Part shown: one piece after another, positions 1 through 64,000 of the stretch
How positions within the stretch are numbered: the first letter of the stretch is position 1
Layout: each line of letters opens with the position of its first letter
Assembly: GCA_043799545.1 (NCBI GenBank)
Contig: JAZDNO010000019.1
Coordinates: 64,001 to 128,000, forward strand
Direction of reading: 5' to 3'
DNA: 64,000 nt
From: Methanobacteriota archaeon
Lineage (GTDB): Archaea; Thermoplasmatota; Thermoplasmata; SG8-5; DAIRED01
Made by a program: the position numbers and the translations under genes
Notes under the pieces: generated by a model
Seen by the model: the letters and a program-made list of their open reading frames with translations, nothing else
What the model was told of the DNA's origin: nothing
The model's database searches: none

Positions 1-56
1 ACAGCCAATCTCGGACCGGGACGCGCGTTCCGGCCAGCCTCGTTCGTTGGCAAGGT

Positions 57-1706
<1,650 letters not shown>

Positions 1707-1747
1707 TGGGACACCAGCCGCCACATCGCCGCAACATTAAAAATACT

Positions 1748-2872
1748 TTACTTTAAATCTATAGCTTTCTCCGGGCATACTTCATGGCAACAATAGCATC
1801 GTATGCACCTTTTGTAGTCCATCACGGCGATTGGCTTCCCCTTGCCCTTCGCCTTGATTTCGATGCACTTCTTCGGGCACATCTTCGCGCACTCCCCGCA
1901 CGCGGTGCACCTTGCTGGGTCCGGCACCGGCCTGCGCGTCCATCTGCGCAGCAGGAACTCGGGCGCTGCGGCCGGCAGGTTGCTGACCTTCGCCTTCGTC
2001 CATTTGAACCTGATGTCGGAGAAGTCGGCCAGGGTTGCACCCACCACGTCAACATCCTCAATCTTTCCGGTGGATATTCCCCGCGCAACGGCGTTTGAGA
2101 TGGTCGGGACCGCGAGAGGGCTCATTTTCACGAGGGATGTGGCAACGATGTCCATCGCCGTTGGGTCGTCCGATGCCAGTATCGCCCCGACCTTCTTAGG
2201 GTCCCCGCCTGACGGTCCCGCGCCCTCCATGCCGACGATTCCGTCCATTATCACGAGCGCCGGCTTAGCCCAAAGGGCAAGGTCGAGCAGCATCTCCGAA
2301 AAGTCCCGGGCGTCGGGGAGCTTGGCATGGTAAGCCTCCTTGGAATAGCCAGGGATGAGGCCGTAGTGAATCTTCACGGCGCCGGTGAACGTTGTGAACG
2401 AATGAGTCTTCAATTTCGGCAGGGAGACGATTTTGTCCGCCTCCGCCGCGGCCTCAATTATCTCGAAGTTTTTTATCAGCTTCCCATCTGGATACGACAC
2501 GCGCACGGTGCCGATATTCTGGTTCAGCCCCGCTTTCGTTCCCTCGACGGCCTCGTGCATCTGGCTCTTTCGGTAGCACTTCTCCAGCCTGGCTTGCGTG
2601 AAGCCCATCGCGGGGCTGTCGCCGACGACGACCTTCGCCCCTGCCGCTTCGAGGAGCTGGATGGCCGCCTTCACGACTGCGGGGTGCGTAGTAACGGCAT
2701 CGTCCGGCGCCTTCGGCATCAGGAGGTTGACCTTCAGGAAGACCTTGTCTCCGGGAGAGATGAAACGGCCGATTCCGCCGAGGCTTGCCACTGCGCCGTT
2801 AACAGCCTTCGAGACCTCCGCGTCATCGTACGAGCCGCACTTCGCAATCGAGACCCTTGTCCTTTCGCTCAT
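1748..2872 (-). CDS. DUF362 family protein with C-terminal 2x[4Fe-4S] ferredoxin domain
   Basis: N-terminal KVFLKVNLL...TTHP, LPKLKTH, GAVK, DGIVGMEGAGP. C-terminal CTACGECAKMCP and CIRCYCCHEVCP. Confidence 0.88.
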   Translation of the reverse strand: MSERTRVSIAKCGSYDDAEVSKAVNGAVASLGGIGRFISPGDKVFLKVNLLMPKAPDDAVTTHPAVVKAAIQLLEAAGAKVVVGDSPAMGFTQARLEKCYRKSQMHEAVEGTKAGLNQNIGTVRVSYPDGKLIKNFEIIEAAAEADKIVSLPKLKTHSFTTFTGAVKIHYGLIPGYSKEAYHAKLPDARDFSEMLLDLALWAKPALVIMDGIVGMEGAGPSGGDPKKVGAILASDDPTAMDIVATSLVKMSPLAVPTISNAVARGISTGKIEDVDVVGATLADFSDIRFKWTKAKVSNLPAAAPEFLLRRWTRRPVPDPARCTACGECAKMCPKKCIEIKAKGKGKPIAVMDYKRCIRCYCCHEVCPEKAIDLK

Positions 2873-2951
2873 GGACACCACCATCCCCACGCTGCGTAAA
2901 AGGATTGCCGCTGAACCGAAAGCTAATCAACGACCGAAGCAATGCGGAGCC

Positions 2952-3566
2952 GTGAAGCGCATCTCCCTCGAAATCGCCCTCCAGAATCGGCCCCAGTTCC
3001 CGTCGCCGGACCCGTCGCTGGAGCAGTACCTCACCCCCGCGCCGCTCGCAGCGGACATCCTCTACTGGGCGCTGGCAGAGGGCGACATCCAGGGCAAGAG
3101 CGTCCTCGACCTGGGCTGCGGGACGGGGATTTTCGCGGTCGGCGCGTCGCTGCTCGGTGCGAATCGAGCCGTCGGCGTGGATTTGGATGGTAGCGCTTTG
3201 ACTGCGGCGCGGGAATTCGCTGGCAAAGCTCGCGCGGACGTCGGTTTCGTCCGCGCTGATGCGAATCATCTGCCGTTCAAGAACAAGTCCGTGGCAGACA
3301 CGGTCCTGATGAACCCGCCCTTCGGCAGCCAGAAGCGCCATGCCGACAGGCCTTTCGCCGAGGCCGCGGCCTCGCTAGCGCGCGTGGTCTATTGCATACA
3401 CCTCGCCGAAACCGAACCGTTCGCGAGGCGGCTCTACGAAAAGCTCGGCGCTCGAAGCCTCGCATCGAAAACCTATAAATTCGAGATACCGCATACCTAT
3501 GAATTCCACAGGCGCGAAAAAGAGCTTGTCGATGTCGCGGTGCTCAGGGTGGGGATGGTGAAGTGA
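2952..3566 (+). CDS. METTL5-family RNA N6-adenine methyltransferase
   Basis: LEQYLTP, DLGCGTG (SAM binding) and MNPPFG. GTG start at 2952 after GGAG; adjacent to csl4. Confidence 0.9.
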   Translation: MKRISLEIALQNRPQFPSPDPSLEQYLTPAPLAADILYWALAEGDIQGKSVLDLGCGTGIFAVGASLLGANRAVGVDLDGSALTAAREFAGKARADVGFVRADANHLPFKNKSVADTVLMNPPFGSQKRHADRPFAEAAASLARVVYCIHLAETEPFARRLYEKLGARSLASKTYKFEIPHTYEFHRREKELVDVAVLRVGMVK

Positions 3567-4150
3567 TGGGACGTTCGGGGGACGGCCGGAAGGTCGTGAT
3601 GCCAGGGGAGGAGATAGCGGCCTCGGAGGAGTTCGTCGTGGGAGAAGGCACGTACGAGCGCGAGGGCAGGATTTTTGCCTCGGTGACCGGGACAGTCGAG
3701 CTGGACAAGCTGGATATGGTGGCGCGGGTCAGGGCTCTCAACGCTCCGAGGCAGCTCAAGGCCGGGGACACGATAGTCGGCGCAGTCTCGGAAATAAGGG
3801 GAACTATGGTGAACATACAGACAATCGCTCCGGAGGAAGATGGCCGCAGGATGACCGGGCAGGACATGGGGACCATCCACATATCGAAGGTCACGGAAGG
3901 CCGCAGCGACGACCTGCGCGAGATGTTCAGGCTGGGCGACGTGGTCAGGGCGAAGGTCATCCAGGTCAAGCCGTCCCTCCAGCTCACCACCGCCGGTCCG
4001 GACTTCGGGGTTATCAAGGCGTTCTGCACGAAGTGCCGGGCGCCGCTGGCCCTGCGAAAGGGGGACCTGCGCTGCGACAACTGCGAGCGCATAGAGCGAA
4101 GGAAGCTTGCCAAGGGATACAGCTCGCCAGCCTTCTTCGAAGAGGGTTGA
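3566..4150 (+). CDS. csl4: exosome complex RNA-binding protein Csl4
   Basis: VMPGEEIA...EGTYE N-domain, S1 domain (IHISKV...FRLGDVVRAKV) and Zn ribbon CTKC...CDNC...ERRKLA. TGATG coupling to the upstream gene. Confidence 0.93.
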   Translation: MGRSGDGRKVVMPGEEIAASEEFVVGEGTYEREGRIFASVTGTVELDKLDMVARVRALNAPRQLKAGDTIVGAVSEIRGTMVNIQTIAPEEDGRRMTGQDMGTIHISKVTEGRSDDLREMFRLGDVVRAKVIQVKPSLQLTTAGPDFGVIKAFCTKCRAPLALRKGDLRCDNCERIERRKLAKGYSSPAFFEEG

Positions 4151-4153
4151 AAG

Positions 4154-5854
4154 ATGCGTAAGAAGCTGGTCGAGCGCTTGTGCTCGCAGGGGATTCTCAT
4201 AGAGCCGTCGGCGTTGAAGATGCTCCAGGCGGGGCCGGAGCCGCTGGCCACCCTGGAAAGGTTCCTCGGCTCGTCCAGGCAGAACCCGCTGCTGATAACC
4301 GGCACGGACGTCCGGGAATTCCTGGATTCGGAGAATGCAAAGGCGGAGCTTCAGCCAGCGCCCGCCCCGCCCCCGCCGAGCCCCGACGAGGAGGAGCCGG
4401 ACGAGGGGGCGGCGAGGCCGTCGACGGGCGTCGCCATGTACATGGACGCCCCGTCCATGGTTCCCCCCCCTGTCGGGCCCGAACCGATCGTTCTGCGGCT
4501 GGGCGGTGGCGAAGCGGGGTCGATGCCGGACGAAACGCCGACCGTCCCGGCGGCCGAGCCGCCCAAGACATCCGGGCGCACATCCATGTCCAACCGGGCG
4601 GCGGCCAAGGGCTACGATTCAGACGTCGCGGTCATTCAAGAAATAACGGACGAGAGCCGTTGCACCGGCCAGGCGAGCGATTTCAAGAACTACTTCGAGG
4701 ACAGGCTCCGCGTCCTCAGCCGGCTCCTGAAGCAGCGACCGGAGATGGGGGGGGCGGTCAAGGTCGAGAGCGCGCTCGGCTACGACGCCCGCGAGGCGCG
4801 GGTAATCTGCATGGTCAGCGACGTCGCCCGCCCCCAGGACAAGCGCGTGAGGGGGACGTGGCTCACTGTCGAGGACGAGACTGGAACGATGCGCGTTTGG
4901 CTGCCGGACGAGGGCGGTTTCGCGGGAAAGTACGTCCTGAAGGACGAGGTCATTGGAATATTGGGAAAGGTCCAGAAGCCCAGGGGCCATCACCCCGGCA
5001 GGGACCGGGGGAACTACATCGTGGCGCAGCATCTGATCAGGCCAGAGCTCGTGGGGCCCCGCACGCCCAGGCGCTCGGAGAACCCGCTGGTGATGGCCTG
5101 CGCGGGAGACCTTCACGTCGGCAGCAGCCACTTCCTCCCCAAGCCCTGGGGGAAGCTGGTCTCGTGGCTGAAATCCGGCGACGGCACGGCCGGAAACGTC
5201 AAGTACCTGCTCATGCCCGGCGACATGGTCGACGGCATAGGAATCTATCCCAACCAGGACGAGGAGCTGGAGATTGACGACGTTTACCTGCAGTACGAGC
5301 GGCTGGCCACGATGCTTGCGGAGATACCGGACCACATAGCGCTGATAATCCTGCCCGGGAACCACGACGCCCAGAGGCTCAGCGAGCCGCAGCCGGCGCT
5401 GCCCCAGAAGGTCCGCGACATCCTGGGCACTCGCCCCTCGTACGTCGGAAACCCGAGCTACCTGATGGTCGACGGCGTGCGGGTACTGGCCTACCACGGA
5501 AGGGGATTCGACGACTTCGCGGGGAACCTCGGGCCGATAGGGTACCAGCAGCCGATGCTCCTCATGCAGGAGATGCTGAAGCGCAGGCACATGTCCCCGA
5601 TATACGGCGGCAAGAACCAGCTCGCGCCGGAGCGGCGCGACCACATGGTCATCAACCCCGTGCCGGACGTTTTCGTCACCGGCCACGTCCACGGGGCGGG
5701 GATAGAGGATTACAAGGGCGTCGTGAACATAAACGCCTCGACTTTGCAGTCGCAGACGCCGTTCCAGGCGTCGCACAACTTCAACCCGGACCCTGGCAAA
5801 GTCCCGTGGGTCAGGCTCGACACCTTCGAGTTCGGGATGGAGAGCTTCTTCTGA
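4154..5854 (+). CDS. polB: DNA polymerase D (Pol II) small subunit DP1
   Basis: Calcineurin-like motifs GDLHVGS, GDMVDG, PGNHD, YHGRGFDD, HMSPIYG and GHVH, an OB fold (VEDETG) and a Pro-rich linker. Confidence 0.95.
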   Translation: MRKKLVERLCSQGILIEPSALKMLQAGPEPLATLERFLGSSRQNPLLITGTDVREFLDSENAKAELQPAPAPPPPSPDEEEPDEGAARPSTGVAMYMDAPSMVPPPVGPEPIVLRLGGGEAGSMPDETPTVPAAEPPKTSGRTSMSNRAAAKGYDSDVAVIQEITDESRCTGQASDFKNYFEDRLRVLSRLLKQRPEMGGAVKVESALGYDAREARVICMVSDVARPQDKRVRGTWLTVEDETGTMRVWLPDEGGFAGKYVLKDEVIGILGKVQKPRGHHPGRDRGNYIVAQHLIRPELVGPRTPRRSENPLVMACAGDLHVGSSHFLPKPWGKLVSWLKSGDGTAGNVKYLLMPGDMVDGIGIYPNQDEELEIDDVYLQYERLATMLAEIPDHIALIILPGNHDAQRLSEPQPALPQKVRDILGTRPSYVGNPSYLMVDGVRVLAYHGRGFDDFAGNLGPIGYQQPMLLMQEMLKRRHMSPIYGGKNQLAPERRDHMVINPVPDVFVTGHVHGAGIEDYKGVVNINASTLQSQTPFQASHNFNPDPGKVPWVRLDTFEFGMESFF

Positions 5855-6293
5855 GCGTCCCGTCCGGCCCGACCTCGCCCCTGCACACCCTCGTGGAGGA
5901 GAGGGGGCGCCCGTCGCTCGCGCTCACGAGCCCGATTGCCAGTATCTTCAGGGCCTTCAAACCGCCCACCTCGCGCATCTCGTTGATGCGCCTGGCTCCG
6001 TCGAGAGTCTCCTCGGAGACGACTATCGCGTCGAATTCCCCGCTCGCCGCCGGCCCGATTTCGTCTTCTATTTCGCCTATCTCGTAGGGCTTTCCTTTCG
6101 CGAGCTTGTCGCACATCGCGGCCAGCTCCTTCTTCCGCAATTCGAAAGAGGGCACGTCGTGGCACTTGCCATGCGCCATGGCGCTGGAGGCGAGGCCTAT
6201 GAAAACCTCGTCGCCCACATCGAAGGCCAGGGCGAGAAGCGCTTCGTGGCCCCTGTGCAGGTGGCTGAAAGTTCCTCCGAGGCAGACCCTCAT
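5811..6293 (-). CDS. coaD: archaeal phosphopantetheine adenylyltransferase
   Basis: LGGTFSHLHRGHEALL (HxGH), VVSEET and LSSTRV. ATG at 6293; 44-nt convergent overlap with DP1. Confidence 0.88.
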   Translation of the reverse strand: MRVCLGGTFSHLHRGHEALLALAFDVGDEVFIGLASSAMAHGKCHDVPSFELRKKELAAMCDKLAKGKPYEIGEIEDEIGPAASGEFDAIVVSEETLDGARRINEMREVGGLKALKILAIGLVSASDGRPLSSTRVCRGEVGPDGTLRRSSPSRTRRCRA

Positions 6294-6382
6294 GGCGACG
6301 GGTAAGCGTTGTCTGCATAAGGCTTTTCGCGCCAGGGCGAAGACCGAAAAAGTGATTAACGCCCCCTCCATCACTCCGAATC

Positions 6383-6850
6383 ATGAATGCCCTCGTGGTC
6401 TACTACTCCAGGACGGGGATGACGAAAATAGTCGCCGAGACGGTGCGCGCGCTCCTCCAGTGCGACGCCGAGGAGCTGAAGGACACGAAGAAGCGCAAGG
6501 GGCTCGTCGGCTACATGCGCTCGGGCCGCGAGGTCATGGAGAAGGGAACGACGACGCTGGAGCCCACATCGCGCGACCCGGCGGACTACGACCTCGTAAT
6601 AGTGGGAACGCCGGTCTGGGTCTACACGATGTCCACTCCCGTGAAGGCGTGGCTCGAACAGAACGAGGCTAAGATAAAGAAGCTGGCGGTCTTCTGCACC
6701 TGCGGGAGCGACCCCGGCCACACAATCGAGGACGTGGAGGCGGCCTGCGGGCTCGTGGCCGGGGCCAAGCTCGTCGTGTTAGCGAGGATTGCCAAGAGGG
6801 CGATGCACGTAGAGGAGACGACGGAGTTCGTGAGGAAGCTGCAGGCGTAG
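6383..6850 (+). CDS. flavodoxin-like protein
   Basis: VVYYSRTGMT FMN-binding loop, VIVGTPVW and AVFCTCG. Confidence 0.88.
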   Translation: MNALVVYYSRTGMTKIVAETVRALLQCDAEELKDTKKRKGLVGYMRSGREVMEKGTTTLEPTSRDPADYDLVIVGTPVWVYTMSTPVKAWLEQNEAKIKKLAVFCTCGSDPGHTIEDVEAACGLVAGAKLVVLARIAKRAMHVEETTEFVRKLQA

Positions 6851-6883
6851 GCGCGCTGGCGCGACAGGGTTCGCACGATTGCG

Positions 6884-6908
6884 AAAACCTTATATATCGC
6901 GGGGTTTT
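6884..6908 (+). promoter_or_regulatory. BRE/TATA promoter of the S-layer-like gene, flanked by an AAAACC/GGTTTT inverted repeat
   Basis: GAAAACCTTATATATC at about 6883-6898; arms at 6884-6889 and 6903-6908. Confidence 0.55.
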
Positions 6909-6966
6909 ACGCCCTCCATGGGTGCGCTGGAAACATCTCGGCGCCACCTTTCGCGGAGGAATAAGA

Positions 6967-9234
6967 ATGAAAATAAAGAATCTATTTGCATTAGCGATTG
7001 TGGGAGCGATGCTTGCATCGGCTTTTGCCGGGCTCGCGGCGGCGGACATCATATCGGTGGACGACGACAGGGAGCTGTACATCGTCGCCACGGATTTGGA
7101 CAACCGTGACTACTTTCCGGGAGAGCAGGACATAGACTTCTACATCCAGTGGTACAACCAGGGAGGCGACATCTCCACAACGGACACAGACCTGACCGCG
7201 GTCAGCTGCACGGTGAACGCGGTGGTGCGCAACCTTGCCGGAGCGATAGTGAACAGCCCGGTGTCCTGGGACGAGAACACTGTGGACTACATGGGGACAT
7301 GGCACGAGGGGAACTTTGCGACGTTCAACAACTTCCAGTTCGACGTGGTTGGCAATGCCAAACCGGGCGTGTACAACCTGACCGTGACCCTGACGTTCAC
7401 GGACGCAGCGGAGACGGCCTCCGAGACCGAGTACATAACCTTCGAGATTCTCCAGTGCGCTTTTGTGAACGACGTCGGCGGGCTCATCCCCGGGGACAGC
7501 AACAGGAAGATAGGCGTATACGTCTCGACGGGCATGACGGGCGAGGACCTGTGGCCCGACATCACGCTGACGCTCACCAGGAACAACACGGCCTTTACGT
7601 GGTTCGGCTCGACCGGAGCGACCTCGACGTCGTCGTGGGACAACCCGATATACTCGTGGGCGGGCCACACCTTCCAGTTCCTGATTTCCGTTTCGCCATC
7701 CATGAAGGCCGGCGATTACGACTTCCAATATTCAATCAACTACACCAACGACGACGACGTGCACTGCACCGAGACGGGCGTCATCACGGTTACAGTGGGC
7801 CACCTGGCGATGATTGGCACCACAACGGCGGTCGCCTCCATCGAGCAGGGGACAACCAAGGCCAACTTCACTCTTGTGATATCGAACACCGGGACAGTGA
7901 ACCTCTACGGATTGAAGTTGCGCGTGGACCCAGCGAGCATGTACTTCACGGTCATGCCCGCGGACCACTGGGAAGGCAGCCAGCCCGTGAGCTACGCGGA
8001 GATCGAGGTGGGCGACATCGCAGTCGGCGGCTCGGTCAGCAAGACCATGGTCATAGGCTTCAACGCATACATCCCCGAGGGCAGGCACAAGCTCATGTTC
8101 GGCTTCGACTGTTTCTACTACGACCCAATATCGAGGAGCTACCTGAAGGCGAACTCGACATGGCTGGGCAACCCCTGCTATCCGTACGTGACAATGGACG
8201 GAAACGGCTTCGGGCTGTCTCCGGATGAGAGCACAGTCGACGGTCCGTTCGTCATGCTCGACGTAGTCGACAGCGCCATGGACGTGAGCCTGCAGAGCAC
8301 GACCGTTTTGTACAAATCCCTGGGGCTCATCGACAATGAGCTTGACGTCAAAGTGCTAAACTACGGATACATCGATTACGACAACGTGGTGCTGACGATG
8401 CTCACCAACAGCCCCGACTCGCCGTTCCTGAACGCCGTGGACCCGACGGCGGCCAGCTCCGAGGACGTCATCCTGCCGGGCATCTTGGGTGCGACCGACT
8501 CCGTGTGGCCGGTCCAGTCGGAATACACCGTGACGTTCCGAGTCACCTTGCGGACGGACGCGGAGATGGGCGTGTTCAACGTGCCTGTGACAGCCAGGGG
8601 AATCAACAAGGACATGGGTGTTGAGGTCGAGGCCACGCTCAACGCGAGGGTGACAATCGCCGGGGTAGGCCCAAAGCTTGTGGTAACGTCCTCGACCCCG
8701 TCGAAGATAAACCCAGGCAGCAACTTCGTACTCACGCTGACCATAGAGAACCAGGGGGACGACACCGCGCGAAACGTGGTCATGTTCTCCATCAACGGCG
8801 GAACTTGGGACAGCCTCGAGTTGAACGGAGAGCTGGCGGCGCCAGTCCCGATGATAACTCCGCTCGTCCTCCCGGACATAGCGCCCGGAGACAACATAAC
8901 AGTGACCATCGCAATGAAGTCGCCGGCAGACATGTCCAACGGACACGTCTACATGGTGGAACTCGGCGTGAGTTTCATAGACTCGTACGCCGACCCGTAC
9001 TCGTACAGCAACGCCCAGACGACGTACTTCCAGGTCTCGGTCAAGACCAACGGCATGGGCGGCTCGTCCCTGGGGAATCTCTTCTTCATACTGACGCTGG
9101 TGGGAATCGTCGTCATGATATTCCTCTGCGTCTACACGGTGGTCTGGGCGAGGAAGAACTGGGTGCCGAGGCGCAAGAAGGGAGCATCGCCGTACATTGT
9201 CGGCTCGGAGCAACCGCCGCAGCCTCCCCAGTGA
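6967..9234 (+). CDS. COG1361-type S-layer / Ig-like domain surface protein with C-terminal TM anchor
   Basis: Signal peptide, repeated Ig-like units (FTLVISNTG, FVLTLTIENQGDDTARNV, LPDIAPGD), TM helix, basic stop-transfer and Pro/Gln tail. GGAGGA precedes ATG 6967. Confidence 0.75.
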   Translation: MKIKNLFALAIVGAMLASAFAGLAAADIISVDDDRELYIVATDLDNRDYFPGEQDIDFYIQWYNQGGDISTTDTDLTAVSCTVNAVVRNLAGAIVNSPVSWDENTVDYMGTWHEGNFATFNNFQFDVVGNAKPGVYNLTVTLTFTDAAETASETEYITFEILQCAFVNDVGGLIPGDSNRKIGVYVSTGMTGEDLWPDITLTLTRNNTAFTWFGSTGATSTSSWDNPIYSWAGHTFQFLISVSPSMKAGDYDFQYSINYTNDDDVHCTETGVITVTVGHLAMIGTTTAVASIEQGTTKANFTLVISNTGTVNLYGLKLRVDPASMYFTVMPADHWEGSQPVSYAEIEVGDIAVGGSVSKTMVIGFNAYIPEGRHKLMFGFDCFYYDPISRSYLKANSTWLGNPCYPYVTMDGNGFGLSPDESTVDGPFVMLDVVDSAMDVSLQSTTVLYKSLGLIDNELDVKVLNYGYIDYDNVVLTMLTNSPDSPFLNAVDPTAASSEDVILPGILGATDSVWPVQSEYTVTFRVTLRTDAEMGVFNVPVTARGINKDMGVEVEATLNARVTIAGVGPKLVVTSSTPSKINPGSNFVLTLTIENQGDDTARNVVMFSINGGTWDSLELNGELAAPVPMITPLVLPDIAPGDNITVTIAMKSPADMSNGHVYMVELGVSFIDSYADPYSYSNAQTTYFQVSVKTNGMGGSSLGNLFFILTLVGIVVMIFLCVYTVVWARKNWVPRRKKGASPYIVGSEQPPQPPQ

Positions 9235-9495
9235 GCCGGAGAGCAAAACCCTTTTCCTTTCCTTTTCATTTTAGCAGAAATTCCGGCATGCCTTCCGCGA
9301 GATGCGACCGCCTCTTCAAGTGGAGCAACGTGACGGGCCTGACGAGGGCGGTGGGGGGCAGCTGTGGCGAAGCTGGCATCTAGTCAATTAAAACCCATAT
9401 TTTAATACACAACTAGCGATGTGGTCAATTATCGGTCACTTTTTCTCGCTCGCTATATGAACATTGACCACGCATATAGAATACGGTGATACCAA

Positions 9496-9792
9496 ATGAC
9501 CATCGAGACAATCAAGAAGACGGACGCAGGACGTGAGCTGAAGATAGTCGACGTGTCGGGCGCAAACCGGAGGAAGCAGGCCGTGAAATCCGCGGCGGTG
9601 ATGTTGGTGGCCGCGCTGGTGTTCGGCCTGGCCTTCGCTGCGGTGGCTGAGGGGGCTCACATCTCCCACGGATACGACGGCGAGCCGCGGGCCGCGGAGG
9701 ATGACGGGGGCGCAAGGCCGTGGGTCAAACTCCCCATCCCAGACTCGGACAGCGTGCCGGGCGGGGTCAGGCCCACCCGATTGCCTGCGTAA
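9496..9792 (+). CDS. small membrane/secreted hypothetical protein
   Basis: 98-aa ORF with GGTGA RBS and one hydrophobic helix (AAVMLVAALVFGLAFAAVA) after basic residues. Confidence 0.55.
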   Translation: MTIETIKKTDAGRELKIVDVSGANRRKQAVKSAAVMLVAALVFGLAFAAVAEGAHISHGYDGEPRAAEDDGGARPWVKLPIPDSDSVPGGVRPTRLPA

Positions 9793-9940
9793 ACTGCCAG
9801 TACAAACCCTTTTTTAATATATTTTTCCAGACGCTTTTGACGTGGGCGGATGGCGCAGAACCTGTCCGGGCGCGGCCGGTCCGGAAATGCGCCGAGCCAA
9901 GAAAATGATGAAAACTGTGAAAGGATTTTTCAAGTGCGCT

Positions 9941-10834
9941 TCAAAGCTTGGCGACCTTGTCGACCTTTGCCTTCGGGTCTACCTCGACCTTCCCGCCCTT
10001 CACCAGTCCGATTCTGCAGTGCGGGCCTATCACGACCTCTCCGCCGGAGACCTCTTCCGCGATGACGCCGTCGATGTCCAGGCGCCCCTTCGCGACAAGC
10101 TTTTTGACTTTCAGCCGACCGTCGTCCCTGTGAAGCTTGATCTCTATCTCGTCCGCCTCGACGGACTCGGCGTGGTTCAGGTCCACGAGGCGCAGCGAGA
10201 CCTTCTTTGCCGTCATCTTTCCGAATACGAACAAGCCGCGCCCCTCGACCGTCTCCGCCTCGATGTCCTTCATCTCCGAGGCGCCGGAGAACTTCAGTTC
10301 CCTGGCCTTGATGGTGCCGCGGATGTCTACCGCGCCTGAGAGCACGCACTTGCCCACGTTCACGTCTCCTGTGATATCGCTGGCGCCCGAGACGCGCATC
10401 GCGTCGCCGCTCACGCTCCCCTCGATGTCGCACGCTCCGCTTATCTGGATGTCCGGGGATTCGACGTTCCCCTCGATGTCGCAAGAGCCAGACGCGTGGA
10501 ACGACTTGCTAGCTTTCACGGAGCCGGCCACGTCGCACGCCCCGGAAATCTCCACCTCCTCCGCGTCCACGTCGCCGCCAACGTCGCTCGCTCCGGATAC
10601 CTCCACCTTGACCGCGAACATGTCGCCGGGGTGGTCGCTGCAGCCGGAGACGCGGATGACGGGAGCGCGCTCGCCGCCTCCCTTGGCGCCCGAAGGCGAT
10701 TTTCCCTTCCTGGAATCGTCGCCAGCCTGCGCCTCGCTTTCGTACCTCAGCTTGATTTCCTTGTACGTCTCCTCGGACACCTCGCCGTTCGCGAACTTTT
10801 CGTCCAGCTTCCTCATCATATCCTTGAGTTCCAT
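9941..10834 (-). CDS. polymer-forming cytoskeletal / beta-helix repeat protein with N-terminal SHOCT-like motif
   Basis: Repeats of the form V/I-x-V/I-SGA-C/S-D-I/V-x-G-x-V; N-terminus LDEKFANGEVSEETYKEIK. Confidence 0.7.
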   Translation of the reverse strand: MELKDMMRKLDEKFANGEVSEETYKEIKLRYESEAQAGDDSRKGKSPSGAKGGGERAPVIRVSGCSDHPGDMFAVKVEVSGASDVGGDVDAEEVEISGACDVAGSVKASKSFHASGSCDIEGNVESPDIQISGACDIEGSVSGDAMRVSGASDITGDVNVGKCVLSGAVDIRGTIKARELKFSGASEMKDIEAETVEGRGLFVFGKMTAKKVSLRLVDLNHAESVEADEIEIKLHRDDGRLKVKKLVAKGRLDIDGVIAEEVSGGEVVIGPHCRIGLVKGGKVEVDPKAKVDKVAKL

Positions 10835-10918
10835 TTTTTATCACCTCTGAGGATGCAATGGCTCTCGGGATATTTATACAATCTTCAAAATAATAATTGA
10901 CAAACGCAACCCAGGGGT

Positions 10919-10930
10919 TTGCAATTGCAA
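10919..10930. promoter_or_regulatory. perfect 12-bp palindrome TTGCAATTGCAA in a divergent promoter (candidate operator)
   Basis: Palindrome seen directly between the divergent genes starting at 10834 (-) and 10968 (+). Confidence 0.5.
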
Positions 10931-10967
10931 CGAAAAAGTTGAAATACTTGAAAATATATACAAAACC

Positions 10968-11393
10968 GTGCAAAAAAAGGCCTTCGCGATACTGTCGGTC
11001 ATGGCGTCCAAGTCCAGGAACGACGTCCTGGAATGCCTCAATGCCGGATACACGCACCCGAGCGAGATTGCCAAGAAGCTGAAGCTCACCCGCCAGGCCG
11101 TTGACAAGGCGCTGAGGGCCCTGTACGACCTTGGCATCCTCGACCGCTCGGCGGTCTTCCCGCCGGAGGGCCGGCCGAAAATCCTCTACACCATCAACCG
11201 CGCCGGCAGGAACCTGATACGGGCTCTGGAGGATGCGAGCCAGAACTACATCGACGACTTGGACGGGCGCCTCAGGGAAGAGCTGGCCGCCCTCGACGCC
11301 GCGCTGGCGGAGGGGCGGATGGGCGAGGAGGTCTACCTCAGGAAGCGCGGGGAGATAGAGGGAAGGCGCGGGGAGAATCCTCCCGGACTTTGA
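10968..11393 (+). CDS. winged-HTH (ArsR/TrmB-like) transcriptional regulator with C-terminal SHOCT-like motif
   Basis: HPSEIAKKLKLTRQAVDKALRALYDLGIL HTH and GRPKILYTI wing. C-terminus LAEGRMGEEVYLRKRGEIE. GTG start. Confidence 0.8.
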   Translation: MQKKAFAILSVMASKSRNDVLECLNAGYTHPSEIAKKLKLTRQAVDKALRALYDLGILDRSAVFPPEGRPKILYTINRAGRNLIRALEDASQNYIDDLDGRLREELAALDAALAEGRMGEEVYLRKRGEIEGRRGENPPGL

Positions 11394-11448
11394 CATCGGC
11401 CATGGAAAGCCTTTTACCAGAATCCCGCATCCTCCGAACCGTGCTCAG

Positions 11449-12798
11449 ATGACGGACGAGGATTCCGAGCGGCTGGAGAAGGCCAGCCTCCCAGGCAGAT
11501 TGGCGATGCGCTGGCACCCGTTTTACAAGGGGAAGGTCGAGATGATCGGCAAGTGCCGCGTGAAGGATTTCTCGGATTTCGGCGTGTGGTACACGCCAGG
11601 CGTGGCAGAACCTTGCAGGGCCATTGCGGCGGAGCCGATTCTGGCATACGAGCACACGAACAGATGGAACTACATCGCAGTCGCGTCGAACGGAACCAGG
11701 GTCCTAGGCCTCGGAGACATCGGACCGCTGGCCGGATACCCGGTGATGGAGGGCAAGTGCCTCCTGTTCAAGTACTTGGGCGGCGTGGACGCGACCTCGC
11801 TGATGATAGACACCAAGGACCCTGAGAAGTTCATAGAGACTGTTAAACTGGTCTCGCCGACGTTTGGCGGAATCAACCTGGAGGACATAAGGACGCCTGA
11901 CTGCTACCGCATCCTCGACAGGCTGAGGGCGGAGCTGGACATCCCGGTTTGGCACGACGACCAGCAGGGCACGGCGGCCATCACGCTGGCAGGGGTGATA
12001 AACGGCCTGAAGGTCGCGGGGAAGAAGCTGCCGGAGGCGCGAATCGCCCTCGTCGGAGCTGGCGCCGCCAACATCTGCCTCGCCAACACCCTGGTGAAGG
12101 CGGGAGCGGACCCCGGAAAAATCGTGGTCGTGGACAGCAAGGGCACACTCCACACGGGCAGGGAGGACGCGGAGCGGGATGGCGCGGCGAACCCCCGCAA
12201 GTGGGAGCTGGCGGTCAAGACGAACAGGGAGGGCGTCGTCGGGGGCATACCCGAGGCGCTCGCCGGCGCGGACGTGCTGGTCAGCGCGTCGAAGCCCGGT
12301 CCCGGCACAATCAGGAAGGAATGGCTCCGGGGCATGGCTGCGAATCCTGTAGTCTTCGCGGAGGCCAATCCAGTGCCAGAGATATGGCCGTGGGAGGCGA
12401 AAGAAGCTGGAGTGCGAATATTCGGCACGGGGCGGTCCGACTTCCCCAACCAGGTGAACAACAGCATCGGCTTTCCAGGCATCTTCCGCGGGACTCTCGA
12501 CGTGCGCGCCAGCACGATAACGGACGAGATGCACATCGCGGCGGCGCACTCCATCGCGAAGACGGCGGAGGAGCACGGTATAAGCGAGGAATACCTCGTC
12601 CCGACGATGGAAGACATGAACGTGTTCGTCAACGAGGCGGTCGCGGTGGCGGAGACGGCGATGGCGCAGGGCGTCGCGAGGCTGAAGCGCACGAGGCAGG
12701 ATTTGCGCGAGACGGCGGAGGCGCTGATAAAATCATCGAGGGCAAAGACTCAGCTCATGATGGCGCAGGGATTTATTCAAGAGCCGCCGGAGTGCTGA
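11449..12798 (+). CDS. NAD(P)-dependent malic enzyme
   Basis: YTPGVAEPC, NGTRVLGLGDIG, PVMEGK, GGINLEDI, HDDQQGTA, GAGAA, GRSDFPNQVNN. Confidence 0.95.
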   Translation: MTDEDSERLEKASLPGRLAMRWHPFYKGKVEMIGKCRVKDFSDFGVWYTPGVAEPCRAIAAEPILAYEHTNRWNYIAVASNGTRVLGLGDIGPLAGYPVMEGKCLLFKYLGGVDATSLMIDTKDPEKFIETVKLVSPTFGGINLEDIRTPDCYRILDRLRAELDIPVWHDDQQGTAAITLAGVINGLKVAGKKLPEARIALVGAGAANICLANTLVKAGADPGKIVVVDSKGTLHTGREDAERDGAANPRKWELAVKTNREGVVGGIPEALAGADVLVSASKPGPGTIRKEWLRGMAANPVVFAEANPVPEIWPWEAKEAGVRIFGTGRSDFPNQVNNSIGFPGIFRGTLDVRASTITDEMHIAAAHSIAKTAEEHGISEEYLVPTMEDMNVFVNEAVAVAETAMAQGVARLKRTRQDLRETAEALIKSSRAKTQLMMAQGFIQEPPEC

Positions 12799-12902
12799 AT
12801 CGATAGATAGCGGTTGGATGCTGGACCACCTCAAAAGTAGTGTACAGTGGTAGCCTCAATAATGTGCGATGTTTAAATTGATAATATGGATTAACAATAT
12901 GT

Positions 12903-12933
12903 GTTTCGGGACTGGTTTTTTCAGTCCCGAAAC
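12903..12933. terminator. 12-bp perfect inverted repeat between convergent genes
   Basis: GTTTCGGGACTG (12903-12914), loop GTTTTTT, CAGTCCCGAAAC (12922-12933), just past the stop of the small ORF at 12945. Confidence 0.6.
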
Positions 12934-12944
12934 CTTGGTTTTCA

Positions 12945-13124
12945 TTACTTTACGGACGGTTTCTTCTCGTCGCTTCCGCTCTTTATTCTAATAGTTCCCA
13001 TCAGCACCAGCACTACGAGCGTTATTATCACGGCGGCCAACAGGCCGAAAAAATACCAGCCCACTAGGAATGCAATCACCGACAGTAACGAGATTTTCGA
13101 CCAATCCATGGATATTGATACCAT
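12945..13124 (-). CDS. 59-aa small membrane protein (below ORF-track cutoff)
   Basis: Hand translation MVSISMDWSKISLLSVIAFLVGWYFFGLLAAVIITLVVLVLMGTIRIKSGSDEKKPSVK*. RBS GGAGGTGA lies 6 nt upstream. Confidence 0.7.
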   Translation of the reverse strand: MVSISMDWSKISLLSVIAFLVGWYFFGLLAAVIITLVVLVLMGTIRIKSGSDEKKPSVK

Positions 13125-13161
13125 TGTACATCACCTCCCTTTTATTGTTATTTTATTATCC

Positions 13162-13497
13162 TCAGAGAGGCCCGCCTACGGTGGGCAGGAATATCCCGAC
13201 GAATATCGCGACAATCCAGACGACCGCCGCTGTTGCGATGGCCTTCAGCCAGCCCATGTTGTACATGCTTCCGAGCGCGAGCGTCCATACAAGGCCGCCT
13301 AGCACCGCGGCAAGAAGCCCGTTGCCTAAGAAGAAATACGCCAGGGCATAGACAACGGCTCCTACCAGAGCCGCAATCAGGGCGGTCCCGAAGCCTTCGC
13401 TTTCACCGAACATGGCCGTTATCGCATAGATGATTATGGCCGATATGACCAGCGCGATAAGGAAATACAATAGCGTCGATATTATTGTTTCAGACAT
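13162..13497 (-). CDS. small multi-pass membrane protein
   Basis: 111 aa, almost entirely hydrophobic, about 4 helices with Gly-rich turns; GGAAGGA upstream. Confidence 0.7.
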   Translation of the reverse strand: MSETIISTLLYFLIALVISAIIIYAITAMFGESEGFGTALIAALVGAVVYALAYFFLGNGLLAAVLGGLVWTLALGSMYNMGWLKAIATAAVVWIVAIFVGIFLPTVGGPL

Positions 13498-13714
13498 TTT
13501 TTATCCTTCCTTGATACTCAATCTATTGCTAGCTATATATAACTTGTTATCAAAAATTTAAATTCATCAGCTTGATAAATATTATTTTAATAAATAAATA
13601 TTTGAAAAATACGATAATGTTGAAATCAATACAGAGCTATGATGCGAGGAGCGAAACCCCCCGGGCAATCGAAACCTGGATTAATTCTATGGTAAGTTGC
13701 AACCCGATGTAAGT

Positions 13715-14071
13715 TCACGCCCGTTTGAAGTGCCTCATCCTCTTCGGTATCTCCAGGGAAATCTCCACGAGGCCCAAGCGCTTGCCGTCCTCGTACCACG
13801 GCGCCTGGTAGATTAGCTTCTTCACTCCGTCCTTTTCAATCGTGTACGCGTTCGTGCGACCGGATGCCATCATCGAGTCTATCTTCACGCGCGCCGCTGG
13901 AGGGTGGCATTGCCTCAAATCCTTACCGACTAGCTTCTTTCCCCCGTCCCTGACGAACGTCTTCTCCGAGCGCTTGTTCATCTCCAGGATTGTGCCGTCC
14001 TTAGCGCAGACGGTTATCGCTCCGGGGAATTCGTCTACCCACTGGTGCTGCTTGTAGGCTTTGGGATTCAT
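13715..14071 (-). CDS. stand-alone PAS domain protein
   Basis: AITVCAKDGTILEMNKRSE...LVGKDLRQCHP PAS signature. AGGTG RBS before ATG 14071. Confidence 0.75.
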   Translation of the reverse strand: MNPKAYKQHQWVDEFPGAITVCAKDGTILEMNKRSEKTFVRDGGKKLVGKDLRQCHPPAARVKIDSMMASGRTNAYTIEKDGVKKLIYQAPWYEDGKRLGLVEISLEIPKRMRHFKRA

Positions 14072-14256
14072 TGGAACACCTGATAGAAAGGGGAAGGAGC
14101 GAAGAAGGCAAAAAGGAATCGGATGGTCGGCATTGCCCAATGCTAGAGCATCGTTTATGATGGCCCATCCAGATACGGACTAGCACTGCATGGCTGGTGA
14201 GCTAGTCCTCTCTGGATGGGAACCCATTCTCATAACTAATTCTAAAATGATTCGGA

Positions 14257-14330
14257 TGGGCCCATCCAGATTCGAACTGGAGTCTCGAGCTCCCAAAGCT
14301 CGAAGTATGACCAAGCTAGCCCATGGGCCC
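14257..14330 (-). tRNA. tRNA-Pro (TGG), CCA not encoded
   Basis: Acceptor GGGCCCA/TGGGCCC, anticodon arm CGAGC-TTTGGGA-GCTCG, T arm TCCAG-TTCGAAT-CTGGA, discriminator A. D stem has one mismatch. Confidence 0.95.
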
Positions 14331-14485
14331 TCGCCACGAGGATGGAGCGCTGGGATATATCTCTTTTCCGGTTCGGGGGAGCTATCAGCGGCGATATCCG
14401 GCCCTCATCCTTATATGAACGCGCAACCGGATGCAATCCAGCGTCAGGAACAAACTTTATGAGTTCAAATTGGTTGTGCATCCCG

Positions 14486-15901
14486 ATGAAAAGGTTGAGC
14501 GTCGTCGCCGTGACCGCGGTCCTGCTGGCGGTTTCCATAGCCGGCACGGGTTGGGCGCTGAGCACCGAGCCCGAGAGGAACCCCGGCGATTCGGTCGCAT
14601 TCGCCGTTCCTGTTTCAGAGCCCCTGGCGCCTGCCGCGGCTCCGCTGGCCGCGGGTTACACCCCGGCAAGCTTTCAGTTCGGCGTCGACGTCGAGACACA
14701 TGGCATCTACGTCGGCTACGGCGGGGCGCTTCGGGTCAGGCTCAACAACAGCCGGAGCGACAGCGAGATGCATGTCGTCAAGGAGCGAATCGTTTGGCTC
14801 GGGGGGATTGTCGAGAAGGATGTGAGCGTCGAGGTCGGGGCGAGGGCGGTGAGCGACCTCGGGCTGGTGTGGCTTCCCGGGCCGAACTTCGAGGGGGACC
14901 AGTCATACAAGGTCTCCCTGGAAATCCTCGTGAAGCAGGGCTCGTCGTGGAAGCGCCTGGGCGACGCGGGCGATCAGTGGACGGACTTCCAGCCGGGGTC
15001 TCTGCCGGTCATCGTGGATGGAACCGCCTCCGAATACGAGCGGGGCACCAATTGCTACGCATATTACGACAGGGCGAACGCCCTCATAGAGGACAGGGCG
15101 CAGACGGTGGCGGCGGCGCTCGCGGAGGCAACGTCCGGCATGCCTGGCGACCTCACGTACGAGAGGCTGTGCGGGGTCTATGACTGGGTCTCCCATAACA
15201 TCGCCTACGTCTCGGAACCGGAGGGCGAGGACGACTGGCAGACGCCCGAAGAGACGCTGGCGTCGGGCGGCGGGGACTGCGAGGATTTCACGCTCCTGAT
15301 ATCCGACATGGTTCTGGAGATGGGCGGGACCCCGAGGATGTACCTCATCGACGAGCACGCATTCGCAGCAATCTGGGTGGGCGAGAGCACGGCCGCCGCT
15401 GAAGATGCCATCAACGGTTACTACGGCGCGGAGTTGAAGCTCGCTTTCATAGAGGACGGCGGAGGGTTCTGGGTCGTGGCCGACCCTCTCGGCTCCCTGC
15501 ACCTTGGCGGGCTAGCCGTCCGGTCCGAGCCCACGTCCTCAACTGTCTGGGACTTCACTGACACGGCTGTCCTCTACGGAATAGACATGACGAGGGCGCC
15601 GGGCAGCGTCCGGATTTGGGAGCAGGACAGGCTCTGGGGCATATTCCAGATTGTATGCGACGTGCTCTTCCTGGCGGCTATCCTGATGGCAGTGGGCGTG
15701 GCTCCGAGGCCCGTGTGCGCCAGATGCGGAAGGAAGTTCTCCGGGGAGATTATGGAGTGCAAGGCATGCGGAGCCCTGCATCATCCACACTGTGCGAGCC
15801 AGGGATTTTGCGCGAACTGCGGCGCATCATTTAGCGCGCCCCAACCATTGCAGCCAAGCTCGCCCCCTCCGCCAACGCTGCCCCCTCGGGCACCACTATA
15901 G
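14486..15901 (+). CDS. exported transglutaminase-like cysteine protease with TM helix and cytoplasmic C4HC3 RING-like domain
   Basis: Signal peptide; triad GDCEDF / EHAFA / VADP; TM WGIFQIVCDVLFLAAILMAVGV; CARC-x10-CKAC-x4-H-x2-C-x5-CANC; Pro-rich tail. Confidence 0.75.
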   Translation: MKRLSVVAVTAVLLAVSIAGTGWALSTEPERNPGDSVAFAVPVSEPLAPAAAPLAAGYTPASFQFGVDVETHGIYVGYGGALRVRLNNSRSDSEMHVVKERIVWLGGIVEKDVSVEVGARAVSDLGLVWLPGPNFEGDQSYKVSLEILVKQGSSWKRLGDAGDQWTDFQPGSLPVIVDGTASEYERGTNCYAYYDRANALIEDRAQTVAAALAEATSGMPGDLTYERLCGVYDWVSHNIAYVSEPEGEDDWQTPEETLASGGGDCEDFTLLISDMVLEMGGTPRMYLIDEHAFAAIWVGESTAAAEDAINGYYGAELKLAFIEDGGGFWVVADPLGSLHLGGLAVRSEPTSSTVWDFTDTAVLYGIDMTRAPGSVRIWEQDRLWGIFQIVCDVLFLAAILMAVGVAPRPVCARCGRKFSGEIMECKACGALHHPHCASQGFCANCGASFSAPQPLQPSSPPPPTLPPRAPL

Positions 15902-15925
15902 TGTCAATGAGCCGCCTGAGGATTT

Positions 15926-17215
15926 TCAATGCCCGGCCAGCATGGCCTCGAGGTCCTTCCCCGGCTCTCCGATGAGCATGAGGTTGTAGTTATCCTGCAG
16001 GACTTTGAGGACTTTTGGTGTGACGAACGCCGGCGGCGAAGGACCCAGCCTGATGTTCTTGACGCCCAGGTGAAGCAGGGTGAGCAGTATCGCCACCGCC
16101 TTCTGTTCGTACCACGAGAGCACGATAGAAAGCGGGAGTTCGTTCACGCTGCACTTGAACGCTTCCGCGAGCGCCTGCGCGATGAGTATCCCGCTGTAGC
16201 TGTTGTTGCACTGGCCAAGGTCGAGGAGGCGCGGGATGCCGTCTATGTCCCCGAAATCCCTGTCGTTGAAGCGGTACTTTCCGCACGCGACTGTGAGGAT
16301 TAAGCAGTCCCTCGGAACGATCTCGGCCAGGCGCGTGTAATAGTCGCGCCCCGGCTTTGCGCCGTCGCATCCGCCGATGAGGAAGAACCTCCGTATCTTC
16401 CCGGCTTTGACTGCATCGACAATCTTCGGCGCGAGGGCGAGGACGGGCGAGTGGTGGAAGCCGGTCATGAGCGGCTTGCCAGATTTCTCGGGTAGAGCGC
16501 CGATTTTCTTCGCGTGCTCAATAACCGCGCTGTAGTCGGCCCTTTCGACGTGCTTGCAGCCGGCGACCGCTACGATGCTGGTAGTGTATAGCTTATCCCT
16601 GTACGAGTCCAGCGGGGGCATCACGCAGTTCGTCGTCATGAGTATCGGCCCTCCGAATTCAGGGAAATCGGTCCGCTGCTTCTGCCAGGCAGTGCCCCAG
16701 TTGCCGGCGAGATGCTTGTATTTCCTCAGCTCGGGGTAGGCGTGCGCAGGCAGCAGCTCGCCGTGGGTGTAGACCATGATTCCGGTCCCCTCGGTCTGCT
16801 TCAGCAGGGCTTCAAGGTCAAGGAAGTCGTGGCCGGAGACCAAAATCCCGGGAGCGGCCTTCCTCCCGGTCTGGACCCGGGATGGGCTGGGAGTCCCGAA
16901 CCTATTCAGGGTCGCCTCGTCCAGCAGCTTCATGATGCGCAGGTTCGTCTCCCCGGCCTTGAGGACCAATTTCACATGGTCGTTCAGGTCGAAATCCACG
17001 TTGGTCAGGGTCTTGAACAGGGCCTCGTGCATGAACGCGTCCACGGCCTCGTCGTGCACGCCATATTCTCTGGCGTGGTAGGCATACGCTGCGATGCCCT
17101 TCAGACCGTATGTCAGAGTCAATTGCAGGCTCTGTATGTCCTCGTCCTTTCCGCACACACCCTTGACCGTGCATGCCTCTCCCTTCGCCGTCTGCTCGCA
17201 CTGGTTACAGAACAT
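15926..17215 (-). CDS. hcp: hybrid cluster protein (hydroxylamine reductase), short class III-like form
   Basis: MFCNQCEQT..C..KGVCGK, SGHD, YTHGELLPAH, LMTTNCV, GGCDG, DLGQCNNS, WYEQKA; 429 aa. Confidence 0.95.
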   Translation of the reverse strand: MFCNQCEQTAKGEACTVKGVCGKDEDIQSLQLTLTYGLKGIAAYAYHAREYGVHDEAVDAFMHEALFKTLTNVDFDLNDHVKLVLKAGETNLRIMKLLDEATLNRFGTPSPSRVQTGRKAAPGILVSGHDFLDLEALLKQTEGTGIMVYTHGELLPAHAYPELRKYKHLAGNWGTAWQKQRTDFPEFGGPILMTTNCVMPPLDSYRDKLYTTSIVAVAGCKHVERADYSAVIEHAKKIGALPEKSGKPLMTGFHHSPVLALAPKIVDAVKAGKIRRFFLIGGCDGAKPGRDYYTRLAEIVPRDCLILTVACGKYRFNDRDFGDIDGIPRLLDLGQCNNSYSGILIAQALAEAFKCSVNELPLSIVLSWYEQKAVAILLTLLHLGVKNIRLGPSPPAFVTPKVLKVLQDNYNLMLIGEPGKDLEAMLAGH

Positions 17216-17483
17216 ATTTTTCCCCTCCTTTAATGCTGTTGCGGTCTGTCAGAGTCTGGGCCACGCCAGCGTAGCAGTCGTCGCACAGGAACCTCGGAGC
17301 CTTCCGCTCCCTCTTGCGCTCCATTCCGAGCATAGCCATGCCGGCGGTGTCCATCAACACCATCTCGGTGAACGTCACCTCCGCAATCCGCACGTGGTCC
17401 TGGCACAGGCCCATCCCGCACACGACGCATATCCCGACTGCCTGTGATTCCTTCCCCTTTTTGGCGCATTTGTAGCAGAGCAT
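17205..17483 (-). CDS. DUF2180-like zinc-binding protein
   Basis: MLCYKC...AVGICVVCGMGLCQDH...FLCDDC; overlaps the hcp start and contains its RBS. Confidence 0.75.
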   Translation of the reverse strand: MLCYKCAKKGKESQAVGICVVCGMGLCQDHVRIAEVTFTEMVLMDTAGMAMLGMERKRERKAPRFLCDDCYAGVAQTLTDRNSIKGGEKYVL

Positions 17484-17620
17484 ACCTTTGTCCCCGTGAT
17501 AAACAGGCGCCTATTTGTTATAAATGCAATCCCTACAAAATTAAACGATTGTGAACGTTATGGCATCCCACTCTGCTGGCGTGCAGAGCCAGTGACCAAG
17601 CGACCATTGCAACTCACCCA

Positions 17621-20533
17621 TCAACCTTCGCGACCCAGACCTTCTAGCATCTTCTCGCACCGTTCGGCGTCCTTCCGGATGTTGGACTTCCTGAACGCCT
17701 GCAGCGCCAGCATAAGGTGCTCACGCGCAGATTCCCGTCTTCCCTCCTTCGCCAGGAGTTCGGCATACTGCGTGCGCACGATTGCCCCGTCGATGACGAA
17801 ACCCGCCCCCTCCAGCCTATTGATGGATGATTCGTATTTGACGAAACAGCCATCTTTGTCGCCAGTTCCGAGAAGGACATCCCCCTCCAGCTTATCCACC
17901 ATGCCGATGAACTTCTTCAGGTCGAGTTCCTCCGCGACCCTCTTCGCGCGCTCAATGTTCACACTTGCGTCTTCCAGCCTTCCCGTGGCCAGGTTCAGCT
18001 CCGCCAGGCCGCAGTTCGCGCTGGCCTCGCCGGGCCTGTCTCCGTCCGCCGACGCGATCTCGAGTGCGTGCGTGTAGGCATCTAAGGCGCCCTCCGCATC
18101 GCCGAGATTCGTCTTGCATTTGGCTATATTTGTGTACAGGCGCGCTGACTCGACTCCCAACCTTTCCGAGAGTTCTAACGCCCGCGAGAAATGCGCCATC
18201 GCGTTGTCGAAATCGGCTGTGTCCTGCAGGAGTGCGCCGATGTTGGTGTTGGCGAAGAGCGCGCCCATCAGGTCTCCAATCCCCTCGCGGATGGCGAGCG
18301 CCCTCTTGTAGTAGTCGAGCGCAGCGCCGTAATCACCGAGGTCTGCGTGAGCGTTCCCGATGTTGTTCAGGGAAGCCGCGATGACATCCTTGTTGCCGGA
18401 TTTCTCTCGGGCCAACAACGCCTTCGAGTAATTCTCCAATGCCCGGGAGTTCTCTCCCCTGTCCGCGAGCACGTTGCCTATGAGGTTGAACGCGAACCCA
18501 GTCTCCTCGTAGGCGTTTCCCTGCTTCTCAAGAAGGGAAAGGCAGTCGTTGGCGCACGTCAATGCCGTGTCGAACTCACCAAGGCGCCAGTGAACAACCC
18601 CCTTTCCGACGGTCAGCTTGCTGAGCTCCGGGGAATCGGTAGCTTCGACTAGTTTGATTCCGGTTTCGAAGGATTCAATCGCGGCCTTCGGGTTCCCCGC
18701 CTTTTCTAGGGTATACCCGATTTTCCTGTGCAACCTGGCAGACCCTTCGGGCTCTTGGTTGGCCGACCTAGCAGACTCGTACTTCCCCACAGCTTCGACG
18801 AATCTGCTCACGAGCCTGAGCATGTCGCCGGTCCTCTCGCGTATTGCCGGAAGCCTCTCAGCATCGAGCAGGTTGCCGCTTTTGGCCGATGAGATGAGCG
18901 ATTCGACGAATTCGAAATATTCAATCGCCGACGCCGGTGCGTAGACCAAGGCGGATTTCTCCCCGGCCAAGAGGTTGTAGTTCAGAGCCTTGCCGTGCTC
19001 GCGGCTCCTTCTAAAATGGTACGCTAGTTCGTGGAGGCGCGCTTCTTGCAGTCCGAGCCCTTCGATTGTCTCCCCTATTCGCCTGTGCCTGGCCGCCCTC
19101 CATCGCTCCCCCGTTTCGCCGTATATTATCTCCCTAACCTTCGGCATGGAGAACCTGTATGCTCCGTCGTCCCGTATGACGAGATGTCTCCCTTCGAGGC
19201 GCTCCAAGGCGCTCTCGAACGATTTTCCTGGCAGGTCCTTTTCCGAGACCGCGCGCGATAGAATGTCGAAGTCAATATCCCCTGGCATCGCCGCCATCAG
19301 TTCTATAACTTCGAGTTCGAGGTCGTGGAGGGAGTCGATTTTGGAGTGCAGAAGCGCGGACATCTGCGCCCCCACGCCGCTGGAGATTTGATAGTCCAAC
19401 TCCGCAACATCCCCCACGCCCTTCGACACGATCAGGTCGGCGTATTCGCGAAGCAGCGCAGGGTTTCCGCCCGTCCTCTTGACGATTTCGAGCACGAGCT
19501 CTTCACGGAGCCCGTCCCCGCATGTTGAGCGGACGAATGCTGCGGCAGAAGGCTCGTTTAAATCTGCGAGGTGGATGATTTCGCCGTGCTTGTCAGCCAG
19601 AGTCATCAGGGCAGAGATGTGCTCAACCCCCTCCATCGGCTGCAGGGCTGCGATTACGAGCAGCTTCCTCTTTTTGTTGGTCCTCACAAGATGTTCCAGG
19701 AGTTGAAGCGAATTGCCGTCTATGGAGTGTGCGTCGTCGATGAAGAGCAAGGTTGGGGATTCCGATGCCAGCCTGTCGAACAGTAGCGAGTTCCTCTCGC
19801 CTATCCTGACCATCTGCTTCTTTATGTCGACATCGTCTCTCCTGGTTTCGAGGATGTACATCTTCTCCAGGAGTCCTTTCGCGAGGGCGGCGATGGGTGC
19901 AGCGGCCCTCATGTCCCCAGACCAGTTCCGCACGGTGTCGCCGTGCGCTGATTCCATCTCGGAGACGCACCTCCCGAGGTCCCTCCTCATCTGGGGGCTA
20001 TCGGTTCCGGACAGGACTCCCACGCAGAAGCAGTCACTCCCGTGCTCGATGAGTATCTTGCTGGTCCTATACTCCAGTTTGCCCAGGCCGCCCTCCTCGA
20101 TGCCGCCGTCCCCGATGGCCGCCCTGCCCAGGGAATCCCCCACAAAATTCTGCACTGCGGATATCATGCCGCCGACGATGTCCTCGTCCATCGGAGTGTC
20201 GACCCTGGCAGCGTGCGCCAGCACGAGCCCCGCTTTGTTGATGATGAAAATCCTCTCGAACGAGGCCTTCTCTTCCCAAGGCAGTTCGACTATTCCCACG
20301 TTCCTGAAAGACTGGACGAAGACGCCGTATGGCGGAGCCCCTTCGTAGCAATTGGCGGACAAGGTCTTCCAGTTGCCCGGCGGCAGCGCTTTCGCAAACT
20401 CCGACGCCAGGGTGCTCTTCCCTGTCCCCTCGTCGCCGGCGATCAAGATGAATCTTCCCGAACCAGAGAGCACTTCGCCGAGCCTCGCATTGAGCCTGCC
20501 GAGTTCGTCCACTCTTTCCAACCGAGGAACCAT
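17621..20533 (-). CDS. STAND-like AAA ATPase with inserted longin/roadblock-like domain and C-terminal TPR array
   Basis: Walker A GDEGTGKS, Walker B LLFIDDAH, GGNP motif, wHD-like YRFSMPKVREIIY and about 8 TPR-like repeats. Confidence 0.8.
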   Translation of the reverse strand: MVPRLERVDELGRLNARLGEVLSGSGRFILIAGDEGTGKSTLASEFAKALPPGNWKTLSANCYEGAPPYGVFVQSFRNVGIVELPWEEKASFERIFIINKAGLVLAHAARVDTPMDEDIVGGMISAVQNFVGDSLGRAAIGDGGIEEGGLGKLEYRTSKILIEHGSDCFCVGVLSGTDSPQMRRDLGRCVSEMESAHGDTVRNWSGDMRAAAPIAALAKGLLEKMYILETRRDDVDIKKQMVRIGERNSLLFDRLASESPTLLFIDDAHSIDGNSLQLLEHLVRTNKKRKLLVIAALQPMEGVEHISALMTLADKHGEIIHLADLNEPSAAAFVRSTCGDGLREELVLEIVKRTGGNPALLREYADLIVSKGVGDVAELDYQISSGVGAQMSALLHSKIDSLHDLELEVIELMAAMPGDIDFDILSRAVSEKDLPGKSFESALERLEGRHLVIRDDGAYRFSMPKVREIIYGETGERWRAARHRRIGETIEGLGLQEARLHELAYHFRRSREHGKALNYNLLAGEKSALVYAPASAIEYFEFVESLISSAKSGNLLDAERLPAIRERTGDMLRLVSRFVEAVGKYESARSANQEPEGSARLHRKIGYTLEKAGNPKAAIESFETGIKLVEATDSPELSKLTVGKGVVHWRLGEFDTALTCANDCLSLLEKQGNAYEETGFAFNLIGNVLADRGENSRALENYSKALLAREKSGNKDVIAASLNNIGNAHADLGDYGAALDYYKRALAIREGIGDLMGALFANTNIGALLQDTADFDNAMAHFSRALELSERLGVESARLYTNIAKCKTNLGDAEGALDAYTHALEIASADGDRPGEASANCGLAELNLATGRLEDASVNIERAKRVAEELDLKKFIGMVDKLEGDVLLGTGDKDGCFVKYESSINRLEGAGFVIDGAIVRTQYAELLAKEGRRESAREHLMLALQAFRKSNIRKDAERCEKMLEGLGREG

Positions 20534-20665
20534 TTTCCTTTCCCGCCCACAATGCGGAGCGGTATCAGCACCCGCACCCGCATTGGTAATGCGCCTTCGG
20601 ATATATCGCTTTGTTCATCCCTTCGCGTCGAATGCAGATTTCGATGGGCTGGCACGACCTGCCAG

Positions 20666-21418
20666 TCAAACGGGTTTTTTCTTCCTGTCTCGCCAGTAAT
20701 CGCAAATCAAGTATACGATTACGGACGCCAATATGCAGTACCCAATCGTCTCGACGACCGTCCGTCCGTAGGAATCCAGTATCGCCCCGCCAGCGTAGTA
20801 GCTCGCGCCGGCGATGGCGAAGCAGCCGATGAGCGAACCCGCGGTCACGGCTGCGAATACGACCCTTCCTCGAATCCCGGCCATCCTCCCAATCAGGGTG
20901 GACATGATTCCTCCGCTGCCCTGGACCGAGAGGCTCACGAACCCCGTCAAGCCCATGAATGCCAGCTTCTCCCCCTCGCGGCGCTTGCGGAGCCTGGCCG
21001 CTCCCTTCTCCTCCAGCTTGCGAAGCCACTTGCCAATGACGGGAATCATCTGGAGGAGGTCGAAGTTGTTCACAAGGAACATTGAGCACGTGATGTCAAT
21101 GAACGCGACCGAGAAGGCCACGAGAGCTATGTCCAAGAACGGGCTGGTTTCTCCGTGCATCTCGCGGAGGCCGGGCATGTCCACGCTCCAGCCTATCCAA
21201 GAAGCGACGGTGTTCAACCCCACGAGCAGAGCCCCCGGGATGAGCAGGTACTTGCCGATGGGGGTGATGAAGTAGAGCACCATCAGCGCCCCCGCGAGCA
21301 TGAAAGCCTCCCATTCCAGGAATTCGTATAGTGCGATGCAGTAGAGTGCGACTATCGCGACTGGAAGGAAGAACAATCCGAGGCGCTTCGCGACATATCT
21401 CCAATCAGGCATCTTCAC
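20666..21418 (-). CDS. small multi-drug export family-like membrane protein
   Basis: About 6 TM helices, KYLLIP, VSLSVQGSGG and basic amphipathic linker WLRKLEEKGAARLRKRR. Confidence 0.6.
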   Translation of the reverse strand: MKMPDWRYVAKRLGLFFLPVAIVALYCIALYEFLEWEAFMLAGALMVLYFITPIGKYLLIPGALLVGLNTVASWIGWSVDMPGLREMHGETSPFLDIALVAFSVAFIDITCSMFLVNNFDLLQMIPVIGKWLRKLEEKGAARLRKRREGEKLAFMGLTGFVSLSVQGSGGIMSTLIGRMAGIRGRVVFAAVTAGSLIGCFAIAGASYYAGGAILDSYGRTVVETIGYCILASVIVYLICDYWRDRKKKPV

Positions 21419-21983
21419 CCTTCTCTGCGTGTGCGGCCTCGGCCAGATGCCCCATGAGCGCGGAAAAGGCCCTTCCCCTGTGGGAGATGCGGTTCTTGAT
21501 GGAATGGTCCATCTCGGCGAAGGTCATGGAAGTTCCATTCGGTACGAAGACTGGGTCGAAGCCGAAACCGCTTTCACCACGCGGAGCCTCTGAAATGGAG
21601 CCCTCGGTTACACCGGTGAAGATGTGCCTCTTGCCGTCAATCACCAGGCCGGCGCAGCATTCGAAGCGCGCGCTCCTGTCCTCGGCGCCTTCGAGCAGCT
21701 TGAGGATTCCCTGCCAACCCAGCGTCTTGTAAGCGTGGGCCGAGTAAACGCCCGGGAAGCCTTTCAGCGCCTCCACGAAGAGACCGGAATCGTCGATAAT
21801 GAACGGCTCCTCGACCCTGCTCGACATCCATTCGAGGCCGTAGTTCACGACGGCCTCCAGGGTCTCGACCTGCAGCTCCGGGTACGTGGTGTTGATTCTT
21901 TCAACCTTGTAACCCAGCGGCTCCAGCATGGCCCTGACCTCAGACGCCTTTCCCTCGTTCGACGTGACGAACCTAATGTTCAT
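21405..21983 (-). CDS. rdgB: non-canonical purine NTP pyrophosphatase (RdgB/HAM1)
   Basis: FVTSNEGK, ELQ, DDSGLFVEALKGFPGVYS, GFGFDPVF, KNRISHRGRA. ATG at 21983. Confidence 0.95.
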   Translation of the reverse strand: MNIRFVTSNEGKASEVRAMLEPLGYKVERINTTYPELQVETLEAVVNYGLEWMSSRVEEPFIIDDSGLFVEALKGFPGVYSAHAYKTLGWQGILKLLEGAEDRSARFECCAGLVIDGKRHIFTGVTEGSISEAPRGESGFGFDPVFVPNGTSMTFAEMDHSIKNRISHRGRAFSALMGHLAEAAHAEKGEDA

Positions 21984-22590
21984 GGTATCTGCCCCTTTTC
22001 TCAACCTGGCCGACGACTTTCTCAATCTCCCGCGCCCCCGGGAACTCCGCCCTGTATCCCTCGAGCACGCTCTCGAAGCAATCCATGTGCGCCGAGTGCG
22101 CCGACTGGAAAGCCTCCTTCAGCAGGTGGAGGTCGACCGCCTTCTTCTCCGCCTCGGGGGTGAGCTCCCCCATGCTGAAGTCTATCATGTAAAGCCCGTC
22201 CGCGACTATGACGTTGGACGTTGTGAAATCCCCATGGATAATGTCCGCCTTGTGGAGTTTTCCGGCGCAGCGGCCCAGCTCGCGGCACAGGCGCTTCCTC
22301 TCGGCTGGCTTCGCCGCGTCGATGGCCTCCTTGGCCTGCGGCCCTTCTATGAACTGCATGATGATTTTGTGGTTGGCCACGTCCGCGTCGTAGATGACCG
22401 GGACGAGGACGCCCGCCTTCCTGGCGGAGGCCACGAGCCTGACCTCGGCCCTCATGCGCTGCCTCCTGATGCGCTCGTCCAGCTCCGCGAGGCGGTAGCC
22501 CTTTGGGACGCGATGCTTGACAACCGCCTTCCTGCCCTTCCAATCAGCCAGGCACAGCTCCGCCTCCGCCCCGCGCCTGTAGATTTCCAT
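21973..22590 (-). CDS. bud32: KEOPS complex kinase/ATPase Bud32 (stand-alone)
   Basis: RGAEAEL, VVKHRVPKGYR, RMRAE, IIHGDFTTSN, IDFSMG, AVDLHLL. Confidence 0.93.
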   Translation of the reverse strand: MEIYRRGAEAELCLADWKGRKAVVKHRVPKGYRLAELDERIRRQRMRAEVRLVASARKAGVLVPVIYDADVANHKIIMQFIEGPQAKEAIDAAKPAERKRLCRELGRCAGKLHKADIIHGDFTTSNVIVADGLYMIDFSMGELTPEAEKKAVDLHLLKEAFQSAHSAHMDCFESVLEGYRAEFPGAREIEKVVGQVEKRGRYHEH

Positions 22591-23063
22591 CAATCGCGCC
22601 CCTTGAACATGCCCCGGACAACGTCGCCCCTCGACAGGATGCCGACCAATCCCTCATCGCCAACGACCGGAAGCCTGTTCACGTTGTGGCCGTTCATGAG
22701 GTTGACGGCCACAGAGAGGTCGTCGCCCGGCTTCACGGTGAGCACCTTCTGGTGCATGACATCCTGGACCTTCATGTCTGCCACTTCGTGCATCGCTTTC
22801 GAAATCTCAGTCTGCATGTCCTCCTCGACGAAGGAGACGCTCACCATTGATAGAGAGGGATAGACCATCTTCAGGACCTTCGTGCGCTTCTTCACGGCCC
22901 CCACGATGTCAGACTCGCTTAGTATCCCGACGAGCTTCCCGCTGTCGTCCACGACTGGCACCCCCGAAATGCCAGCGTCCGCCATCCGGCGGGCGGCGTC
23001 CTTGACGCTCTCCTTCGGGCTCGCCTTGATTACCTTGACGTTCATCAAATCGCCGACTTTCAT
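22590..23063 (-). CDS. CBS domain protein
   Basis: Two CBS repeats (ISGVPVVDDSGKLVGILSESD and VNRLPVV...LVGILSRGD). Confidence 0.9.
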   Translation of the reverse strand: MKVGDLMNVKVIKASPKESVKDAARRMADAGISGVPVVDDSGKLVGILSESDIVGAVKKRTKVLKMVYPSLSMVSVSFVEEDMQTEISKAMHEVADMKVQDVMHQKVLTVKPGDDLSVAVNLMNGHNVNRLPVVGDEGLVGILSRGDVVRGMFKGRD

Positions 23064-24364
23064 TTCTTTTCCTCCTTTCGCAGGTCTATGACGCGCTTCG
23101 CTTTGCCCTCGGAGCGCGGGAGCGATTCGGGCGGGAGAAGCTCCACCTTCGCCCTCACAGTTAGCAAGGCCTGCAGCTCCTTCTCCACGTCGGCCTTCAG
23201 CCTCGCCATCTGCGCCTTGTCCTGGTGCTTGAAGTTCGGGGAGACCTCCGCTTTGACACTCAAGTGGTCAAGGAGGTCGCGCTCGACAATTATCTGGTAC
23301 TGGTCCCCCATCTCCGGCATGTTCATGAGCACGTGCTCGACCTGGCTCGGGAAGACGTTGACGCCGCCTATGATGAGCATGTCGTCGCTCCTGCCCTTGA
23401 TGCGCATAATCCTCGGATGCCAGCGCCCGCACTCGCACTCCTCGTATTCCAGGGTGGCCAGGTCGCGCGTCCGGTATCGTATCAGGGGCATCGCCTCCCT
23501 CGTGAGCATCGTTATGACCAGCTCGCCTTTCTGTCCCGGCGGGAGTGGCTGCAGGGTCTCCGTGTCCACTATCTCGGGAAGGAACTCGTCCCCCCAGATG
23601 TGCAGGCCTTTCTGGTGCTCGCATTCGACTGCGACGCCTGGTCCGTACAGCTCGCTCATGCCGTAGCAGTCGTGCGCCCGCAGCCCGAACGTTTCCTGGA
23701 TGCGCTTCCTCGCCTCCTCGGACCACGGCTCGGCCCCAAAGAGCCCGACGCGCAGGCGCAGGTCCTTCTTCGGGTCCATCCCTTCCTTGATGGCCTCCTC
23801 GCCGATGTACATGGCGTATGATGGGGTGCAGGCGAGCGCGGTGGTCTTCATGTCCTTCATGAGCATGAGCTGGCGCTTCGTGTTTCCCGCCGCCGCAGGA
23901 ATGACGACCGCGCCGATGCGCTCCGCGCCGTAGTGGAATCCCAAGCCGCCTGTGAACAGCCCGTAACCGTAGGCGTTCTGGACTATGTCCTTGGGCGTGA
24001 CGTTCGCTGCAGCGTACGTCCGCGCCATCATCCGTATCCAGGTCTCCAAATCGTTGCGCGTGTAAGTTACGACCGTGGGCTTTCCCGTCGTGCCGGACGA
24101 GGCGTGGAGGCGCACGACCTTCTCCAACTGCACCGCGAGGATGCCGTACGGGTAGTGGTCCCTCAGGTCGGTTTTGACTGTGAAAGGCAGCTTGGCCACG
24201 TCTTCGAGCGAACGGATGGAGTCCGCGCTGACGCCCTTCTCCTTGAACCGCTTCCCGTACATCGGGACGTTGTCCGCAGCGTACCGCGCCATCTTCTTAA
24301 TGCGCTCGAGCTGAAGTTTCTGCAAAGCTTCCGGTCTCATTGTCTCAAGTTCTGGCTCGTACAA
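23060..24364 (-). CDS. paaK: phenylacetate-CoA ligase family protein
   Basis: HASSGTTGKP, YGYGLFTGGLG, GAEPWSE, YGMSE, RYRTRD, GRSDDMLII.GVNVFPSQ. TTG start; true substrate uncertain. Confidence 0.88.
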   Translation of the reverse strand: MYEPELETMRPEALQKLQLERIKKMARYAADNVPMYGKRFKEKGVSADSIRSLEDVAKLPFTVKTDLRDHYPYGILAVQLEKVVRLHASSGTTGKPTVVTYTRNDLETWIRMMARTYAAANVTPKDIVQNAYGYGLFTGGLGFHYGAERIGAVVIPAAAGNTKRQLMLMKDMKTTALACTPSYAMYIGEEAIKEGMDPKKDLRLRVGLFGAEPWSEEARKRIQETFGLRAHDCYGMSELYGPGVAVECEHQKGLHIWGDEFLPEIVDTETLQPLPPGQKGELVITMLTREAMPLIRYRTRDLATLEYEECECGRWHPRIMRIKGRSDDMLIIGGVNVFPSQVEHVLMNMPEMGDQYQIIVERDLLDHLSVKAEVSPNFKHQDKAQMARLKADVEKELQALLTVRAKVELLPPESLPRSEGKAKRVIDLRKEEKK

Positions 24365-24442
24365 TCGAATCCCTCGCGCATCGGGGATTGTGGAGGGGGG
24401 TGAAATAGGTTTCGGGAGAGACCTGACTGCGAATGCAAAAAT

Positions 24443-24616
24443 CTATTTTTTATTGATGCGGTTCTTCTCTTTCGGCATGCCCGGCATCTCGTTTTGTCCG
24501 TCTAGCATGAACTTCACTGATTCGTTCATGTTGACGATTGCCGCTTCCATGCGCTCCAGGCGGCAGTTCAGGCAGTTGCAGCCTTCCATGGGTCGCTCGT
24601 TCTTGTCGGATTTCAT
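24443..24616 (-). CDS. 57-aa protein with CxCxxC motif (below ORF-track cutoff)
   Basis: Hand translation MKSDKNERPMEGCNCLNCRLERMEAAIVNMNESVKFMLDGQNEMPGMPKEKNRINKK*. TATAAA lies upstream on the minus strand. Confidence 0.5.
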   Translation of the reverse strand: MKSDKNERPMEGCNCLNCRLERMEAAIVNMNESVKFMLDGQNEMPGMPKEKNRINKK

Positions 24617-24704
24617 CGGATACCGTCATCTGGATGGCGGATTTGCCATTTATACCTATTCTTCAAATTATCCTATATGGTAGCGTGGTCGTCGGAGACC
24701 TCTT

Positions 24705-25043
24705 TCATGCCCGCTTGGGTTTGTATCTGTCCCTCTGGTCGAAAATTGCGAACGAGGCATATCCGGCATGAATCCTTGCGGAATGCTTCACTTCTTTATC
24801 GATGAAGAACCGGTCCCCCTTTCCGTAGGAGTTCTTCCTGCCCTCGACTGTCACCTCGGCGCGGCCTTCCAGGACGATTTCCCACTGGCTCGCGTGCGAA
24901 TGCTCGGGGACGTCCGTATCCTTGTCGAATTCCATGAAGACGATTTGGTGTGTCTCCGCTTGGGATATGAACACCCTCGCCCCATCGAACGGGATGTCAG
25001 CTTCAGGCAGGGCTTTCACAATTTCAGGGTATATGGATGGCAT
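24705..25043 (-). CDS. cupin domain protein
   Basis: VPEHSHASQWEIVLEG and FIDKEVKHSA cupin metal-binding motifs. Confidence 0.88.
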   Translation of the reverse strand: MPSIYPEIVKALPEADIPFDGARVFISQAETHQIVFMEFDKDTDVPEHSHASQWEIVLEGRAEVTVEGRKNSYGKGDRFFIDKEVKHSARIHAGYASFAIFDQRDRYKPKRA

Positions 25044-25172
25044 GGCGCATCACCTGCCAAAAGATGGCGCTTAGACTGAAATACCTTTCGCTCGCCCCCC
25101 GGATGGCCGCCCCCGGTTCTGCCGCTCTATCGAGTGCGCACCTTTTTACACAACCGCCCCTTCCCAACTAGC

Positions 25173-26396
25173 ATGGAAATTGAATTCCTCGGTGGCGCCA
25201 GCAAGGTCGGCAGCCTCGGCATGCTGATGAAGACCGGCGGCACGAAGCTCCTCATAGACTACGGCATAACGCCCACCGACCCGCCAGGGTATCCGGTGCG
25301 CACGACCGCTGTGGACGCGGTCCTGCTCACGCACGCCCACGTCGACCATTCGGGTATGATCCCCTGGTACGCGGGGAAATACGACAGCCCGATTCACGCC
25401 TCCCCTCCGACGATAGACGTTGGCCTGATGCTTATGGAAGACACAATCAAGGTCACCCAGGCGGAAGGATATCCCCTGCCGTACGAGCGTGGCGACGTCC
25501 GCGCGGCCCAGCGCAACTTCGACGAGACGGATGTGGGGGAAACGTTCCATGTCGGCGACGTAGAAATCGAGACATTTTCCGCCGGCCACATCCCTGGGGC
25601 GATGATGTACATGGTCAAGTCCCACGACTCAGTTTTGTTCACGGGGGACATCAACACCATCGACACGCGCCTGGTCGGGCGCTGCGACATGCCCCAGTGC
25701 GACACGCTGATACTGGAGAGCACCTACGCCGGCCGGCACCACCCCGACCGTCTGAAGACGGAATACGCTTTCCAGCGCAAGGTGGACGAGGTAGTCGCCA
25801 GGGGCGGAGTCGCCGTCGTTCCAGCGTTCGCCGTCGGGCGCACGCAGGAGGCTGCGATGGTGCTCGCGCAGAGCAGGCACCTCATCTGGCTCGACGGGAT
25901 GGGCAAGCGCGTTAACGAGGCCTACCTCGACCACCCGAAGTACCTGGCATCAGCGAAGAAGCTTCGCAGGGCCATGAACGTGTGCCAGGCTGTAAGGAAC
26001 ACCGGGGCGCGAAGCCAGGCAGCGCATGGGGACGTGATAATCACGACCAGCGGCATGCTGGACGGCGGGCCGGCGCTTAGCTACATAGACAAGCTGAGGC
26101 ACGACCCGAAGAACGCAATCCTTCTCACTGGCTATCAGGTCGAAGGGACCAACGGCCGAAGGCTCATGGACACGGGCAAGATGGTCTTCGACGGCGAAGA
26201 GAAGGAAATCAACTGCGAGGTCTCTTTCTTCGACTTCTCGGCCCATGCGGACCACAAGCAGCTCCTGCGCTTCGTGGACAAGTGCGAGCCCACGAAGGTT
26301 GTATTGATGCACGGGGACCAGCGCGAGGCGCTGGCAAAGGACTTGGAAGGGTACAACGTGGAGATGCCGAACGAGGGAGAGAAGATAGAAATCTGA
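25173..26396 (+). CDS. MBL-fold beta-CASP ribonuclease (aCPSF-like, no KH domains)
   Basis: MEIEFLGGA, THAHVDHSG, AGHIPG, FTGD, ESTY, AVGRTQE, TSGML.GG, GYQVEGT, FSAHAD, HGD. Confidence 0.9.
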   Translation: MEIEFLGGASKVGSLGMLMKTGGTKLLIDYGITPTDPPGYPVRTTAVDAVLLTHAHVDHSGMIPWYAGKYDSPIHASPPTIDVGLMLMEDTIKVTQAEGYPLPYERGDVRAAQRNFDETDVGETFHVGDVEIETFSAGHIPGAMMYMVKSHDSVLFTGDINTIDTRLVGRCDMPQCDTLILESTYAGRHHPDRLKTEYAFQRKVDEVVARGGVAVVPAFAVGRTQEAAMVLAQSRHLIWLDGMGKRVNEAYLDHPKYLASAKKLRRAMNVCQAVRNTGARSQAAHGDVIITTSGMLDGGPALSYIDKLRHDPKNAILLTGYQVEGTNGRRLMDTGKMVFDGEEKEINCEVSFFDFSAHADHKQLLRFVDKCEPTKVVLMHGDQREALAKDLEGYNVEMPNEGEKIEI

Positions 26397-26473
26397 ACGC
26401 TACCGATAGTTTCCCATTTCGGTAAATTATAAGTATTGAACGGCCAATTGCCATCAGGGATTTCGATTGAAAT

Positions 26474-27391
26474 GTGGACGAGAGAAGTCCGGTTGTTCAA
26501 AAGGAGCCTGGTATCGTGTTTGATTGGCTCATCAACATCCCCGGGCCGACATTCCTGGTGTACCTCCTCATTTTTATAATATCCTTAACTGTGGTAGGCG
26601 GTTATTTATGTTACTTTGACCCAACTGGCAAATTGGACGAGCCTGGGATTACTGAGCTTGAAAAATACCATATAGCGGCATTGCGCGGAGGAGTCAAGGA
26701 AGTAATTGTCACGGCTGCATTCAGTCTCTGGCATAAGGGGCTTATCAATCTGGACAAAGATGAAATCGAACGTAACGAAAAAAATGTTCCCATACTAGAT
26801 CCCATCGAAAAAGAGGTATATGATGAGCTCTCAACCCCGAAAACAGCGTCCTCATTGGTGTACAGCATCGGCTTAGGAGTTAGGTTGGAAGAATACATGG
26901 AATCCATCAACAAGAACCTGGAAAGGCTGCATTTAAAACCTGGTAAAAGTGCTGCATCTAGAGACTGGCTGATACTCTTTTCTATTCTCACGCCAATCCT
27001 CGTCATCGGTGGATTAAAGTTGTATTTTGGGATTGTGCGAGAGAAACCTGTCATGTTTTTAATAATTCTTCTGTGCATGTCCGCCATACTCATCGTGGTT
27101 TTGTTAAATCCATTGAAGTTCCAAACAACACTGGGAAGGCGTTATCTGAATTCGTTGAAAGATCACTACAATTGCATCAAAGATCGCGCTCCAACGGATA
27201 TTCTCAGATACAATATGGACCCGGCTATCGGAATGGCAGTATTCGGCGTGACTGGGCTATATCTTGTAGCGTCTTTGAACACATTCACAAGCAAGTTCAC
27301 GCCGCAGACGTCAAGCGGGGGATTCGGCTGCGGGGGCGCTGGTTGTGGCGGCGGTGGATGCGGCGGAGGTTGCGGGGGGTGCGGCGGATGA
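26474..27391 (+). CDS. TIGR04222-like membrane protein with Gly/Cys low-complexity C-terminal tail
   Basis: IPGPTFLVYL, YHIAALRGG, T-x-x-G-R-x-Y-L region, 3 TM helices and tail SSGGFGCGGAGCGGGGCGGGCGGCGG. The true start may be GTG 26516 after AAGGAG. Confidence 0.8.
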   Translation: MDERSPVVQKEPGIVFDWLINIPGPTFLVYLLIFIISLTVVGGYLCYFDPTGKLDEPGITELEKYHIAALRGGVKEVIVTAAFSLWHKGLINLDKDEIERNEKNVPILDPIEKEVYDELSTPKTASSLVYSIGLGVRLEEYMESINKNLERLHLKPGKSAASRDWLILFSILTPILVIGGLKLYFGIVREKPVMFLIILLCMSAILIVVLLNPLKFQTTLGRRYLNSLKDHYNCIKDRAPTDILRYNMDPAIGMAVFGVTGLYLVASLNTFTSKFTPQTSSGGFGCGGAGCGGGGCGGGCGGCGG

Positions 27392-28503
27392 AGAAAAACC
27401 GAACTGGTTGCAATAATCCGCGCGAGTCACCGTTGATATTCCAATGGCATATCACCGACAAGTGCAACCTCAATTGCCGTCATTGCTACCAAGATAATGG
27501 GCCTGTGCCAGATCCGGAATTCCCGATGTTGGAGAGGACATTCAGACAATATCTGGATTTGCTGGATAAAATCAAAGAAACGGGACGCTGGAAGCCGCGG
27601 GGGCACATCAACATAACCGGTGGAGAACCATTGCTCCGAGATGATTTGTTCAAGCTATTGAACTTGATATCGGAAGCCGACCGACGTGTATCCGTAGGGA
27701 TACTCACGAATGGAACACTGGTCGACGATAAAATGGCTAAAAATATCGGCGACACGGGCGTCAAATTCGTCCAGGTTAGCATGGAAGGGGGGCGGAAAAC
27801 CCACGATTGCGTCAGGGGGCAAGGCAATTTCAATCTCGTAATCGAGGGAATAGAACGCCTGCAAGGTGCCGGTATTTCAACCTACGTTTCGTTCACCGCC
27901 CACCGTCTGAATTACATGGAATTTGGTGACGTAGCGGGGACATGTCGTAAATTGGGCGTGGATTGTCTTTGGGCCGACCGTCTTATACCTTGCGGACGGG
28001 GCAGGGAATTGGCGAACAGCACTCTTTCGCCTGCACAGACGAGGACATTTTTCCAGAACATGAAGCGCGCAAGGTACAATTTGTCGCGTGGATGGGGCAA
28101 GAAAAAAACCGAGATACGTATGAAGCGCTCCCTTCAATTCCTCATCGGCGGTGGAATGCCGTACCGATGCTCCGCAGGAGACCGCCTGATAACTGTGATG
28201 CCTGATGGAACGATGTATCCATGCCGGAGGATGCCCATTTCCGTCGGAAATGTAGCCGTTGAGTCCATATCAGACACATACTACAACAATGAATTCATGC
28301 AGGCGTTGCGCGATCCGGCCAGGGTGCCGGACGGTTGTGAGAATTGCCTTCACGCGAGCGCATGCCACGGAGGCTCCAGATGTCTGGCTAACGTCGTAAA
28401 CGGTTCGCCGTTTACAAGGGACCCGGGATGCTGGGATGCTCATTTTAACAGCTTGGAAAGTCCTGTCTTTGATGTTGGGGACGTGAGGTGTGAAGTATGG
28501 TAG
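27388..28503 (+). CDS. radical SAM protein with SPASM domain
   Basis: CNLNCRHC, TGGEPLL, LTNGTL; SPASM CSAG...DGTMYPC...CENC-x5-CHGGSRC...DPGCW. The ATG overlaps the upstream TGA (ATGA). Confidence 0.92.
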   Translation: MKKNRTGCNNPRESPLIFQWHITDKCNLNCRHCYQDNGPVPDPEFPMLERTFRQYLDLLDKIKETGRWKPRGHINITGGEPLLRDDLFKLLNLISEADRRVSVGILTNGTLVDDKMAKNIGDTGVKFVQVSMEGGRKTHDCVRGQGNFNLVIEGIERLQGAGISTYVSFTAHRLNYMEFGDVAGTCRKLGVDCLWADRLIPCGRGRELANSTLSPAQTRTFFQNMKRARYNLSRGWGKKKTEIRMKRSLQFLIGGGMPYRCSAGDRLITVMPDGTMYPCRRMPISVGNVAVESISDTYYNNEFMQALRDPARVPDGCENCLHASACHGGSRCLANVVNGSPFTRDPGCWDAHFNSLESPVFDVGDVRCEVW

Positions 28504-29237
28504 ACAATTTGCCGTTATCGAGCACGAATGTGGGACCGGAAAGCGTAAGAGCACTGGAACACTTTGTAGCAGATGTGTTGAAGGAGTTCCAAACTGACAT
28601 ATCATCCATCATTTTGTACGGCAGCGGTGCGCGTGCTGATTTCAGGGAGGGGAAAAGTGACCTCAACCTCCTTGTCGTATTTTCTAGTCTGGACATGGCG
28701 CGAATGAGCCGGTTCATACCTCTGCATGACAAATATCTTCGAAATCGAATTGTACCACTGGCATTGACGAAGAAGGATCTCGTTGACACGGCCCATGTGT
28801 TTCCACTCAAGTTTCTATCGTTTAAAGAGGCAAATGTCGTCCTATCTGGCATCGATGTGTTGAAAGAGATAGATGTGGACAATTCGCATGTCAGGTTTAG
28901 GTGCAAGCAGGAACTTCAAAACCTGTTGATGAGGTTGAGATACCACTACATATCCAACCAAGGGCGGGGGCTGACGAACATGATGTCTCGCACATCGACA
29001 AATTTCATCGAATCCCTTCGTGTCGTGATATTGTTGGAAACGGGCAACAAACCCGACAGAGTCGGGATAGTCGAGGCTGCCAGTTCAATCGGTATCGATG
29101 GAGGGGCTTTGAAGAAAGTGCTCGACATTAAGGGAAGGGATGTTGCCTTGCCAAACACAGAGTCCAGAGTGATTTTCGAGAGATATCTCCGAATTGTGGA
29201 GCAATTGTTAGCAAAGGTGGACAACCTTAAAGAATGA
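28497..29237 (+). CDS. Pol-beta-like nucleotidyltransferase domain protein
   Basis: SIILYGSGARADFREGKSDLNLLVV (GS...DxN) and a helical C-terminal domain. GAGGTG RBS; 7-nt overlap with the radical SAM gene. Confidence 0.75.
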   Translation: MVDNLPLSSTNVGPESVRALEHFVADVLKEFQTDISSIILYGSGARADFREGKSDLNLLVVFSSLDMARMSRFIPLHDKYLRNRIVPLALTKKDLVDTAHVFPLKFLSFKEANVVLSGIDVLKEIDVDNSHVRFRCKQELQNLLMRLRYHYISNQGRGLTNMMSRTSTNFIESLRVVILLETGNKPDRVGIVEAASSIGIDGGALKKVLDIKGRDVALPNTESRVIFERYLRIVEQLLAKVDNLKE

Positions 29238-29297
29238 ATATAGCAAGAATATTTTTGTAAATAAATTGAAATCTGAAAAGGTTTTTGGAATTTCAGC

Positions 29298-29990
29298 TTA
29301 CTTTATTCCCCTGTCGTGCGCACCCACGCTCGGCCTGGCCTTCTCCGCGCCCTTGCCCTTTCTGCGGAGGCCGCGGCCCTTCTTTCCGGCGCTGGTCAGT
29401 CCGCGGTTCGCGCGTCCGCTCTGCTCATTGCCGCATATCCAGTTTATCTTCGGGTCCGCCCGTATGACCGGGTGGTCCGGGTCCACCAAGATGACCTCGA
29501 AGTACATGTTCTTCCCGTCCTGGGCGAGCCAGTAAGAGTTGAGAACCTCGAGGTTCGGGTACCTGCGGCCGACGCGCTCCTCGGCGATGCGCTTGAGGCT
29601 CTTGCCCGAAGTGATCTTGTTCAGGCCGCGGCGCTTCGGCTTGCGCCCGCCGATATGCTGGCGCTTCCTCAAAGGCCCGCGCCTGACCCGGCCCCTCACC
29701 ACAACGTATCCCTGTTTGGCCTTGTAGCCGAGGGAGCGCGCCCTGTCCAGGCGGGTCGGGTGCTCGATGCGCACGAACGCCGGCTCGCGGCGCCACGCAA
29801 TCATCCTGTGCCAGTTCAGGTCCTTCACGAACGAGTTGGCGGGGACCTTCCAGGCGTCCTTTATGTGAGAATACATGCTCTTCGCCGGCACGCCAGTGTG
29901 GAGCACAGTTGGCGGGGCCATGACGATTTCCTCTTCTGCCGGCGCTTCCTTCTTCTTCGGTCTGGCCTTCTTGGCCTTGTCTTCTGCCAT
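29298..29990 (-). CDS. rpl15e: 50S ribosomal protein L15e
   Basis: [61 protein letters not shown]; GAGGTGA RBS. Confidence 0.98.
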
Positions 29991-30095
29991 GTCAGTTCAC
30001 CTCTGCGACTCTTGCCGCGTTTCCGGGTTCGCCCGAAGGCACATTCCCGCTAGCCCAACGTATGTCGGGCCGAGTGCGGGACTCATCCCGCGACT
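29991..30095 (-). ncRNA. structured 5' leader of rpl15e (eL15-Euryarchaeota-like ribosomal leader)
   Basis: Hairpins GCGGGA-UGAG-UCCCGC (30076-30091), GCCCGAC-AUAC-GUUGGGC (30053-30070) and GCC-UUCG-GGC (30031-30040) inside a CGGG/CCCG stem. TATA TTTTATAT at 30125-30118. Confidence 0.65.
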
Positions 30096-30127
30096 TGAAC
30101 CACCCCAGGCCGAGGGGATATAAAAGC

Positions 30128-31102
30128 TTAGAGGTTTAACAATCCATAGATGATGAATGGGAGTGCAATTGCAAGGATGGCTCCGTAGTAGTTCACCTGC
30201 TTGGAGTAGTCCACCTCTTTCCAGTACTCTTCGTCGATGTATATCACGGTCGTGACGAACAGCGAGGCGGCCAAGAACCCATAGGTCGCAATCATGATTT
30301 TGTCTATCGTCATCAGCATCGGCATCGGTGGCAGCGACGATGTCTGGCTGATGTGGAACATCACGGCGGAGATGAGCATCGACGTGCCGAAGCCGATTCG
30401 GTTGGCTATCTTATCCGGCCTGAACGCGAACGAGAGGCCTGAGACTATGCAGAAGATTATCGGCGGGAGGAGGGTCTTGATGGCTGTCGTGGTCACGGCC
30501 CTGCCGATGCTGATGGAAAATGTGGTGCGCGAGTATGTCTCCCCCCAGTTCTCGTAAACCTTGTCGCTGACGGAGATTGCGACATCGTTCATCTGCCAGC
30601 CGGGGATGTTCAGAGATTCGTCTATCGTCGTGCCATCGGTGTCGGCGACGTACACGAGGTCGTCGACCGTGAGCTTGGAGTCTTCTATCTGGATGACTAT
30701 CTCGAACTCGTTGAACGGGTAGGTCTTGAACTGCGGTTCGTTGTAGAGCGACGCTTGGATGCGATACCAGACCTCGCGCACGCCGTCACTCGTCACGTCC
30801 GAGAGCTTCTGCGTCGAGCTCGCGCGCCCGTTCATGAACTCGTACGATAGCGCGGAGAAGTTCGCATCGCTCGCGTCCCATGCGAGCCACATGTAGAAGT
30901 CTATGGTGTACGTGCCTTTGTTGGCGTCGAAGTTGCCGAAGCCGACGACGTAAATTCCGACGGTCACCTGAGTGGCGCCGGCGGCCTGGCGCGTGGTCGG
31001 GGGCGCTGGTGCGGCCGCGTCCACGGAGCCGAGCGGCACCAGCGACAGGGCCAGGAGCCCGACGAGCGCGAGCGCCGCCATCCTGTAAATCCTCACAGAC
31101 AT
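30128..31102 (-). CDS. prokaryotic pentameric ligand-gated ion channel (Pro-loop; GLIC/ELIC family)
   Basis: Signal peptide, beta-rich ECD (VTVGIYV...YTIDFYMWLAW), YPFN Pro-loop, four TM helices and M2-M3 loop SSLPP. Confidence 0.85.
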   Translation of the reverse strand: MSVRIYRMAALALVGLLALSLVPLGSVDAAAPAPPTTRQAAGATQVTVGIYVVGFGNFDANKGTYTIDFYMWLAWDASDANFSALSYEFMNGRASSTQKLSDVTSDGVREVWYRIQASLYNEPQFKTYPFNEFEIVIQIEDSKLTVDDLVYVADTDGTTIDESLNIPGWQMNDVAISVSDKVYENWGETYSRTTFSISIGRAVTTTAIKTLLPPIIFCIVSGLSFAFRPDKIANRIGFGTSMLISAVMFHISQTSSLPPMPMLMTIDKIMIATYGFLAASLFVTTVIYIDEEYWKEVDYSKQVNYYGAILAIALPFIIYGLLNL

Positions 31103-31153
31103 TTCGATACCTCTGGGCAGGGCTATGCGGAAGGGATAGAAAAGGGTTTAGCC

Positions 31154-32761
31154 TCACATCCTGTAAACGCCGCTCTTCGTTTCCGGGAACGGCGCGTTGA
31201 GCGAGGCGGATATGCCGAGTGCGAGCACCATGCGCGTCTGCGCCGGGTCTATGATGCCGTCGTCCCAGATTCGCGCCGACGAATAGTAAGGCCCGCCCTC
31301 CTTGTCGTACTTCTGCAGGATTGGGTCGGTCAGCTCCCTCTCCTCGTCGGCCGTCAGCTCCCTACCTTTGCGCCACATCTGGTCTTTCTTGACAGTCAGC
31401 AGAACGCCCGCGGCCTGCTTCCCGCCCATGACTGAGATACGAGCATTGGGCCACATCCAGAGCTGCCTCGGTCCGTATGCCCGCCCGCACATGCCGTAGT
31501 TGCCAGCGCCGAAGGAGCCGCCGATTATGACAGTGAACTTCGGAACGGCAGCGTTCGACACCGCGGAGACCATCTTCGCCCCGTCTTTTGCAATCCCACC
31601 GGCCTCGTACTTGCGCCCAATCATGAAGCCGGTGATGTTCTGCAGGAACACCAGTGGAATCTTCCGCTGGCAGCAGAGTTCTATGAAGTGCGTGCCCTTG
31701 AGCGCGCTCTCCGAAAACAGCACGCCGTTGTTCGCCAGAATGCCGACCGGGTAGCCCATGATGTGGGCGAAGCCGGTGACCAGCGTCGTGCCGTACAGCT
31801 CCTTGAACTCGTGGAAGCGCGAGCCGTCGACGACGCGCGCGATTATCTCCCGGACCTCGAAAGGCTGGTGCGAATCCGCCGGGACGATGCCGTAGATGTC
31901 CTCTATGGGGTAAAGCGGCTCGTCTGGCTGCCCGCATTGGATGAACGTCTTTGGTTGGCGGTTCAGATTCTCCATTATGTTCCGCGCGGTGCGGAGCGAC
32001 TCCTCGTCCCCCGTCGCGTAGTGGTCTGATACGCCGCTCTCGCGGCAGTGGACGTCCGCCCCACCCAAGTCCTCGGCCGTGACCTCCTCTCCGGTCGCAG
32101 CCTTTACCAGCGGCGGGCCTCCCAGGAATATCGTGCCGGTTCCCTTGACTATAATTGTTTCATCGGACATCGCTGGAACGTACGCGCCGCCGGCGGTGCA
32201 AGAGCCCATCACGACGGCAATCTGGGGAATACCCCGCGCCGACATGACCGCCTGGTTGTAGAAAATGCGCCCGAAGTGCTCCCTGTCCGGAAAGACCTCG
32301 TCCTGCATCGGCAGGAACGCCCCGCCCGAATCGACCAGATATACGCACGGAAGGTGGTTCTCCAAGGCGATTTCCTGCGCGCGGAGGTGCTTCTTGACGG
32401 TCATCGGGTAATAAGTACCGCCCTTCACGGTCGCGTCGTTGGCGATAATCACGACCTCGCGCCCGTGCACGACCCCGATTCCCGTGACGACTCCGGCCGC
32501 CGGCGCCTCGTTGTCGTACATGTTGTGGGCGGCCAGCGGGCTGAGCTCCATGAACGGCGTCTCTTCGTCGCACAACATCTCGATGCGCTCCCTGGCGAGC
32601 ATCTTCTTGCGCTCCTTGTGCTTCTTGATGTTCTCGGCGCCACCGCCCTCCCTGTTCTTTGCGAGCGCCTCTCTGAGCTGCGTTACCAGCTTCATGTTGT
32701 ACTCGCTGTTTTCCTTGAACTGCGCGCTCTCCTTGTCTATCTTGCTCGGAAGGGCTTCCAT
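31154..32761 (-). CDS. methylcrotonyl-CoA carboxylase beta (carboxyltransferase) subunit
   Basis: [64 protein letters not shown]. Confidence 0.93.
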
Positions 32762-32762
32762 C

Positions 32763-33257
32763 TCATTCGGCCTCCTTGACGTCGACTAGCCTCGCTCCTA
32801 TGTCCACCTGGTCCTTCTCCTTGTGGTAGGACTTGGCCACCTTGCCTTTGAATGGCGATTTTATCTGGTACTCCATCTTCATCGCCTCGATTATCAGAAG
32901 GACCTGGTTCGCCTCGACCACGTCCCCTTCCGTGGCCTTCACCGCGACGACCTTGCCGGAAATCGGCGACTTGATGTCCCCGGAGATCTTGGCGAACTGG
33001 TTGGGGTCCCTTGCCTGCTCCACCCGCTCCAGGCGGAACACTTGGCTGTCGAAGAACACGTGCCGCTGCGTGCCGTCGCGGGCGACGCAGCACTTGTGGA
33101 GAGCGCCGTCGACGTTGAGCTGGAAGAACCCCTGTTTTATCTCTCTCGCCTTTGCGATGTATGTCCTACCCTTGATGGTGACCTCGAAATGGTCCTCTTT
33201 CCTGACGAGCGACACGGAATGGCGCTCGTTCCCGAACTGGTAGAAGAAGTCGACCAT
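32763..33257 (-). CDS. biotin carboxyl carrier subunit (BT-like + biotinyl domain)
   Basis: IKSPISGKV and EAMKM biotinylation site. ATG at 33257 (MVDFFY). Confidence 0.9.
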
Positions 33258-33261
33258 TGTT

Positions 33262-34764
33262 TCAGCCCCCCACGCGCCACTTTCCCGCCGTCTTCCAGGG
33301 CGAGTGCTTGTCGTGAGCCGCGACATCGATGACATCTGCAGCGGTTGCCACCCCCTTCCGCACGGCCTCCTCTATCGCCGCTGCGATGAGAACCTCCGCA
33401 GGCGGCCCGCCCTCCGAAGGGTTCCAGTCCTTGAAATAGCGCTCGATGAAATGGGTGCTCAGGTTGCCCGCCTTGAACTCTGGGTGGTTGATGATTGCCT
33501 TGAGGAAGTTCAGGTTCGTGGCAACGCCGAGGGCTAGATAGTTGGAGAGCGCCCAGTCCATCTTCCTGATTGCGTCGTCGCGGCTCTCGCCCGAGACTAT
33601 GAGCTTCGCCAGCATCGGGTCGTAGTATGGCGTCACGACGCTTCCGGACTCCACGCCTGAATCGTGCCGCACGTTCATCCCGCTCGGCGCCTCGAACCTG
33701 TGTACGGTGCCGGTGGAGGGCATGAACCCCTTCTCCGGGTCCTCGGCGTAGATGCGGCACTCGATTGCGTGGCCGCGCTGGGTTATCTCGCTCTGGGCGA
33801 GAGTAAGCTCCTCGCCCGCGGCGATGCGAATCTGCCATTTCACTATGTCCACTCCTGTTGTCATCTCGGTTATCGCGTGCTCGACCTGGAGACGCGTGTT
33901 CATCTCCAGGAAGTAGAAGTTTCCTCCCGCGAACATGAACTCGCAAGTGCCTGCGTTCGTGTAGCCAGCCGCCTTGGCGGCCATCACGCCCGCCAGCCCC
34001 ATCCTCTCCCTTAGCTTCGGTGTCAGCGCGGGGCTGGGCGTCTCCTCTATGACCTTCTGGTGCCTCCTCTGTATCGAGCACTCGCGCTCGAAGAGGTGGA
34101 GGACGTTCCCCTGGTTGTCCCCGAGTACCTGGATTTCGATGTGGCGCGTCTCGGCGAGGTACTTCTCTATGAACACCGTGTCGTCTCCGAACGCGGATTT
34201 CGCTTCGCGCCTGGCGGTTTCGAGCGCGGTCGCCAGGTCGTTCTCGGTCTCGACGACGTGCATCCCCTTTCCCCCGCCGCCCGCCGCCGCCTTCACGATG
34301 ACCGGATAGCCAATCTTGCCGCACTCGGCAGAGACCTTCGCGAGGTCGCCCATGTCGCCGTTGTATCCGGGGACAATCGGCACCCCGGCGGCATTCATGA
34401 CCTTCTTCGCCTCGACCTTGTTCCCCATCTTGGCGATGACTTCAGACTTCGGACCGATGAATACAATGCCCTCGGCCTCGCACCGCTTGGCGAACTCGGG
34501 ATTCTCCGAGAGGAAGCCGTAGCCGGGGTGTATCGCCTCCGCGCCGGTCTGCTTGGCTGCTGCGATGACCTTGTCGATGTTGAGGTAGCTCTCGGACGGC
34601 GCGGGCGTGCCTATGAGAACCGCCTCGTCGGCGAGCTGCACGTGCGGGGCCTTCGCGTCCACCTCGGAGTAGACGGCCACGGTGGAAATCCCCATCTCCT
34701 GGCACGCCCTTATCACCCGGACGGCTATCTCCGCCCTGTTGGATATCAGTATTTTCTTGAACAT
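33262..34764 (-). CDS. biotin carboxylase subunit
   Basis: KILISNRAEIA, HPGYGFLSEN, KAAAGGGGKGM, ERECSIQRRHQK, FLEMNTRLQVEH, RIYAED, YDPMLAK. Confidence 0.95.
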   Translation of the reverse strand: MFKKILISNRAEIAVRVIRACQEMGISTVAVYSEVDAKAPHVQLADEAVLIGTPAPSESYLNIDKVIAAAKQTGAEAIHPGYGFLSENPEFAKRCEAEGIVFIGPKSEVIAKMGNKVEAKKVMNAAGVPIVPGYNGDMGDLAKVSAECGKIGYPVIVKAAAGGGGKGMHVVETENDLATALETARREAKSAFGDDTVFIEKYLAETRHIEIQVLGDNQGNVLHLFERECSIQRRHQKVIEETPSPALTPKLRERMGLAGVMAAKAAGYTNAGTCEFMFAGGNFYFLEMNTRLQVEHAITEMTTGVDIVKWQIRIAAGEELTLAQSEITQRGHAIECRIYAEDPEKGFMPSTGTVHRFEAPSGMNVRHDSGVESGSVVTPYYDPMLAKLIVSGESRDDAIRKMDWALSNYLALGVATNLNFLKAIINHPEFKAGNLSTHFIERYFKDWNPSEGGPPAEVLIAAAIEEAVRKGVATAADVIDVAAHDKHSPWKTAGKWRVGG

Positions 34765-35553
34765 CTACTTCACGTTCCACGAAGGTTTTCGCTTTTCGAG
34801 AAATGCGGCCATTCCTTCCTGCCCCTCGGGGGTGCCCCTCAGCTCCGCAATCTTCGCGACCGCATGCATCCGTATCTCGTCGGCAGGCATCGATTTGCAC
34901 GCCTCGACGAGCCTCTTCGCCTCCCCAGTCGCCTTCGGCCCCGAGGAGAGGAGCTGGCGCGCCTGCTCCGCCACAACCGAATCGAGGATGTCGTCCGGCA
35001 CGGCCGCGTCCACGAGTCCCAGCCTCGCTGCCGTGCGGGCGTCGAAGCGCTCGCCCGTCATGAACAGGCGCCGCGCAGCCGACGGCCCGATTCTCTCGAC
35101 CACGTATGGAGATATCACGGCCGGGACGAGCCCGAGCTTGACCTCGCTGAAGGCGAAAGCCGCGGATTCAGCGGCTATCGCTATGTCGCAAACCGCCGCC
35201 AGCCCCGCCCCTCCGCCTATCGCCGCGCCATTAATCATGCCTATGACGGGTTTCGGGCAGGAGCGGATGGCCGCGAACATGTCCGAGAGCTCGCGAGCGT
35301 CCTTTGAATTCTCCATCGGTCCATAGCTGGCCATCGACTTCATGTAGTTCAGGTCGGCGCCGGCGCAGAACGATTTTCCGGCGCCTGTGAGAATCAGAAC
35401 GCGGGCTTCGCCGTCCGCTGAGAGCGCCTCGAAAGCCGCGCGCAGCTCGTAGATGAGTTCGCCGTTGAATGCGTTGTGCGCGTCGGGCCGGTTGAGGACT
35501 ATCCTGGCCAGGGCTCCCTCTGGCTCTATTTTCAATAGCGCAAATTGGTGCAT
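34765..35553 (-). CDS. enoyl-CoA hydratase/isomerase, probably methylglutaconyl-CoA hydratase (LiuC-like)
   Basis: NRPDAHNAFN, FCAGADL, AIGGGAGL, FSEVKLGLVPAVISPYV, EGMAAFLEKRKP; clustered with the MCC genes. Confidence 0.85.
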   Translation of the reverse strand: MHQFALLKIEPEGALARIVLNRPDAHNAFNGELIYELRAAFEALSADGEARVLILTGAGKSFCAGADLNYMKSMASYGPMENSKDARELSDMFAAIRSCPKPVIGMINGAAIGGGAGLAAVCDIAIAAESAAFAFSEVKLGLVPAVISPYVVERIGPSAARRLFMTGERFDARTAARLGLVDAAVPDDILDSVVAEQARQLLSSGPKATGEAKRLVEACKSMPADEIRMHAVAKIAELRGTPEGQEGMAAFLEKRKPSWNVK

Positions 35554-35650
35554 CCTTCCCAAGTGAAAAGCTCACCGGATAAATAGGTTTGCCAAGTCCT
35601 TTACGGCAGTTGCCGAACAAGGTGGCGCCTGCCGTTACCTGATGGCCGGG

Positions 35651-36799
35651 TCACTTCTTTCTCTTCAGCCCTTTCACGGCGTTCTCGACTATCGGCATCG
35701 CCTTCTCGATATCCTCCCTGCTCGCCGCGAACGAGAACCTGATGTGCCCTTCTCCGGCCTGGCCGAAGGCGGTTCCGGGCGTGCATATGACCCCCGCCTT
35801 GAGGATGAGCATTGCCAGGTCGTGAGATGTAATATCGAAATCGAAGCCCGGGAACGCGTAGAACGTGCCCTTCGGGGGCGTGCATGCGAAGCCCTCGATG
35901 GTGTTCAGGCTTTTTACAAGCAGGTCGCGCCTGGCCTTGTACTCCTGCCTTCGCTCGTCTATGAACGCCTGCTGGCCCCTCATCCCGGCGAGGGCCGCGT
36001 GCTGCGCGGGAGTCGACGGGCAGGCGACGTCGTAGTAATGGGTCTTCGCCATCTCCGTCATAATCTCACCCGAAGTCACCATGAATCCGACCCTCCATCC
36101 CGTCAGAGAGTAGACTTTGGAGAATGAGTTCACGTAGACCAGCAGGTCGCTGGCCGAGAGGAACGACTCGTGCGGGGCGTCGTAGACTATCGAATCGTAA
36201 ACCTCGTCGGAGATGACGACAACCTTGTAGTCCGCCGCGAGGTCGGCAATCGCCTTCAGGTCGTCCCGCGTGAACACCCCTCCCGTCGGGTTGCCGGGCG
36301 AGTTGACGATTATGGCCTTCGTCCTCGGAGAGACGAGGTCCTTCAGCTCCTCCATGTCGGGCCTGAAATCGTTTTCCTGGCTGAGCTTGTATGGGAAAGG
36401 CTTCGCGCCTGCCATCCTGGCGTGCGGCGCGTACAACACGAAACCCGGGTCGGGGATGATGATCTCGTCGCCCTGGTTGTAGAGGGTCTGAGCGGCCACC
36501 ATCAGAGCCTGCGTGGCTCCGCAGGTTATCATCACGTTCCTCTGCTCCACGTCGGACCTGAAGCGCTTCACGTACTCCACCACAGCGTTCCTCAGCTCGG
36601 GAACGCCCAACGTAGGGCCGTAACCGTTCTTTCCCGACAGAACGGCTTTGCCGAGCGCTTCCGCCACGTGAGGCGGCGGAGGGAAGTCCGGCTCGCCCAG
36701 GCCGAGGTTTATCGCCCCCTTCGGAGCCAATTCGAACATCTTCCGAACCCCCGATACCTGGAGCCCCTCCATGCGCTTGGCGAAAAGGCTGCGCGTCAT
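35651..36799 (-). CDS. PLP-dependent aminotransferase class I/II
   Basis: LGLGEPDF, NSPGNPTG, SDEVY, SFSKVYSLTGWRVG, PGTAFG. ATG 36799 chosen over longer starts. Confidence 0.92.
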   Translation of the reverse strand: MTRSLFAKRMEGLQVSGVRKMFELAPKGAINLGLGEPDFPPPPHVAEALGKAVLSGKNGYGPTLGVPELRNAVVEYVKRFRSDVEQRNVMITCGATQALMVAAQTLYNQGDEIIIPDPGFVLYAPHARMAGAKPFPYKLSQENDFRPDMEELKDLVSPRTKAIIVNSPGNPTGGVFTRDDLKAIADLAADYKVVVISDEVYDSIVYDAPHESFLSASDLLVYVNSFSKVYSLTGWRVGFMVTSGEIMTEMAKTHYYDVACPSTPAQHAALAGMRGQQAFIDERRQEYKARRDLLVKSLNTIEGFACTPPKGTFYAFPGFDFDITSHDLAMLILKAGVICTPGTAFGQAGEGHIRFSFAASREDIEKAMPIVENAVKGLKRKK

Positions 36800-36921
36800 G
36801 GGCGGGGGATTGGGCTCGGAGTTCATAAGGCCTGCGGAGGCAGGGCGCACGGACATCCCGGGGTCTGCCTTAGACAAGTTGATATAGGGAGAAGGGAATT
36901 GTGGAATGGGTGAGGCATAAA

Positions 36922-37278
36922 GTGCGCAGGTCCGATATGGTAGTGGTGTCATCGTACGCCGTGACGTTCATCCTGCTCGGCGTCTGGATGATGGCCGCCG
37001 CTCTCGACTACTTCAGTATTGTCGAGGCTTTCGTACTCTGGCTGGCGTCGGTCGGCGCGGTCATGCTGGCAATCGGCGCTGCGACCGTGCGCTCGTCTCC
37101 CGGGGTCGCCACGCTTCCGATGGGCACCGGGGGCTTCCTCGTGGTCATGGGGTTGGTGTCGTATTTCGTCATGGGCGACAGCCTGAGCCTGATGATGGGG
37201 CTGGCCCTCGTGATCATCATCTGTTCGAGCATGATTCTCATCATATATCTTACTAGATACAGCCTGGAGAAGGAGTGA
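36922..37278 (+). CDS. four-TM membrane protein
   Basis: Four hydrophobic segments; GGTGAGG before GTG 36922; first gene of the SPFH operon. Confidence 0.6.
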   Translation: MRRSDMVVVSSYAVTFILLGVWMMAAALDYFSIVEAFVLWLASVGAVMLAIGAATVRSSPGVATLPMGTGGFLVVMGLVSYFVMGDSLSLMMGLALVIIICSSMILIIYLTRYSLEKE

Positions 37279-37282
37279 AAAG

Positions 37283-37816
37283 ATGGTAGACCTTAGGACG
37301 GAAGTTGCCAACGACCGCGGACTGATAAAGCAGATAGAGATGGCCATACCCGGATTCAGGGGATACAGGAAGCGCGAGGACCTCAGGATTGCCGACAGGC
37401 TGCTGCGCGAGCAGATGGCCAAGCGCCTGAAGGACGCCGCCACCGGGCTGGAGGCCGCCCGACGGGCCATGTCGCGCAGGCAGATGCTCGACTCTCTGGA
37501 GGACATAGGCAGGCTCATAGGGCTCACCAACTCCACCGAATCCCGCATGAGGCACGCCGAGCAGGGCTATACCGGGGTCTCTCCCGATTTTCGAATCGAG
37601 GAGGCGGAGCTCAACCAGATGTACGAGTGGGACCTCTCGCTGCTGAAGTGGCTGGATGAGATGCGCAACGGGTCGGAGAGGCTCCTGGCTGCCGCCGAGA
37701 GCTCGGACATGAGGGAGATGGGCAACCAGCTCAGGCTCTTCGACGCGGCCATGAAGAATTTCGGCCAGACCTGGGACAAGAGGCGAGAGAGGATAGCCGG
37801 CCTGGAGGTGCAGTGA
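37283..37816 (+). CDS. conserved alpha-helical hypothetical protein
   Basis: IEMAIPGFRGYRKREDLRIADRLLRE; helical/coiled-coil composition; TGATG-coupled to the SPFH gene. Confidence 0.7.
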   Translation: MVDLRTEVANDRGLIKQIEMAIPGFRGYRKREDLRIADRLLREQMAKRLKDAATGLEAARRAMSRRQMLDSLEDIGRLIGLTNSTESRMRHAEQGYTGVSPDFRIEEAELNQMYEWDLSLLKWLDEMRNGSERLLAAAESSDMREMGNQLRLFDAAMKNFGQTWDKRRERIAGLEVQ

Positions 37817-38979
37817 TGGTATTCGGAAGGGGGAAGAGCGCGGACGGCGACGTCGCCCGGAACACGTACACCTGGCCCCAGGAGCTCAAGGGCAGCGACG
37901 CGACCGGCTACGCCGTCATGTACAAGCTCCCCACGAACGTCCAGTACAACGACAACATCGTCGTGATGGAGGACGAGTACGCCGTTTTCTTCCGCGACGG
38001 CAAGGCGATGCACGTCTTCGACCAACCGGGCAGGTTCGCGCTCACGACCACGAACGTCCCGATTCTCGGCACGCTCGGAGCCATGATAACCGGAGTACGC
38101 CAGCTCGGCGAAGTCTATTACGTTCAGCGCAGGGAGATGCGCGGCAAGTTCGGCACGCCCGAGCCATTGACGTTCTCCGACAGGGACTTTGGCCTAGTGC
38201 GCCTGCGCGTCTTCGGCAACCTGTCGTTCAAGGTCGTGGACCCTATCGTCTTCATCACGCAGATGGTCGGTACCAACCAGTGGACCACTCCGGAGCCGAT
38301 AGTGGACTGGCTGCGGAGCGAGCTGGTCGTCGCGGTGAACGACGCGATGGGGGAGCTCAAGCGCGACCGCAACATGGCGCTCGTCGACATGCCCGCCTAC
38401 CTTCAGGAAATCCAGCAGATGGTCATAGCCAAGGCGGAGACGAACGTCGCCCGCTTCGGGCTCAAGATAACGACGATAACCGGTCTTACGATAACGCCTC
38501 CAGAGGAAGTCGCCGCGGCGATAGACAAGCGCTCGTCGATGGGCGCGCTCGGCGTGAACTACATGCAGTACCAGACCGGGAAAGCCATCGAGGGCGTGGG
38601 CGAGGGCGCGGCAAAAGGCGGAGACGCCTCCGCGTTCGTAGGGATGGGGGCCGGCTTCGGCGCGGGGGCCGCAATGGGCGGCCAGATGTCCCAGAGCATG
38701 AGCCAGCCCGGCGGTCCGCCCCAGCAGGGCGTTCCCTGCCCGAAGTGCAACACGCTCATCCCAGGCCAGGCGAAGTTCTGCCCCAACTGCGGCGGTCCCT
38801 CGCCGGCGCTGGGGACTCCATGCCCGAAGTGCGGGAAGCCCGTCGCGGCGGGGGCGAAGTTCTGCGCGGAGTGCGGGGCTCCCACGGCCAACGCGAAGGT
38901 GCCGTGCCCGAAGTGCAGCGCGATGGTGCCGGCGAATGGTAAGTTCTGCCCGGAATGCGGCGGCCAGATGGCGGTCTGA
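37816..38979 (+). CDS. SPFH/Band-7 domain protein with C-terminal double zinc ribbons (YdjI-like)
   Basis: IVVMEDEYAVFFRDGK..FDQPGRF.LTTTNVP, KFGTPEP, Gly/Ala/Met linker and CPKC/CPNC/CAEC/CPEC motifs; GGAGGTG RBS. Confidence 0.88.
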   Translation: MVFGRGKSADGDVARNTYTWPQELKGSDATGYAVMYKLPTNVQYNDNIVVMEDEYAVFFRDGKAMHVFDQPGRFALTTTNVPILGTLGAMITGVRQLGEVYYVQRREMRGKFGTPEPLTFSDRDFGLVRLRVFGNLSFKVVDPIVFITQMVGTNQWTTPEPIVDWLRSELVVAVNDAMGELKRDRNMALVDMPAYLQEIQQMVIAKAETNVARFGLKITTITGLTITPPEEVAAAIDKRSSMGALGVNYMQYQTGKAIEGVGEGAAKGGDASAFVGMGAGFGAGAAMGGQMSQSMSQPGGPPQQGVPCPKCNTLIPGQAKFCPNCGGPSPALGTPCPKCGKPVAAGAKFCAECGAPTANAKVPCPKCSAMVPANGKFCPECGGQMAV

Positions 38980-39023
38980 GCGCGTATGGGGTAATGAAAT
39001 GCTCTGTCCATAGGCGCTGATCA

Positions 39024-39647
39024 ATGTCGCATTACGATAGAAAACGCACAAGCGAATTGTTTGATAAAACGCCATCGCTTTCGAATAAATTCCAGAAACA
39101 CATAGGCGATGCTGCATTTGATTGTCTGGAACTCAATGGCGGCGATGTGTTGTTGGACATCGGCACTGGGACCGGCAGATACGCAATAAAGGCGGCAATG
39201 ATTTGCCATCATGTACTCGGAATCGACATCAGCAGAAAATCGTTGGAAATCGCGCGTAAGAATTCTGAACATCTGGCTAATTTCCAATTTGGCTATGGTG
39301 CATTTGAAGAACCATGTGCAGAAATTCGACTCGAGAACTATGGTATAACAAAGATGTTAGCCATCTATTCGCTGCACCATTTATCAGACAATTTAAAGCG
39401 CGCAAGCATACAAAATATCGTGAAATATCTTGGAAGCCCAGGTCGTTTTGTCATCGGCGATTTAATGTTCTTTGAGAAGCCAGATAATCATCAGCAATCA
39501 TTTTCAGAAGTTGCATACGATGGAGGCGAAACGGATTTACCAGCTGAACCCGCGTTTTTACTGAGCTGTTTCGAATCCATGGGCGCGAAATGTGAAATCC
39601 ATAAGGTTCATCCTCTAGCTGGCATATTGGTCGCAGATTTTATTTAA
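39024..39647 (+). CDS. class I SAM-dependent methyltransferase
   Basis: LDIGTGTGRY, GIDIS, YSLHHL and IGDLMF; AT-rich codon usage. Confidence 0.85.
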   Translation: MSHYDRKRTSELFDKTPSLSNKFQKHIGDAAFDCLELNGGDVLLDIGTGTGRYAIKAAMICHHVLGIDISRKSLEIARKNSEHLANFQFGYGAFEEPCAEIRLENYGITKMLAIYSLHHLSDNLKRASIQNIVKYLGSPGRFVIGDLMFFEKPDNHQQSFSEVAYDGGETDLPAEPAFLLSCFESMGAKCEIHKVHPLAGILVADFI

Positions 39648-39803
39648 CGTTGTTTCTATTGGAGTATCCATAAGACCTCCGCCGCGGTTTATCCCCCATC
39701 GACGAGAGGGCGCGTATGTCTCGGTTTTTTATATTCTGATTTTCATATCTGACCTTGTGACACTTGCGGTTGGGCACAATCCCTTGCGGGGAGTTGAACG
39801 CCG

Positions 39804-40742
39804 TTGAAAGAAATGGCAGTGTCCGGCGTAGTCGTAAGGAACTTCGACAAAACAAAGGACATCGACGAATTTGTGAAATTTTACAACGCCGCCCATTCGG
39901 ATCATCCGAAGCACAAGGATTTGTCCGTCGAAATCGCCCAACGATATATATTCGGGGCTCCGAATTATGACGGCTCCTCGCATTTCCTGGCGCTCAAGGA
40001 TTCGAAAATCGTAGGCAGCGTCAAAGGCGAGACATTTGCTGGCACGACCGGCGTCATCGGAATGATTGTCAGGCCGGAGAATCGACATCTGGGGGTTGAA
40101 GACGCCCTCCATCAATCGGTGATGCGACACTTCCAGCAAAATGAGCTGAAGGATGCGAGGGTTCTTGTCGATTCGTCGTTCCCGAAGCTGGTCGAATTCT
40201 ATAATCGTCAGGGATTCGAGGCGTGGAAGGTCAATTACGCGATGTCGAGTCGTTTGTCTGCGGCGATGCTGGCATCTCCGCAACTGCCCATCGATTACGC
40301 AGTGGAAATCGCAATGGGAGACAGCGAAAAGGGCGCAATACGGAATGTTTTGGACAAAGGATTCAGCGATGCGGATGGGGGAGCAGGAGAGATCCTCCAC
40401 GAGTTTGACCGCATGTCGGCCCAAAAAGATTTTGACCCGACAGGGTTGCTTGTGGCCAGGAACGACGCGGGCGTCGTGGGGGTTTCCGTCAACTTCATAC
40501 ATCCTGCAATTCCGACCTCCGGTTACGTCGTATGGCTCGCAGTATTGCCTGGCGAAAGGGGCAAGGGTTTGGGGAAGGCTTTGTTGTTGGCTGGCATGAG
40601 ATGGATGAAGGAAAAGGGCATCGAAACCGCAGAATTGAACGTCGATTTGAAGAACCCAGGTGCGTTAAAATTATACAAAAACTGCGGATTCGTTGTATCG
40701 TCCGAAACGATAATAATGAACAAGGCGCGCCTTGGTTCGTAG
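39804..40742 (+). CDS. tandem GNAT acetyltransferase (MshD-like architecture)
   Basis: Two GNAT folds: VRPENRHLGV...FYNRQGF and VLPGERGKGLGKALL...ALKLYKNCGF. Confidence 0.85.
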   Translation: MKEMAVSGVVVRNFDKTKDIDEFVKFYNAAHSDHPKHKDLSVEIAQRYIFGAPNYDGSSHFLALKDSKIVGSVKGETFAGTTGVIGMIVRPENRHLGVEDALHQSVMRHFQQNELKDARVLVDSSFPKLVEFYNRQGFEAWKVNYAMSSRLSAAMLASPQLPIDYAVEIAMGDSEKGAIRNVLDKGFSDADGGAGEILHEFDRMSAQKDFDPTGLLVARNDAGVVGVSVNFIHPAIPTSGYVVWLAVLPGERGKGLGKALLLAGMRWMKEKGIETAELNVDLKNPGALKLYKNCGFVVSSETIIMNKARLGS

Positions 40743-40766
40743 GCAATTTGGCGGCTGGCGCATCAT

Positions 40767-41783
40767 CTATTCGACCGCGCCCCTATCCCGCAAATCCTTG
40801 TCTATCTCCAGCAGCAGCATTATCCTCTTGTAGGTCGACGGGTGGGTCGAGGAGATTTCCCCCGCCTTGGACCACGCGCCCCGGCTTTTCTCTCCCCGCT
40901 CCGCGGCAATCTGAAGCTCCCTGTCGTCAAGCACGCCGTCGCGGTTCAGGTCGAGCTGCTGGATTTCCCTCGCGTTGGAAGCCGCAGCCTGCGGGTCGCC
41001 GATGTAGAACGCCCGGGCCGCTCCCGCGCTCTCCTTCGGCGCCAGCGACAAGCCGTAGGTGATTTTAGCAAGAGCGGACGCGAGCGCCCTCGGCCTACCC
41101 GTCGACGTTCCAGCGTACGAGTCGGCGTAGAACTCCCGCAGGCGCGAGAGCCTCAGGACGAGGAACTGGCTGATGACGTAGACTCCCAGCGCGACTATTC
41201 CGACGACCACCAGCCCGCCGGAGTCCTTGCTCCTGCGCCCGCCGCTGAACATCAGCATCCTGGCAATGAAATATGCGATCAGCGGTATCGCACCGGCGAA
41301 GGTCATTATGATGACGTCCCTGTGCCTGAGGTGGCCTATCTCGTGTGCGAGCACCGCCTTGACCTCATCGGAGCTCAGGCGCTCCAGCAGGCCCCTCGTG
41401 ACAGCAAGCGTCGACGAGGCGAGAGTGCGCCCGAAGACGAAGGCGTTCGGGGACTTGTCCTCCACGATGGCAAGGCGCGGCATCGGGACGCCCGCCTTCT
41501 GCGCCAGCTCCCCCACCGTGCGCTCCAGGAACACGTTCTCCCCCGGTTTCAGATATCTCAAACCCGTGCTCCAGCGGACGATCGACGGGCCGACGGCCCA
41601 CTGCATCAGCATGAAAAGCAGGACGAGCGCGGTGACCACAAGCACCTGGAGTATGAAGCCAAAACCGGTTCCGTAGTACCAGTAGATGCCCTCGAAGACG
41701 AACATCATGAGGGCGAAGAGCAGGCCGAAGACGAGAATCATAGTCAGCGCCATGCTGGTCTTGAGCGAGCCCATCGAGGCCAT
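40767..41783 (-). CDS. htpX: HtpX-like M48 zinc metalloprotease with EF-hand loop
   Basis: PNAFVFG, AHEIGH (HExxH), SRLREFYAD, STHPSTYKRI and DLNRDGVLDDRE. The ORF-track extension to 42566 is antisense noise. Confidence 0.9.
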   Translation of the reverse strand: MASMGSLKTSMALTMILVFGLLFALMMFVFEGIYWYYGTGFGFILQVLVVTALVLLFMLMQWAVGPSIVRWSTGLRYLKPGENVFLERTVGELAQKAGVPMPRLAIVEDKSPNAFVFGRTLASSTLAVTRGLLERLSSDEVKAVLAHEIGHLRHRDVIIMTFAGAIPLIAYFIARMLMFSGGRRSKDSGGLVVVGIVALGVYVISQFLVLRLSRLREFYADSYAGTSTGRPRALASALAKITYGLSLAPKESAGAARAFYIGDPQAAASNAREIQQLDLNRDGVLDDRELQIAAERGEKSRGAWSKAGEISSTHPSTYKRIMLLLEIDKDLRDRGAVE

Positions 41784-41930
41784 GAAGGCTGATTCGCGGA
41801 GCAGAGATATAAACCTGGCGGCGGAAGCGAGGGTTGTCACACAACCCGAGCGAGGACGAGCTGTGCTCGTCCGAACGCCCGCGGAATCCCACCGCAACCC
41901 TCTTATCCCCCGCCAAACATCCCTTTCTGG

Positions 41931-42704
41931 ATGACGGATGTAGTGGAGAAGCTCAGCTGCCCCGACTGCGGGGGCCCGTTGAAGGCCGCGCCGGGCGAGG
42001 CGATAATCACTTGTGAGTACTGTGGCTCCTCCGTGAACGTCGCAGTCGGCTCCAAGTATTTCCTCAACCACTCCGCTGTGCCGAACCGCCTGTCTCAAGC
42101 AGACGCGGAGGCGTCTGCACGCTCCTGGATGGCGGGCGGGTTCCTTAAGCCCGACGATTTGGCGCGCAAGGCCAAAATCGTTTCCATGGAGCTGAGCATG
42201 GTGCCGATTTTCGTCATGAACGTCTCTGCCGAGACGGACTACAAGGGGTTCTTCACCCGCGGAGGCCCGGCCATCCAGAGGTCGGGGAAGCTCTCGAAGG
42301 ACTATTTCTGGAAGGTCGTCGGGCGCAGGGCCTCCAAGTTCCCAGCCCGCGAGTACCAGGTTCCGCTCTCCGCGAAAGCCGCGTTCACGATGGACCTCGT
42401 CCCCAAGGGGGCGAAGTTCCTCAACGCGGAGCTGGACGACGCAGAGGCGGTCGCGAAGGCGAAGCAGGAGATCGACGAGAACCAGCGCTTCTTGCTCTCC
42501 CAGGAGCTTGACATGATTGAGAGCGCTGAGACGAGGGCCGAAGTGCGCGACGTCGAGTTCCTCCACGTGCCGGTTTGGAACGTCAGGTATGAATACCGGA
42601 AGCGCATCTACGAGTTGATGCTAGACGGGCAGACCGGCGCGGACATAAAGGGGGAAATCCCCGAGTCTGGCGTGAAGGGTCTGTTCGGCGGGCTATTCGG
42701 GTGA
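41931..42704 (+). CDS. zinc-ribbon protein (YdjG-like)
   Basis: LSCPDCGG...ITCEYCGS, followed by EASARSWM.GGFLKP and LHVPVW.V.Y.Y...Y...LDGQTG. Confidence 0.7.
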   Translation: MTDVVEKLSCPDCGGPLKAAPGEAIITCEYCGSSVNVAVGSKYFLNHSAVPNRLSQADAEASARSWMAGGFLKPDDLARKAKIVSMELSMVPIFVMNVSAETDYKGFFTRGGPAIQRSGKLSKDYFWKVVGRRASKFPAREYQVPLSAKAAFTMDLVPKGAKFLNAELDDAEAVAKAKQEIDENQRFLLSQELDMIESAETRAEVRDVEFLHVPVWNVRYEYRKRIYELMLDGQTGADIKGEIPESGVKGLFGGLFG

Positions 42705-42707
42705 GCC

Positions 42708-42893
42708 ATGGGCGAAAAGCTGCCGCAGCACAAGCATTGCAAGGTCTGCAGGAAGGCGGTCCTGGTCGACGAGGACTTCTGCGACGACATGTGCAAGAAG
42801 GAGTACCAGGAGGGTCTCAGGAAGAAGCGCAACAGCTACCTTCTCCTGCTGGTTTTCGCGGTTCTGATGATGTTGATGGCGTTCGCGATGTGA
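42708..42893 (+). CDS. DUF2116-like zinc ribbon + TM protein
   Basis: PQHKHCKVCRKAV..DEDFCDDMC, then basic residues and a C-terminal TM helix. Confidence 0.8.
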   Translation: MGEKLPQHKHCKVCRKAVLVDEDFCDDMCKKEYQEGLRKKRNSYLLLLVFAVLMMLMAFAM

Positions 42894-42930
42894 GGGGAGC
42901 CTCAAAGCAGCCAATTATCGTACGGAGACC

Positions 42931-44001
42931 TCAATTGCCCGGCGACTTGCCCTTCTTCCTAACATACATGACAAGGCAGGTTCCCGAAAGGGCGAGCGGA
43001 AGGATGATGGACCCGCACATTCCTCCGTCCCCGCCAGGGTCGTCCCCGTCCCCGGAACCGTCTCCGTCACTCGAACCGTCCCCGCTGCCATCGCCCGAAT
43101 CGTCCGCGACTATGACGATGTTCACGGAAGCCTCCTTCCCGCCACAGCTTGCCGTGACCGTTATCCTGTTCGAAATGCCTGCGGACGCATCGTGCGAGTC
43201 CCAGTACGCGCTTCCTGGCGGAACGAAACTCACGGTGACGGCGCTGTTGAGCGTGCCAGCGGTCTCAGGTTCGATCCGCGCCCCCGCCAGGTCGCCGTCC
43301 CAATCGCTCAAAGTGAAGGTGACGACTGTGCCGTCCGGAACCTGCTGGCCATCTGCGAAGACAACCGCTCTCAGGTCGAACTCCAGGCTAGGGTCGGCCT
43401 GGACCTCGTTCTCGTCCTGCGAGAGGGTTAGGTACGCGACATTCAATGCCGGCACTGTCAGGGAGCCCCTGACGACCAAGCCGCGCGTTTCACCGTTTCC
43501 GTAAAGGCTGGACATCGAAACCATGAAAGAGCCTGAACGGGCTCCCGAGGGTATAGGTATGTCAACGCTGAACGATTGCTGCCATACAGTCCCCGACGTC
43601 GTCTCTGTCTTGTTCGCCCACCATTTGTCCTTTTCACCGTTTACTTCGACCGAGGCCGATGTGGTCGTCGAGACCGATCCCCAGTCCATGTATACGGAGC
43701 CGCTCAGCGTCAGCGAGCCAGCCGTCAGGTTGCCCGCGTAAACGCGCGATGTGGTGAAATCGCTCGTGTCCACCGGAGTGTCGAGGATGGCCCCAGAAAC
43801 GCTGTACGTTATCTGCATGCCGTTGAAAGTGTCGGTAGGGAACGTGCCGCTTGTGCGCGTGCCTGGAGTTGCCGCCGCATGCGGAGCGACGAGCAATGAA
43901 GCTATGACAAGCGCTGTCAGGACAAAGGCCGAAGCGAATCCCAATTTGGACGCATTCCCTATACCCGCGCTACGGTCGGCGAGCGACTCGATTCTTCTCA
44001 T
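42931..44001 (-). CDS. secreted Ig-like protein with acidic Gly/Asp linker and Cys-Gly-initiated C-terminal anchor
   Basis: Signal peptide, Thr/Ser-rich beta domains, DGTVVTF invasin-like segment, DDSGDGSGDG linker and MCGSIILPLALSGTCLVMYVRKK. Confidence 0.7.
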   Translation of the reverse strand: MRRIESLADRSAGIGNASKLGFASAFVLTALVIASLLVAPHAAATPGTRTSGTFPTDTFNGMQITYSVSGAILDTPVDTSDFTTSRVYAGNLTAGSLTLSGSVYMDWGSVSTTTSASVEVNGEKDKWWANKTETTSGTVWQQSFSVDIPIPSGARSGSFMVSMSSLYGNGETRGLVVRGSLTVPALNVAYLTLSQDENEVQADPSLEFDLRAVVFADGQQVPDGTVVTFTLSDWDGDLAGARIEPETAGTLNSAVTVSFVPPGSAYWDSHDASAGISNRITVTASCGGKEASVNIVIVADDSGDGSGDGSSDGDGSGDGDDPGGDGGMCGSIILPLALSGTCLVMYVRKKGKSPGN

Positions 44002-44014
44002 GTCCCCGAGATTG

Positions 44015-44037
44015 AAAACGATATATATAATCGTTTT
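44015..44037. promoter_or_regulatory. TATA box embedded in the inverted repeat AAAACGAT-ATATATA-ATCGTTTT
   Basis: 8-bp perfect arms at 44015-44022 and 44030-44037, just upstream of ATG 44001 (-). Confidence 0.55.
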
Positions 44038-44065
44038 GGAATGCGCCGTGGGCGTTCGATAAAAT

Positions 44066-44650
44066 TCACTCTGTCCAGTTGAATACGAACTCGCAGTGGT
44101 CCGCGCCCTTGTGCACGCACTTCTCCTCGACCACGTCGAGCGATTTCGCCTTGGCGATTTTCATGCCGACGCCGTGGAAATATCCCGCCAGATATTTGCA
44201 CAGAATGGGCGAGAACGGAAAATCATAGATTGCCATGCGCCCCCGGTCCTCGGTATTCTCCAGCACCTCGACACGGCCCGCCTTGTAGTTTTGCATCCAG
44301 ATTTCTGGGCCGTGGGCGAGCGCCTTCTGAATAGACATAAAATAGTTCAGCATGAACTGGACGATGAACGAGTACCTGACAGATTCCTCGCCCATATGGT
44401 ATATCCTCCTGTCGTCCCAGCCGAGCTCGGACTTGCAGGTTTCGAGGAAATCGACGCGCATCTTGAGCGGGAGCCAATCTTTCTCGCCAATCCCAGCGAA
44501 CCTGAACCCGGGCCATCGTTTCCCCAGGGAGGCTTCGACTTTCGCGAGGGCGTCATCGCCTCCGATGCGCTTGACGAAGGCCGCATTGGCGATAAATAGC
44601 GTGCCGCGGCATTTAGCGTCCGCCAGCGTCGCATTGGTCGGTTCTGTCAT
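44066..44650 (-). CDS. V4R / heme-NO-binding-like fold hypothetical protein
   Basis: C-terminal LCKYLAGYFHG...EEKCVHKGADHCEFVFNW V4R-type signature. Confidence 0.55.
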   Translation of the reverse strand: MTEPTNATLADAKCRGTLFIANAAFVKRIGGDDALAKVEASLGKRWPGFRFAGIGEKDWLPLKMRVDFLETCKSELGWDDRRIYHMGEESVRYSFIVQFMLNYFMSIQKALAHGPEIWMQNYKAGRVEVLENTEDRGRMAIYDFPFSPILCKYLAGYFHGVGMKIAKAKSLDVVEEKCVHKGADHCEFVFNWTE

Positions 44651-44710
44651 TCAGTAGTGTATGCGCCTGCGCGGTATTAGACGTTTACCCTCCGCAAACG
44701 TTATCACCAA

Positions 44711-44728
44711 GCCCGTGAATTCACGGGC
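44711..44728. promoter_or_regulatory. perfect 18-bp palindrome GCCCGTGAATTCACGGGC
   Basis: Seen directly; abuts ATG 44729 in the divergent intergenic region. Confidence 0.5.
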
Positions 44729-45643
44729 ATGCAGCGCCCGGTTGCGCACACCTATCGCAAGCCAGTCGTGGTGGGGACGAGGGACGAGGCCATACGTCTC
44801 TGCGGAATATGCCTGGGTGAAATCAAAGGCGGCCTCCCGTTCGCCATTTGCGACTGCGGCAAGCTCTACCACGTCACGTGCGGTTTCCGCGTCGGCGTCT
44901 GCGTCTCCTGCGGCATCCAGATGGACGAGGGGATGAGGCGCGAGCCCGAGGGCGGGGCGAAGCCTGCTGCTCCAAGGGAGGATGTCCCAACTGAAGTTCC
45001 GTCCGAGGTCGAGCCGATGAGGCCGGCCAGGCGGCTTTCGGTTGCGCAAAAACTCGAACTCCTGGAGGAGCGGCTGCTCACGGGTCACATCTCAGAAAAT
45101 TTGTACAAAGAGCTCAAAGCCAAGTTCGAGATGGAACGGGAAACGGCGGATGGAGATGCAGCCGAGGTTATTGCGCCGGCGCTCGAACCGGCCTTCGCCT
45201 GCCCCGAATGCGGTGAGGCGCTGGCTGACGGCGTGGCCTCCTGCCCGAAGTGCGGCCTTCGGCTCGACGAGAGCTTCGCCTGCCCCGAATGCGGCGCCTC
45301 GATGGAGAGGGACCAGAGGCGATGCTCCTGCGGGGCGGAGTTCACGGACGTCGAGGTCGAATACTCGTGCCCGATGTGCGGAGCCACGCAGAGCGGGGAT
45401 ACCGACGAGTGCGCGGCCTGCGGAGCCGAGTTCGCGGGCGATGCGCTGGAGACCGGATACGAGTGCCCCGAGTGTGGCCGCAAGGTGGAGGAGAGCGCCG
45501 CCGAATGCCAGTGCGGAGCGGTATTCGACAGGGAGGAGCACCAGGGGACCGCGCTCCAATGCCCCGAGTGCGGGGCGGAGGTCTCGCGCGAGGATTCCTT
45601 CTGCCCCGGATGCGGCGCGAGGTTCGCGGACGGCGCCGGCTAG
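44729..45643 (+). CDS. multi-zinc-finger protein: C4HC3 RING-like + SHOCT-like + five double zinc ribbons
   Basis: CGIC-x12-CDC-x4-H-x2-C-x6-CVSC; LEERLLTGHISENLYKELK; five CPxCG...CxxCG units. Confidence 0.75.
   Translation: MQRPVAHTYRKPVVVGTRDEAIRLCGICLGEIKGGLPFAICDCGKLYHVTCGFRVGVCVSCGIQMDEGMRREPEGGAKPAAPREDVPTEVPSEVEPMRPARRLSVAQKLELLEERLLTGHISENLYKELKAKFEMERETADGDAAEVIAPALEPAFACPECGEALADGVASCPKCGLRLDESFACPECGASMERDQRRCSCGAEFTDVEVEYSCPMCGATQSGDTDECAACGAEFAGDALETGYECPECGRKVEESAAECQCGAVFDREEHQGTALQCPECGAEVSREDSFCPGCGARFADGAG
45193..45294 (+). repeat. 21-bp direct repeat (81-bp period) within zinc-ribbon units
   Basis: CTTCGCCTGCCCCGAATGCGG at 45193-45213 and 45274-45294. Confidence 0.85.
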
Positions 45644-46713
45644 CCGGACATCCCCCTGAGGAAATTCCTGTAGGCTTCCATGCACTTTCCGACAGACTCG
45701 ATTTCCACGTACTCGCCGACTGCGTGCCAGTGGTCCCCCGAAGGGCCGTAGACCGCCGTGGGGAACCTGATTGCCAGCGCGTTGTAGTCGCCCACGGATT
45801 TTCCGTAGATGACCTCGGGGTCGCCCGCGGCCCTTGAGAATTTGCCGATGTGCCCGCGCTTGTCGAAGATGTACGGTTCGAGGAACGGCGTCGGCCTGGG
45901 CATCCAGCGCAGCTTGATTGCGGGTCCAGTGTTCAGGCAGGCCAGCGCCTTGCGCGCCTCTGCCATGACCGACGCCTGCGTGTCACCCGGCACGACGTGC
46001 CTGTCCAGGCGCACGAGGCAGTAGTCCGGCACGCTGAGCCCGTCCCCGCCGCCGGCTATCTTCAGCACGCAGGTCGAGCCCTGGCCCAGCACTTCGTGCG
46101 ACCTCGGGGCGATGTTCTCCAGCGCGAGTATTACCCTCGCCGCCTTCGATATTGCGTTGGCGCCCTTCTCCGGCCTGGCTCCATGCGCCGCCGTCCCGAT
46201 GACCTCCGCCTCGACAACGTACCGTCCGCGGCATCCGAGCATCAGGCGCAGGTTCGTGGGCTCGGCGACTAGCGCCAGGTCGTAATCCCCAGAATCTTTC
46301 AGGAACTGGAAGGCGCCGCGGCAGTCTCCCTCCTCGTCCGAGGTGCCGAGGAACGTGACGTTCAGCCCTGAGTCAGCGAACTCGTTGTAAAGTATTGCCA
46401 TGATTGCCAGCCCGGCCTTCATGTCGCATGCGCCCAGGCCGTAAAGTTTTCCATCCCGCACGAGCGGCTTGTACGGGTCGCGCCCGTACTCGCCCGGCGA
46501 TGGCACGGTGTCCATGTGCCCGACCAGGAGGATTCGCGAACCGCGCCTCTTCGCAGCGCTCTTCGCGACGACGTTCGGCCCGGCGCCCTCGACCGCCTGC
46601 AGGGTCACCTCTCCTTTCAGCATCGAGGCTAGGAACTGGGAGATTTCCGTTTCCTTCCCGAATTCGCTGGGTATCGAAATCAGCTTCTTCGCCAGGTCAA
46701 TGACATCCGCCAT
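45640..46713 (-). CDS. M20/ArgE/DapE family metallopeptidase/deacylase
   Basis: GHMDTV, GLGACDMKAG, DEEG, EPT, G.AAHGARPE.G.NAI, GPSGDHWHAVGE. Confidence 0.9.
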   Translation of the reverse strand: MADVIDLAKKLISIPSEFGKETEISQFLASMLKGEVTLQAVEGAGPNVVAKSAAKRRGSRILLVGHMDTVPSPGEYGRDPYKPLVRDGKLYGLGACDMKAGLAIMAILYNEFADSGLNVTFLGTSDEEGDCRGAFQFLKDSGDYDLALVAEPTNLRLMLGCRGRYVVEAEVIGTAAHGARPEKGANAISKAARVILALENIAPRSHEVLGQGSTCVLKIAGGGDGLSVPDYCLVRLDRHVVPGDTQASVMAEARKALACLNTGPAIKLRWMPRPTPFLEPYIFDKRGHIGKFSRAAGDPEVIYGKSVGDYNALAIRFPTAVYGPSGDHWHAVGEYVEIESVGKCMEAYRNFLRGMSG

Positions 46714-47887
46714 CTTTCGCACGCTCCACCATTTTCCAGAAATCCTCTTCGCTCACCCGCCCGCGCAACTCGCCCAAGCGCTTCACCTCGTCGACGATGC
46801 CATCCAGCGCCTTTCCTTCGGCCGCGACTCCTCTACTCGCAAGCAGCCTCCGGATATGCTCGTGCCCCGAGTGCTTCCCCATCGTGAGGCTCCGCTTTCC
46901 GCCGACCAGCTCCGGACTGATGGCTTCGTAGGTGAACGGCTCCCGGAGGATGGCCGCGACGTGGATGCCGCTCTCGTGCGTGAAGGCGTTTCCACCGACG
47001 ATTGGCTTGTTCAAAGGCACCCTCACCCCCGAGAGGCTCGAAACCATCTCCGAAAGACCTGTCAGCTTCTCCAGGTCGATTCCGTGCCTCGCCCCGAGGA
47101 CCAGCTCGGATGCGACCGCGAACTCCTCCAGAGCAAGGTTCCCCGCTCGCTCCCCGATTCCGTTCACGGTGGTGGCGAAGCACCGCGCCCCTCCCTTCAT
47201 GGCTGCCAAGGAGTTCGCAAGGGCGAGACCTAAATCGTCGTGCAGGTGTGCGGAGAGCGGGGCATCGTATCTGGAAGAAAGCTCTTTCGCGAGGTGAGCC
47301 ACCCCTTCCGGTGTTGCGCAGCCTGCCGTGTCCGTGAAGCCTATTCGCTCAGCTCCCTTCTTGATTGCGGCGGAGTAGAGCGAATGGAGATATCTCATCT
47401 CCGAGCGCGTGCTGTCCTCCGTGCTGAACGAGAACTTCGCCCCCCTGGACTTAGCGTACTCCATGGCCTCGACCGAGCGCTCCAGGACGGTTTTTTTCGA
47501 GAGGCGGTACTTGTGCTTTATGTGCAAATTCGAGCTCGCGACGAACATCAGCATCAGGTCGATGTCCGAATCGACGCAGGCATCCACGTCCTCCCGCTGC
47601 ATCCGGCAGAGGGCTAGTATTCTCGCCCCAGTTCCGAGCCCTGCCACGGCCTTGACGCACTGCCTTTCGCGCTGTGATACGACGGGAAACCCGGCTTCGA
47701 TTTCGGGCACTCCGGCGTCGGCCAGCGCCTCGGCTATCCTGACCTTCTTCGGCACGTCGAAGCTAACCCCCGGCATCTGCTCCCCGTCCCTCAACGTCGT
47801 GTCGTAGACCTGGACCCGCGTCCCGCGGCGCCATCCAGACTCCGAAAGGGCTCGGTTGTTGAACGGACTCAAAGCGCTCCGTTTCAT
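46697..47887 (-). CDS. homocitrate/isopropylmalate synthase family (DRE-TIM) enzyme lacking a regulatory domain
   Basis: DTTLRDGEQ, IEAGFP, HLHDDLGLALANS, NGIGERAGN, FTHESGIH; about 396 aa. Confidence 0.88.
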   Translation of the reverse strand: MKRSALSPFNNRALSESGWRRGTRVQVYDTTLRDGEQMPGVSFDVPKKVRIAEALADAGVPEIEAGFPVVSQRERQCVKAVAGLGTGARILALCRMQREDVDACVDSDIDLMLMFVASSNLHIKHKYRLSKKTVLERSVEAMEYAKSRGAKFSFSTEDSTRSEMRYLHSLYSAAIKKGAERIGFTDTAGCATPEGVAHLAKELSSRYDAPLSAHLHDDLGLALANSLAAMKGGARCFATTVNGIGERAGNLALEEFAVASELVLGARHGIDLEKLTGLSEMVSSLSGVRVPLNKPIVGGNAFTHESGIHVAAILREPFTYEAISPELVGGKRSLTMGKHSGHEHIRRLLASRGVAAEGKALDGIVDEVKRLGELRGRVSEEDFWKMVERAKDGGCH

Positions 47888-47973
47888 CGACCCCCGAATC
47901 CTGCTTGGACTATTAAACCTCGCACCGCCGGGTTTTGGCAAAGTATGTTATACTATGCGCCGATTTATCCGCG

Positions 47974-48744
47974 ATGGACGTTCTGCTGTTCGTCGCCGGC
48001 GCCATAGGGTTCGGTCCAGCGCTGGCTGTCCTTTTCCTGCTGCTGCGGGACTACGACTACCCCAGGATGGAGAAGGCGCTTTTCAGCGATACCAAGGTCT
48101 TCGGGCTCGTCGCGGCGGGCATGATAATTGGGACCGTGGTCTTCCTCATCGAGTGGCCGCTGTACCAGTCTTTCTACCTCCCCGCGACGGAGGACGGCGG
48201 GCTGGTGTTCGACTACGGCATGTTCTTCGTCATCTACGTGGCGCTCTTCTGCCTCGCCGAGGAGGGGGGAAAGCTGATGGTGCTCCTCTTCCCCGCAATC
48301 AGGAAGAAGTTCGACTGCGTGTTCTACGGCGTGGCGATAGGCTGCGGGATGTCGGCCGTGGCGGTGCTGGAGATGGTCTTCATCACCATAGGCCAGGCTG
48401 GGACGATGCCCGACGCCGCGTGGTTCATCGCGATAGTCCTGTACTCCATCGCCCTGGCGATGATGCACGCCAGCACCGGGGCGATGATCGCGGAGGCCAG
48501 CCAGCGGGGGGACCCGTGGCCGGGCTTCTTTAAGGCCTTCGCGCTCAGGGCCATCGTGGCGACTCTCATGCTCCCGAACTTCATCACCGGCAACATCTGG
48601 TTCTCGGTTCCCCTGATGGTTCTCGTGTCGTTCCTGGCGCTCCAGCACGTTTCCTCCAAAGTCATCCCGAGCGCCCTCCCCGAGGAGATACGCGCCACCC
48701 TACGGAAGAGAAGGGGGCGGAGGCCGAAATCGGCAGATATATAA
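47974..48744 (+). CDS. PrsW-like intramembrane protease family protein (possibly degenerate)
   Basis: Multi-TM, AEEGGK (EExxK), FYGVAIG and MMHAST. The second PrsW Glu motif is not evident. Confidence 0.55.
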   Translation: MDVLLFVAGAIGFGPALAVLFLLLRDYDYPRMEKALFSDTKVFGLVAAGMIIGTVVFLIEWPLYQSFYLPATEDGGLVFDYGMFFVIYVALFCLAEEGGKLMVLLFPAIRKKFDCVFYGVAIGCGMSAVAVLEMVFITIGQAGTMPDAAWFIAIVLYSIALAMMHASTGAMIAEASQRGDPWPGFFKAFALRAIVATLMLPNFITGNIWFSVPLMVLVSFLALQHVSSKVIPSALPEEIRATLRKRRGRRPKSADI

Positions 48745-48788
48745 ACCTCTACGGTAATGATTGTTTAGCTAAAAGTGGAGGGAATGCG

Positions 48789-51700
48789 ATGGCGGTCAAG
48801 GGCGAGAGCGTGGGCATGGCAAAGGCGAGGATTTTCGCGATATTGCTGGTATTGGCGATGACTGTGACGGCGATGGTGCCGATGGCGTCGAGCGTCGATG
48901 TGGCGAAGGCGGATTGCGCTCTGCCGGCGATGGCTGGAACGATGCCAGCGGCGGCTGCGGAATCGATAGTGGGGGCGGTGCCGACGGCGGCGCCTGAACC
49001 GAACGAGTCGAACACAATCGTAGTGCAACCGAATGCGAGCGTTGGAAAGGATGCATGGTTATACGATAACAACCCAAACGTGAATTATGGCGATTACAAT
49101 ATTTTCTCAGTAGGAACCTCCGGCACCGGTGAAACCGGGAGGGGTATCATGCAATTCAGCTTCCCGACTAGCAACCGCAACATCCTCTCCGCGACGCTAC
49201 AATTGTACAGCCTAGTCAACAACCGTGTTCCATACGGGGTCAATATCAGCGTTAACCCTGTCATAGGAGCATGGACGGAGGGGCCAGGCGGGGGCAATAA
49301 CAATGTGACATGGAACAGCCGCCTCACTGGCACAGCTTGGACGAAACCTGGTGGCGATTATGACGCTACGAGGGTTGCGTACGTGAACGTTTCGGAAGTC
49401 AACACTTGGTACAGCTGGAACGTGACAGCCCTAGTTAAAGCCTGGGCGGCCGCTACGCTACCGAACAATGGGCTCCTTCTAAATGGGACTGCGCTGAATT
49501 GCGCATGGAATTGGATAGACTTCGCATCGAGCGACAATGGTAATGATTTGTTTAATCCGAAACTTATCATCGTTTACGCTGCCGAGATTTCCACGCCGGT
49601 CCCCTCCCAGACGATGTCAGAAGATGCGGCAGCGCTAACGATTCCCCTGAACGGGAGGGGAAGCGGGACCGTGATGCACCAGTATGGAACAGGCACAGGT
49701 GGAAATCTCCTGCCATTTTTTGGTAGCTCGTACAACCAGATGCACCTTCAATCGATATTCACGCATGATATGGTCGGAGCAGAAGGCATCATCACGGAGA
49801 TCGCATTCAACCGAACCAACGCCGCAGACACTGGAACTTTCAACGATTTCCGTATCTCAATGGCACACACCGACTTGACCGCTGTAACCACAACATATGC
49901 TGACAATTACGATGGATACCTCGTAGAGGTTTTCCCGATGCAGACGATATTCGTCAACTCATCGAATGGCAACAGCTGGATTTATTTCGATTTAAACGGA
50001 AATTTCACGTACGATTCCAGACACAATTTAGTCGTGGACATCACATGGAACACCGATAGCGGCGATGATATTCCCCTCCAGAGGGAAATCGTCACCGGTG
50101 GGCGATGCTACGATGGTATTGGCGGAGCCACAGGAACTATCGAAGACCGCTTGACGGTCACCAGGTTCTCTGTCGACGTCGCCGACAATGTCGCGGTCGA
50201 GAGCGGCAACGATTGGAACTACTGGCCGTTCACGGACGAGGTGGACGGAGTATGGTCTATGCGAATGCAGATGCTATACTATCGCAGCATGGTGAACAAG
50301 AGCGGATGCTTGGACACGATATCTTTCCAGGGGGAGGAAGGGATTGCGGATTGGTGCGTTCTGGAGAACGTTTCGATACGCCTTGGGCACACGACGCGGA
50401 CGGACCTCACGAACACATTTAACAACAACATAGTCGGAGCCTGGACGACAGTCTTCACAAAGGCTTCGTACAATTTCACTTGTCCTGGCGCTCCAGGATA
50501 CAGATGGGTCGTAATAGACATCGACGATACCTTCGTGTACAACAATGTCGACAACCTCATCATTGACATTCGATGGAGAGGGAGCGAATATTCTGGAATT
50601 GGGGTGAACGATGGCTTGACGCTGACTGCCAATTGGTCGTGCCCATATGATTCTAGATTGTGCGATTCAGACATTGATGCCACGATGGCATTCCCTGATA
50701 GTACGCTCTACAATGCTCGCTTCGGCTTCGCCGACTCCGCCAACCTCACCTGGTCCGCAGTCAGCCAGAACCCGACTCTGTTCACGGCGAACGTGCCGGC
50801 CGGCACCAGGAACCTCGTCATCACGCCGCTCCCGAACCAGAACGGCGCGGGCGTCGCCAGGCTCACGCTCCGCAACTCGAACGGGCTCACCACCTTCCAG
50901 GACATACCCGTCACAATCACCGCAGTCAACGACGCCCCAGTGCTGACGCCCCTGGTGGGCATCAAGTGCGTGGAAGACGTGCCTTACGTCCTCTGTCTTT
51001 ACAAAAACAGCACAATCACGAACATATCCGACGTGGACAACGCAATTGCGAACCTCACCGTGACGGAGGATTCGAATAACGCGGTGGTGAACGGCACCAA
51101 CATAACCTTCCTGTACACCGAACTGGCCAGCAGCCAGAACGTGACGATAACCGTCACGGACCCGGACGGGCTGTCCGCAAATAGGACGGTCTTTGTCAAT
51201 CTCACGAAGGTGAACGACGCGCCGTACTTCCTCAGCTTCCCATCGACGGCCAACTGCGATGCCACAAGACCTACGCACATCACGTTGGCTCCCGGCGACG
51301 AGGAAACCCCGCAGGGCCAACTCAGCATACAGACTTACTCCCCGTACGCCAGCGTGAGCGGCAACACCGTCGTCCTGACGTACCCGAAAGGGATAGGCTC
51401 GGACCAGCTGACCGTTTACTTGCTCGACACCCTGAAATACGGCACCGTGAACAACGTCTCGCATCTGCTGCACGTGAGCATCGTGGACCACCCGGAGGTG
51501 ACGAACCACACTCCGACCGGTAATTCCGTGCCGGTAACGGCAATAGTAACGGCCACGTTCGACATGGCCATGAACCGCACGAAGGCGCAGAACGCCTTCT
51601 CGCTCAAGCTGGATGCGACTGCCGTCAACGGCACGTTCTCCTGGAGCGCAGACAACAAGACGATGACTTTCGTTCCGGCAGCTCACCTCACCAACGGCCT

Positions 51701-52298
51701 TTACACGGTCGAGGTGGCTGCGAGCGCGGAAAGCGCCGCAGGCGCCAAGATGCTGTCTGCCTTCCGCTGGAACTTCACCGCCGCCCTGGGGACGTTCGAC
51801 GGAGACGGAGACGGAATGCCGGACCAGTGGGAAATCGACAACGGCCTCGACCCGACCGTGGACGACGCCCAGAACGACGCCGACGGGGACGGAATGCCGA
51901 ACATCTACGAGTTCGAGAACGACCTCGACCCGCAGGTCAACGATGCCGAGCTGGACTCGGACGGGGACGGCGCGACGAACCTCGAGGAGTACGAGGCCGG
52001 CACGGACCCCAACGACCCGAGCGACACGCCTGCGGCCCCAATGGATTGGCTGCCGATACTGATGGCCGTTGTCGTGATTGCGGTAATCGCCGTCGTCGTG
52101 CTCTGGTTCTTGCTCGGGCGCAAGAAGAAGCCCGTCCAAACGGAGCCAGGCCACCCTTCGGCGTACCAGGAACTCCGCGAGCTCAGACCCGAGGTTCCGC
52201 CCGAGCGGCCCCCGCAGGAGGGCCAGCCGGCGAACCAGGGCTCGCCAGCGCCGCCAAGCCAGGGCGACCAGCAGTCTCCTCCCCCGCCGGGCCAGTAG
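48789..52298 (+). CDS. large surface/adhesin protein (DNRLRE-like, tandem beta repeats, cadherin-like, Big_5-like, TSP3-like Ca repeats, TM)
   Basis: Signal peptide; KDAWLYDNNPNVNYG; two related repeats; VNDAP units; HPEVTNHTP...ATFDMAMN; DGDGDGMPD/DADGDGMPN/DSDGDGATN; TM helix; Pro/Gln tail. Confidence 0.8.
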   Translation: MAVKGESVGMAKARIFAILLVLAMTVTAMVPMASSVDVAKADCALPAMAGTMPAAAAESIVGAVPTAAPEPNESNTIVVQPNASVGKDAWLYDNNPNVNYGDYNIFSVGTSGTGETGRGIMQFSFPTSNRNILSATLQLYSLVNNRVPYGVNISVNPVIGAWTEGPGGGNNNVTWNSRLTGTAWTKPGGDYDATRVAYVNVSEVNTWYSWNVTALVKAWAAATLPNNGLLLNGTALNCAWNWIDFASSDNGNDLFNPKLIIVYAAEISTPVPSQTMSEDAAALTIPLNGRGSGTVMHQYGTGTGGNLLPFFGSSYNQMHLQSIFTHDMVGAEGIITEIAFNRTNAADTGTFNDFRISMAHTDLTAVTTTYADNYDGYLVEVFPMQTIFVNSSNGNSWIYFDLNGNFTYDSRHNLVVDITWNTDSGDDIPLQREIVTGGRCYDGIGGATGTIEDRLTVTRFSVDVADNVAVESGNDWNYWPFTDEVDGVWSMRMQMLYYRSMVNKSGCLDTISFQGEEGIADWCVLENVSIRLGHTTRTDLTNTFNNNIVGAWTTVFTKASYNFTCPGAPGYRWVVIDIDDTFVYNNVDNLIIDIRWRGSEYSGIGVNDGLTLTANWSCPYDSRLCDSDIDATMAFPDSTLYNARFGFADSANLTWSAVSQNPTLFTANVPAGTRNLVITPLPNQNGAGVARLTLRNSNGLTTFQDIPVTITAVNDAPVLTPLVGIKCVEDVPYVLCLYKNSTITNISDVDNAIANLTVTEDSNNAVVNGTNITFLYTELASSQNVTITVTDPDGLSANRTVFVNLTKVNDAPYFLSFPSTANCDATRPTHITLAPGDEETPQGQLSIQTYSPYASVSGNTVVLTYPKGIGSDQLTVYLLDTLKYGTVNNVSHLLHVSIVDHPEVTNHTPTGNSVPVTAIVTATFDMAMNRTKAQNAFSLKLDATAVNGTFSWSADNKTMTFVPAAHLTNGLYTVEVAASAESAAGAKMLSAFRWNFTAALGTFDGDGDGMPDQWEIDNGLDPTVDDAQNDADGDGMPNIYEFENDLDPQVNDAELDSDGDGATNLEEYEAGTDPNDPSDTPAAPMDWLPILMAVVVIAVIAVVVLWFLLGRKKKPVQTEPGHPSAYQELRELRPEVPPERPPQEGQPANQGSPAPPSQGDQQSPPPPGQ

Positions 52299-53474
52299 GT
52301 GCGCGGTTTGGAATCGACGCCTCCCGTGCGATACGAGGAGCCGCCCCGCAAGAAGCGCAGCGTGGCCGGAATCATAGCCGTCGCGGCGGTGTTGATAATC
52401 GCGTTACTGCTTGTAGCCTCCCCCTGGTTCTGGGCGTTCATGGGCGATCTAGGGGAGACCCGAGCGTACGACGAGGGTGCCAAGCTCACGGTCAAGAGGA
52501 CAATCGATTTTTCCGTGAGCGGGCAGGGGGTTGTCGACTACGAGCTGGACATCCCTTTGCCTAAGAACCTAGTTGATTCCGATTCGGCATACGTCCAGAG
52601 GTCCACAAAAACCGACCCGGCTCCAACGCCGCTCGACGAGTACAAATACGGCCAGCACTGGATGGTTTGGGACGGTTCGGATGCGGCCAGCAAGAAGTTC
52701 GTCATCGATTACGAGTTCGAGGTCAGCACCATAATCTGGAACATAGCGCCCTCGGACAGCGCGGACGTCTCCGCCATCCCGCAGGACATGATGGACCGGT
52801 ACAATGGCGTGGAGTGGAAGATAGACCCGACGCTGCCAGAGGTTGCATCTTTGTCGAACGAGCTGACGCGCCTCGATGACAACGTCCGAGACAAGCTCCG
52901 CTCGATATACGACCACATGAAGGACAACCTCGTCTACGAGACCGGGCGCGATGGCTTGCCGAAATCCTGCCTGGAGACCCTACACGAAGGGGCGGGGGAT
53001 TGCGACGACCAGTCGATTCTGTTTTGCTCGCTTGCGCGGGCGGCGGGAATACCGGCGTGGATGGAGTTCGGCGCTCTCTACGACTCGGGGCAGGACATCT
53101 GGGGGGGCCACGCCTGGGCCAAGGCGTACGTTCCGCTGGCGAACGGCGGAGGCGGGGCCGTGTGCATCGACGTGGTCAACAGGGAGTTCTTCGTCCGCGC
53201 CTGCAACAGGTTCTCCGATTGGGAGAGCGACGGGAACGGCACGCACATGGAGGACTACTACAACACCCTCTCCTATACGTCGGTCCACAGCGTCCAGCTC
53301 GAATATTCCGAGACGTACGAGGGTTCGTACGAGGCCACCGGAGGAAAGGTGAGCGCAAGGATGGAATCGTCTATCCGGCCCGGAATGGCGCAGGAATTCA
53401 TCGCCGCCAAACCGTCGGTCCGCGCCAGCGCAGGGGTTCAAAGCGATTTGAAGAGCCCTGCCCGCGCTTCGTAA
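52299..53474 (+). CDS. membrane-anchored transglutaminase-like protein
   Basis: N-terminal TM; GDCDDQS...ARAAGIPA, GHAWA, IDVV triad. The start may be TTG 52308 after AGGTG. Confidence 0.85.
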   Translation: MRGLESTPPVRYEEPPRKKRSVAGIIAVAAVLIIALLLVASPWFWAFMGDLGETRAYDEGAKLTVKRTIDFSVSGQGVVDYELDIPLPKNLVDSDSAYVQRSTKTDPAPTPLDEYKYGQHWMVWDGSDAASKKFVIDYEFEVSTIIWNIAPSDSADVSAIPQDMMDRYNGVEWKIDPTLPEVASLSNELTRLDDNVRDKLRSIYDHMKDNLVYETGRDGLPKSCLETLHEGAGDCDDQSILFCSLARAAGIPAWMEFGALYDSGQDIWGGHAWAKAYVPLANGGGGAVCIDVVNREFFVRACNRFSDWESDGNGTHMEDYYNTLSYTSVHSVQLEYSETYEGSYEATGGKVSARMESSIRPGMAQEFIAAKPSVRASAGVQSDLKSPARAS

Positions 53475-53848
53475 ACGGAGCCGTTGTCGACGAGCCTCTT
53501 CAGCCCCATCTCCCAGTTGGAGATGCCATCGGCCCTTGCCCGCGCAGCGAACTCTTCCTCGCTGAATTCGCCCCTCTCCTTCGTGAGCGCCTCCGCTGCC
53601 GATTCGAGCCTTTCGAACTGAGTGAGCCCGGCTTTTTTCGCCGCAGATGTTTCAATGGCTTCCATTTTTCCGTCGCTGGACAACGCCGAAAGTGCCAGCC
53701 TGGCCTGATGGAGGGTCTCGAACTCGCGCTGCGGCGTCTGGCCGACCGGGAATCTCTTACCGCACCAAGGGCAGCCGGTGGTCTTGACCGGAATCTGGGC
53801 GATCTTCAGCCTGCCGCATCCGGGGCAAGGCATCACAGCGAAACTCAC
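53438..53848 (-). CDS. zinc ribbon + winged-helix hypothetical protein
   Basis: CPGC...CPWC and C-terminal LKRLVDNGSVYE..AG wHTH-like segment. GTG 53848 chosen as start. Confidence 0.6.
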   Translation of the reverse strand: MSFAVMPCPGCGRLKIAQIPVKTTGCPWCGKRFPVGQTPQREFETLHQARLALSALSSDGKMEAIETSAAKKAGLTQFERLESAAEALTKERGEFSEEEFAARARADGISNWEMGLKRLVDNGSVYEARAGLFKSL

Positions 53849-53873
53849 GTGGGACCATATCGGCGATGGAGAT

Positions 53874-54026
53874 TTATTCTTTCGCCCCGGGGTCGTCCTC
53901 CTCCTCGTCATCCTCTTCCTTCTTCCCGAATATCGAAAATATTCTGCTGGAGAGCCCAGGCTGGCGCTTTTTCTTCCGCGCCTCTATCCTTTCGAGGTCT
54001 CCGTAGAGATCTTTCCCGGAATGCAT
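53874..54026 (-). CDS. 50-aa highly charged small protein (below ORF-track cutoff)
   Basis: Hand translation MHSGKDLYGDLERIEARKKKRQPGLSSRIFSIFGKKEEDDEEEDDPGAKE*. GGAGGGGG RBS. Confidence 0.6.
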   Translation of the reverse strand: MHSGKDLYGDLERIEARKKKRQPGLSSRIFSIFGKKEEDDEEEDDPGAKE

Positions 54027-54201
54027 AGCCCCCTCCATTAATGGATAATATGAATGGAAGAGTTTATATAGGTTTCCAATTGATGCTATAAATGTGTTTT
54101 GATATGTGGCTTATAAAAGTTACTGCATTGTCACGAGAAAAAGAAACAACGGGCCTCTGCAAAAGCCTTTTATCGCAAGTGCCGATTGGCCCGCGACGAG
54201 C

Positions 54202-55506
54202 ATGTTGCCCATATCTGACGTTCTTGCGGGAAAGGCCGAGGAAGGCGCGGAAGTCGAGGTCCGCGGCTGGATCTGGCGCACAAGGAGCAGCGGGGGGATA
54301 GCGTTCCCGATACTGCGAGACTCCTCGGGCGTACTCCAGGTCACTGTGAAGAAGGGCAACGTGCCTGACGCGGATTTCGAGGATTCTCGCAAGGCACTGG
54401 TCGAGTCTTCAGTCATTGTCGCGGGCAAGGCGAAGAAGGACTCCCGCGCCCCCGGCGGCTGGGAGCTCCAGGCGACGGGATTCAAGTGCGTCTCGTTCGC
54501 GGAGCCGTACCCGATAACGAAGGACCAGTCCGAGGAATGGCTGCGCGAGAACAGGCACCTGTGGCTCAGGTCGAGGCGCATGATTGCCATCCTAAAAATT
54601 CGCCACACCGTCGTCGGTGCGATTCACCAATTCTTCCGCGAGAGGGGCTACTACGAGTTCGACCCGCCGATTCTCCAGCCCAACCAGTGCGAGGGCGGCT
54701 CGACGCTTTTCGAGGTCAAGTACTACGACATGAAGACTTACCTCTCGCAGACGTGGCAACTCTACGCGGAGGCGGGCATCTTCGCGCTGGAGAAAATCTA
54801 TGACGTCGCGCCGACGTTCCGCGCCGAGAAGTCCAAAACCTCGCGGCATCTTTGCGAGTTCTGGATGGCAGAGATGGAGGCCGCGTGGATGGGCCTGGAC
54901 GAGTGCGCCCAGGTCGCGAAAGACGAAATCCAGTTCATAGTCCAGCAGGTTTTGGAGAAGAACCGCCCGGAGCTCGAGTTCCTCGGGCGCGACATTTCGA
55001 AGCTGGAAGCCAGCAGGACGAAGCCGTTCCCGACGATAACGTACACCGAGGCGCTGGAGCTGCTGAAGAAGAACGGCATGGCCGTCCCTTGGGGCAAGGA
55101 CCTGCGCACCACCGAAGAAGAGGAGATAATGAAGCATTTTGACACTCCAGTCGTGGTGACGCACTATCCAAAGGAGATTATGGCGTTCTACAAGCCGGTG
55201 GATAAAGATGCGAAGGCGCCCGGCTCGGTGGCAAAGTGCTTCGACATGCTCGCCCCTGAGGGGTACAGCGAGATAGTCGGAGGCTCGGAGCGGGGAACTG
55301 ACATACCCGAACTCAAAGAGAGCCTCGAGCGCGACGGGGAGAACCCCGACAACTACCAGTTCTACATGGATTTGCGCAAGTACGGCTCCGTCCAGCACTC
55401 AGGATACGGCGTCGGCGTGGAGCGCGTCGTATCCTGGATTTGCGGCCTGGACAACATCAAGGACGCCATCGCGTTCCCGAGGACGAGCACGAGGATAACG
55501 CCTTAG
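54202..55506 (+). CDS. asnS: asparagine--tRNA ligase
   Basis: OB domain RGWIWRTRSSGG..F..LRD, EGGSTLF, YLSQTWQLY, FRAEKSKTSRHLCEFWMAEME, GGSER, GVERVVSWICG. Confidence 0.92.
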   Translation: MLPISDVLAGKAEEGAEVEVRGWIWRTRSSGGIAFPILRDSSGVLQVTVKKGNVPDADFEDSRKALVESSVIVAGKAKKDSRAPGGWELQATGFKCVSFAEPYPITKDQSEEWLRENRHLWLRSRRMIAILKIRHTVVGAIHQFFRERGYYEFDPPILQPNQCEGGSTLFEVKYYDMKTYLSQTWQLYAEAGIFALEKIYDVAPTFRAEKSKTSRHLCEFWMAEMEAAWMGLDECAQVAKDEIQFIVQQVLEKNRPELEFLGRDISKLEASRTKPFPTITYTEALELLKKNGMAVPWGKDLRTTEEEEIMKHFDTPVVVTHYPKEIMAFYKPVDKDAKAPGSVAKCFDMLAPEGYSEIVGGSERGTDIPELKESLERDGENPDNYQFYMDLRKYGSVQHSGYGVGVERVVSWICGLDNIKDAIAFPRTSTRITP

Positions 55507-55548
55507 TTCGTCCATCAGGATTAAATCCCGTACTGCAATCCGCTTGCG

Positions 55549-56466
55549 ATGGCTCTCTGGACCTACGTCGCCCTCGACCTGCTCCTCCTGGCTTCGCTGT
55601 GCATGCTTGGCTTCGGCCTCGCCTTGAAGCGCGGCGCGTTCCACATCTTCCGGGCCGTCGGCTGGGCTGGCTTCGGCCTCTACTGGGGGCTCCAGGCGCC
55701 GCACTACTGGTCAATCGCCGATGCGGTGAACGTGCTCGGATGCCTGATGGCCATGCCGATTTTCTGCTACCTCGGCTGGCACGAGTACCTCTCTCATAAG
55801 TGGAACGACGAATACGAGCCGCTGCGGTTCGTGGGATGGGCGATGTTCATCGCATCAATGGGTTTTTTCGTCGTGGACAAGATACCGGTTGTCTCGGGGG
55901 CCCTCATTCTAATCGTGGCGCAGCAGAGCGTCTGGCTGGCGAACCTCTTCGGTTACAATTTCGGCGTTTCTGGCGTGGAATATTATGGCAATCCATGGTA
56001 CTACAAGACCGACTACCTGCCGATGAACGAGGTCAACGCCCCACTTGTGGGCGTAGACATCAAGATAGTCCTGGCCTGCACGGCCATCCAGGCATTGCTC
56101 ATCACTGCGGCGTTCATCTTCGCCTCGCGCGGCGACAGCAAAAGGAAATGGCAAGCCTTCGCGGTCGTCGCCCCCTCGATATACCTCGTGAACCTGGCAA
56201 GGAACGCGCTCGTCGTGGCGCTCACCTACGAAAACGGGGTCGATTACTTCGACTTCGCCCACAACGTGATTGGGAAGACCATCAGCCTCGTCGCCCTCGT
56301 CGTGCTCGTCCTCTACGCCTTCTGGAAGCTCCCGGAGATGTACGAGGACACCAACGGCGCGTTCGACCTTTTCTGGCGCAAGGGGCCGAGGCACGACTAC
56401 GTCTCCAACGTGGGGAGGGTCTTCGAGCTGGCTGCGGGGAAGAGGGGGAAGAAGCCCTCCTCTTGA
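55549..56466 (+). CDS. artA: archaeosortase (exosortase family)
   Basis: Multi-TM with LACTAIQA (Cys), VNLARNA (Arg) and FAHNVIGK (His). Confidence 0.85.
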   Translation: MALWTYVALDLLLLASLCMLGFGLALKRGAFHIFRAVGWAGFGLYWGLQAPHYWSIADAVNVLGCLMAMPIFCYLGWHEYLSHKWNDEYEPLRFVGWAMFIASMGFFVVDKIPVVSGALILIVAQQSVWLANLFGYNFGVSGVEYYGNPWYYKTDYLPMNEVNAPLVGVDIKIVLACTAIQALLITAAFIFASRGDSKRKWQAFAVVAPSIYLVNLARNALVVALTYENGVDYFDFAHNVIGKTISLVALVVLVLYAFWKLPEMYEDTNGAFDLFWRKGPRHDYVSNVGRVFELAAGKRGKKPSS

Positions 56467-56479
56467 AAATGATGAGACC

Positions 56480-57070
56480 CTAACCTCTTGGGAGGTCATT
56501 TGAGTTCTTGAAAGCCGTTCCACATCCCTCGCAATAACCTGACTCGTCGATATACATTCTGAATTTTGTAGCCCTGCATTTCGGGCAATACGGGACTCCC
56601 GCGACTACAGGTCTCTGCATTGTCTGGCCAGGCACCGGTGCCCGTCCTGGAAAAAGCTCATTGACATCGACATCGTCCGAGTATGATTCGTACTTCGTCG
56701 GTCGCCTCGTGCTAGATTTAAACTCATCCATCACGATGAATAAATATATGACAACGAGCAGAAATATTGCAGCCTGGACCAGAGTCCACGGGTCTGATGC
56801 ATCGACGAAAAGGTTCCAGAGGATTATCGGCAGGTTGAGCAATTGGAGTATAAGCGTCCATACCCAAGCCCACTCTTCCAAGTTCCACAGCCCTTTCGCA
56901 AGATAAATCAAAGCAGCCCCGATTATCAATACCACCAAAGCAAAAATCCCAACGAAACAAACCAGAAGGCCAAGTATGGCCAATAAGATGCCAGTCACCA
57001 GTACGATAATACCCTCGATTGCAGTCAATATCGCAAGTACCGAGATTCCAATTGGCCTTTCTTTCAGCAT
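56480..57070 (-). CDS. membrane protein with C-terminal zinc ribbon
   Basis: RPIGISVLAIL...GLWNLEEWAW, 4 TM helices and CPKC...CEGC; AT-rich. Confidence 0.7.
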   Translation of the reverse strand: MLKERPIGISVLAILTAIEGIIVLVTGILLAILGLLVCFVGIFALVVLIIGAALIYLAKGLWNLEEWAWVWTLILQLLNLPIILWNLFVDASDPWTLVQAAIFLLVVIYLFIVMDEFKSSTRRPTKYESYSDDVDVNELFPGRAPVPGQTMQRPVVAGVPYCPKCRATKFRMYIDESGYCEGCGTAFKNSNDLPRG

Positions 57071-57168
57071 GCCCTCATCCGCTACCTAACATTGCATGGA
57101 TTTTCAGTATTTAATAATGAGTGCGCGCAACCAAAACCATTTTCTAACCCAATCGAATAGGCGTTGCG

Positions 57169-57810
57169 ATGAGAGCCGACAGAAAAGTCATTCTGGCGTT
57201 GGACGAGACGGACCCGGCCAAGGCGAAGGCCGTGGCAAAAGCGGTCGCCCCGTTCGTGGCCGCAATTAAAGTCAACTATCCGCTCGTCCTGAGCGCAGGC
57301 ATGGGAATAATCACCGAGCTGGCCAAGGACTCTTACGTTCTTTGCGACTTCAAGGTGGCCGACATCCCAAACACGAACCGCCTCATCGTGGAGCAGGCTG
57401 TCAAGGCGGGGGCTAGCGGCGTCATATGTCACGCCTTCGCAGGCGATGACTCGGTCAAGGCCTGCGTCGATGCGGCCCAGGGCAAAGACATATTCGTCGT
57501 CACGGAGATGAGCCATCCAGGCGGGAAGAGGTTCACGCAGCCGCTCGCGGACGAGCTGGCCAAGATTGCGGTCGAGGCTGGCGCGGCCGGAGTCATCGCC
57601 CCGGCGACCAGGCCGGAGCGAATCGCGCACGTGCGGAAGCTCGTTGGCAACCTCAAGATTCTCAGCCCCGGCGTGGGGGCTCAGGGCGGCAGCGCCCGAG
57701 ACGCGCTGCGGGCTGGGGCGGACTACGTTATAGTGGGCCGTGGCATCTATCAATCCCCGGACCCGGCAGCGGCTGCAAAAGCCGTTTCAGAGGAGACAAA
57801 ATCCATATGA
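57169..57810 (+). CDS. pyrF: orotidine-5'-phosphate decarboxylase
   Basis: LALD, AIKVNY, DFKVADIPNTN, MSHPG, PATRPER, PGVGAQGG, IVGRGIY. Confidence 0.97.
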   Translation: MRADRKVILALDETDPAKAKAVAKAVAPFVAAIKVNYPLVLSAGMGIITELAKDSYVLCDFKVADIPNTNRLIVEQAVKAGASGVICHAFAGDDSVKACVDAAQGKDIFVVTEMSHPGGKRFTQPLADELAKIAVEAGAAGVIAPATRPERIAHVRKLVGNLKILSPGVGAQGGSARDALRAGADYVIVGRGIYQSPDPAAAAKAVSEETKSI

Positions 57811-58529
57811 CCGAATCAAAAGCGAAGCCCAAGGTTCCCTATTCGCTGTACGTCGTGTGCCCGGTTTGCGAGGAGGAGACGCTGCACAAGGTGCTGAAGG
57901 GCAAGATGCACTCGAAGGGCCAGGTCGTCAAGGTCGAGGCGACCGTCGAATGCACCGTGTGCGCGAGTGTCCACCGCTCCGGCGTGAAGGAGACGAAGCC
58001 CATCGAGGTCCCGGCGGTCGTGAGCTGGAAGGACGCGTCCGAGCGTATTAAGATGGAGATGGCTCCGGACTACGTGGTATCGGTCGGCGACGTCCTACAC
58101 GAGAAGTTCCCGCTGCTTGTCACCGCCGTGGAGACCAAAGTCCGCAGGGAGAGGCGCGCGCCGGCCAGGGACATCGTCTGCATCTGGGCCAAGCGCTACG
58201 ACAAGGTCATCGTGAAGTTCTCGATAAACCGCGGCCTGAGGGCGACTCCGTACGAGACGGAGGCCTCGCCCGACGAGGAGTTCTCGGTGAAGAGCGTCAT
58301 AGACCTGGGGAACGGCCCGATAATAATCACCAGCATCAAGACGAAGGACACCATCAGGGACTGGGGGAGCGCCCCCGCGTCCGAAATCGTGCGCATCTAC
58401 GGCAGGCCGTTCCGCGATTCTATTCGCGGCGATAGAGAGCGACTCCCGCCACGCAGACAAGAACGACGGCCGCCATCGCGGACGCAATCTCGTCAAGGCC
58501 AAAGGGGCTCCCGGCGGGCTCGAAGGTGA
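57807..58529 (+). CDS. archaeal HVO_0476-like zinc finger protein
   Basis: CPVCEEETLHKVLK...VECTVCASVH, SAPASEIVRIY and an Arg-rich tail; ATGA overlap with pyrF. Confidence 0.8.
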   Translation: MTESKAKPKVPYSLYVVCPVCEEETLHKVLKGKMHSKGQVVKVEATVECTVCASVHRSGVKETKPIEVPAVVSWKDASERIKMEMAPDYVVSVGDVLHEKFPLLVTAVETKVRRERRAPARDIVCIWAKRYDKVIVKFSINRGLRATPYETEASPDEEFSVKSVIDLGNGPIIITSIKTKDTIRDWGSAPASEIVRIYGRPFRDSIRGDRERLPPRRQERRPPSRTQSRQGQRGSRRARR

Positions 58530-59490
58530 TTGTGGTTTCCCCGCTCGTCCCGGGAACGTACACGTGGACCTGCAGCCAGTCCCCGTCCGCAGCCACGAAG
58601 TATTTTGGCTTGGAGCCCGTTTCGTAAAGGATAGAGGCGAGGCTGTCCGAGACCTTGGCCTTCGAGCCCCCGACCTCCACGCGCATGTCCCCCGCGTTCA
58701 GCTTCGGAAGCACCGTGCGGTCGACGTTGATGATGACGACCTTGCCGGAGGATATGGAGCCGGAAACCGAGGCAGTGTATGTGTCGTTGGTAGTCACGAT
58801 GGTCCCAATCCCCACATCGGAGAAGGCGATGGTGTCCTCCATGATATTGCTGGCAGACGACGTTGCGAAGACCTCGCCGGCCACCCTTCCCTGGGCGATG
58901 CTGCTTGCAACGAAGGAGTCCTGGCCCGGGTTCGCCCGGAAGAGTATGCGCGAGCCCTCTTCGACGGTTGCCAGGATTCCACCTGGTAACGCTGCCAGGG
59001 TCCCCGGTCCCGCTAGGAAAAGGGTGGAGCTGACGCGCCCGTTGCCAACGACGACCCCGCTTTCGCTGCTCGCCAGCGCGCTCATGCCCACGGGCAGGTC
59101 GAAGAAGGCTGCGTTCGCTCCAGAAAATGTGAATTCGATTGCGCCAGTGGGTATCCGGTGTATCACGAACTGCACGTCTGTTCCCATGTACGAAGCTGAC
59201 GTCTCGCCGTCTGTTGGCTGCCGGTCGTTGATGAAATTGGCGAATCCGATGCGCTCGAACACGATTTCAAGCTTGTCCGCGAACTTCACGGAGTAGTCCT
59301 CCAGTACGAATTTAAAGTTGCCGTTGCCAGTCGTCGCGATGGGGGCGTCCATGTCGAGGGTGTAGTTCGAGTAGCTTCGCGAGAAGAGCGTGTTTCCCGG
59401 AGGGGCGGCGCTGCGCGCGAAGAGGGGGAACATAGCGCTAGCTGGGATGAGAATCAGCAGTGCGGTCGCGATGGCAGCGATTTTGTTCAT
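58420..59490 (-). CDS. secreted protein with C-terminal sorting-like anchor
   Basis: Signal peptide MNKIAAIATALLILIP, beta-rich body and end GSPFGLDEIASAMAAVVLVCVAGVALYRRE. Confidence 0.75.
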   Translation of the reverse strand: MNKIAAIATALLILIPASAMFPLFARSAAPPGNTLFSRSYSNYTLDMDAPIATTGNGNFKFVLEDYSVKFADKLEIVFERIGFANFINDRQPTDGETSASYMGTDVQFVIHRIPTGAIEFTFSGANAAFFDLPVGMSALASSESGVVVGNGRVSSTLFLAGPGTLAALPGGILATVEEGSRILFRANPGQDSFVASSIAQGRVAGEVFATSSASNIMEDTIAFSDVGIGTIVTTNDTYTASVSGSISSGKVVIINVDRTVLPKLNAGDMRVEVGGSKAKVSDSLASILYETGSKPKYFVAADGDWLQVHVYVPGTSGETTITFEPAGSPFGLDEIASAMAAVVLVCVAGVALYRRE

Positions 59491-59535
59491 CTCCGCTTCT
59501 CCTTTTTGTGAAAAAAGCTAGAATGGAGGAGGCTC

Positions 59536-59557
59536 CCCCGGCCCTTTCGGACCGGGG
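59536..59557 (-). promoter_or_regulatory. GAAA-tetraloop hairpin in the upstream/leader region
   Basis: Minus strand CCCCGGUCC-GAAA-GGGCCGGGG (9 bp including one G-U), followed by CCUCCUCC and a U-tract before the RBS. Confidence 0.45.
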
Positions 59558-59650
59558 TCTCTATTACGTGGGCATAATAATAGATTTAGCCTCTGTGACA
59601 AATATGCACGGGGGTATTAATATCTCATTTGGTACAAGCGTCGAACTGAA

Positions 59651-60274
59651 CTAGGCCGCGGTAGCGCCGAAAAGCATGGCGATCGCGATGCAGAGCCCTG
59701 CCGTGATTACCCCGACCAGCAGCATCCTAGCTCCGTACTTGGCCATGCTCTCGTCGCTTATTTTGGCAAGATACATCCCAAGTCCGACGAGTACAGCGAG
59801 GGTAAGCCCGACTGAGGCGTAGAAAGCCACTAGGGGGCTAACAAGCCCGAAATGCTCCGCGAAGAATGGCGATATGACGCATATCGCTGCCAGCGCGGGC
59901 GAGAGCCCGTCCACGATGGCCACCACCGTCGTTGCGAAATCGTGCGCCTCCTCGTGTATCGTGTCTCGCATCGGCCTGAGCATCGCGCGCTCGAGCTCCT
60001 TTAGGCGCTTCTTCCGCTCCGCGCTCTCGGTCATGTAGGCGCCAGAAACCCCCGAAATCCCCATGGCCAATGCACCGGCGACTCCGGCCGCGATGATGAT
60101 CTGCGGGTCCTCGATGCCAGATAAATATGAACCGATGACGACCCCCAGCATGGTCAGAGCCCCGTCGAATGCGTTCATCACGAAGTAGCGCCTCGCGACC
60201 TCGCCGACCTCCGCCACCTTCCAATACAGGCGCCAGCGCGCTAAAACCTTCTTCAAGCCACTGCCATCAGCCAT
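59651..60274 (-). CDS. VIT1/CCC1-family transporter
   Basis: RRYFVMNAFDGALTMLG, AMGISGVSGAYMTESAE, DGLSP; 5 TM helices. Confidence 0.85.
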   Translation of the reverse strand: MADGSGLKKVLARWRLYWKVAEVGEVARRYFVMNAFDGALTMLGVVIGSYLSGIEDPQIIIAAGVAGALAMGISGVSGAYMTESAERKKRLKELERAMLRPMRDTIHEEAHDFATTVVAIVDGLSPALAAICVISPFFAEHFGLVSPLVAFYASVGLTLAVLVGLGMYLAKISDESMAKYGARMLLVGVITAGLCIAIAMLFGATAA

Positions 60275-60420
60275 TTATATATTTGCTCCGCCCATTCATA
60301 ATGCCGACCTGGAGAAAAAGCTTTCGGCCTTGGGGGATAGTGCCAGCGCCAGCACTTTTCGGGTTGAATCGCCAGGCGAATCTCGCTCTACCAACGGCTT
60401 CGGCCAGATTTGCCCATTTG

Positions 60421-60786
60421 TTAATGGCACCCATGGCCCGCACAGGCCATGTCCGGTTTGAGCTCGACCAGCTTGCCAGCCTTGAAATTGGCCGCTGCGG
60501 AGTCGACGGTTTCGCCATCCAGCAGAAAAACCTTGATGCCTGCCTGGTTGAACATATCGATAGCCCTGCGACCCATGCCACCGGTAACGACCGCTCCGAC
60601 ACCCTCGCCAGAGATGGCGGCGACTGGCTGGCATGCACCGTGCTCGTGGTGCTCGTTGGTGTTCTGCACCATCTTCAACTTGCCGGATTCGACATCGTAA
60701 AACGCGAAAAATGGGGCGCTCCCGAAGTGGCCGTGCACTTTAGAATCCATACCCTTGCTCTCGACTGTCGGCATGCAGATTTTCAT
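60421..60786 (-). CDS. NifB/NifX family (dinitrogenase FeMo-cofactor biosynthesis-like) protein
   Basis: VHGHFGSAPFFAFYD, His-rich EHHEHG, GGMGRRA and C-terminal CAGHGCH. ATG at 60786. Confidence 0.88.
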   Translation of the reverse strand: MKICMPTVESKGMDSKVHGHFGSAPFFAFYDVESGKLKMVQNTNEHHEHGACQPVAAISGEGVGAVVTGGMGRRAIDMFNQAGIKVFLLDGETVDSAAANFKAGKLVELKPDMACAGHGCH

Positions 60787-60896
60787 GTTGTCGCTCCAAT
60801 CCGGCAAAAGGCGTCATATCTTATTTAACTTGCGATGTAAAAACGAACCTCGCCCAGATGTCTATAAATGGGGCGGGTAATAACTGCCTCTCAGAG

Positions 60897-62819
60897 CTAA
60901 AGCACGGGAGCCAGCACCCTTGCCAGAATTCCCCCGAGCGCTAAGGCCAGACCCACTTCGGCCAGCGAGATGGCTGCGGCCCACTTCAACCCGAGGTCCT
61001 TGTATATGACTGCAATGGTGGAGATGCACGGAATATATACCATTATGACGAAGCTGAAGATGAAAATCTGGAGCGGGGTCATCACCGTGGCGAAAGCTGT
61101 GGTCCCAGCTACAGCCGAGAGGAAGACGAGCGCCGCCTCCTTGCGCAGGATACCGACGATGAGGAGTATGCCTGTGAAGGCCGGAAGTCCCAGCCAAGCG
61201 ACTGTGACAGGGCTCATCACGTCCGCTATGGAACCCAGGTATCCAGCAATGCGCAAACCCTCGATCACGACGCTGCCCGCGACGATTAGTGGGACCGCCA
61301 TTGTCAGGAACGGCCTGAATTTAGCCCATGCCTGGCTGGCGACGATCGACGCCTTGGGCATCCTGAACGATGGAATCTCCATTATCATGCCAGGCGAGCT
61401 GCCCGGCATGAGCCAGTTGAGGAACCTCCCGACGCCAAGGATGATGAGGAAATCCAGGGCATACAGGAATATGGCCCACTCGACGCCAAGGTACATGCCG
61501 ACGAGACCCAGCACGACCGCCGTCCGCGCCGAGCAGGGTACCAGGGACGAGAGGAACGTTGTGATTATCCTGTCGCGCCTGTTCTCGATGATGCGGCAGC
61601 CTGCGCATGCCGGGACGTTGCAGCCGAACCCCAGCATCAGCGGCATGCAGGCCTTGCCGTGCAAACCGACGATGTGGCAGGGGCGGTCCATGAGGTAGCC
61701 GATGCGCGGCAGGTAGCCCACGTCTTCCAGAAAGCCCAGCAGGAGATAGAACGGCAGGAGGAATCCCAGCGCCACGCCCAAAGCCGAATACAGCCCGACG
61801 ATGCCGCCGCTCCAAGCCAGCTCCCCAGCCCATCCGGCCCATCCGGGGTTCATCCCCTCGAAAAGCGCCGCGAGCCCGTCTGAAGCCCACCCGCCGACGA
61901 TGGATATGCTGGCGATTATCGCCGCCATGATGACGAATAGCCAGATATAGCCCCAGAAACCGTGCATGAGCGTTCTGTCGATTTTGTCCGCCAGAGGCTG
62001 GGAGCGGACTGGCGCGAACGACTGCGCCTCATTTGCCATCGACGCGGCGAGGGCGTACCTCTCGGAGGCGATAACGACGCCCGCAGGCTCGCCGTGAATG
62101 CGCTCCAGCTCCGCAGCTGCCTCATCGTAAGCTCGATTCTCAATCTCGGAGAGGCCGAACTCCGCCCCTTCCAGCAGCGATACGGCCATCCGTCTCGCAT
62201 CCTCTGCCCGCTCGGGTCGCAGCACCTCCTCCAGGCGGGATATCCTTGCCTCGACCTCTGGTCCGTATCGTGGTCGGGCAGACACCTTGACGGACCCGCC
62301 GATTGCATTGTCCACGAGCTCGTGCAGACCGACCCCCGATGTGGCCGCCACCTTGACAACGGGAACCCCGAGCCTCCTCGACAGCGCCTCCGCATCGATT
62401 GTGAGCCCTTTGGCCGAGGCGGCGTCCGTCATGTTCGCCGCGAGCACGACTGGCACGCCCATTTCGATCAACTGGATTGTAAGGAAAAGGTTGCGCTCCA
62501 GCGCCGTCGAATCGACGACGTTGATGATGACGTCCGGCCTCTCGGCCAGTATGTAGTCCCGCGTCACAGACTCCTCGGCCGATCCGCTCGAGAGCGAGTA
62601 CGTGCCTGGCAAGTCGACGACGCGCACAAGCCTGCCGTCGTGGTTCAGAACCCCCTCGGCCATCTCCACTGTCTTGCCGCCCCAATTGCCGACGGCTTGC
62701 TCCGAGCCCGTGAGCTGGTTGTAGATTGCGCTCTTGCCCACATTGGCATTGCCCACGAGGGCGACGGTCAGGTCGCAGCCTTGGCCGTTCCCCTTAATAA
62801 TGGGGCGACCGTGGCCCAT
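60897..62819 (-). CDS. feoB: ferrous iron transport protein B
   Basis: G1 GNANVGKS, G2 NWGGKTVE, G3 DLPGTYSL, G4 NMTD; EDVGYLPR, GFGCNVPA, PCSAR, EIPSFRMP, YIPCIST. Confidence 0.96.
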   Translation of the reverse strand: MGHGRPIIKGNGQGCDLTVALVGNANVGKSAIYNQLTGSEQAVGNWGGKTVEMAEGVLNHDGRLVRVVDLPGTYSLSSGSAEESVTRDYILAERPDVIINVVDSTALERNLFLTIQLIEMGVPVVLAANMTDAASAKGLTIDAEALSRRLGVPVVKVAATSGVGLHELVDNAIGGSVKVSARPRYGPEVEARISRLEEVLRPERAEDARRMAVSLLEGAEFGLSEIENRAYDEAAAELERIHGEPAGVVIASERYALAASMANEAQSFAPVRSQPLADKIDRTLMHGFWGYIWLFVIMAAIIASISIVGGWASDGLAALFEGMNPGWAGWAGELAWSGGIVGLYSALGVALGFLLPFYLLLGFLEDVGYLPRIGYLMDRPCHIVGLHGKACMPLMLGFGCNVPACAGCRIIENRRDRIITTFLSSLVPCSARTAVVLGLVGMYLGVEWAIFLYALDFLIILGVGRFLNWLMPGSSPGMIMEIPSFRMPKASIVASQAWAKFRPFLTMAVPLIVAGSVVIEGLRIAGYLGSIADVMSPVTVAWLGLPAFTGILLIVGILRKEAALVFLSAVAGTTAFATVMTPLQIFIFSFVIMVYIPCISTIAVIYKDLGLKWAAAISLAEVGLALALGGILARVLAPVL

Positions 62820-62820
62820 C

Positions 62821-63489
62821 TCACGCCCCCGGCCTCACGAATATCTTGGCGGCGATTCCAGCACCTATGGCCAGACATGAGCCCCTCACAAGCACTTCGG
62901 CCGGCCCGTGCATTGGAGCAGCCCGGACAAGGGAGACCTCAGCCCCGGGGGTCAGTCCCATCTCCATCAGCTTATTACATACTTGCTTCCCGCCGTGTAT
63001 ATGGGCGATTTTCGCCTTTTGACCGGGTTTCAACGAGGTCAGGGGAACCGCACCAGCCATGCAGGCGCCACAGGCCTTCGCGTCCATGCCGCAAGAGGGG
63101 ATTGGCTCGCCGTCCGGGCACTCGGTCGGTGCCCCGAGCATCTTGCATAGAGCCGCTTCGACGTCGTCCGATAGCGAGTGTTCCATCCTGCAGGCTTCAT
63201 CGTGGACCTTGCGCCCCCTTAGCCCCAGCTTCCTTGTGAGGAAGACCTCCAGCAGGCGGTGCTTGCGCTTGACGCTCATCGCGCGGGCCAGGCCGGCCTT
63301 CGTGAGCGATGCCCCCTTGTATGCCTCGTAGAGCACGAGCCCCTCGCGACACATGCGCTGAAGCGCCTCCGTCGCGCTCGCCGGGGCGACATTCAGCCTC
63401 GCGGCCAGGTCGCCGGTCTTGACGGGCTTTCCGTCCTTCGAGAGGTCCAGGATGGCCTCCAGGTACTCGTCGACGTTCTCTTTCGGCAT
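62821..63489 (-). CDS. DtxR/IdeR/MntR-family metal-dependent repressor with C-terminal FeoA domain
   Basis: VDEYLEAI, HTH, KHRLLEVFL, EACRMEH, CPDGEPIP and FeoA-like KLMEMGLTPG. Confidence 0.92.
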   Translation of the reverse strand: MPKENVDEYLEAILDLSKDGKPVKTGDLAARLNVAPASATEALQRMCREGLVLYEAYKGASLTKAGLARAMSVKRKHRLLEVFLTRKLGLRGRKVHDEACRMEHSLSDDVEAALCKMLGAPTECPDGEPIPSCGMDAKACGACMAGAVPLTSLKPGQKAKIAHIHGGKQVCNKLMEMGLTPGAEVSLVRAAPMHGPAEVLVRGSCLAIGAGIAAKIFVRPGA

Positions 63490-63502
63490 GTTCTCAGGGA
63501 TG

Positions 63503-63518
63503 TTTAGGGCGACCTAAA
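63503..63518. promoter_or_regulatory. DtxR-type operator TTTAGG-GCGA-CCTAAA adjacent to the TATA box
   Basis: Perfect 6-4-6 inverted repeat with TTAGG/CCTAA half-sites; minus-strand TATA TTTTATAT at about 63526-63519. Confidence 0.8.
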
Positions 63519-63576
63519 ATATAAAACCTTCGGCGGAACTCAGTCGCAGACGCGCTTGGGATTGTGAATGCTTGGC

Positions 63577-64000
63577 TCATTCATCCCCGTCCGCTTCATC
63601 GCTGGCGCAGCCGCCGCAATCGCAGTCGTCGCCGTGCTCGCCAGCCGCTTCAAGCGAATCCCCATCGTCCGCCTTATTCTCACAGGATTTCTTCGGGAAG
63701 AAGTACGACGCCACGATGATGAGCACACCCGCCACTATCGCCACCATGGGTCCAATTCCCAGCGACGCCGACACGTAGTCCTGGGTCATCTGAGGCATTA
63801 TCACAACCGCGACCGCCATGGCGGCCCCCATCGAGAGGCCGGTCGTCCCGAAAATCCTCACGAACCTTTTACCCATCAGGCCGACGACTATGGCCAGGAT
63901 GCCGAAAACGACAGTTATCCACATGAAGACGGTCATCAGGAGGCCGACCGTTTTAATCGTGTCCTTGTAGCTCGCGACCTCGTTCAGCCCGGAAACCTCG
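63577..64000 (-). CDS. membrane protein, 5' truncated by the window edge, with an acidic Cys-containing tail
   Basis: Frame stays open to the window end (EVSGLNEVASYKDTIKTVGLLMTVFMW...); 3 TM helices; tail GEHGDDCDCGGC. Confidence 0.7.
   Translation of the reverse strand, partial: EVSGLNEVASYKDTIKTVGLLMTVFMWITVVFGILAIVVGLMGKRFVRIFGTTGLSMGAAMAVAVVIMPQMTQDYVSASLGIGPMVAIVAGVLIIVASYFFPKKSCENKADDGDSLEAAGEHGDDCDCGGCASDEADGDE

Follow-up and report, generated by a model that had tools for sequence, protein, structure and literature searches.

A predicted membrane-anchored transglutaminase-fold enzyme with a cytosolic C4HC3 finger in an uncultured archaeon of the Thermoplasmata

What would a RING-like zinc finger do on the cytosolic side of an archaeal membrane protein whose other face carries a transglutaminase-fold domain? 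The question is raised by P0001, a 471-residue protein encoded in the 64,000-nucleotide stretch of DNA that we analyzed (positions 64,001 to 128,000 of contig JAZDNO010000019.1, assembly GCA_043799545.1; hereafter, the window). An initial annotation, made from the sequence alone, had proposed a receptor-like architecture, that is, an outer transglutaminase or protease with an intact Cys-His-Asp triad, a membrane helix leading back into the cell, a cytosolic C4HC3 finger and a Pro-rich tail, and had seen in it a trans-membrane signalling or degradation device with a possible link to prokaryotic ubiquitin-like systems. The features of the gene are as follows.

14486..15901, + strand: coding sequence of P0001 (471 aa, stop codon included); start backed by orthologue N-termini.
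14492..14563, + strand: predicted N-terminal membrane helix (signal anchor or uncleaved signal peptide), residues 3-26; from hydropathy, charge and AlphaFold helix H3-26.
14648..15049, + strand: predicted extracytoplasmic beta-sandwich domain, residues 55-188; from model strands, VIA and Foldseek.
15053..15595, + strand: transglutaminase-fold cysteine peptidase-like domain, residues 190-370; from Pfam, the triad, the profile against PDB and VIA.
15278-15280, 15356-15358 and 15482-15484, + strand: putative catalytic codons of Cys265, His291 and Asp333, respectively; from triad invariance.
15626..15694, + strand: predicted second membrane helix, residues 381-403; from hydropathy, charge and AlphaFold helix.
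15716..15820, + strand: predicted cytosolic C4HC3 two-zinc finger of Prok-RING_1 / RING-PHD-like type, residues 411-445; from pattern, profiles and model.
15821..15898, + strand: predicted disordered Pro-rich tail with PPPP motif, residues 446-471; from low pLDDT (48-54).

The reading frame of P0001 is contained in the open reading frame 14342..15901 (+), and the start at 14486 (MKRLSV...) given by the initial annotation is the supported one: Met stands at residue 1 in 14 of the 21 aligned orthologue loci, mostly as M-[SK]-R, the other seven aligning from further in or having no start inside the locus. A tRNA-Pro gene lies immediately upstream, at 14257-14330 (-). The proposed architecture is borne out by the domain matches, by hydropathy and charge and by the structure model, and the triad is indeed intact, with Cys265 (in the motif GDCED), His291 and Asp333 invariant in 12/12 sequences of alignment A1 and 29/29 of alignment A3; the ligand spacing of the finger, over nucleotides 15716-15820, likewise reads exactly as had been claimed. 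Two hydrophobic 19-residue segments, and two only, are found in P0001 (about residues 4-24 and 382-406), flanked by charges of +2 at the N-terminus, -3 past the first segment and +2 past the second, and both are helical in the AlphaFold model (H3-26 and H381-403). The hydropathy, the flanking charges and the modelled helices fit an N-in/C-in topology, which would place the enzyme domain outside the cell and the finger inside it, as originally predicted. The linker between the second helix and the finger is short (7 residues).

For the outer part, P0001 passes the Pfam cut-offs of both Transglut_core (PF01841; 23.8 bits versus 23) and DUF553 (PF04473; 23.5 bits versus 20.5), and family-level matches at E ≤ 0.01 were obtained for 29/29 and 26/29 members, respectively. 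The enzyme domain is modelled with a pLDDT of 90.5 and has the papain-like transglutaminase core fold. When the family profile was compared with PDB sequences, the best matches were two LapG proteases (E = 9.6e-6 and 2.8e-4), and VIA comparisons of the model gave Z 9.3 with LapG (rmsd 3.3, 134 residues), Z 11.0 with the putative protease 3kd4 (135 residues) and Z 8.3-8.6 with the animal transglutaminases TG2 and TG3; over TG2, TG3, factor XIII and protein 4.2 together the range is Z 8.2-9.8, some of these matches being to the catalytic part and some to the beta-sandwich alone. The beta-sandwich resembles TRAP, ApaG, the C-terminal barrel of transglutaminase-2 and complement MG domains (VIA Z 8-10), and Foldseek matched it to CARDB too.

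The outer domain is nearest to the LapG/BTLCP-type cysteine peptidases (Peptidase_C93; PDB 4fgo, 4fgq and 4u65), with which it shares the transglutaminase fold, the Cys-His-Asp triad and the motif D-x-W-x-x-P-x-E-x-L...GDCED (VIA Z 9.1-9.3 over 131-134 residues), and LapG, like P0001 as predicted, works outside the cytoplasmic membrane. LapG is soluble, cleaves a surface adhesin and is under the control of a separate receptor, LapD, whereas P0001 would itself be membrane-anchored, with a cytosolic module of its own and an extra beta-sandwich. P0001 does not reach the cut-off of Peptidase_C93 (14.1 versus 27 bits) or that of the NCBIfam LapG model, CystProtLapG (16.6 versus 320 bits), and no LapD-like neighbour gene was seen within the window. 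Another membrane protein, TgpA of Pseudomonas aeruginosa, has a transglutaminase-like domain as well. It differs in being bacterial, and a zinc finger is not mentioned in those parts of the source that are drawn on here (PMC3507681).

The same outer domain could in principle be a genuine transglutaminase whose cross-links join envelope proteins, with the finger as a cytosolic handle here too; the intact triad, the beta-sandwich ahead of the catalytic core, as in the animal transglutaminases (Z 8.2-9.8), and the Transglut_core matches in all 29 members would suit such an enzyme. We consider it unlikely, because the profile matches (E = 9.6e-6) and the structural comparison (Z 9.1-9.3) favour LapG-type peptidases, and most studied microbial members of the fold are peptidases. 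The outer domain would most likely cleave surface proteins, cross-linking being less likely.

The ligands of the finger are arranged as C411-x2-C414-x10-C425-x2-C428-x4-H433-x2-C436-x5-C442-x2-C445, and a loose regular expression for it matched twice in the six frames of the window versus not at all in 100 codon shuffles. All eight ligands are invariant in the 23 aligned fingers and are kept in 27 of the 29 aligned family members, the two exceptions being an orthologue without the finger (in genome G004) and one cut by a contig end; the non-ligand positions are weakly conserved (mean major-residue fraction 0.39, versus 0.61 for the whole enzyme core). In the model of the finger (pLDDT 84.3, and at least 90 at 31 of 57 residues), a helix begins at the His-x2-Cys pair, and in treble clefs a helix starts at such a ligand pair. 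The closest VIA neighbours are RING-like scaffolds of protocoatomer type, namely the RING-like domain of IFT-A (8fgw_A; Z 6.0, rmsd 1.4 Å, 44 residues), alpha-COP (3mv2/6tzt; Z 5.1-5.2) and the GATOR2/SEA RINGs (7uhy, 8adl; GATOR2 Z 4.3), together with the EL5 RING-H2 (Z 4.5), a U-box (Z 4.5), RNF4 (Z 4.2), RNF126 (Z 4.1) and the p62 ZZ domain (Z 4.0). It should be noted that these Z scores, all ≤6.0, are modest even for a 57-residue model, that the scaffolds belong to soluble eukaryotic complexes and are alike in fold only (7-21% identity), and that several of the best matches are scaffold RINGs, which are not known to act as ligases. The initial annotation had named two independent zinc ribbons as the alternative to a cross-brace finger; for the model, which contains no metal, the nearest solved structures in two structural searches are RING (including RING-H2), U-box, ZZ, PHD and RING-like scaffold domains and not zinc ribbons. 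Foldseek of the finger model against the PDB gave no match at E ≤ 0.001, a homologue search limited to the finger region found nothing beyond the query itself, and a protein-atlas search with residues 378-471 gave no usable match.

The suggested comparison with Prok-RING_1 held for the family and not for P0001 alone: Prok-RING_1 (PF14446), reportedly defined by Burroughs, Iyer and Aravind in 2011 (Mol Biosyst 7:2261), matches 14 of the 29 family members at E ≤ 0.01 (best E = 5e-8), and 4 of 11 homologues carry precomputed PF14446 labels, whereas the finger of P0001 stays below the cut-offs of Prok-RING_1 (14.7 versus 29.1 bits) and of PHD (PF00628, 10.3 versus 24 bits; PHD_4, 13.8 versus 30.6 bits). 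Against PDB sequences, RING-H2 and PHD matches to the finger profile span most of the domain (E about 1e-4 for PHD). The top rows of that search, to tandem C2H2 arrays, consist of repeated short matches to 'Y-x-C-P-x-C-G' and were set aside. PHD fingers share the ligand order and the central C-x2-C-x4-H-x2-C spacing but have a longer last loop, that of the finger here having only 5-6 residues. With Prok-RING_1, the family has in common an eight-ligand C4HC3 finger of about 35 residues; on these profile matches, the family's finger is of the Prok-RING_1 type and the copy in P0001 a divergent one. A C4HC3 arrangement is also attributed to prokaryotic RINGs in the relevant part of PMC11354881.

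Could P0001 then be a transmembrane RING-type E3, its finger recruiting an E2 charged with a YukD-like Ubl and tagging P0001 itself or adjoining membrane proteins for turnover? In eukaryotic PA-TM-RING and ATL ligases, one membrane helix joins a domain in the lumen or outside the cell to a RING-type finger in the cytosol. The PA-TM-RING proteins (RNF128/GRAIL, RNF13 and plant RMR) and the ATL ligases are in this respect laid out like P0001, and the RING-H2 of the ATL ligase EL5 is among the best structural matches of the finger (Z 4.5, rmsd 2.7, 48 residues); in P0001, by comparison, the outer domain has a transglutaminase and not a PA fold, the finger is C4HC3 and not C3H2C3, and dependence on an E2 finds no support. 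A check of the genome for ubiquitin-type genes did turn up an E2, a YukD-like Ubl that ends in GG, a JAB peptidase and ThiF-type E1 candidates (contig C24, 15952-16647, and contig C10, 7988-8575), none adjoining P0001. The Ubl-E2-JAB operon is on contig C16, a contig other than that of P0001; its E2 (locus L009, 7765-8271) looks active (HPN motif, invariant Cys102), and the E2-JAB pair is retained in 12/12 loci of the order, the Ubl in 10 of these. UQ_con E2s occur in 16 of the 25 genomes with a finger-bearing protein and in 114 of the 276 others in the class sample, and with this somewhat higher frequency an E3 role in some lineages is conceivable. The RING-like fold with RING-H2 E3s among its neighbours, the Prok-RING_1 matches and a hydrophobic residue before the second Cys in 18/23 aligned fingers, an E2-contact position in RINGs, speak in the same direction.

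Several observations stand against an E3. P0001 has Arg at the E2-contact position, and the residue past the last Cys, the 'linchpin' of active RINGs, is Arg or Lys in only 1/23 fingers. No UQ_con match was found in 9 of the 25 finger-bearing genomes, including G005 (94% complete), G006 (93%) and G032 (91%), and an order-specific E2 profile found nothing at E ≤ 1 in these three or in G043 and G033; Prok-E2_A and Prok-E2_B searches were silent in five genomes, which says little, since the controls were silent too. There is no ubiquitin-type gene near P0001 within the window, and no Ubl, E1, E2 or JAB among the shared neighbour clusters of the 22 orthologue loci (1.5 kb flanks each; the Pfam scan of neighbours took in four open reading frames of locus L012 and one of L015), where the only conserved neighbour is Sm_multidrug_ex (17/22, convergent and uninformative). 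The relevant part of PMC11188069 holds nothing on E2 or RING in Thermoplasmata. With the operon on another contig, no such genes beside P0001 and the finger present in E2-less genomes, the ubiquitin-like link that had been suspected is not supported: unlike Prok-RING_1, the family is tied to Ubl, E1, E2 or JAB genes neither by neighbourhood nor by phyletic distribution in the loci and genomes examined, and a transmembrane E3 strikes us as improbable. A slightly slimmer chance goes to the broader conjecture of an archaeal counterpart of the eukaryotic transmembrane RING ligases, in which, in lineages with Ubl-E2-JAB, the finger would recruit charged E2, and transporters and enzymes of the envelope would receive a Ubl tag that marks them to be extracted and turned over; if true, a pathway for the quality control of membrane proteins would exist beyond eukaryotes and Asgard archaea.

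A different role is suggested by the other proteins that carry the finger. A genome-wide pattern scan found it in six open reading frames, four of which encode membrane proteins with the finger past the last helix: P0001, an archaeosortase/exosortase homologue (45.3 bits), a Na+/H+ exchanger and a four-TM DUF835 protein. The archaeosortase-finger fusion is retained in 15/15 orthologues of the order with a complete C-terminus, including that of G004, although the P0001 orthologue of G004 is without the finger, so there is no signal of co-loss. This distribution makes the finger look less like a piece of a ubiquitin ligase than like a docking tag common to envelope enzymes. Among the papers listed in literature searches, none describes a transglutaminase-RING or archaeosortase-zinc-finger fusion, and a look-up by sequence turned up no previous note on P0001; Burroughs et al. 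(2011), outside that search, may describe such fusions.

Full-length orthologues of P0001, one per genome, are present in 22/22 genomes of the order. An exhaustive profile search yielded 113 clusters at E ≤ 1e-30, of which about 10 and one fragment extend to the finger, and most of the remainder are proteins of about 370-400 aa that end at profile position 377-385; among the short forms examined, four stop directly past the enzyme domain and one has the second helix and a KRKRKM tail only. The short forms without the finger show that it was added later, to an ecto-enzyme already anchored at its N-terminus, and its loss in G004 that it is dispensable there. The tail of P0001 after the finger is SSPPPPTLPPRAPL, and a run of at least three prolines past the finger is seen in 16 of 21 complete orthologue C-termini; the finger-less orthologue of G004 retains the second helix and a PPPPP tail. 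A look-up of sequencing runs returned no RNA run and only DNA runs of small share (0.05-0.07 of words).

An outside-in receptor, in which binding of a ligand or substrate outside would alter the grip of the finger on a factor in the cytosol, in the manner of anti-sigma factors, would suit the receptor-like predicted topology and the 7-residue link between helix and finger, but we hold it to be quite improbable: no conserved adjoining regulator gene appears in the window or the orthologue loci examined, the transporters and the archaeosortase with the same finger are unlikely receptors, and the invariant triad argues for an enzyme and not a sensor. That the finger instead consists of two zinc ribbons, or of a CCHC knuckle with an outer ribbon folded around it, and binds nucleic acid or lipid, is very improbable, as the weak Pfam matches to double-zinc-ribbon families (5/29 members) and to C1_2 (12/29) and the few archaeal ribosomal zinc-ribbon proteins among the structural rows (Z 3.9) face RING, U-box, ZZ and PHD rows that dominate both structural searches (lowest rmsd 1.4 Å, 44 residues), a helix that starts from His-x2-Cys, and RING-H2 and PHD profile matches that span most of the domain.

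The reading that we prefer, and to which we give about an even chance, is that P0001 is a membrane-anchored peptidase acting outside the cell, with a finger that serves for docking in the cytosol. This enzyme of the cell envelope would be fixed in the membrane through both of its ends, with the beta-sandwich and the transglutaminase-fold Cys-His-Asp domain facing outward; the order and a few other lineages have added to it the second helix, the juxtamembrane two-zinc finger and the polyproline motif. The added parts would form a small handle to which proteins of the cytoplasm bind. Such a module, for docking or for regulation, could link the enzyme to a partner or scaffold inside the cell, or permit its control from there, and would not be an obligate ubiquitin-type E3. 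We infer both the docking role and that the chemistry is that of a peptidase and not of a transamidase. In the passages of the two sources that bear on such a handle, the B-box of prokaryotes, which is a binuclear treble clef related to this finger, is said to act in folding, stability and proteolysis of membrane proteins (PMC4506424), and the tethering of a membrane-bound protein to FtsZ1 can be achieved by a cytoplasmic zinc-ribbon domain from an archaeon (bioRxiv 10.64898/2026.07.16.738847).

Both domains of P0001 belong to known families, and it is not a new kind of protein. What the locus records is a plain N-anchored surface enzyme that has gained a helix, a RING-like finger and a polyproline tail, kept in nearly every orthologue of the order. 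Eukaryote-type E2 genes are present in 130/301 genomes of the class sample, so a defined protein set taken from a single genome could serve to test whether prokaryotic RING-like fingers act as ligases. That the finger is common to an archaeosortase, another enzyme that works on surface proteins, and to two more membrane proteins of this genome points to a cytoplasmic partner that may organise or control envelope enzymes.

The protein at window 14486-15901 (+), P0001, lies in an open reading frame spanning 14342..15901 (+), with a tRNA-Pro gene (14257-14330, -) directly upstream. The Met at 14486 is the preferred start, giving 471 residues, and a Met at residue 1 is shared by 14 of the 21 aligned orthologue loci, mostly as M-[SK]-R. 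Against Pfam, P0001 scores 23.8 bits with Transglut_core (cut-off 23) and 23.5 bits with DUF553 (cut-off 20.5), and residues 411-443 match Prok-RING_1 below threshold (14.7 bits, cut-off 29.1), PHD-type matches being weaker still. There are two hydrophobic segments only, at about residues 4-24 and 382-406, and because the flanking charges (+2, -3, +2) fit, an N-in/C-in topology is predicted, in agreement with the outward-facing enzyme domain and cytosolic finger proposed in the initial annotation. A full-length AlphaFold model built with a 29-sequence alignment is confident (pLDDT 90.5, pTM 0.80) and divides the chain as follows.

Segments of P0001 in the AlphaFold model
Residues 3-26: N-terminal helix
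Residues 55-188: beta-sandwich
Residues 190-370: alpha/beta core
Residues 381-403: second helix
C-terminal to helix 381-403: finger, then disordered tail

The beta-sandwich has TRAP, ApaG, transglutaminase C-terminal barrels and complement MG domains as its structural neighbours (Z 8-10). The core aligns with the putative protease 3kd4 at Z 11.0 over 135 residues and with LapG at Z 9.1-9.3 (rmsd 3.3-3.8 over 131-134 residues, 18-22% identity), also resembles 3isr and TglA, and gives Z 8.3-8.6 against animal TG2/TG3. Two LapG proteins are likewise the best PDB-sequence matches of the family profile (E 9.6e-6 and 2.8e-4). The profile match runs through the D-x-W-x-x-P-x-E-x-L...GDCED stretch, so that core fold and motif are common to P0001 and LapG, but P0001 scores below the curated cut-offs for Peptidase_C93 and NCBIfam LapG; we therefore predict a domain that is LapG-like in mechanism and stands outside the LapG family proper. 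Cross-linking transglutaminase activity, to which the Transglut_core match and the TG2/TG3 resemblance could also be referred, is the less likely account of this domain. The best-supported account is that P0001 would be a membrane-anchored, outward-facing LapG-like cysteine peptidase.

The finger reads C411-x2-C414-x10-C425-x2-C428-x4-H433-x2-C436-x5-C442-x2-C445, residue for residue the ligand pattern first reported from the DNA; a loose regular expression for it finds two matches in the six frames of the window and none in 100 codon shuffles. In a finger model computed from 23 sequences aligned from DNA (20 orthologues and three paralogues of the source genome; mean pLDDT 84.3), a short helix begins at His-x2-Cys. 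Foldseek returned weak matches (E 0.08 or above) to PHD, RING, LIM and ZZ domains, and an independent structure search, VIA (48,161 chains), placed the alpha-COP RING-like domain (Z 5.2), EL5 RING-H2 (4.5), Ada2 ZZ (4.4), RNF4 (4.2) and a U-box (4.2) in its top rows, the majority of the best 50 rows being RING, U-box, ZZ, PHD, LIM, FYVE and C1 domains. In a second VIA search the IFT-A RING-like domain scored Z 6.0, with an rmsd of 1.4 Å over 44 residues. Single-stretch matches of the finger profile to solved sequences are to a C1 domain, to the RING-H2 fingers of Arkadia (5e-5) and RNF24 (6e-5) and to PHD fingers (about 1e-4), and among 29 family members 14 match Prok-RING_1 (best E 5e-8), 12 match C1_2 and five match a double zinc ribbon. 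As far as the model shows, then, we are dealing with a RING-like finger and not with two independent ribbons, and the ligands would be paired as in a RING.

Among 5.8 billion proteins searched by word index, 11 relatives turned up, the named ones labelled Thermoplasmata or Thermoplasmatota archaeon, and in a 12-sequence alignment the triad (Cys265, His291, Asp333), intact as initially described, is invariant together with all eight finger ligands. Non-ligand finger positions are much more variable than the whole enzyme core (mean major-residue fraction 0.39 versus 0.61), and the second ligand pair is C-x-C, not C-x2-C, in the f2 and g7 orthologues. Every one of the 22 genomes of the order (4 families, 8 genera) carries one full-length orthologue, counting that of G007, whose locus ends at a contig end and whose C-terminus is incomplete, and the eight-ligand finger is found in 20 of the 22 loci. 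In the G004 orthologue (L029, on G004:C20) the finger is missing but the second helix and a tail with PPPPP are still there, so polyproline may have a role of its own apart from the finger. Elsewhere in the 301-genome class sample, full-length forms extending as far as the finger are confined to families f15 (two genomes) and f28 (three genomes), and several further families have the outer part without it. When 1.84 billion representatives were searched exhaustively by profile, 113 clusters came out at E<=1e-30. The match extends to the finger in about 10 of them and in one fragment; most others are about 370-400 residues long and end at profile position 377-385. Among the short forms read, four terminate just past the enzyme domain and one has the second helix followed by KRKRKM only. 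These fingerless forms argue that the helix-finger-proline module was acquired later by an ecto-enzyme with an N-terminal anchor.

By a genome-wide pattern scan, six ORFs of the source genome carry the finger, namely P0001 and the following five.

Other finger-bearing proteins of the source genome
L061:1190-2299 (G000:C7): archaeosortase/exosortase homologue, six predicted helices and a C-terminal finger; Exosortase_EpsH 45.3 bits, cut-off 25.7
L047:2210-3961: Na+/H+ exchanger, finger at the C-terminus
L048:1245-3158: DUF835 4-TM protein, finger after the last helix and a possible Cys-rich (zinc-ribbon-like) stretch
L046:808-5559: 1583-residue protein, finger near the C-terminus, no predicted membrane helices
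Window 44729-45643 (+): soluble 304-residue protein, N-terminal C4HC3 finger (44801-44911), helical stretch, many zinc ribbons

ORFs similar in size to the 1583-residue protein (1455-1599 residues) have finger matches in other class genomes. Wherever the C-terminus of an archaeosortase orthologue in the order is complete, the fusion to the finger is present (15 of 15): archaeosortase matches occur in 16 genomes, one being cut by a contig end, and 13 alignments extend beyond the finger, which in G004 and G006 follows a longer linker.

P0001 is surrounded in the window by genes for a malic enzyme, a PAS protein, a hybrid-cluster protein, a DUF2180 protein and a STAND ATPase. An Sm_multidrug_ex membrane protein is the convergent neighbour directly downstream in 17 of 22 orthologue loci, followed by a Ham1 gene in 13, and eight loci have a GNAT gene upstream (Pfam names taken from members at L012 and L015). 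In the window the Sm_multidrug_ex homologue (20666-21418, -) is separated from P0001 by three other genes, the hybrid-cluster, DUF2180 and 970-residue AAA_16-TPR STAND ATPase genes (region 15926-21418). Upstream are a bactofilin-domain protein (9941-10834, -) and a 770-residue CARDB/NEW3 surface-type protein (6922-9234, +). A 324-residue ORF at 30128-31102 (-) has weak, sub-threshold matches (E about 2e-4 to 4e-4) to Neur_chan_LBD and Neur_chan_memb, both halves of pentameric ligand-gated ion channels.

The initial annotation linked the finger to a ubiquitin-like system. Genes of this type do exist in the source genome, which encodes an E2 above cut-off (UQ_con, 48.6 bits), ThiF-type E1 candidates and a ThiS-type protein, but the operon is on another contig, C16.

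L009:7176-8713 (G000:C16), outside the window: Ubl-E2-JAB operon

Its Ubl is YukD-like and ends in ...PEGG plus a 10-residue extension. E2 and JAB occur together in all 12 order loci examined, ten of them with a Ubl, and order E2s retain the HPN motif and an invariant Cys102. A finger acting as an E3 in lineages with the operon would draw on these genes and on a hydrophobic residue before the second Cys, which we take to be the E2-contact position, in 18 of 23 fingers; the window copy has Arg there, and the residue after the last Cys, presumably the RING "linchpin", is Arg/Lys in one of 23. Of 301 class genomes, 130 have a UQ_con E2; the share is 16 of 25 among those with a finger-bearing protein against 114 of the remaining 276, a comparison confounded by relatedness. 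The nine finger genomes without E2 include G005 (94% complete), G006 (93%) and G032 (91%); an order-specific E2 profile at E<=1 finds no match in these or in G043 and G033, and f3 orthologues without E2 still have all eight ligands. With no Ubl, E1, E2 or JAB gene around P0001 in the window either, the proposed tie is not supported, and we consider an E3 role in lineages with the operon improbable. Larger f6 genomes have E1 (ThiF, about 420 residues)-E2 (178 residues, about 83 bits)-JAB operons (L043:173-3456, L044:327-3344), and the ORF next to that at L043 has a B-box-like zinc finger, weakly matched (E 2e-4), at its start; an E2-JAB pair at L040:1429-2977 (f6) has no ThiF upstream.

We favor instead a cytosolic RING-like finger and polyproline tail that would act as a handle for docking or control, one common to other envelope enzymes and transporters. 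Precedent for this reading comes from the B-box of prokaryotes, a binuclear treble clef of related kind to which PMC4506424 ascribes a part in how membrane proteins fold, stay stable and are proteolysed, and from an archaeal zinc-ribbon domain described in a 2026 preprint (10.64898/2026.07.16.738847) as tethering a membrane-bound protein to FtsZ1. Both P0001 domains are from known families, and a few database entries already carry labels for the pair. What is new is the probable derived origin of the finger module (Burroughs et al., 2011, may list such architectures), its retention in 20 of the 21 orthologues of the order whose C-terminus is complete, its being common to P0001, an archaeosortase and transporters, and a finger-bearing protein that would be uncoupled from an E2 system.

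What the first reader, a model, noticed from the sequence alone, without database searches (positions are those of the whole stretch)
26474..29237. Candidate RiPP-like system: membrane-anchored Gly/Cys-tail protein + radical SAM/SPASM + nucleotidyltransferase
Seen: three overlap-coupled genes (ATGA at 27388-27391; 7-nt overlap at 28497-28503). Gene 1 is a TM protein ending in GCGGAGCGGGGCGGGCGGCGG. Gene 2 has CxxxCxxC plus a SPASM domain, and gene 3 is a GS..DxN nucleotidyltransferase. Known: SPASM radical SAM enzymes often act as peptide maturases (thioether or C-C crosslinks). As recalled, TIGR04222 tails were described as resembling RiPP precursors without evidence of modification. Inference: the enzyme modifies the Cys/Gly tail of a full-length membrane protein, an unusual substrate format and a rare archaeal case.
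Basis: partly seen in the sequence, partly recalled or inferred. Interest (0 to 1): 0.88.

Follow-up and report, generated by a model that had tools for sequence, protein, structure and literature searches.

The report
Radical-SAM enzyme for cysteine-tailed membrane protein
An archaeon carries an imported three-gene cassette in which a membrane protein ending in a floppy glycine/cysteine tail is followed by an iron-sulfur "radical SAM" enzyme that very probably modifies that tail chemically, a pairing that recurs in many anaerobes and that I found in no paper.

Summary
The three overlapping genes are real. Gene 1 is a TIGR04222 membrane protein (98 bits, cut-off 43) with a disordered tail ending in CGGGCGGCGG. 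Gene 2 is a radical SAM/SPASM enzyme that reaches no curated family cut-off. Gene 3 has an aminoglycoside-nucleotidyltransferase-like fold, but its active-site motif is degenerate.

In a tree of 39 homologs, one well-supported clade holds 18 of the 19 enzymes that have a Cys-tailed neighbour. The partners use three different membrane scaffolds (TIGR04222, DUF2207, TPM), so the tail is the constant feature and the likely substrate. All 120 closest gene-1 homologs keep the Cys tail.

New here: gene 3 belongs to an unnamed family that sits almost always in TPM–X–LemA operons, beside membrane proteins with Gly-only tails. It is a tail-module accessory, not a maturase partner as such.

The cassette is low in GC. 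TIGR04222 was not found in 40 relatives, so horizontal acquisition is likely. The chemistry (thioether, thiooxazole or other) is not known.

The literature links TIGR04222 only to oxygen-dependent MNIO enzymes. This scan has noted the same pairing before on other DNA (38 notes, at least 34 genomes).

The parts
26409..26472 (+). Conserved upstream block (likely promoter/5' leader) with a TATA-like AAATTATAAG at about 26423-26433
   Evidence: Almost base-for-base conserved with L014, although the 42 nt that follow are not. The function is inferred, not tested.
26516..27391 (+). Gene 1: TIGR04222 membrane protein.
   Evidence: TIGR04222 98.4 bits against cut-off 43. Weak DUF2207_C match. AF2 model with pLDDT 87: three long hydrophobic helices, a roughly 100-aa soluble domain, a kinked pre-tail helix and a disordered tail. 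Start-site argument.
27311..27388 (+). Gly/Cys tail (last 26 residues, 5 Cys, ending C-x3-C-x2-C-G-G): the proposed substrate
   Evidence: pLDDT below 50 in the model. The motif is kept in 120 of 120 closest homologs.
27388..28503 (+). Gene 2: radical SAM/SPASM enzyme, 371 aa, with no RRE domain
   Evidence: PF04055 83.9 bits, PF13186 32.7 bits. No NCBIfam cut-off reached. Ten invariant Cys in 26 homologs: C26/30/33 plus C261, 279, 317, 320, 326, 332, 348. Member of the tail-associated clade.
28168..28431 (+). SPASM region with the seven-Cys motif (residues 261-348)
   Evidence: Profile alignment to CteB, PqqE and anSME.
28497..29237 (+). Gene 3: ANT/KNTase-fold protein with a degenerate Pol-beta motif (G42-S43...S54-D55-L56-N57)
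   Evidence: AF2 pLDDT 91.7. Foldseek hits to AAD(9), AadA and KNTase at E 4e-7 to 5e-5. Pfam Polbeta only 17.4 bits against cut-off 26.9. N57 is invariant in 104 members.

Best explanation
This is a horizontally acquired three-gene cassette whose core is an enzyme-substrate pair. The TIGR04222 membrane protein carries a disordered C-terminal tail of Gly and Cys. The translationally coupled radical SAM/SPASM enzyme, which lacks a leader-binding RRE domain, recognises that tail and oxidatively modifies its cysteines (or the Gly C-alpha next to them) without oxygen. The enzyme has seven conserved SPASM cysteines and no conserved eighth. In the profile alignment its single Cys at the first auxiliary-cluster position matches CteB rather than anSME. 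From what I recall of the CteB structure, a tail thiolate could therefore bind an open iron of auxiliary cluster I. My split for the chemistry, all inferred: Cys-to-Gly thioether (sactionine-type) bridges about 35%; Cys-derived thiooxazole-type heterocycles, as made by the SPASM enzyme SbtM and by MNIO enzymes, about 35%; something else about 30%. The product would be a membrane-tethered, probably metal-binding, modified tail. The system would be the anaerobic counterpart of the MNIO-TIGR04222 pairing proposed for aerobes. Gene 3 is an accessory of Gly-tailed membrane proteins in general. It is probably not a two-metal nucleotidyl transferase, and its role is unknown. Shown here: gene content, motifs, folds, clade-specific co-location and tail conservation. 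Inferred: that the tail is modified, the chemistry, the product's function, and the side of the membrane on which the tail lies.
For: Co-location. The 78% relative (L014/L015) and two distant bacterial homologs (L016, L017) all have a TIGR04222-type gene with a Gly/Cys tail directly upstream of the enzyme. In 80 GTDB loci, 14 of the 18 with at least 35% identity have a Cys-tailed neighbour. One of the other four sits at a contig edge. None of the 62 loci below 35% has a credible Cys-tailed neighbour; the one tail-like match there, in L071, is a 60-aa ORF that I take to be spurious.

Phylogeny. One clade (SH-aLRT 99, 21 rows) holds 18 tail-associated enzymes. The TIGR04222-partnered sub-clade (95-96) mixes Pseudomonadota, Nitrospirota, Thermodesulfobacteriota, Verrucomicrobiota and archaea.

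The tail is the constant. In Bacillota the partners are DUF2207 or TPM-domain proteins, not TIGR04222, yet they end in CSS/CGG repeats.

Tail conservation. All 120 closest gene-1 homologs have at least 2 Cys in the last 30 residues; 48 end in CGGCGG.

No other substrate is in sight. Genes 1-3 overlap, leaving no room for a short precursor gene. The enzyme has no RRE.

Accessibility. The Bacillota partners have a signal peptide, one TM helix and Lys/Arg after it, which puts their tails in the cytoplasm where the enzyme is.

Not a cofactor enzyme. AhbD 130 against 500, NirJ 124 against 515, PqqE 81 against 381, MftC 117 against 265.

MNIO was not found in the window's genome (94% complete), nor in 4 of 5 bacterial genomes that carry the pair. 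TIGR04222 tails are already proposed as MNIO substrates (PMC12452194).
Against: No biochemical or mass-spectrometric evidence exists for any member, and no expression data could be obtained. Gene adjacency cannot tell a substrate from an anchor or partner. The side of the membrane is unresolved for TIGR04222. If the fourth, weakly hydrophobic kinked helix spans the membrane, the positive-inside rule puts the tail outside, as PMC12452194 predicts, and modification would then have to precede translocation. Two clade members with readable flanks lack a tailed neighbour (L030, L031). NCBIfam scores do not single out any chemistry: TIGR04053 153, ACGX 148, SbtM 136, AhbD 130. The open-iron argument rests on one alignment and on recalled structural knowledge.
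Confidence: 0.7

Rival explanations
1. The tail is not a substrate but a docking or ligand element. Its terminal C-x3-C-x2-C binds a metal or an Fe-S cluster (its own, or the open site of the enzyme's auxiliary cluster). This tethers the radical SAM enzyme to the membrane, where it acts on another substrate such as a lipid, a quinone or a small molecule.
For: The conserved end motif has the same Cys spacing as a [4Fe-4S]-binding CX3CX2C site. The enzyme has no RRE. Adjacency alone fits a stable partner as well as a substrate.
Against: The Bacillota partners keep Cys-rich tails but with other spacings (CSSCSS repeats, C-x4-C) and other endings. That fits a repetitive substrate better than one defined metal site. 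No gene for another substrate pathway is conserved around the pair.
Confidence: 0.12
2. Gene 3 is an active nucleotidyltransferase that adenylylates (or otherwise nucleotidylates) the tail or its C-terminus. It would then be a second maturation enzyme of a three-step RiPP-like pathway.
For: Confident ANT/KNTase two-domain fold. G42 and S54 are invariant, and S43 is kept in 96 of 104 members. D55 is kept in 86 of 104 and D120 in 93 of 104. The gene recurs with the TIGR04222-rSAM pair in L014/L015, L019, L022 and L107.
Against: The second metal-binding carboxylate of the Pol-beta motif is Asn in 104 of 104 members. The first is Asn in 17. Seventy-nine of 80 metagenomic family members have no rSAM nearby and sit with TPM proteins that have Cys-free tails, and with LemA. 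Most rSAM-tail pairs lack it.
Confidence: 0.15
3. The radical SAM enzyme is a cofactor-biosynthesis enzyme (AhbD/NirJ-like haem or haem d1 maturation, or PqqE/MftC-like), and its position beside TIGR04222 is incidental.
For: AhbD, NirJ, NirJ1 and NirJ2 appear among the NCBIfam matches at 118-130 bits.
Against: All are far under their cut-offs of 500-650 bits. Adjacency to Cys-tailed proteins is clade-wide across phyla. The genome has other SPASM paralogs on other contigs that could serve such roles.
Confidence: 0.03

Closest known systems
TIGR04222 membrane proteins as proposed substrates of MNIO (DUF692, PF05114) enzymes (Microb Genom 2025, PMC12452194)
   Same: Same substrate family and the same idea: a full-length membrane protein whose Cys-bearing Gly/Ser-rich C-terminal tail is the target of an adjacent modifying enzyme.
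   Different: The enzyme here is a radical SAM/SPASM protein, not an oxygen-dependent MNIO. That paper names radical SAM only in its reference list. PF05114 was not found in this genome. The hosts here are anaerobe-type lineages and archaea, not mainly Actinomycetota.
SbtM, thio(seleno)oxazole radical SAM/SPASM maturase (NCBIfam TIGR04082)
   Same: A SPASM enzyme acting on Cys or Sec in a peptide. Its product class, thiooxazole, is the same as that reported for MNIO-made bufferins. This makes it a precedent for anaerobic/aerobic equivalence.
   Different: 136 bits against a cut-off of 350, so not a member. SbtM has a long N-terminal extension (the match starts at profile position 201 of 516) and acts on a short peptide.
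Cys-repeat targets of radical SAM enzymes defined in silico: the ACGX system (TIGR04340) and the Cys-Xaa-Xaa-Xaa repeat target (TIGR04117)
   Same: SPASM-type enzymes next to targets made of short Cys-containing repeats. TIGR04340 is the second-best full-length match (148 bits). A Bacillota tail weakly matches TIGR04117 (E 5e-4).
   Different: Cut-offs are not met (148 against 400; 20 against 50). As I recall, those targets are small stand-alone peptides, not tails of 290-560-aa membrane proteins.
Anaerobic sulfatase-maturating enzyme (anSME) and the sactipeptide/ranthipeptide synthases CteB and SkfB
   Same: Closest solved structures by profile: SkfB 1e-25, CteB 3e-20, PqqE 7e-20, anSME 2e-19. 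From established knowledge, anSME modifies a Cys/Ser of a whole protein without an RRE, and CteB and SkfB make Cys thioethers.
   Different: Distant relatives only. There is no sulfatase motif in the tail. anSME has two Cys where this clade and CteB have one.
Aminoglycoside nucleotidyltransferases ANT(9)/AadA/KNTase (for gene 3)
   Same: The same two-domain architecture: an N-terminal Pol-beta fold plus a C-terminal helical domain.
   Different: 11-17% identity, TM-score about 0.5, and an invariant Asn in place of a catalytic carboxylate. There is no resistance context. The family lives in TPM/LemA operons.

Membership tests
TIGR04222 domain-containing membrane protein (gene 1) | HMM score above the curated cut-off | tested here: met
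   98.4 bits against cut-off 43. The genome-wide search finds this single copy.
TIGR04222 domain-containing membrane protein (gene 1) | Low-complexity Gly/Ser/Cys C-terminal region after the membrane domain | tested here: met
   26-residue Gly/Cys tail, disordered in the model, kept in 120 of 120 homologs.
Radical SAM superfamily (gene 2) | CX3CX2C cluster motif and PF04055 above the gathering score | tested here: met
   C26/C30/C33 invariant. 83.9 bits against 29.5.
SPASM subgroup (gene 2) | PF13186 above cut-off and the seven-Cys C-terminal motif | tested here: met
   32.7 bits against 21.5. C261, 279, 317, 320, 326, 332 and 348 are invariant in 26 sequences.
Named SPASM equivalogs (AhbD, NirJ/J1/J2, AhbC, PqqE, MftC, SbtM, ACGX rSAM, TIGR04053, PapB, SkfB) | NCBIfam score at or above the curated cut-off | tested here: not met
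   Best is TIGR04053 at 152.6 against 395. Then ACGX 147.9/400, SbtM 136.2/350, AhbD 130/500, NirJ 123.8/515, MftC 117.2/265, PqqE 81.4/381.
Classical RiPP pathway | Short precursor peptide with a leader, and an RRE (PqqD-like) domain in or beside the maturase | tested here: not met
   The candidate substrate is a 291-305-aa membrane protein. Pfam finds only Radical_SAM and SPASM in the 371-aa enzyme, whose core starts at residue 17-22. The overlapping genes leave no room for a small ORF. It is RiPP-like by logic only.
MNIO-TIGR04222 system | A PF05114 (MbnB_TglH_ChrH) gene next to the TIGR04222 gene | tested here: not met
   No PF05114 match in the genome, which is 94% complete; the Caulobacter control rings.
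Pol-beta-type nucleotidyltransferase (gene 3) | Pfam NTP_transf_2 or Polbeta above the gathering score | tested here: not met
   Polbeta 17.4 bits against 26.9. Only 11-12 of 24 family members give even weak matches.
Pol-beta-type nucleotidyltransferase (gene 3) | Fold: alpha-beta-alpha-beta-alpha-beta core, here with a C-terminal helical domain as in ANT enzymes | tested here: met
   AF2 pLDDT 91.7. Foldseek probability 1.00 to AAD(9), AadA and KNTase.
Pol-beta-type nucleotidyltransferase (gene 3) | Catalytic signature hG[GS]-x9-13-D-h-[DE]-h | tested here: not met
   The window has G42-S43...D55-L56-N57. N57 is invariant in 104 of 104 members. D55 is Asn in 17 and Gln in 1 of them.

The most novel reading that the evidence does not exclude
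Three unrelated membrane scaffolds (TIGR04222, DUF2207, TPM) share one functional element: a Gly-rich C-terminal tail, which I take to be cytoplasmic, served by a common degenerate ANT-fold partner. Lineages that put cysteines into the tail recruit a dedicated maturase: this radical SAM/SPASM clade in anaerobes and archaea, MNIO in aerobes. The maturase converts the tail into a membrane-tethered metal-binding or redox-active structure. This would be a new class of protein-derived cofactor, not a secreted natural product.
Probability: 0.3. Interest if true: 0.82.

Novelty: new variant of a known kind. Interest (0 to 1): 0.66.

Why it matters
Radical SAM/SPASM maturases are mined almost only next to short peptides, so a clade dedicated to the tails of 290-560-aa membrane proteins would be missed. 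If the tail is modified, this defines a new substrate class and possibly a new modification. It would also give an oxygen-independent counterpart to the MNIO-TIGR04222 pairing. It offers a first experimental handle on the very common but unexplained Gly-rich tails of TPM, DUF2207, TIGR04222 and LemA-linked proteins. It is directly testable with one co-expression and a mass spectrum.

Tried and rejected
- **Complex prediction** of gene 3 with gene 1 (collected): no verdict, score 0.00. This is evidence neither way.
- **Sequencing runs** holding the cassette: none was listed, so nothing can be said on expression; read laying was not used.
- **Foldseek of the gene-1 model against the PDB**: no match at E <= 0.001. 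The weak MotA/ExbB and GOLPH3 rows are not meaningful.
- **Literature searches**: 'TIGR04222' gave only the MNIO paper with its preprint and one unrelated genome paper. DUF2207 with radical SAM, the ACGX/TIGR accession numbers, and TPM/LemA with radical SAM gave nothing relevant.
It was redone with 9 rows, so the 80 loci lean towards the closer part of the family.
- **Insertion site in the same-genus genome G001**: the contig breaks inside the L15e gene, so an empty site could not be shown.
- **My first minus-strand coordinates for L022** were on the reverse complement, so its topology rows are void. Corrected layout: rSAM 4001-4996 (+); TIGR04222 copies at 5015-5965 and 6053-6943 (-); gene-3 homolog at 6928-7665 (-).
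- **AhbD/NirJ reading**: rejected on scores and neighbourhoods.
- **Reading the low-complexity tail as a translation of non-coding GC-rich DNA**: rejected because the tail is conserved at the protein level in 120 homologs.
Full report
**Observation**

The window holds three co-oriented, overlapping genes at 26474-29237.

- **Gene 1** ends in a run of Gly with five Cys, and its stop lies inside ATGA 27388-27391. It passes NCBIfam TIGR04222 at 98.4 bits against a cut-off of 43, and matches Pfam DUF2207_C weakly.
- **Gene 2** (371 aa) starts at that ATG. It has C26-x3-C30-x2-C33, Pfam Radical_SAM (83.9 bits) and SPASM (32.7 bits).
- **Gene 3** (246 aa) overlaps gene 2 by 7 nt and carries G42-S43...D55-L56-N57.

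One correction concerns the start of gene 1. An alignment with the 78%-identical relative L014 shows that in-frame conservation begins at GTG 26516. L014 has TTG at that position and no start codon where the window has GTG 26474. A GGAG lies 9 nt upstream of 26516. The block 26409-26472, which contains a TATA-like AAATTATAAG, is almost invariant. The protein is therefore more likely 291 than 305 residues long.

**What the enzyme is not**

Gene 2 reaches no curated NCBIfam cut-off. The scores are TIGR04053 153 against 395, ACGX-system rSAM 148 against 400, SbtM 136 against 350, AhbD 130 against 500, NirJ 124 against 515, MftC 117 against 265 and PqqE 81 against 381. It has no RRE domain, because the radical SAM core starts at about residue 20. 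The closest solved structures by profile are SkfB, CteB, PqqE and anSME, with E-values from 1e-25 to 2e-19.

Twenty-six homologs share ten invariant Cys: three for the SAM cluster and seven in the SPASM region. In the profile alignment the clade has one Cys where anSME has two, as CteB does. From recalled structural knowledge, this fits an auxiliary cluster with an open iron that can take a substrate thiolate. This step is an inference.

A search of 5.8 billion proteins found one 78% homolog and then hundreds at 43-51% identity. The few that carry an organism label are bacterial. In the three contigs looked up, the gene directly upstream encodes a TIGR04222-type protein with a Gly/Cys tail.

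In 80 loci from GTDB species genomes, 14 of the 18 with at least 35% identity have a neighbour whose last 30 residues are Gly/Ser/Cys with at least 3 Cys. One of the other four starts at a contig edge. None of the 62 loci below 35% has a credible one; the one tail-like match there, in L071, is a 60-aa ORF that I take to be spurious.

A maximum-likelihood tree puts 18 tail-associated enzymes in one clade of 21 rows (SH-aLRT 99). The window's enzyme lies in a sub-clade (95-96) whose partners are TIGR04222 proteins from Pseudomonadota, Nitrospirota, Thermodesulfobacteriota, Verrucomicrobiota and archaea.

In the Bacillota members of the clade the partners are not TIGR04222. They are DUF2207-N or TPM-domain proteins, yet they end in CSS or CGG repeats. 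The scaffold changes and the Cys tail stays, which is the strongest argument that the tail is what the enzyme sees.

All 120 closest homologs of gene 1 carry at least 2 Cys in their last 30 residues, and 117 of them at least 3. Forty-eight end in CGGCGG. The Cys spacing tightens towards the end, giving C-x3-C-x2-C.

**Topology**

The Bacillota partners have a signal peptide, a single TM helix and Lys/Arg right after it. Their tails should therefore be cytoplasmic and within reach of a cytoplasmic radical SAM enzyme.

For TIGR04222 the AF2 model (pLDDT 87) shows three long hydrophobic helices, a soluble domain of about 100 residues after the first, an amphipathic helix, a kinked and weakly hydrophobic pre-tail helix, and a disordered tail. 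If the pre-tail helix crosses the membrane, the Lys/Arg-rich third loop puts the tail outside, as PMC12452194 predicts. If it does not cross, the tail is inside. I lean towards inside (about 60%), by analogy with the other scaffolds, but this is unresolved.

**Gene 3**

The model (pLDDT 91.7) matches the two-domain aminoglycoside nucleotidyltransferases AAD(9), AadA and KNTase. Pfam sees it only faintly.

Across 104 family members, G42, S54 and N57 are invariant. D55 is Asp in 86 members, Asn in 17 and Gln in 1. D120 is Asp in 93 and Asn in 11. The second metal-binding carboxylate of the Pol-beta signature is therefore never present. A canonical two-metal transferase is unlikely.

The context is striking. 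Of 80 metagenomic loci, 68 have a LemA gene and 65 a TPM-domain gene. Sixty of the loci hold a protein ending in a conserved Gly-only tail of the GGFGGFGGG...GGGGAG type. The usual order is TPM - gene 3 homolog - LemA, or gene 3 homolog - TPM - LemA. Only one locus (L107, rSAM 47% identical) repeats the window's TIGR04222 - rSAM - gene 3 order. The trio also occurs in L014/L015, in L019 (labelled an uncultured archaeon) and, rearranged, in a betaproteobacterium (L022).

Gene 3 is thus an accessory of Gly-tailed membrane proteins in general. It ties the cassette to the widespread TPM/LemA module. The Atlas lists its relatives as unnamed 'hypothetical protein' clusters.

**Origin**

- The three genes have 47-52% GC and GC3 of 0.51-0.58. 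The window as a whole has 59% GC, and the upstream beta-CASP gene has GC3 of 0.82.
- TIGR04222 was not found in 40 related genomes, and the genome itself has one copy.
- The best rSAM match in those relatives is 34% identical.
- The cassette sits between a beta-CASP gene and ribosomal protein L15e, with the same flanks in L014/L015. The acquisition is therefore not very recent.
- The tree cannot give a donor.

Earlier notes of this scan call the organism a Thermoplasmata archaeon. I verified only the L15e marker, which bacteria lack.

**Relation to what is known**

PMC12452194 proposes subsets of TIGR04222 proteins as whole-protein substrates of MNIO enzymes. It names radical SAM only in its reference list. 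I found no paper on the rSAM pairing. PF05114 was not found in this genome or in 4 of 5 bacterial genomes that carry the pair.

SbtM shows that a SPASM enzyme product can be assigned the same thiooxazole class that is reported for the MNIO-made bufferins. This makes an anaerobic/aerobic enzyme pair plausible but unproven.

This scan has noted the same pairing before on other DNA: 38 notes in at least 34 genomes. Those notes agree with my reading but are not independent evidence.

**Verdict**

- The core interpretation is supported by comparative genomics but not by chemistry.
- The role proposed for gene 3 is revised.
- This is a new variant of a known kind: a SPASM maturase with a membrane-protein tail as its substrate.

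Noticed in passing
L002:1501-4013 (-), from G001, same genus as the window's genome: A different radical SAM/SPASM enzyme (338 aa, 34% identical, outside the main clade on a long branch) lies 8 nt downstream of a protein of 496 or more aa. That protein has a DUF2207-like layout but matches no family, and it ends in five CGG repeats (CGGCGGCGGCGGCGG). It has no homolog in the window's genome. Cys-tail/rSAM pairing therefore exists in a second SPASM lineage and differs between congeners.
   Followed up: partly
L108-L186 (metagenome loci): A conserved operon of TPM-domain protein, gene-3-like degenerate nucleotidyltransferase-fold protein and LemA. The TPM proteins end in a well-conserved Gly-only tail (GGFGGFGGG.SGGGGAG..F). 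This tail looks like a defined motif, not mere low complexity.
   Followed up: partly
L017:1010-2965: In the same bacterial genome as one rSAM-TIGR04222 pair, 3 kb upstream, a second radical SAM/SPASM gene follows a 243-aa protein built of long Pro/Phe-rich repeats (KFPP...ADFPRDKFPP units). This may be another enzyme-repeat-protein pair.
   Followed up: no
L016:3493-4941: A sulfatase gene (PF00884) lies directly upstream of the TIGR04222-rSAM pair in one bacterial contig. It may be coincidence, but anSME-type chemistry on Cys is one of the options.
   Followed up: no
window 26409-26472: A 64-nt upstream block is almost invariant between the window and L014, while the following 42 nt diverge. 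It contains a TATA-like element and a conserved GGGATTTCGATTGAAA stretch. It may be a promoter plus a regulatory leader.
   Followed up: partly
L023, L025, L026, L043 (Bacillota DUF2207-type partners): These 540-560-aa partners carry a soluble domain of about 250 aa between the single TM helix and the Cys tail. A local motif in it resembles the loop-1 domain of TIGR04222 (hydrophobic-x-L-x-L-x3-G-x-hydrophobic). This suggests that the scaffolds share a cytoplasmic pre-tail domain.
   Followed up: no
G000:C18:35415-37503: The window's genome has two tandem SPASM paralogs (26-28% identical to gene 2) on another contig.
   Followed up: no
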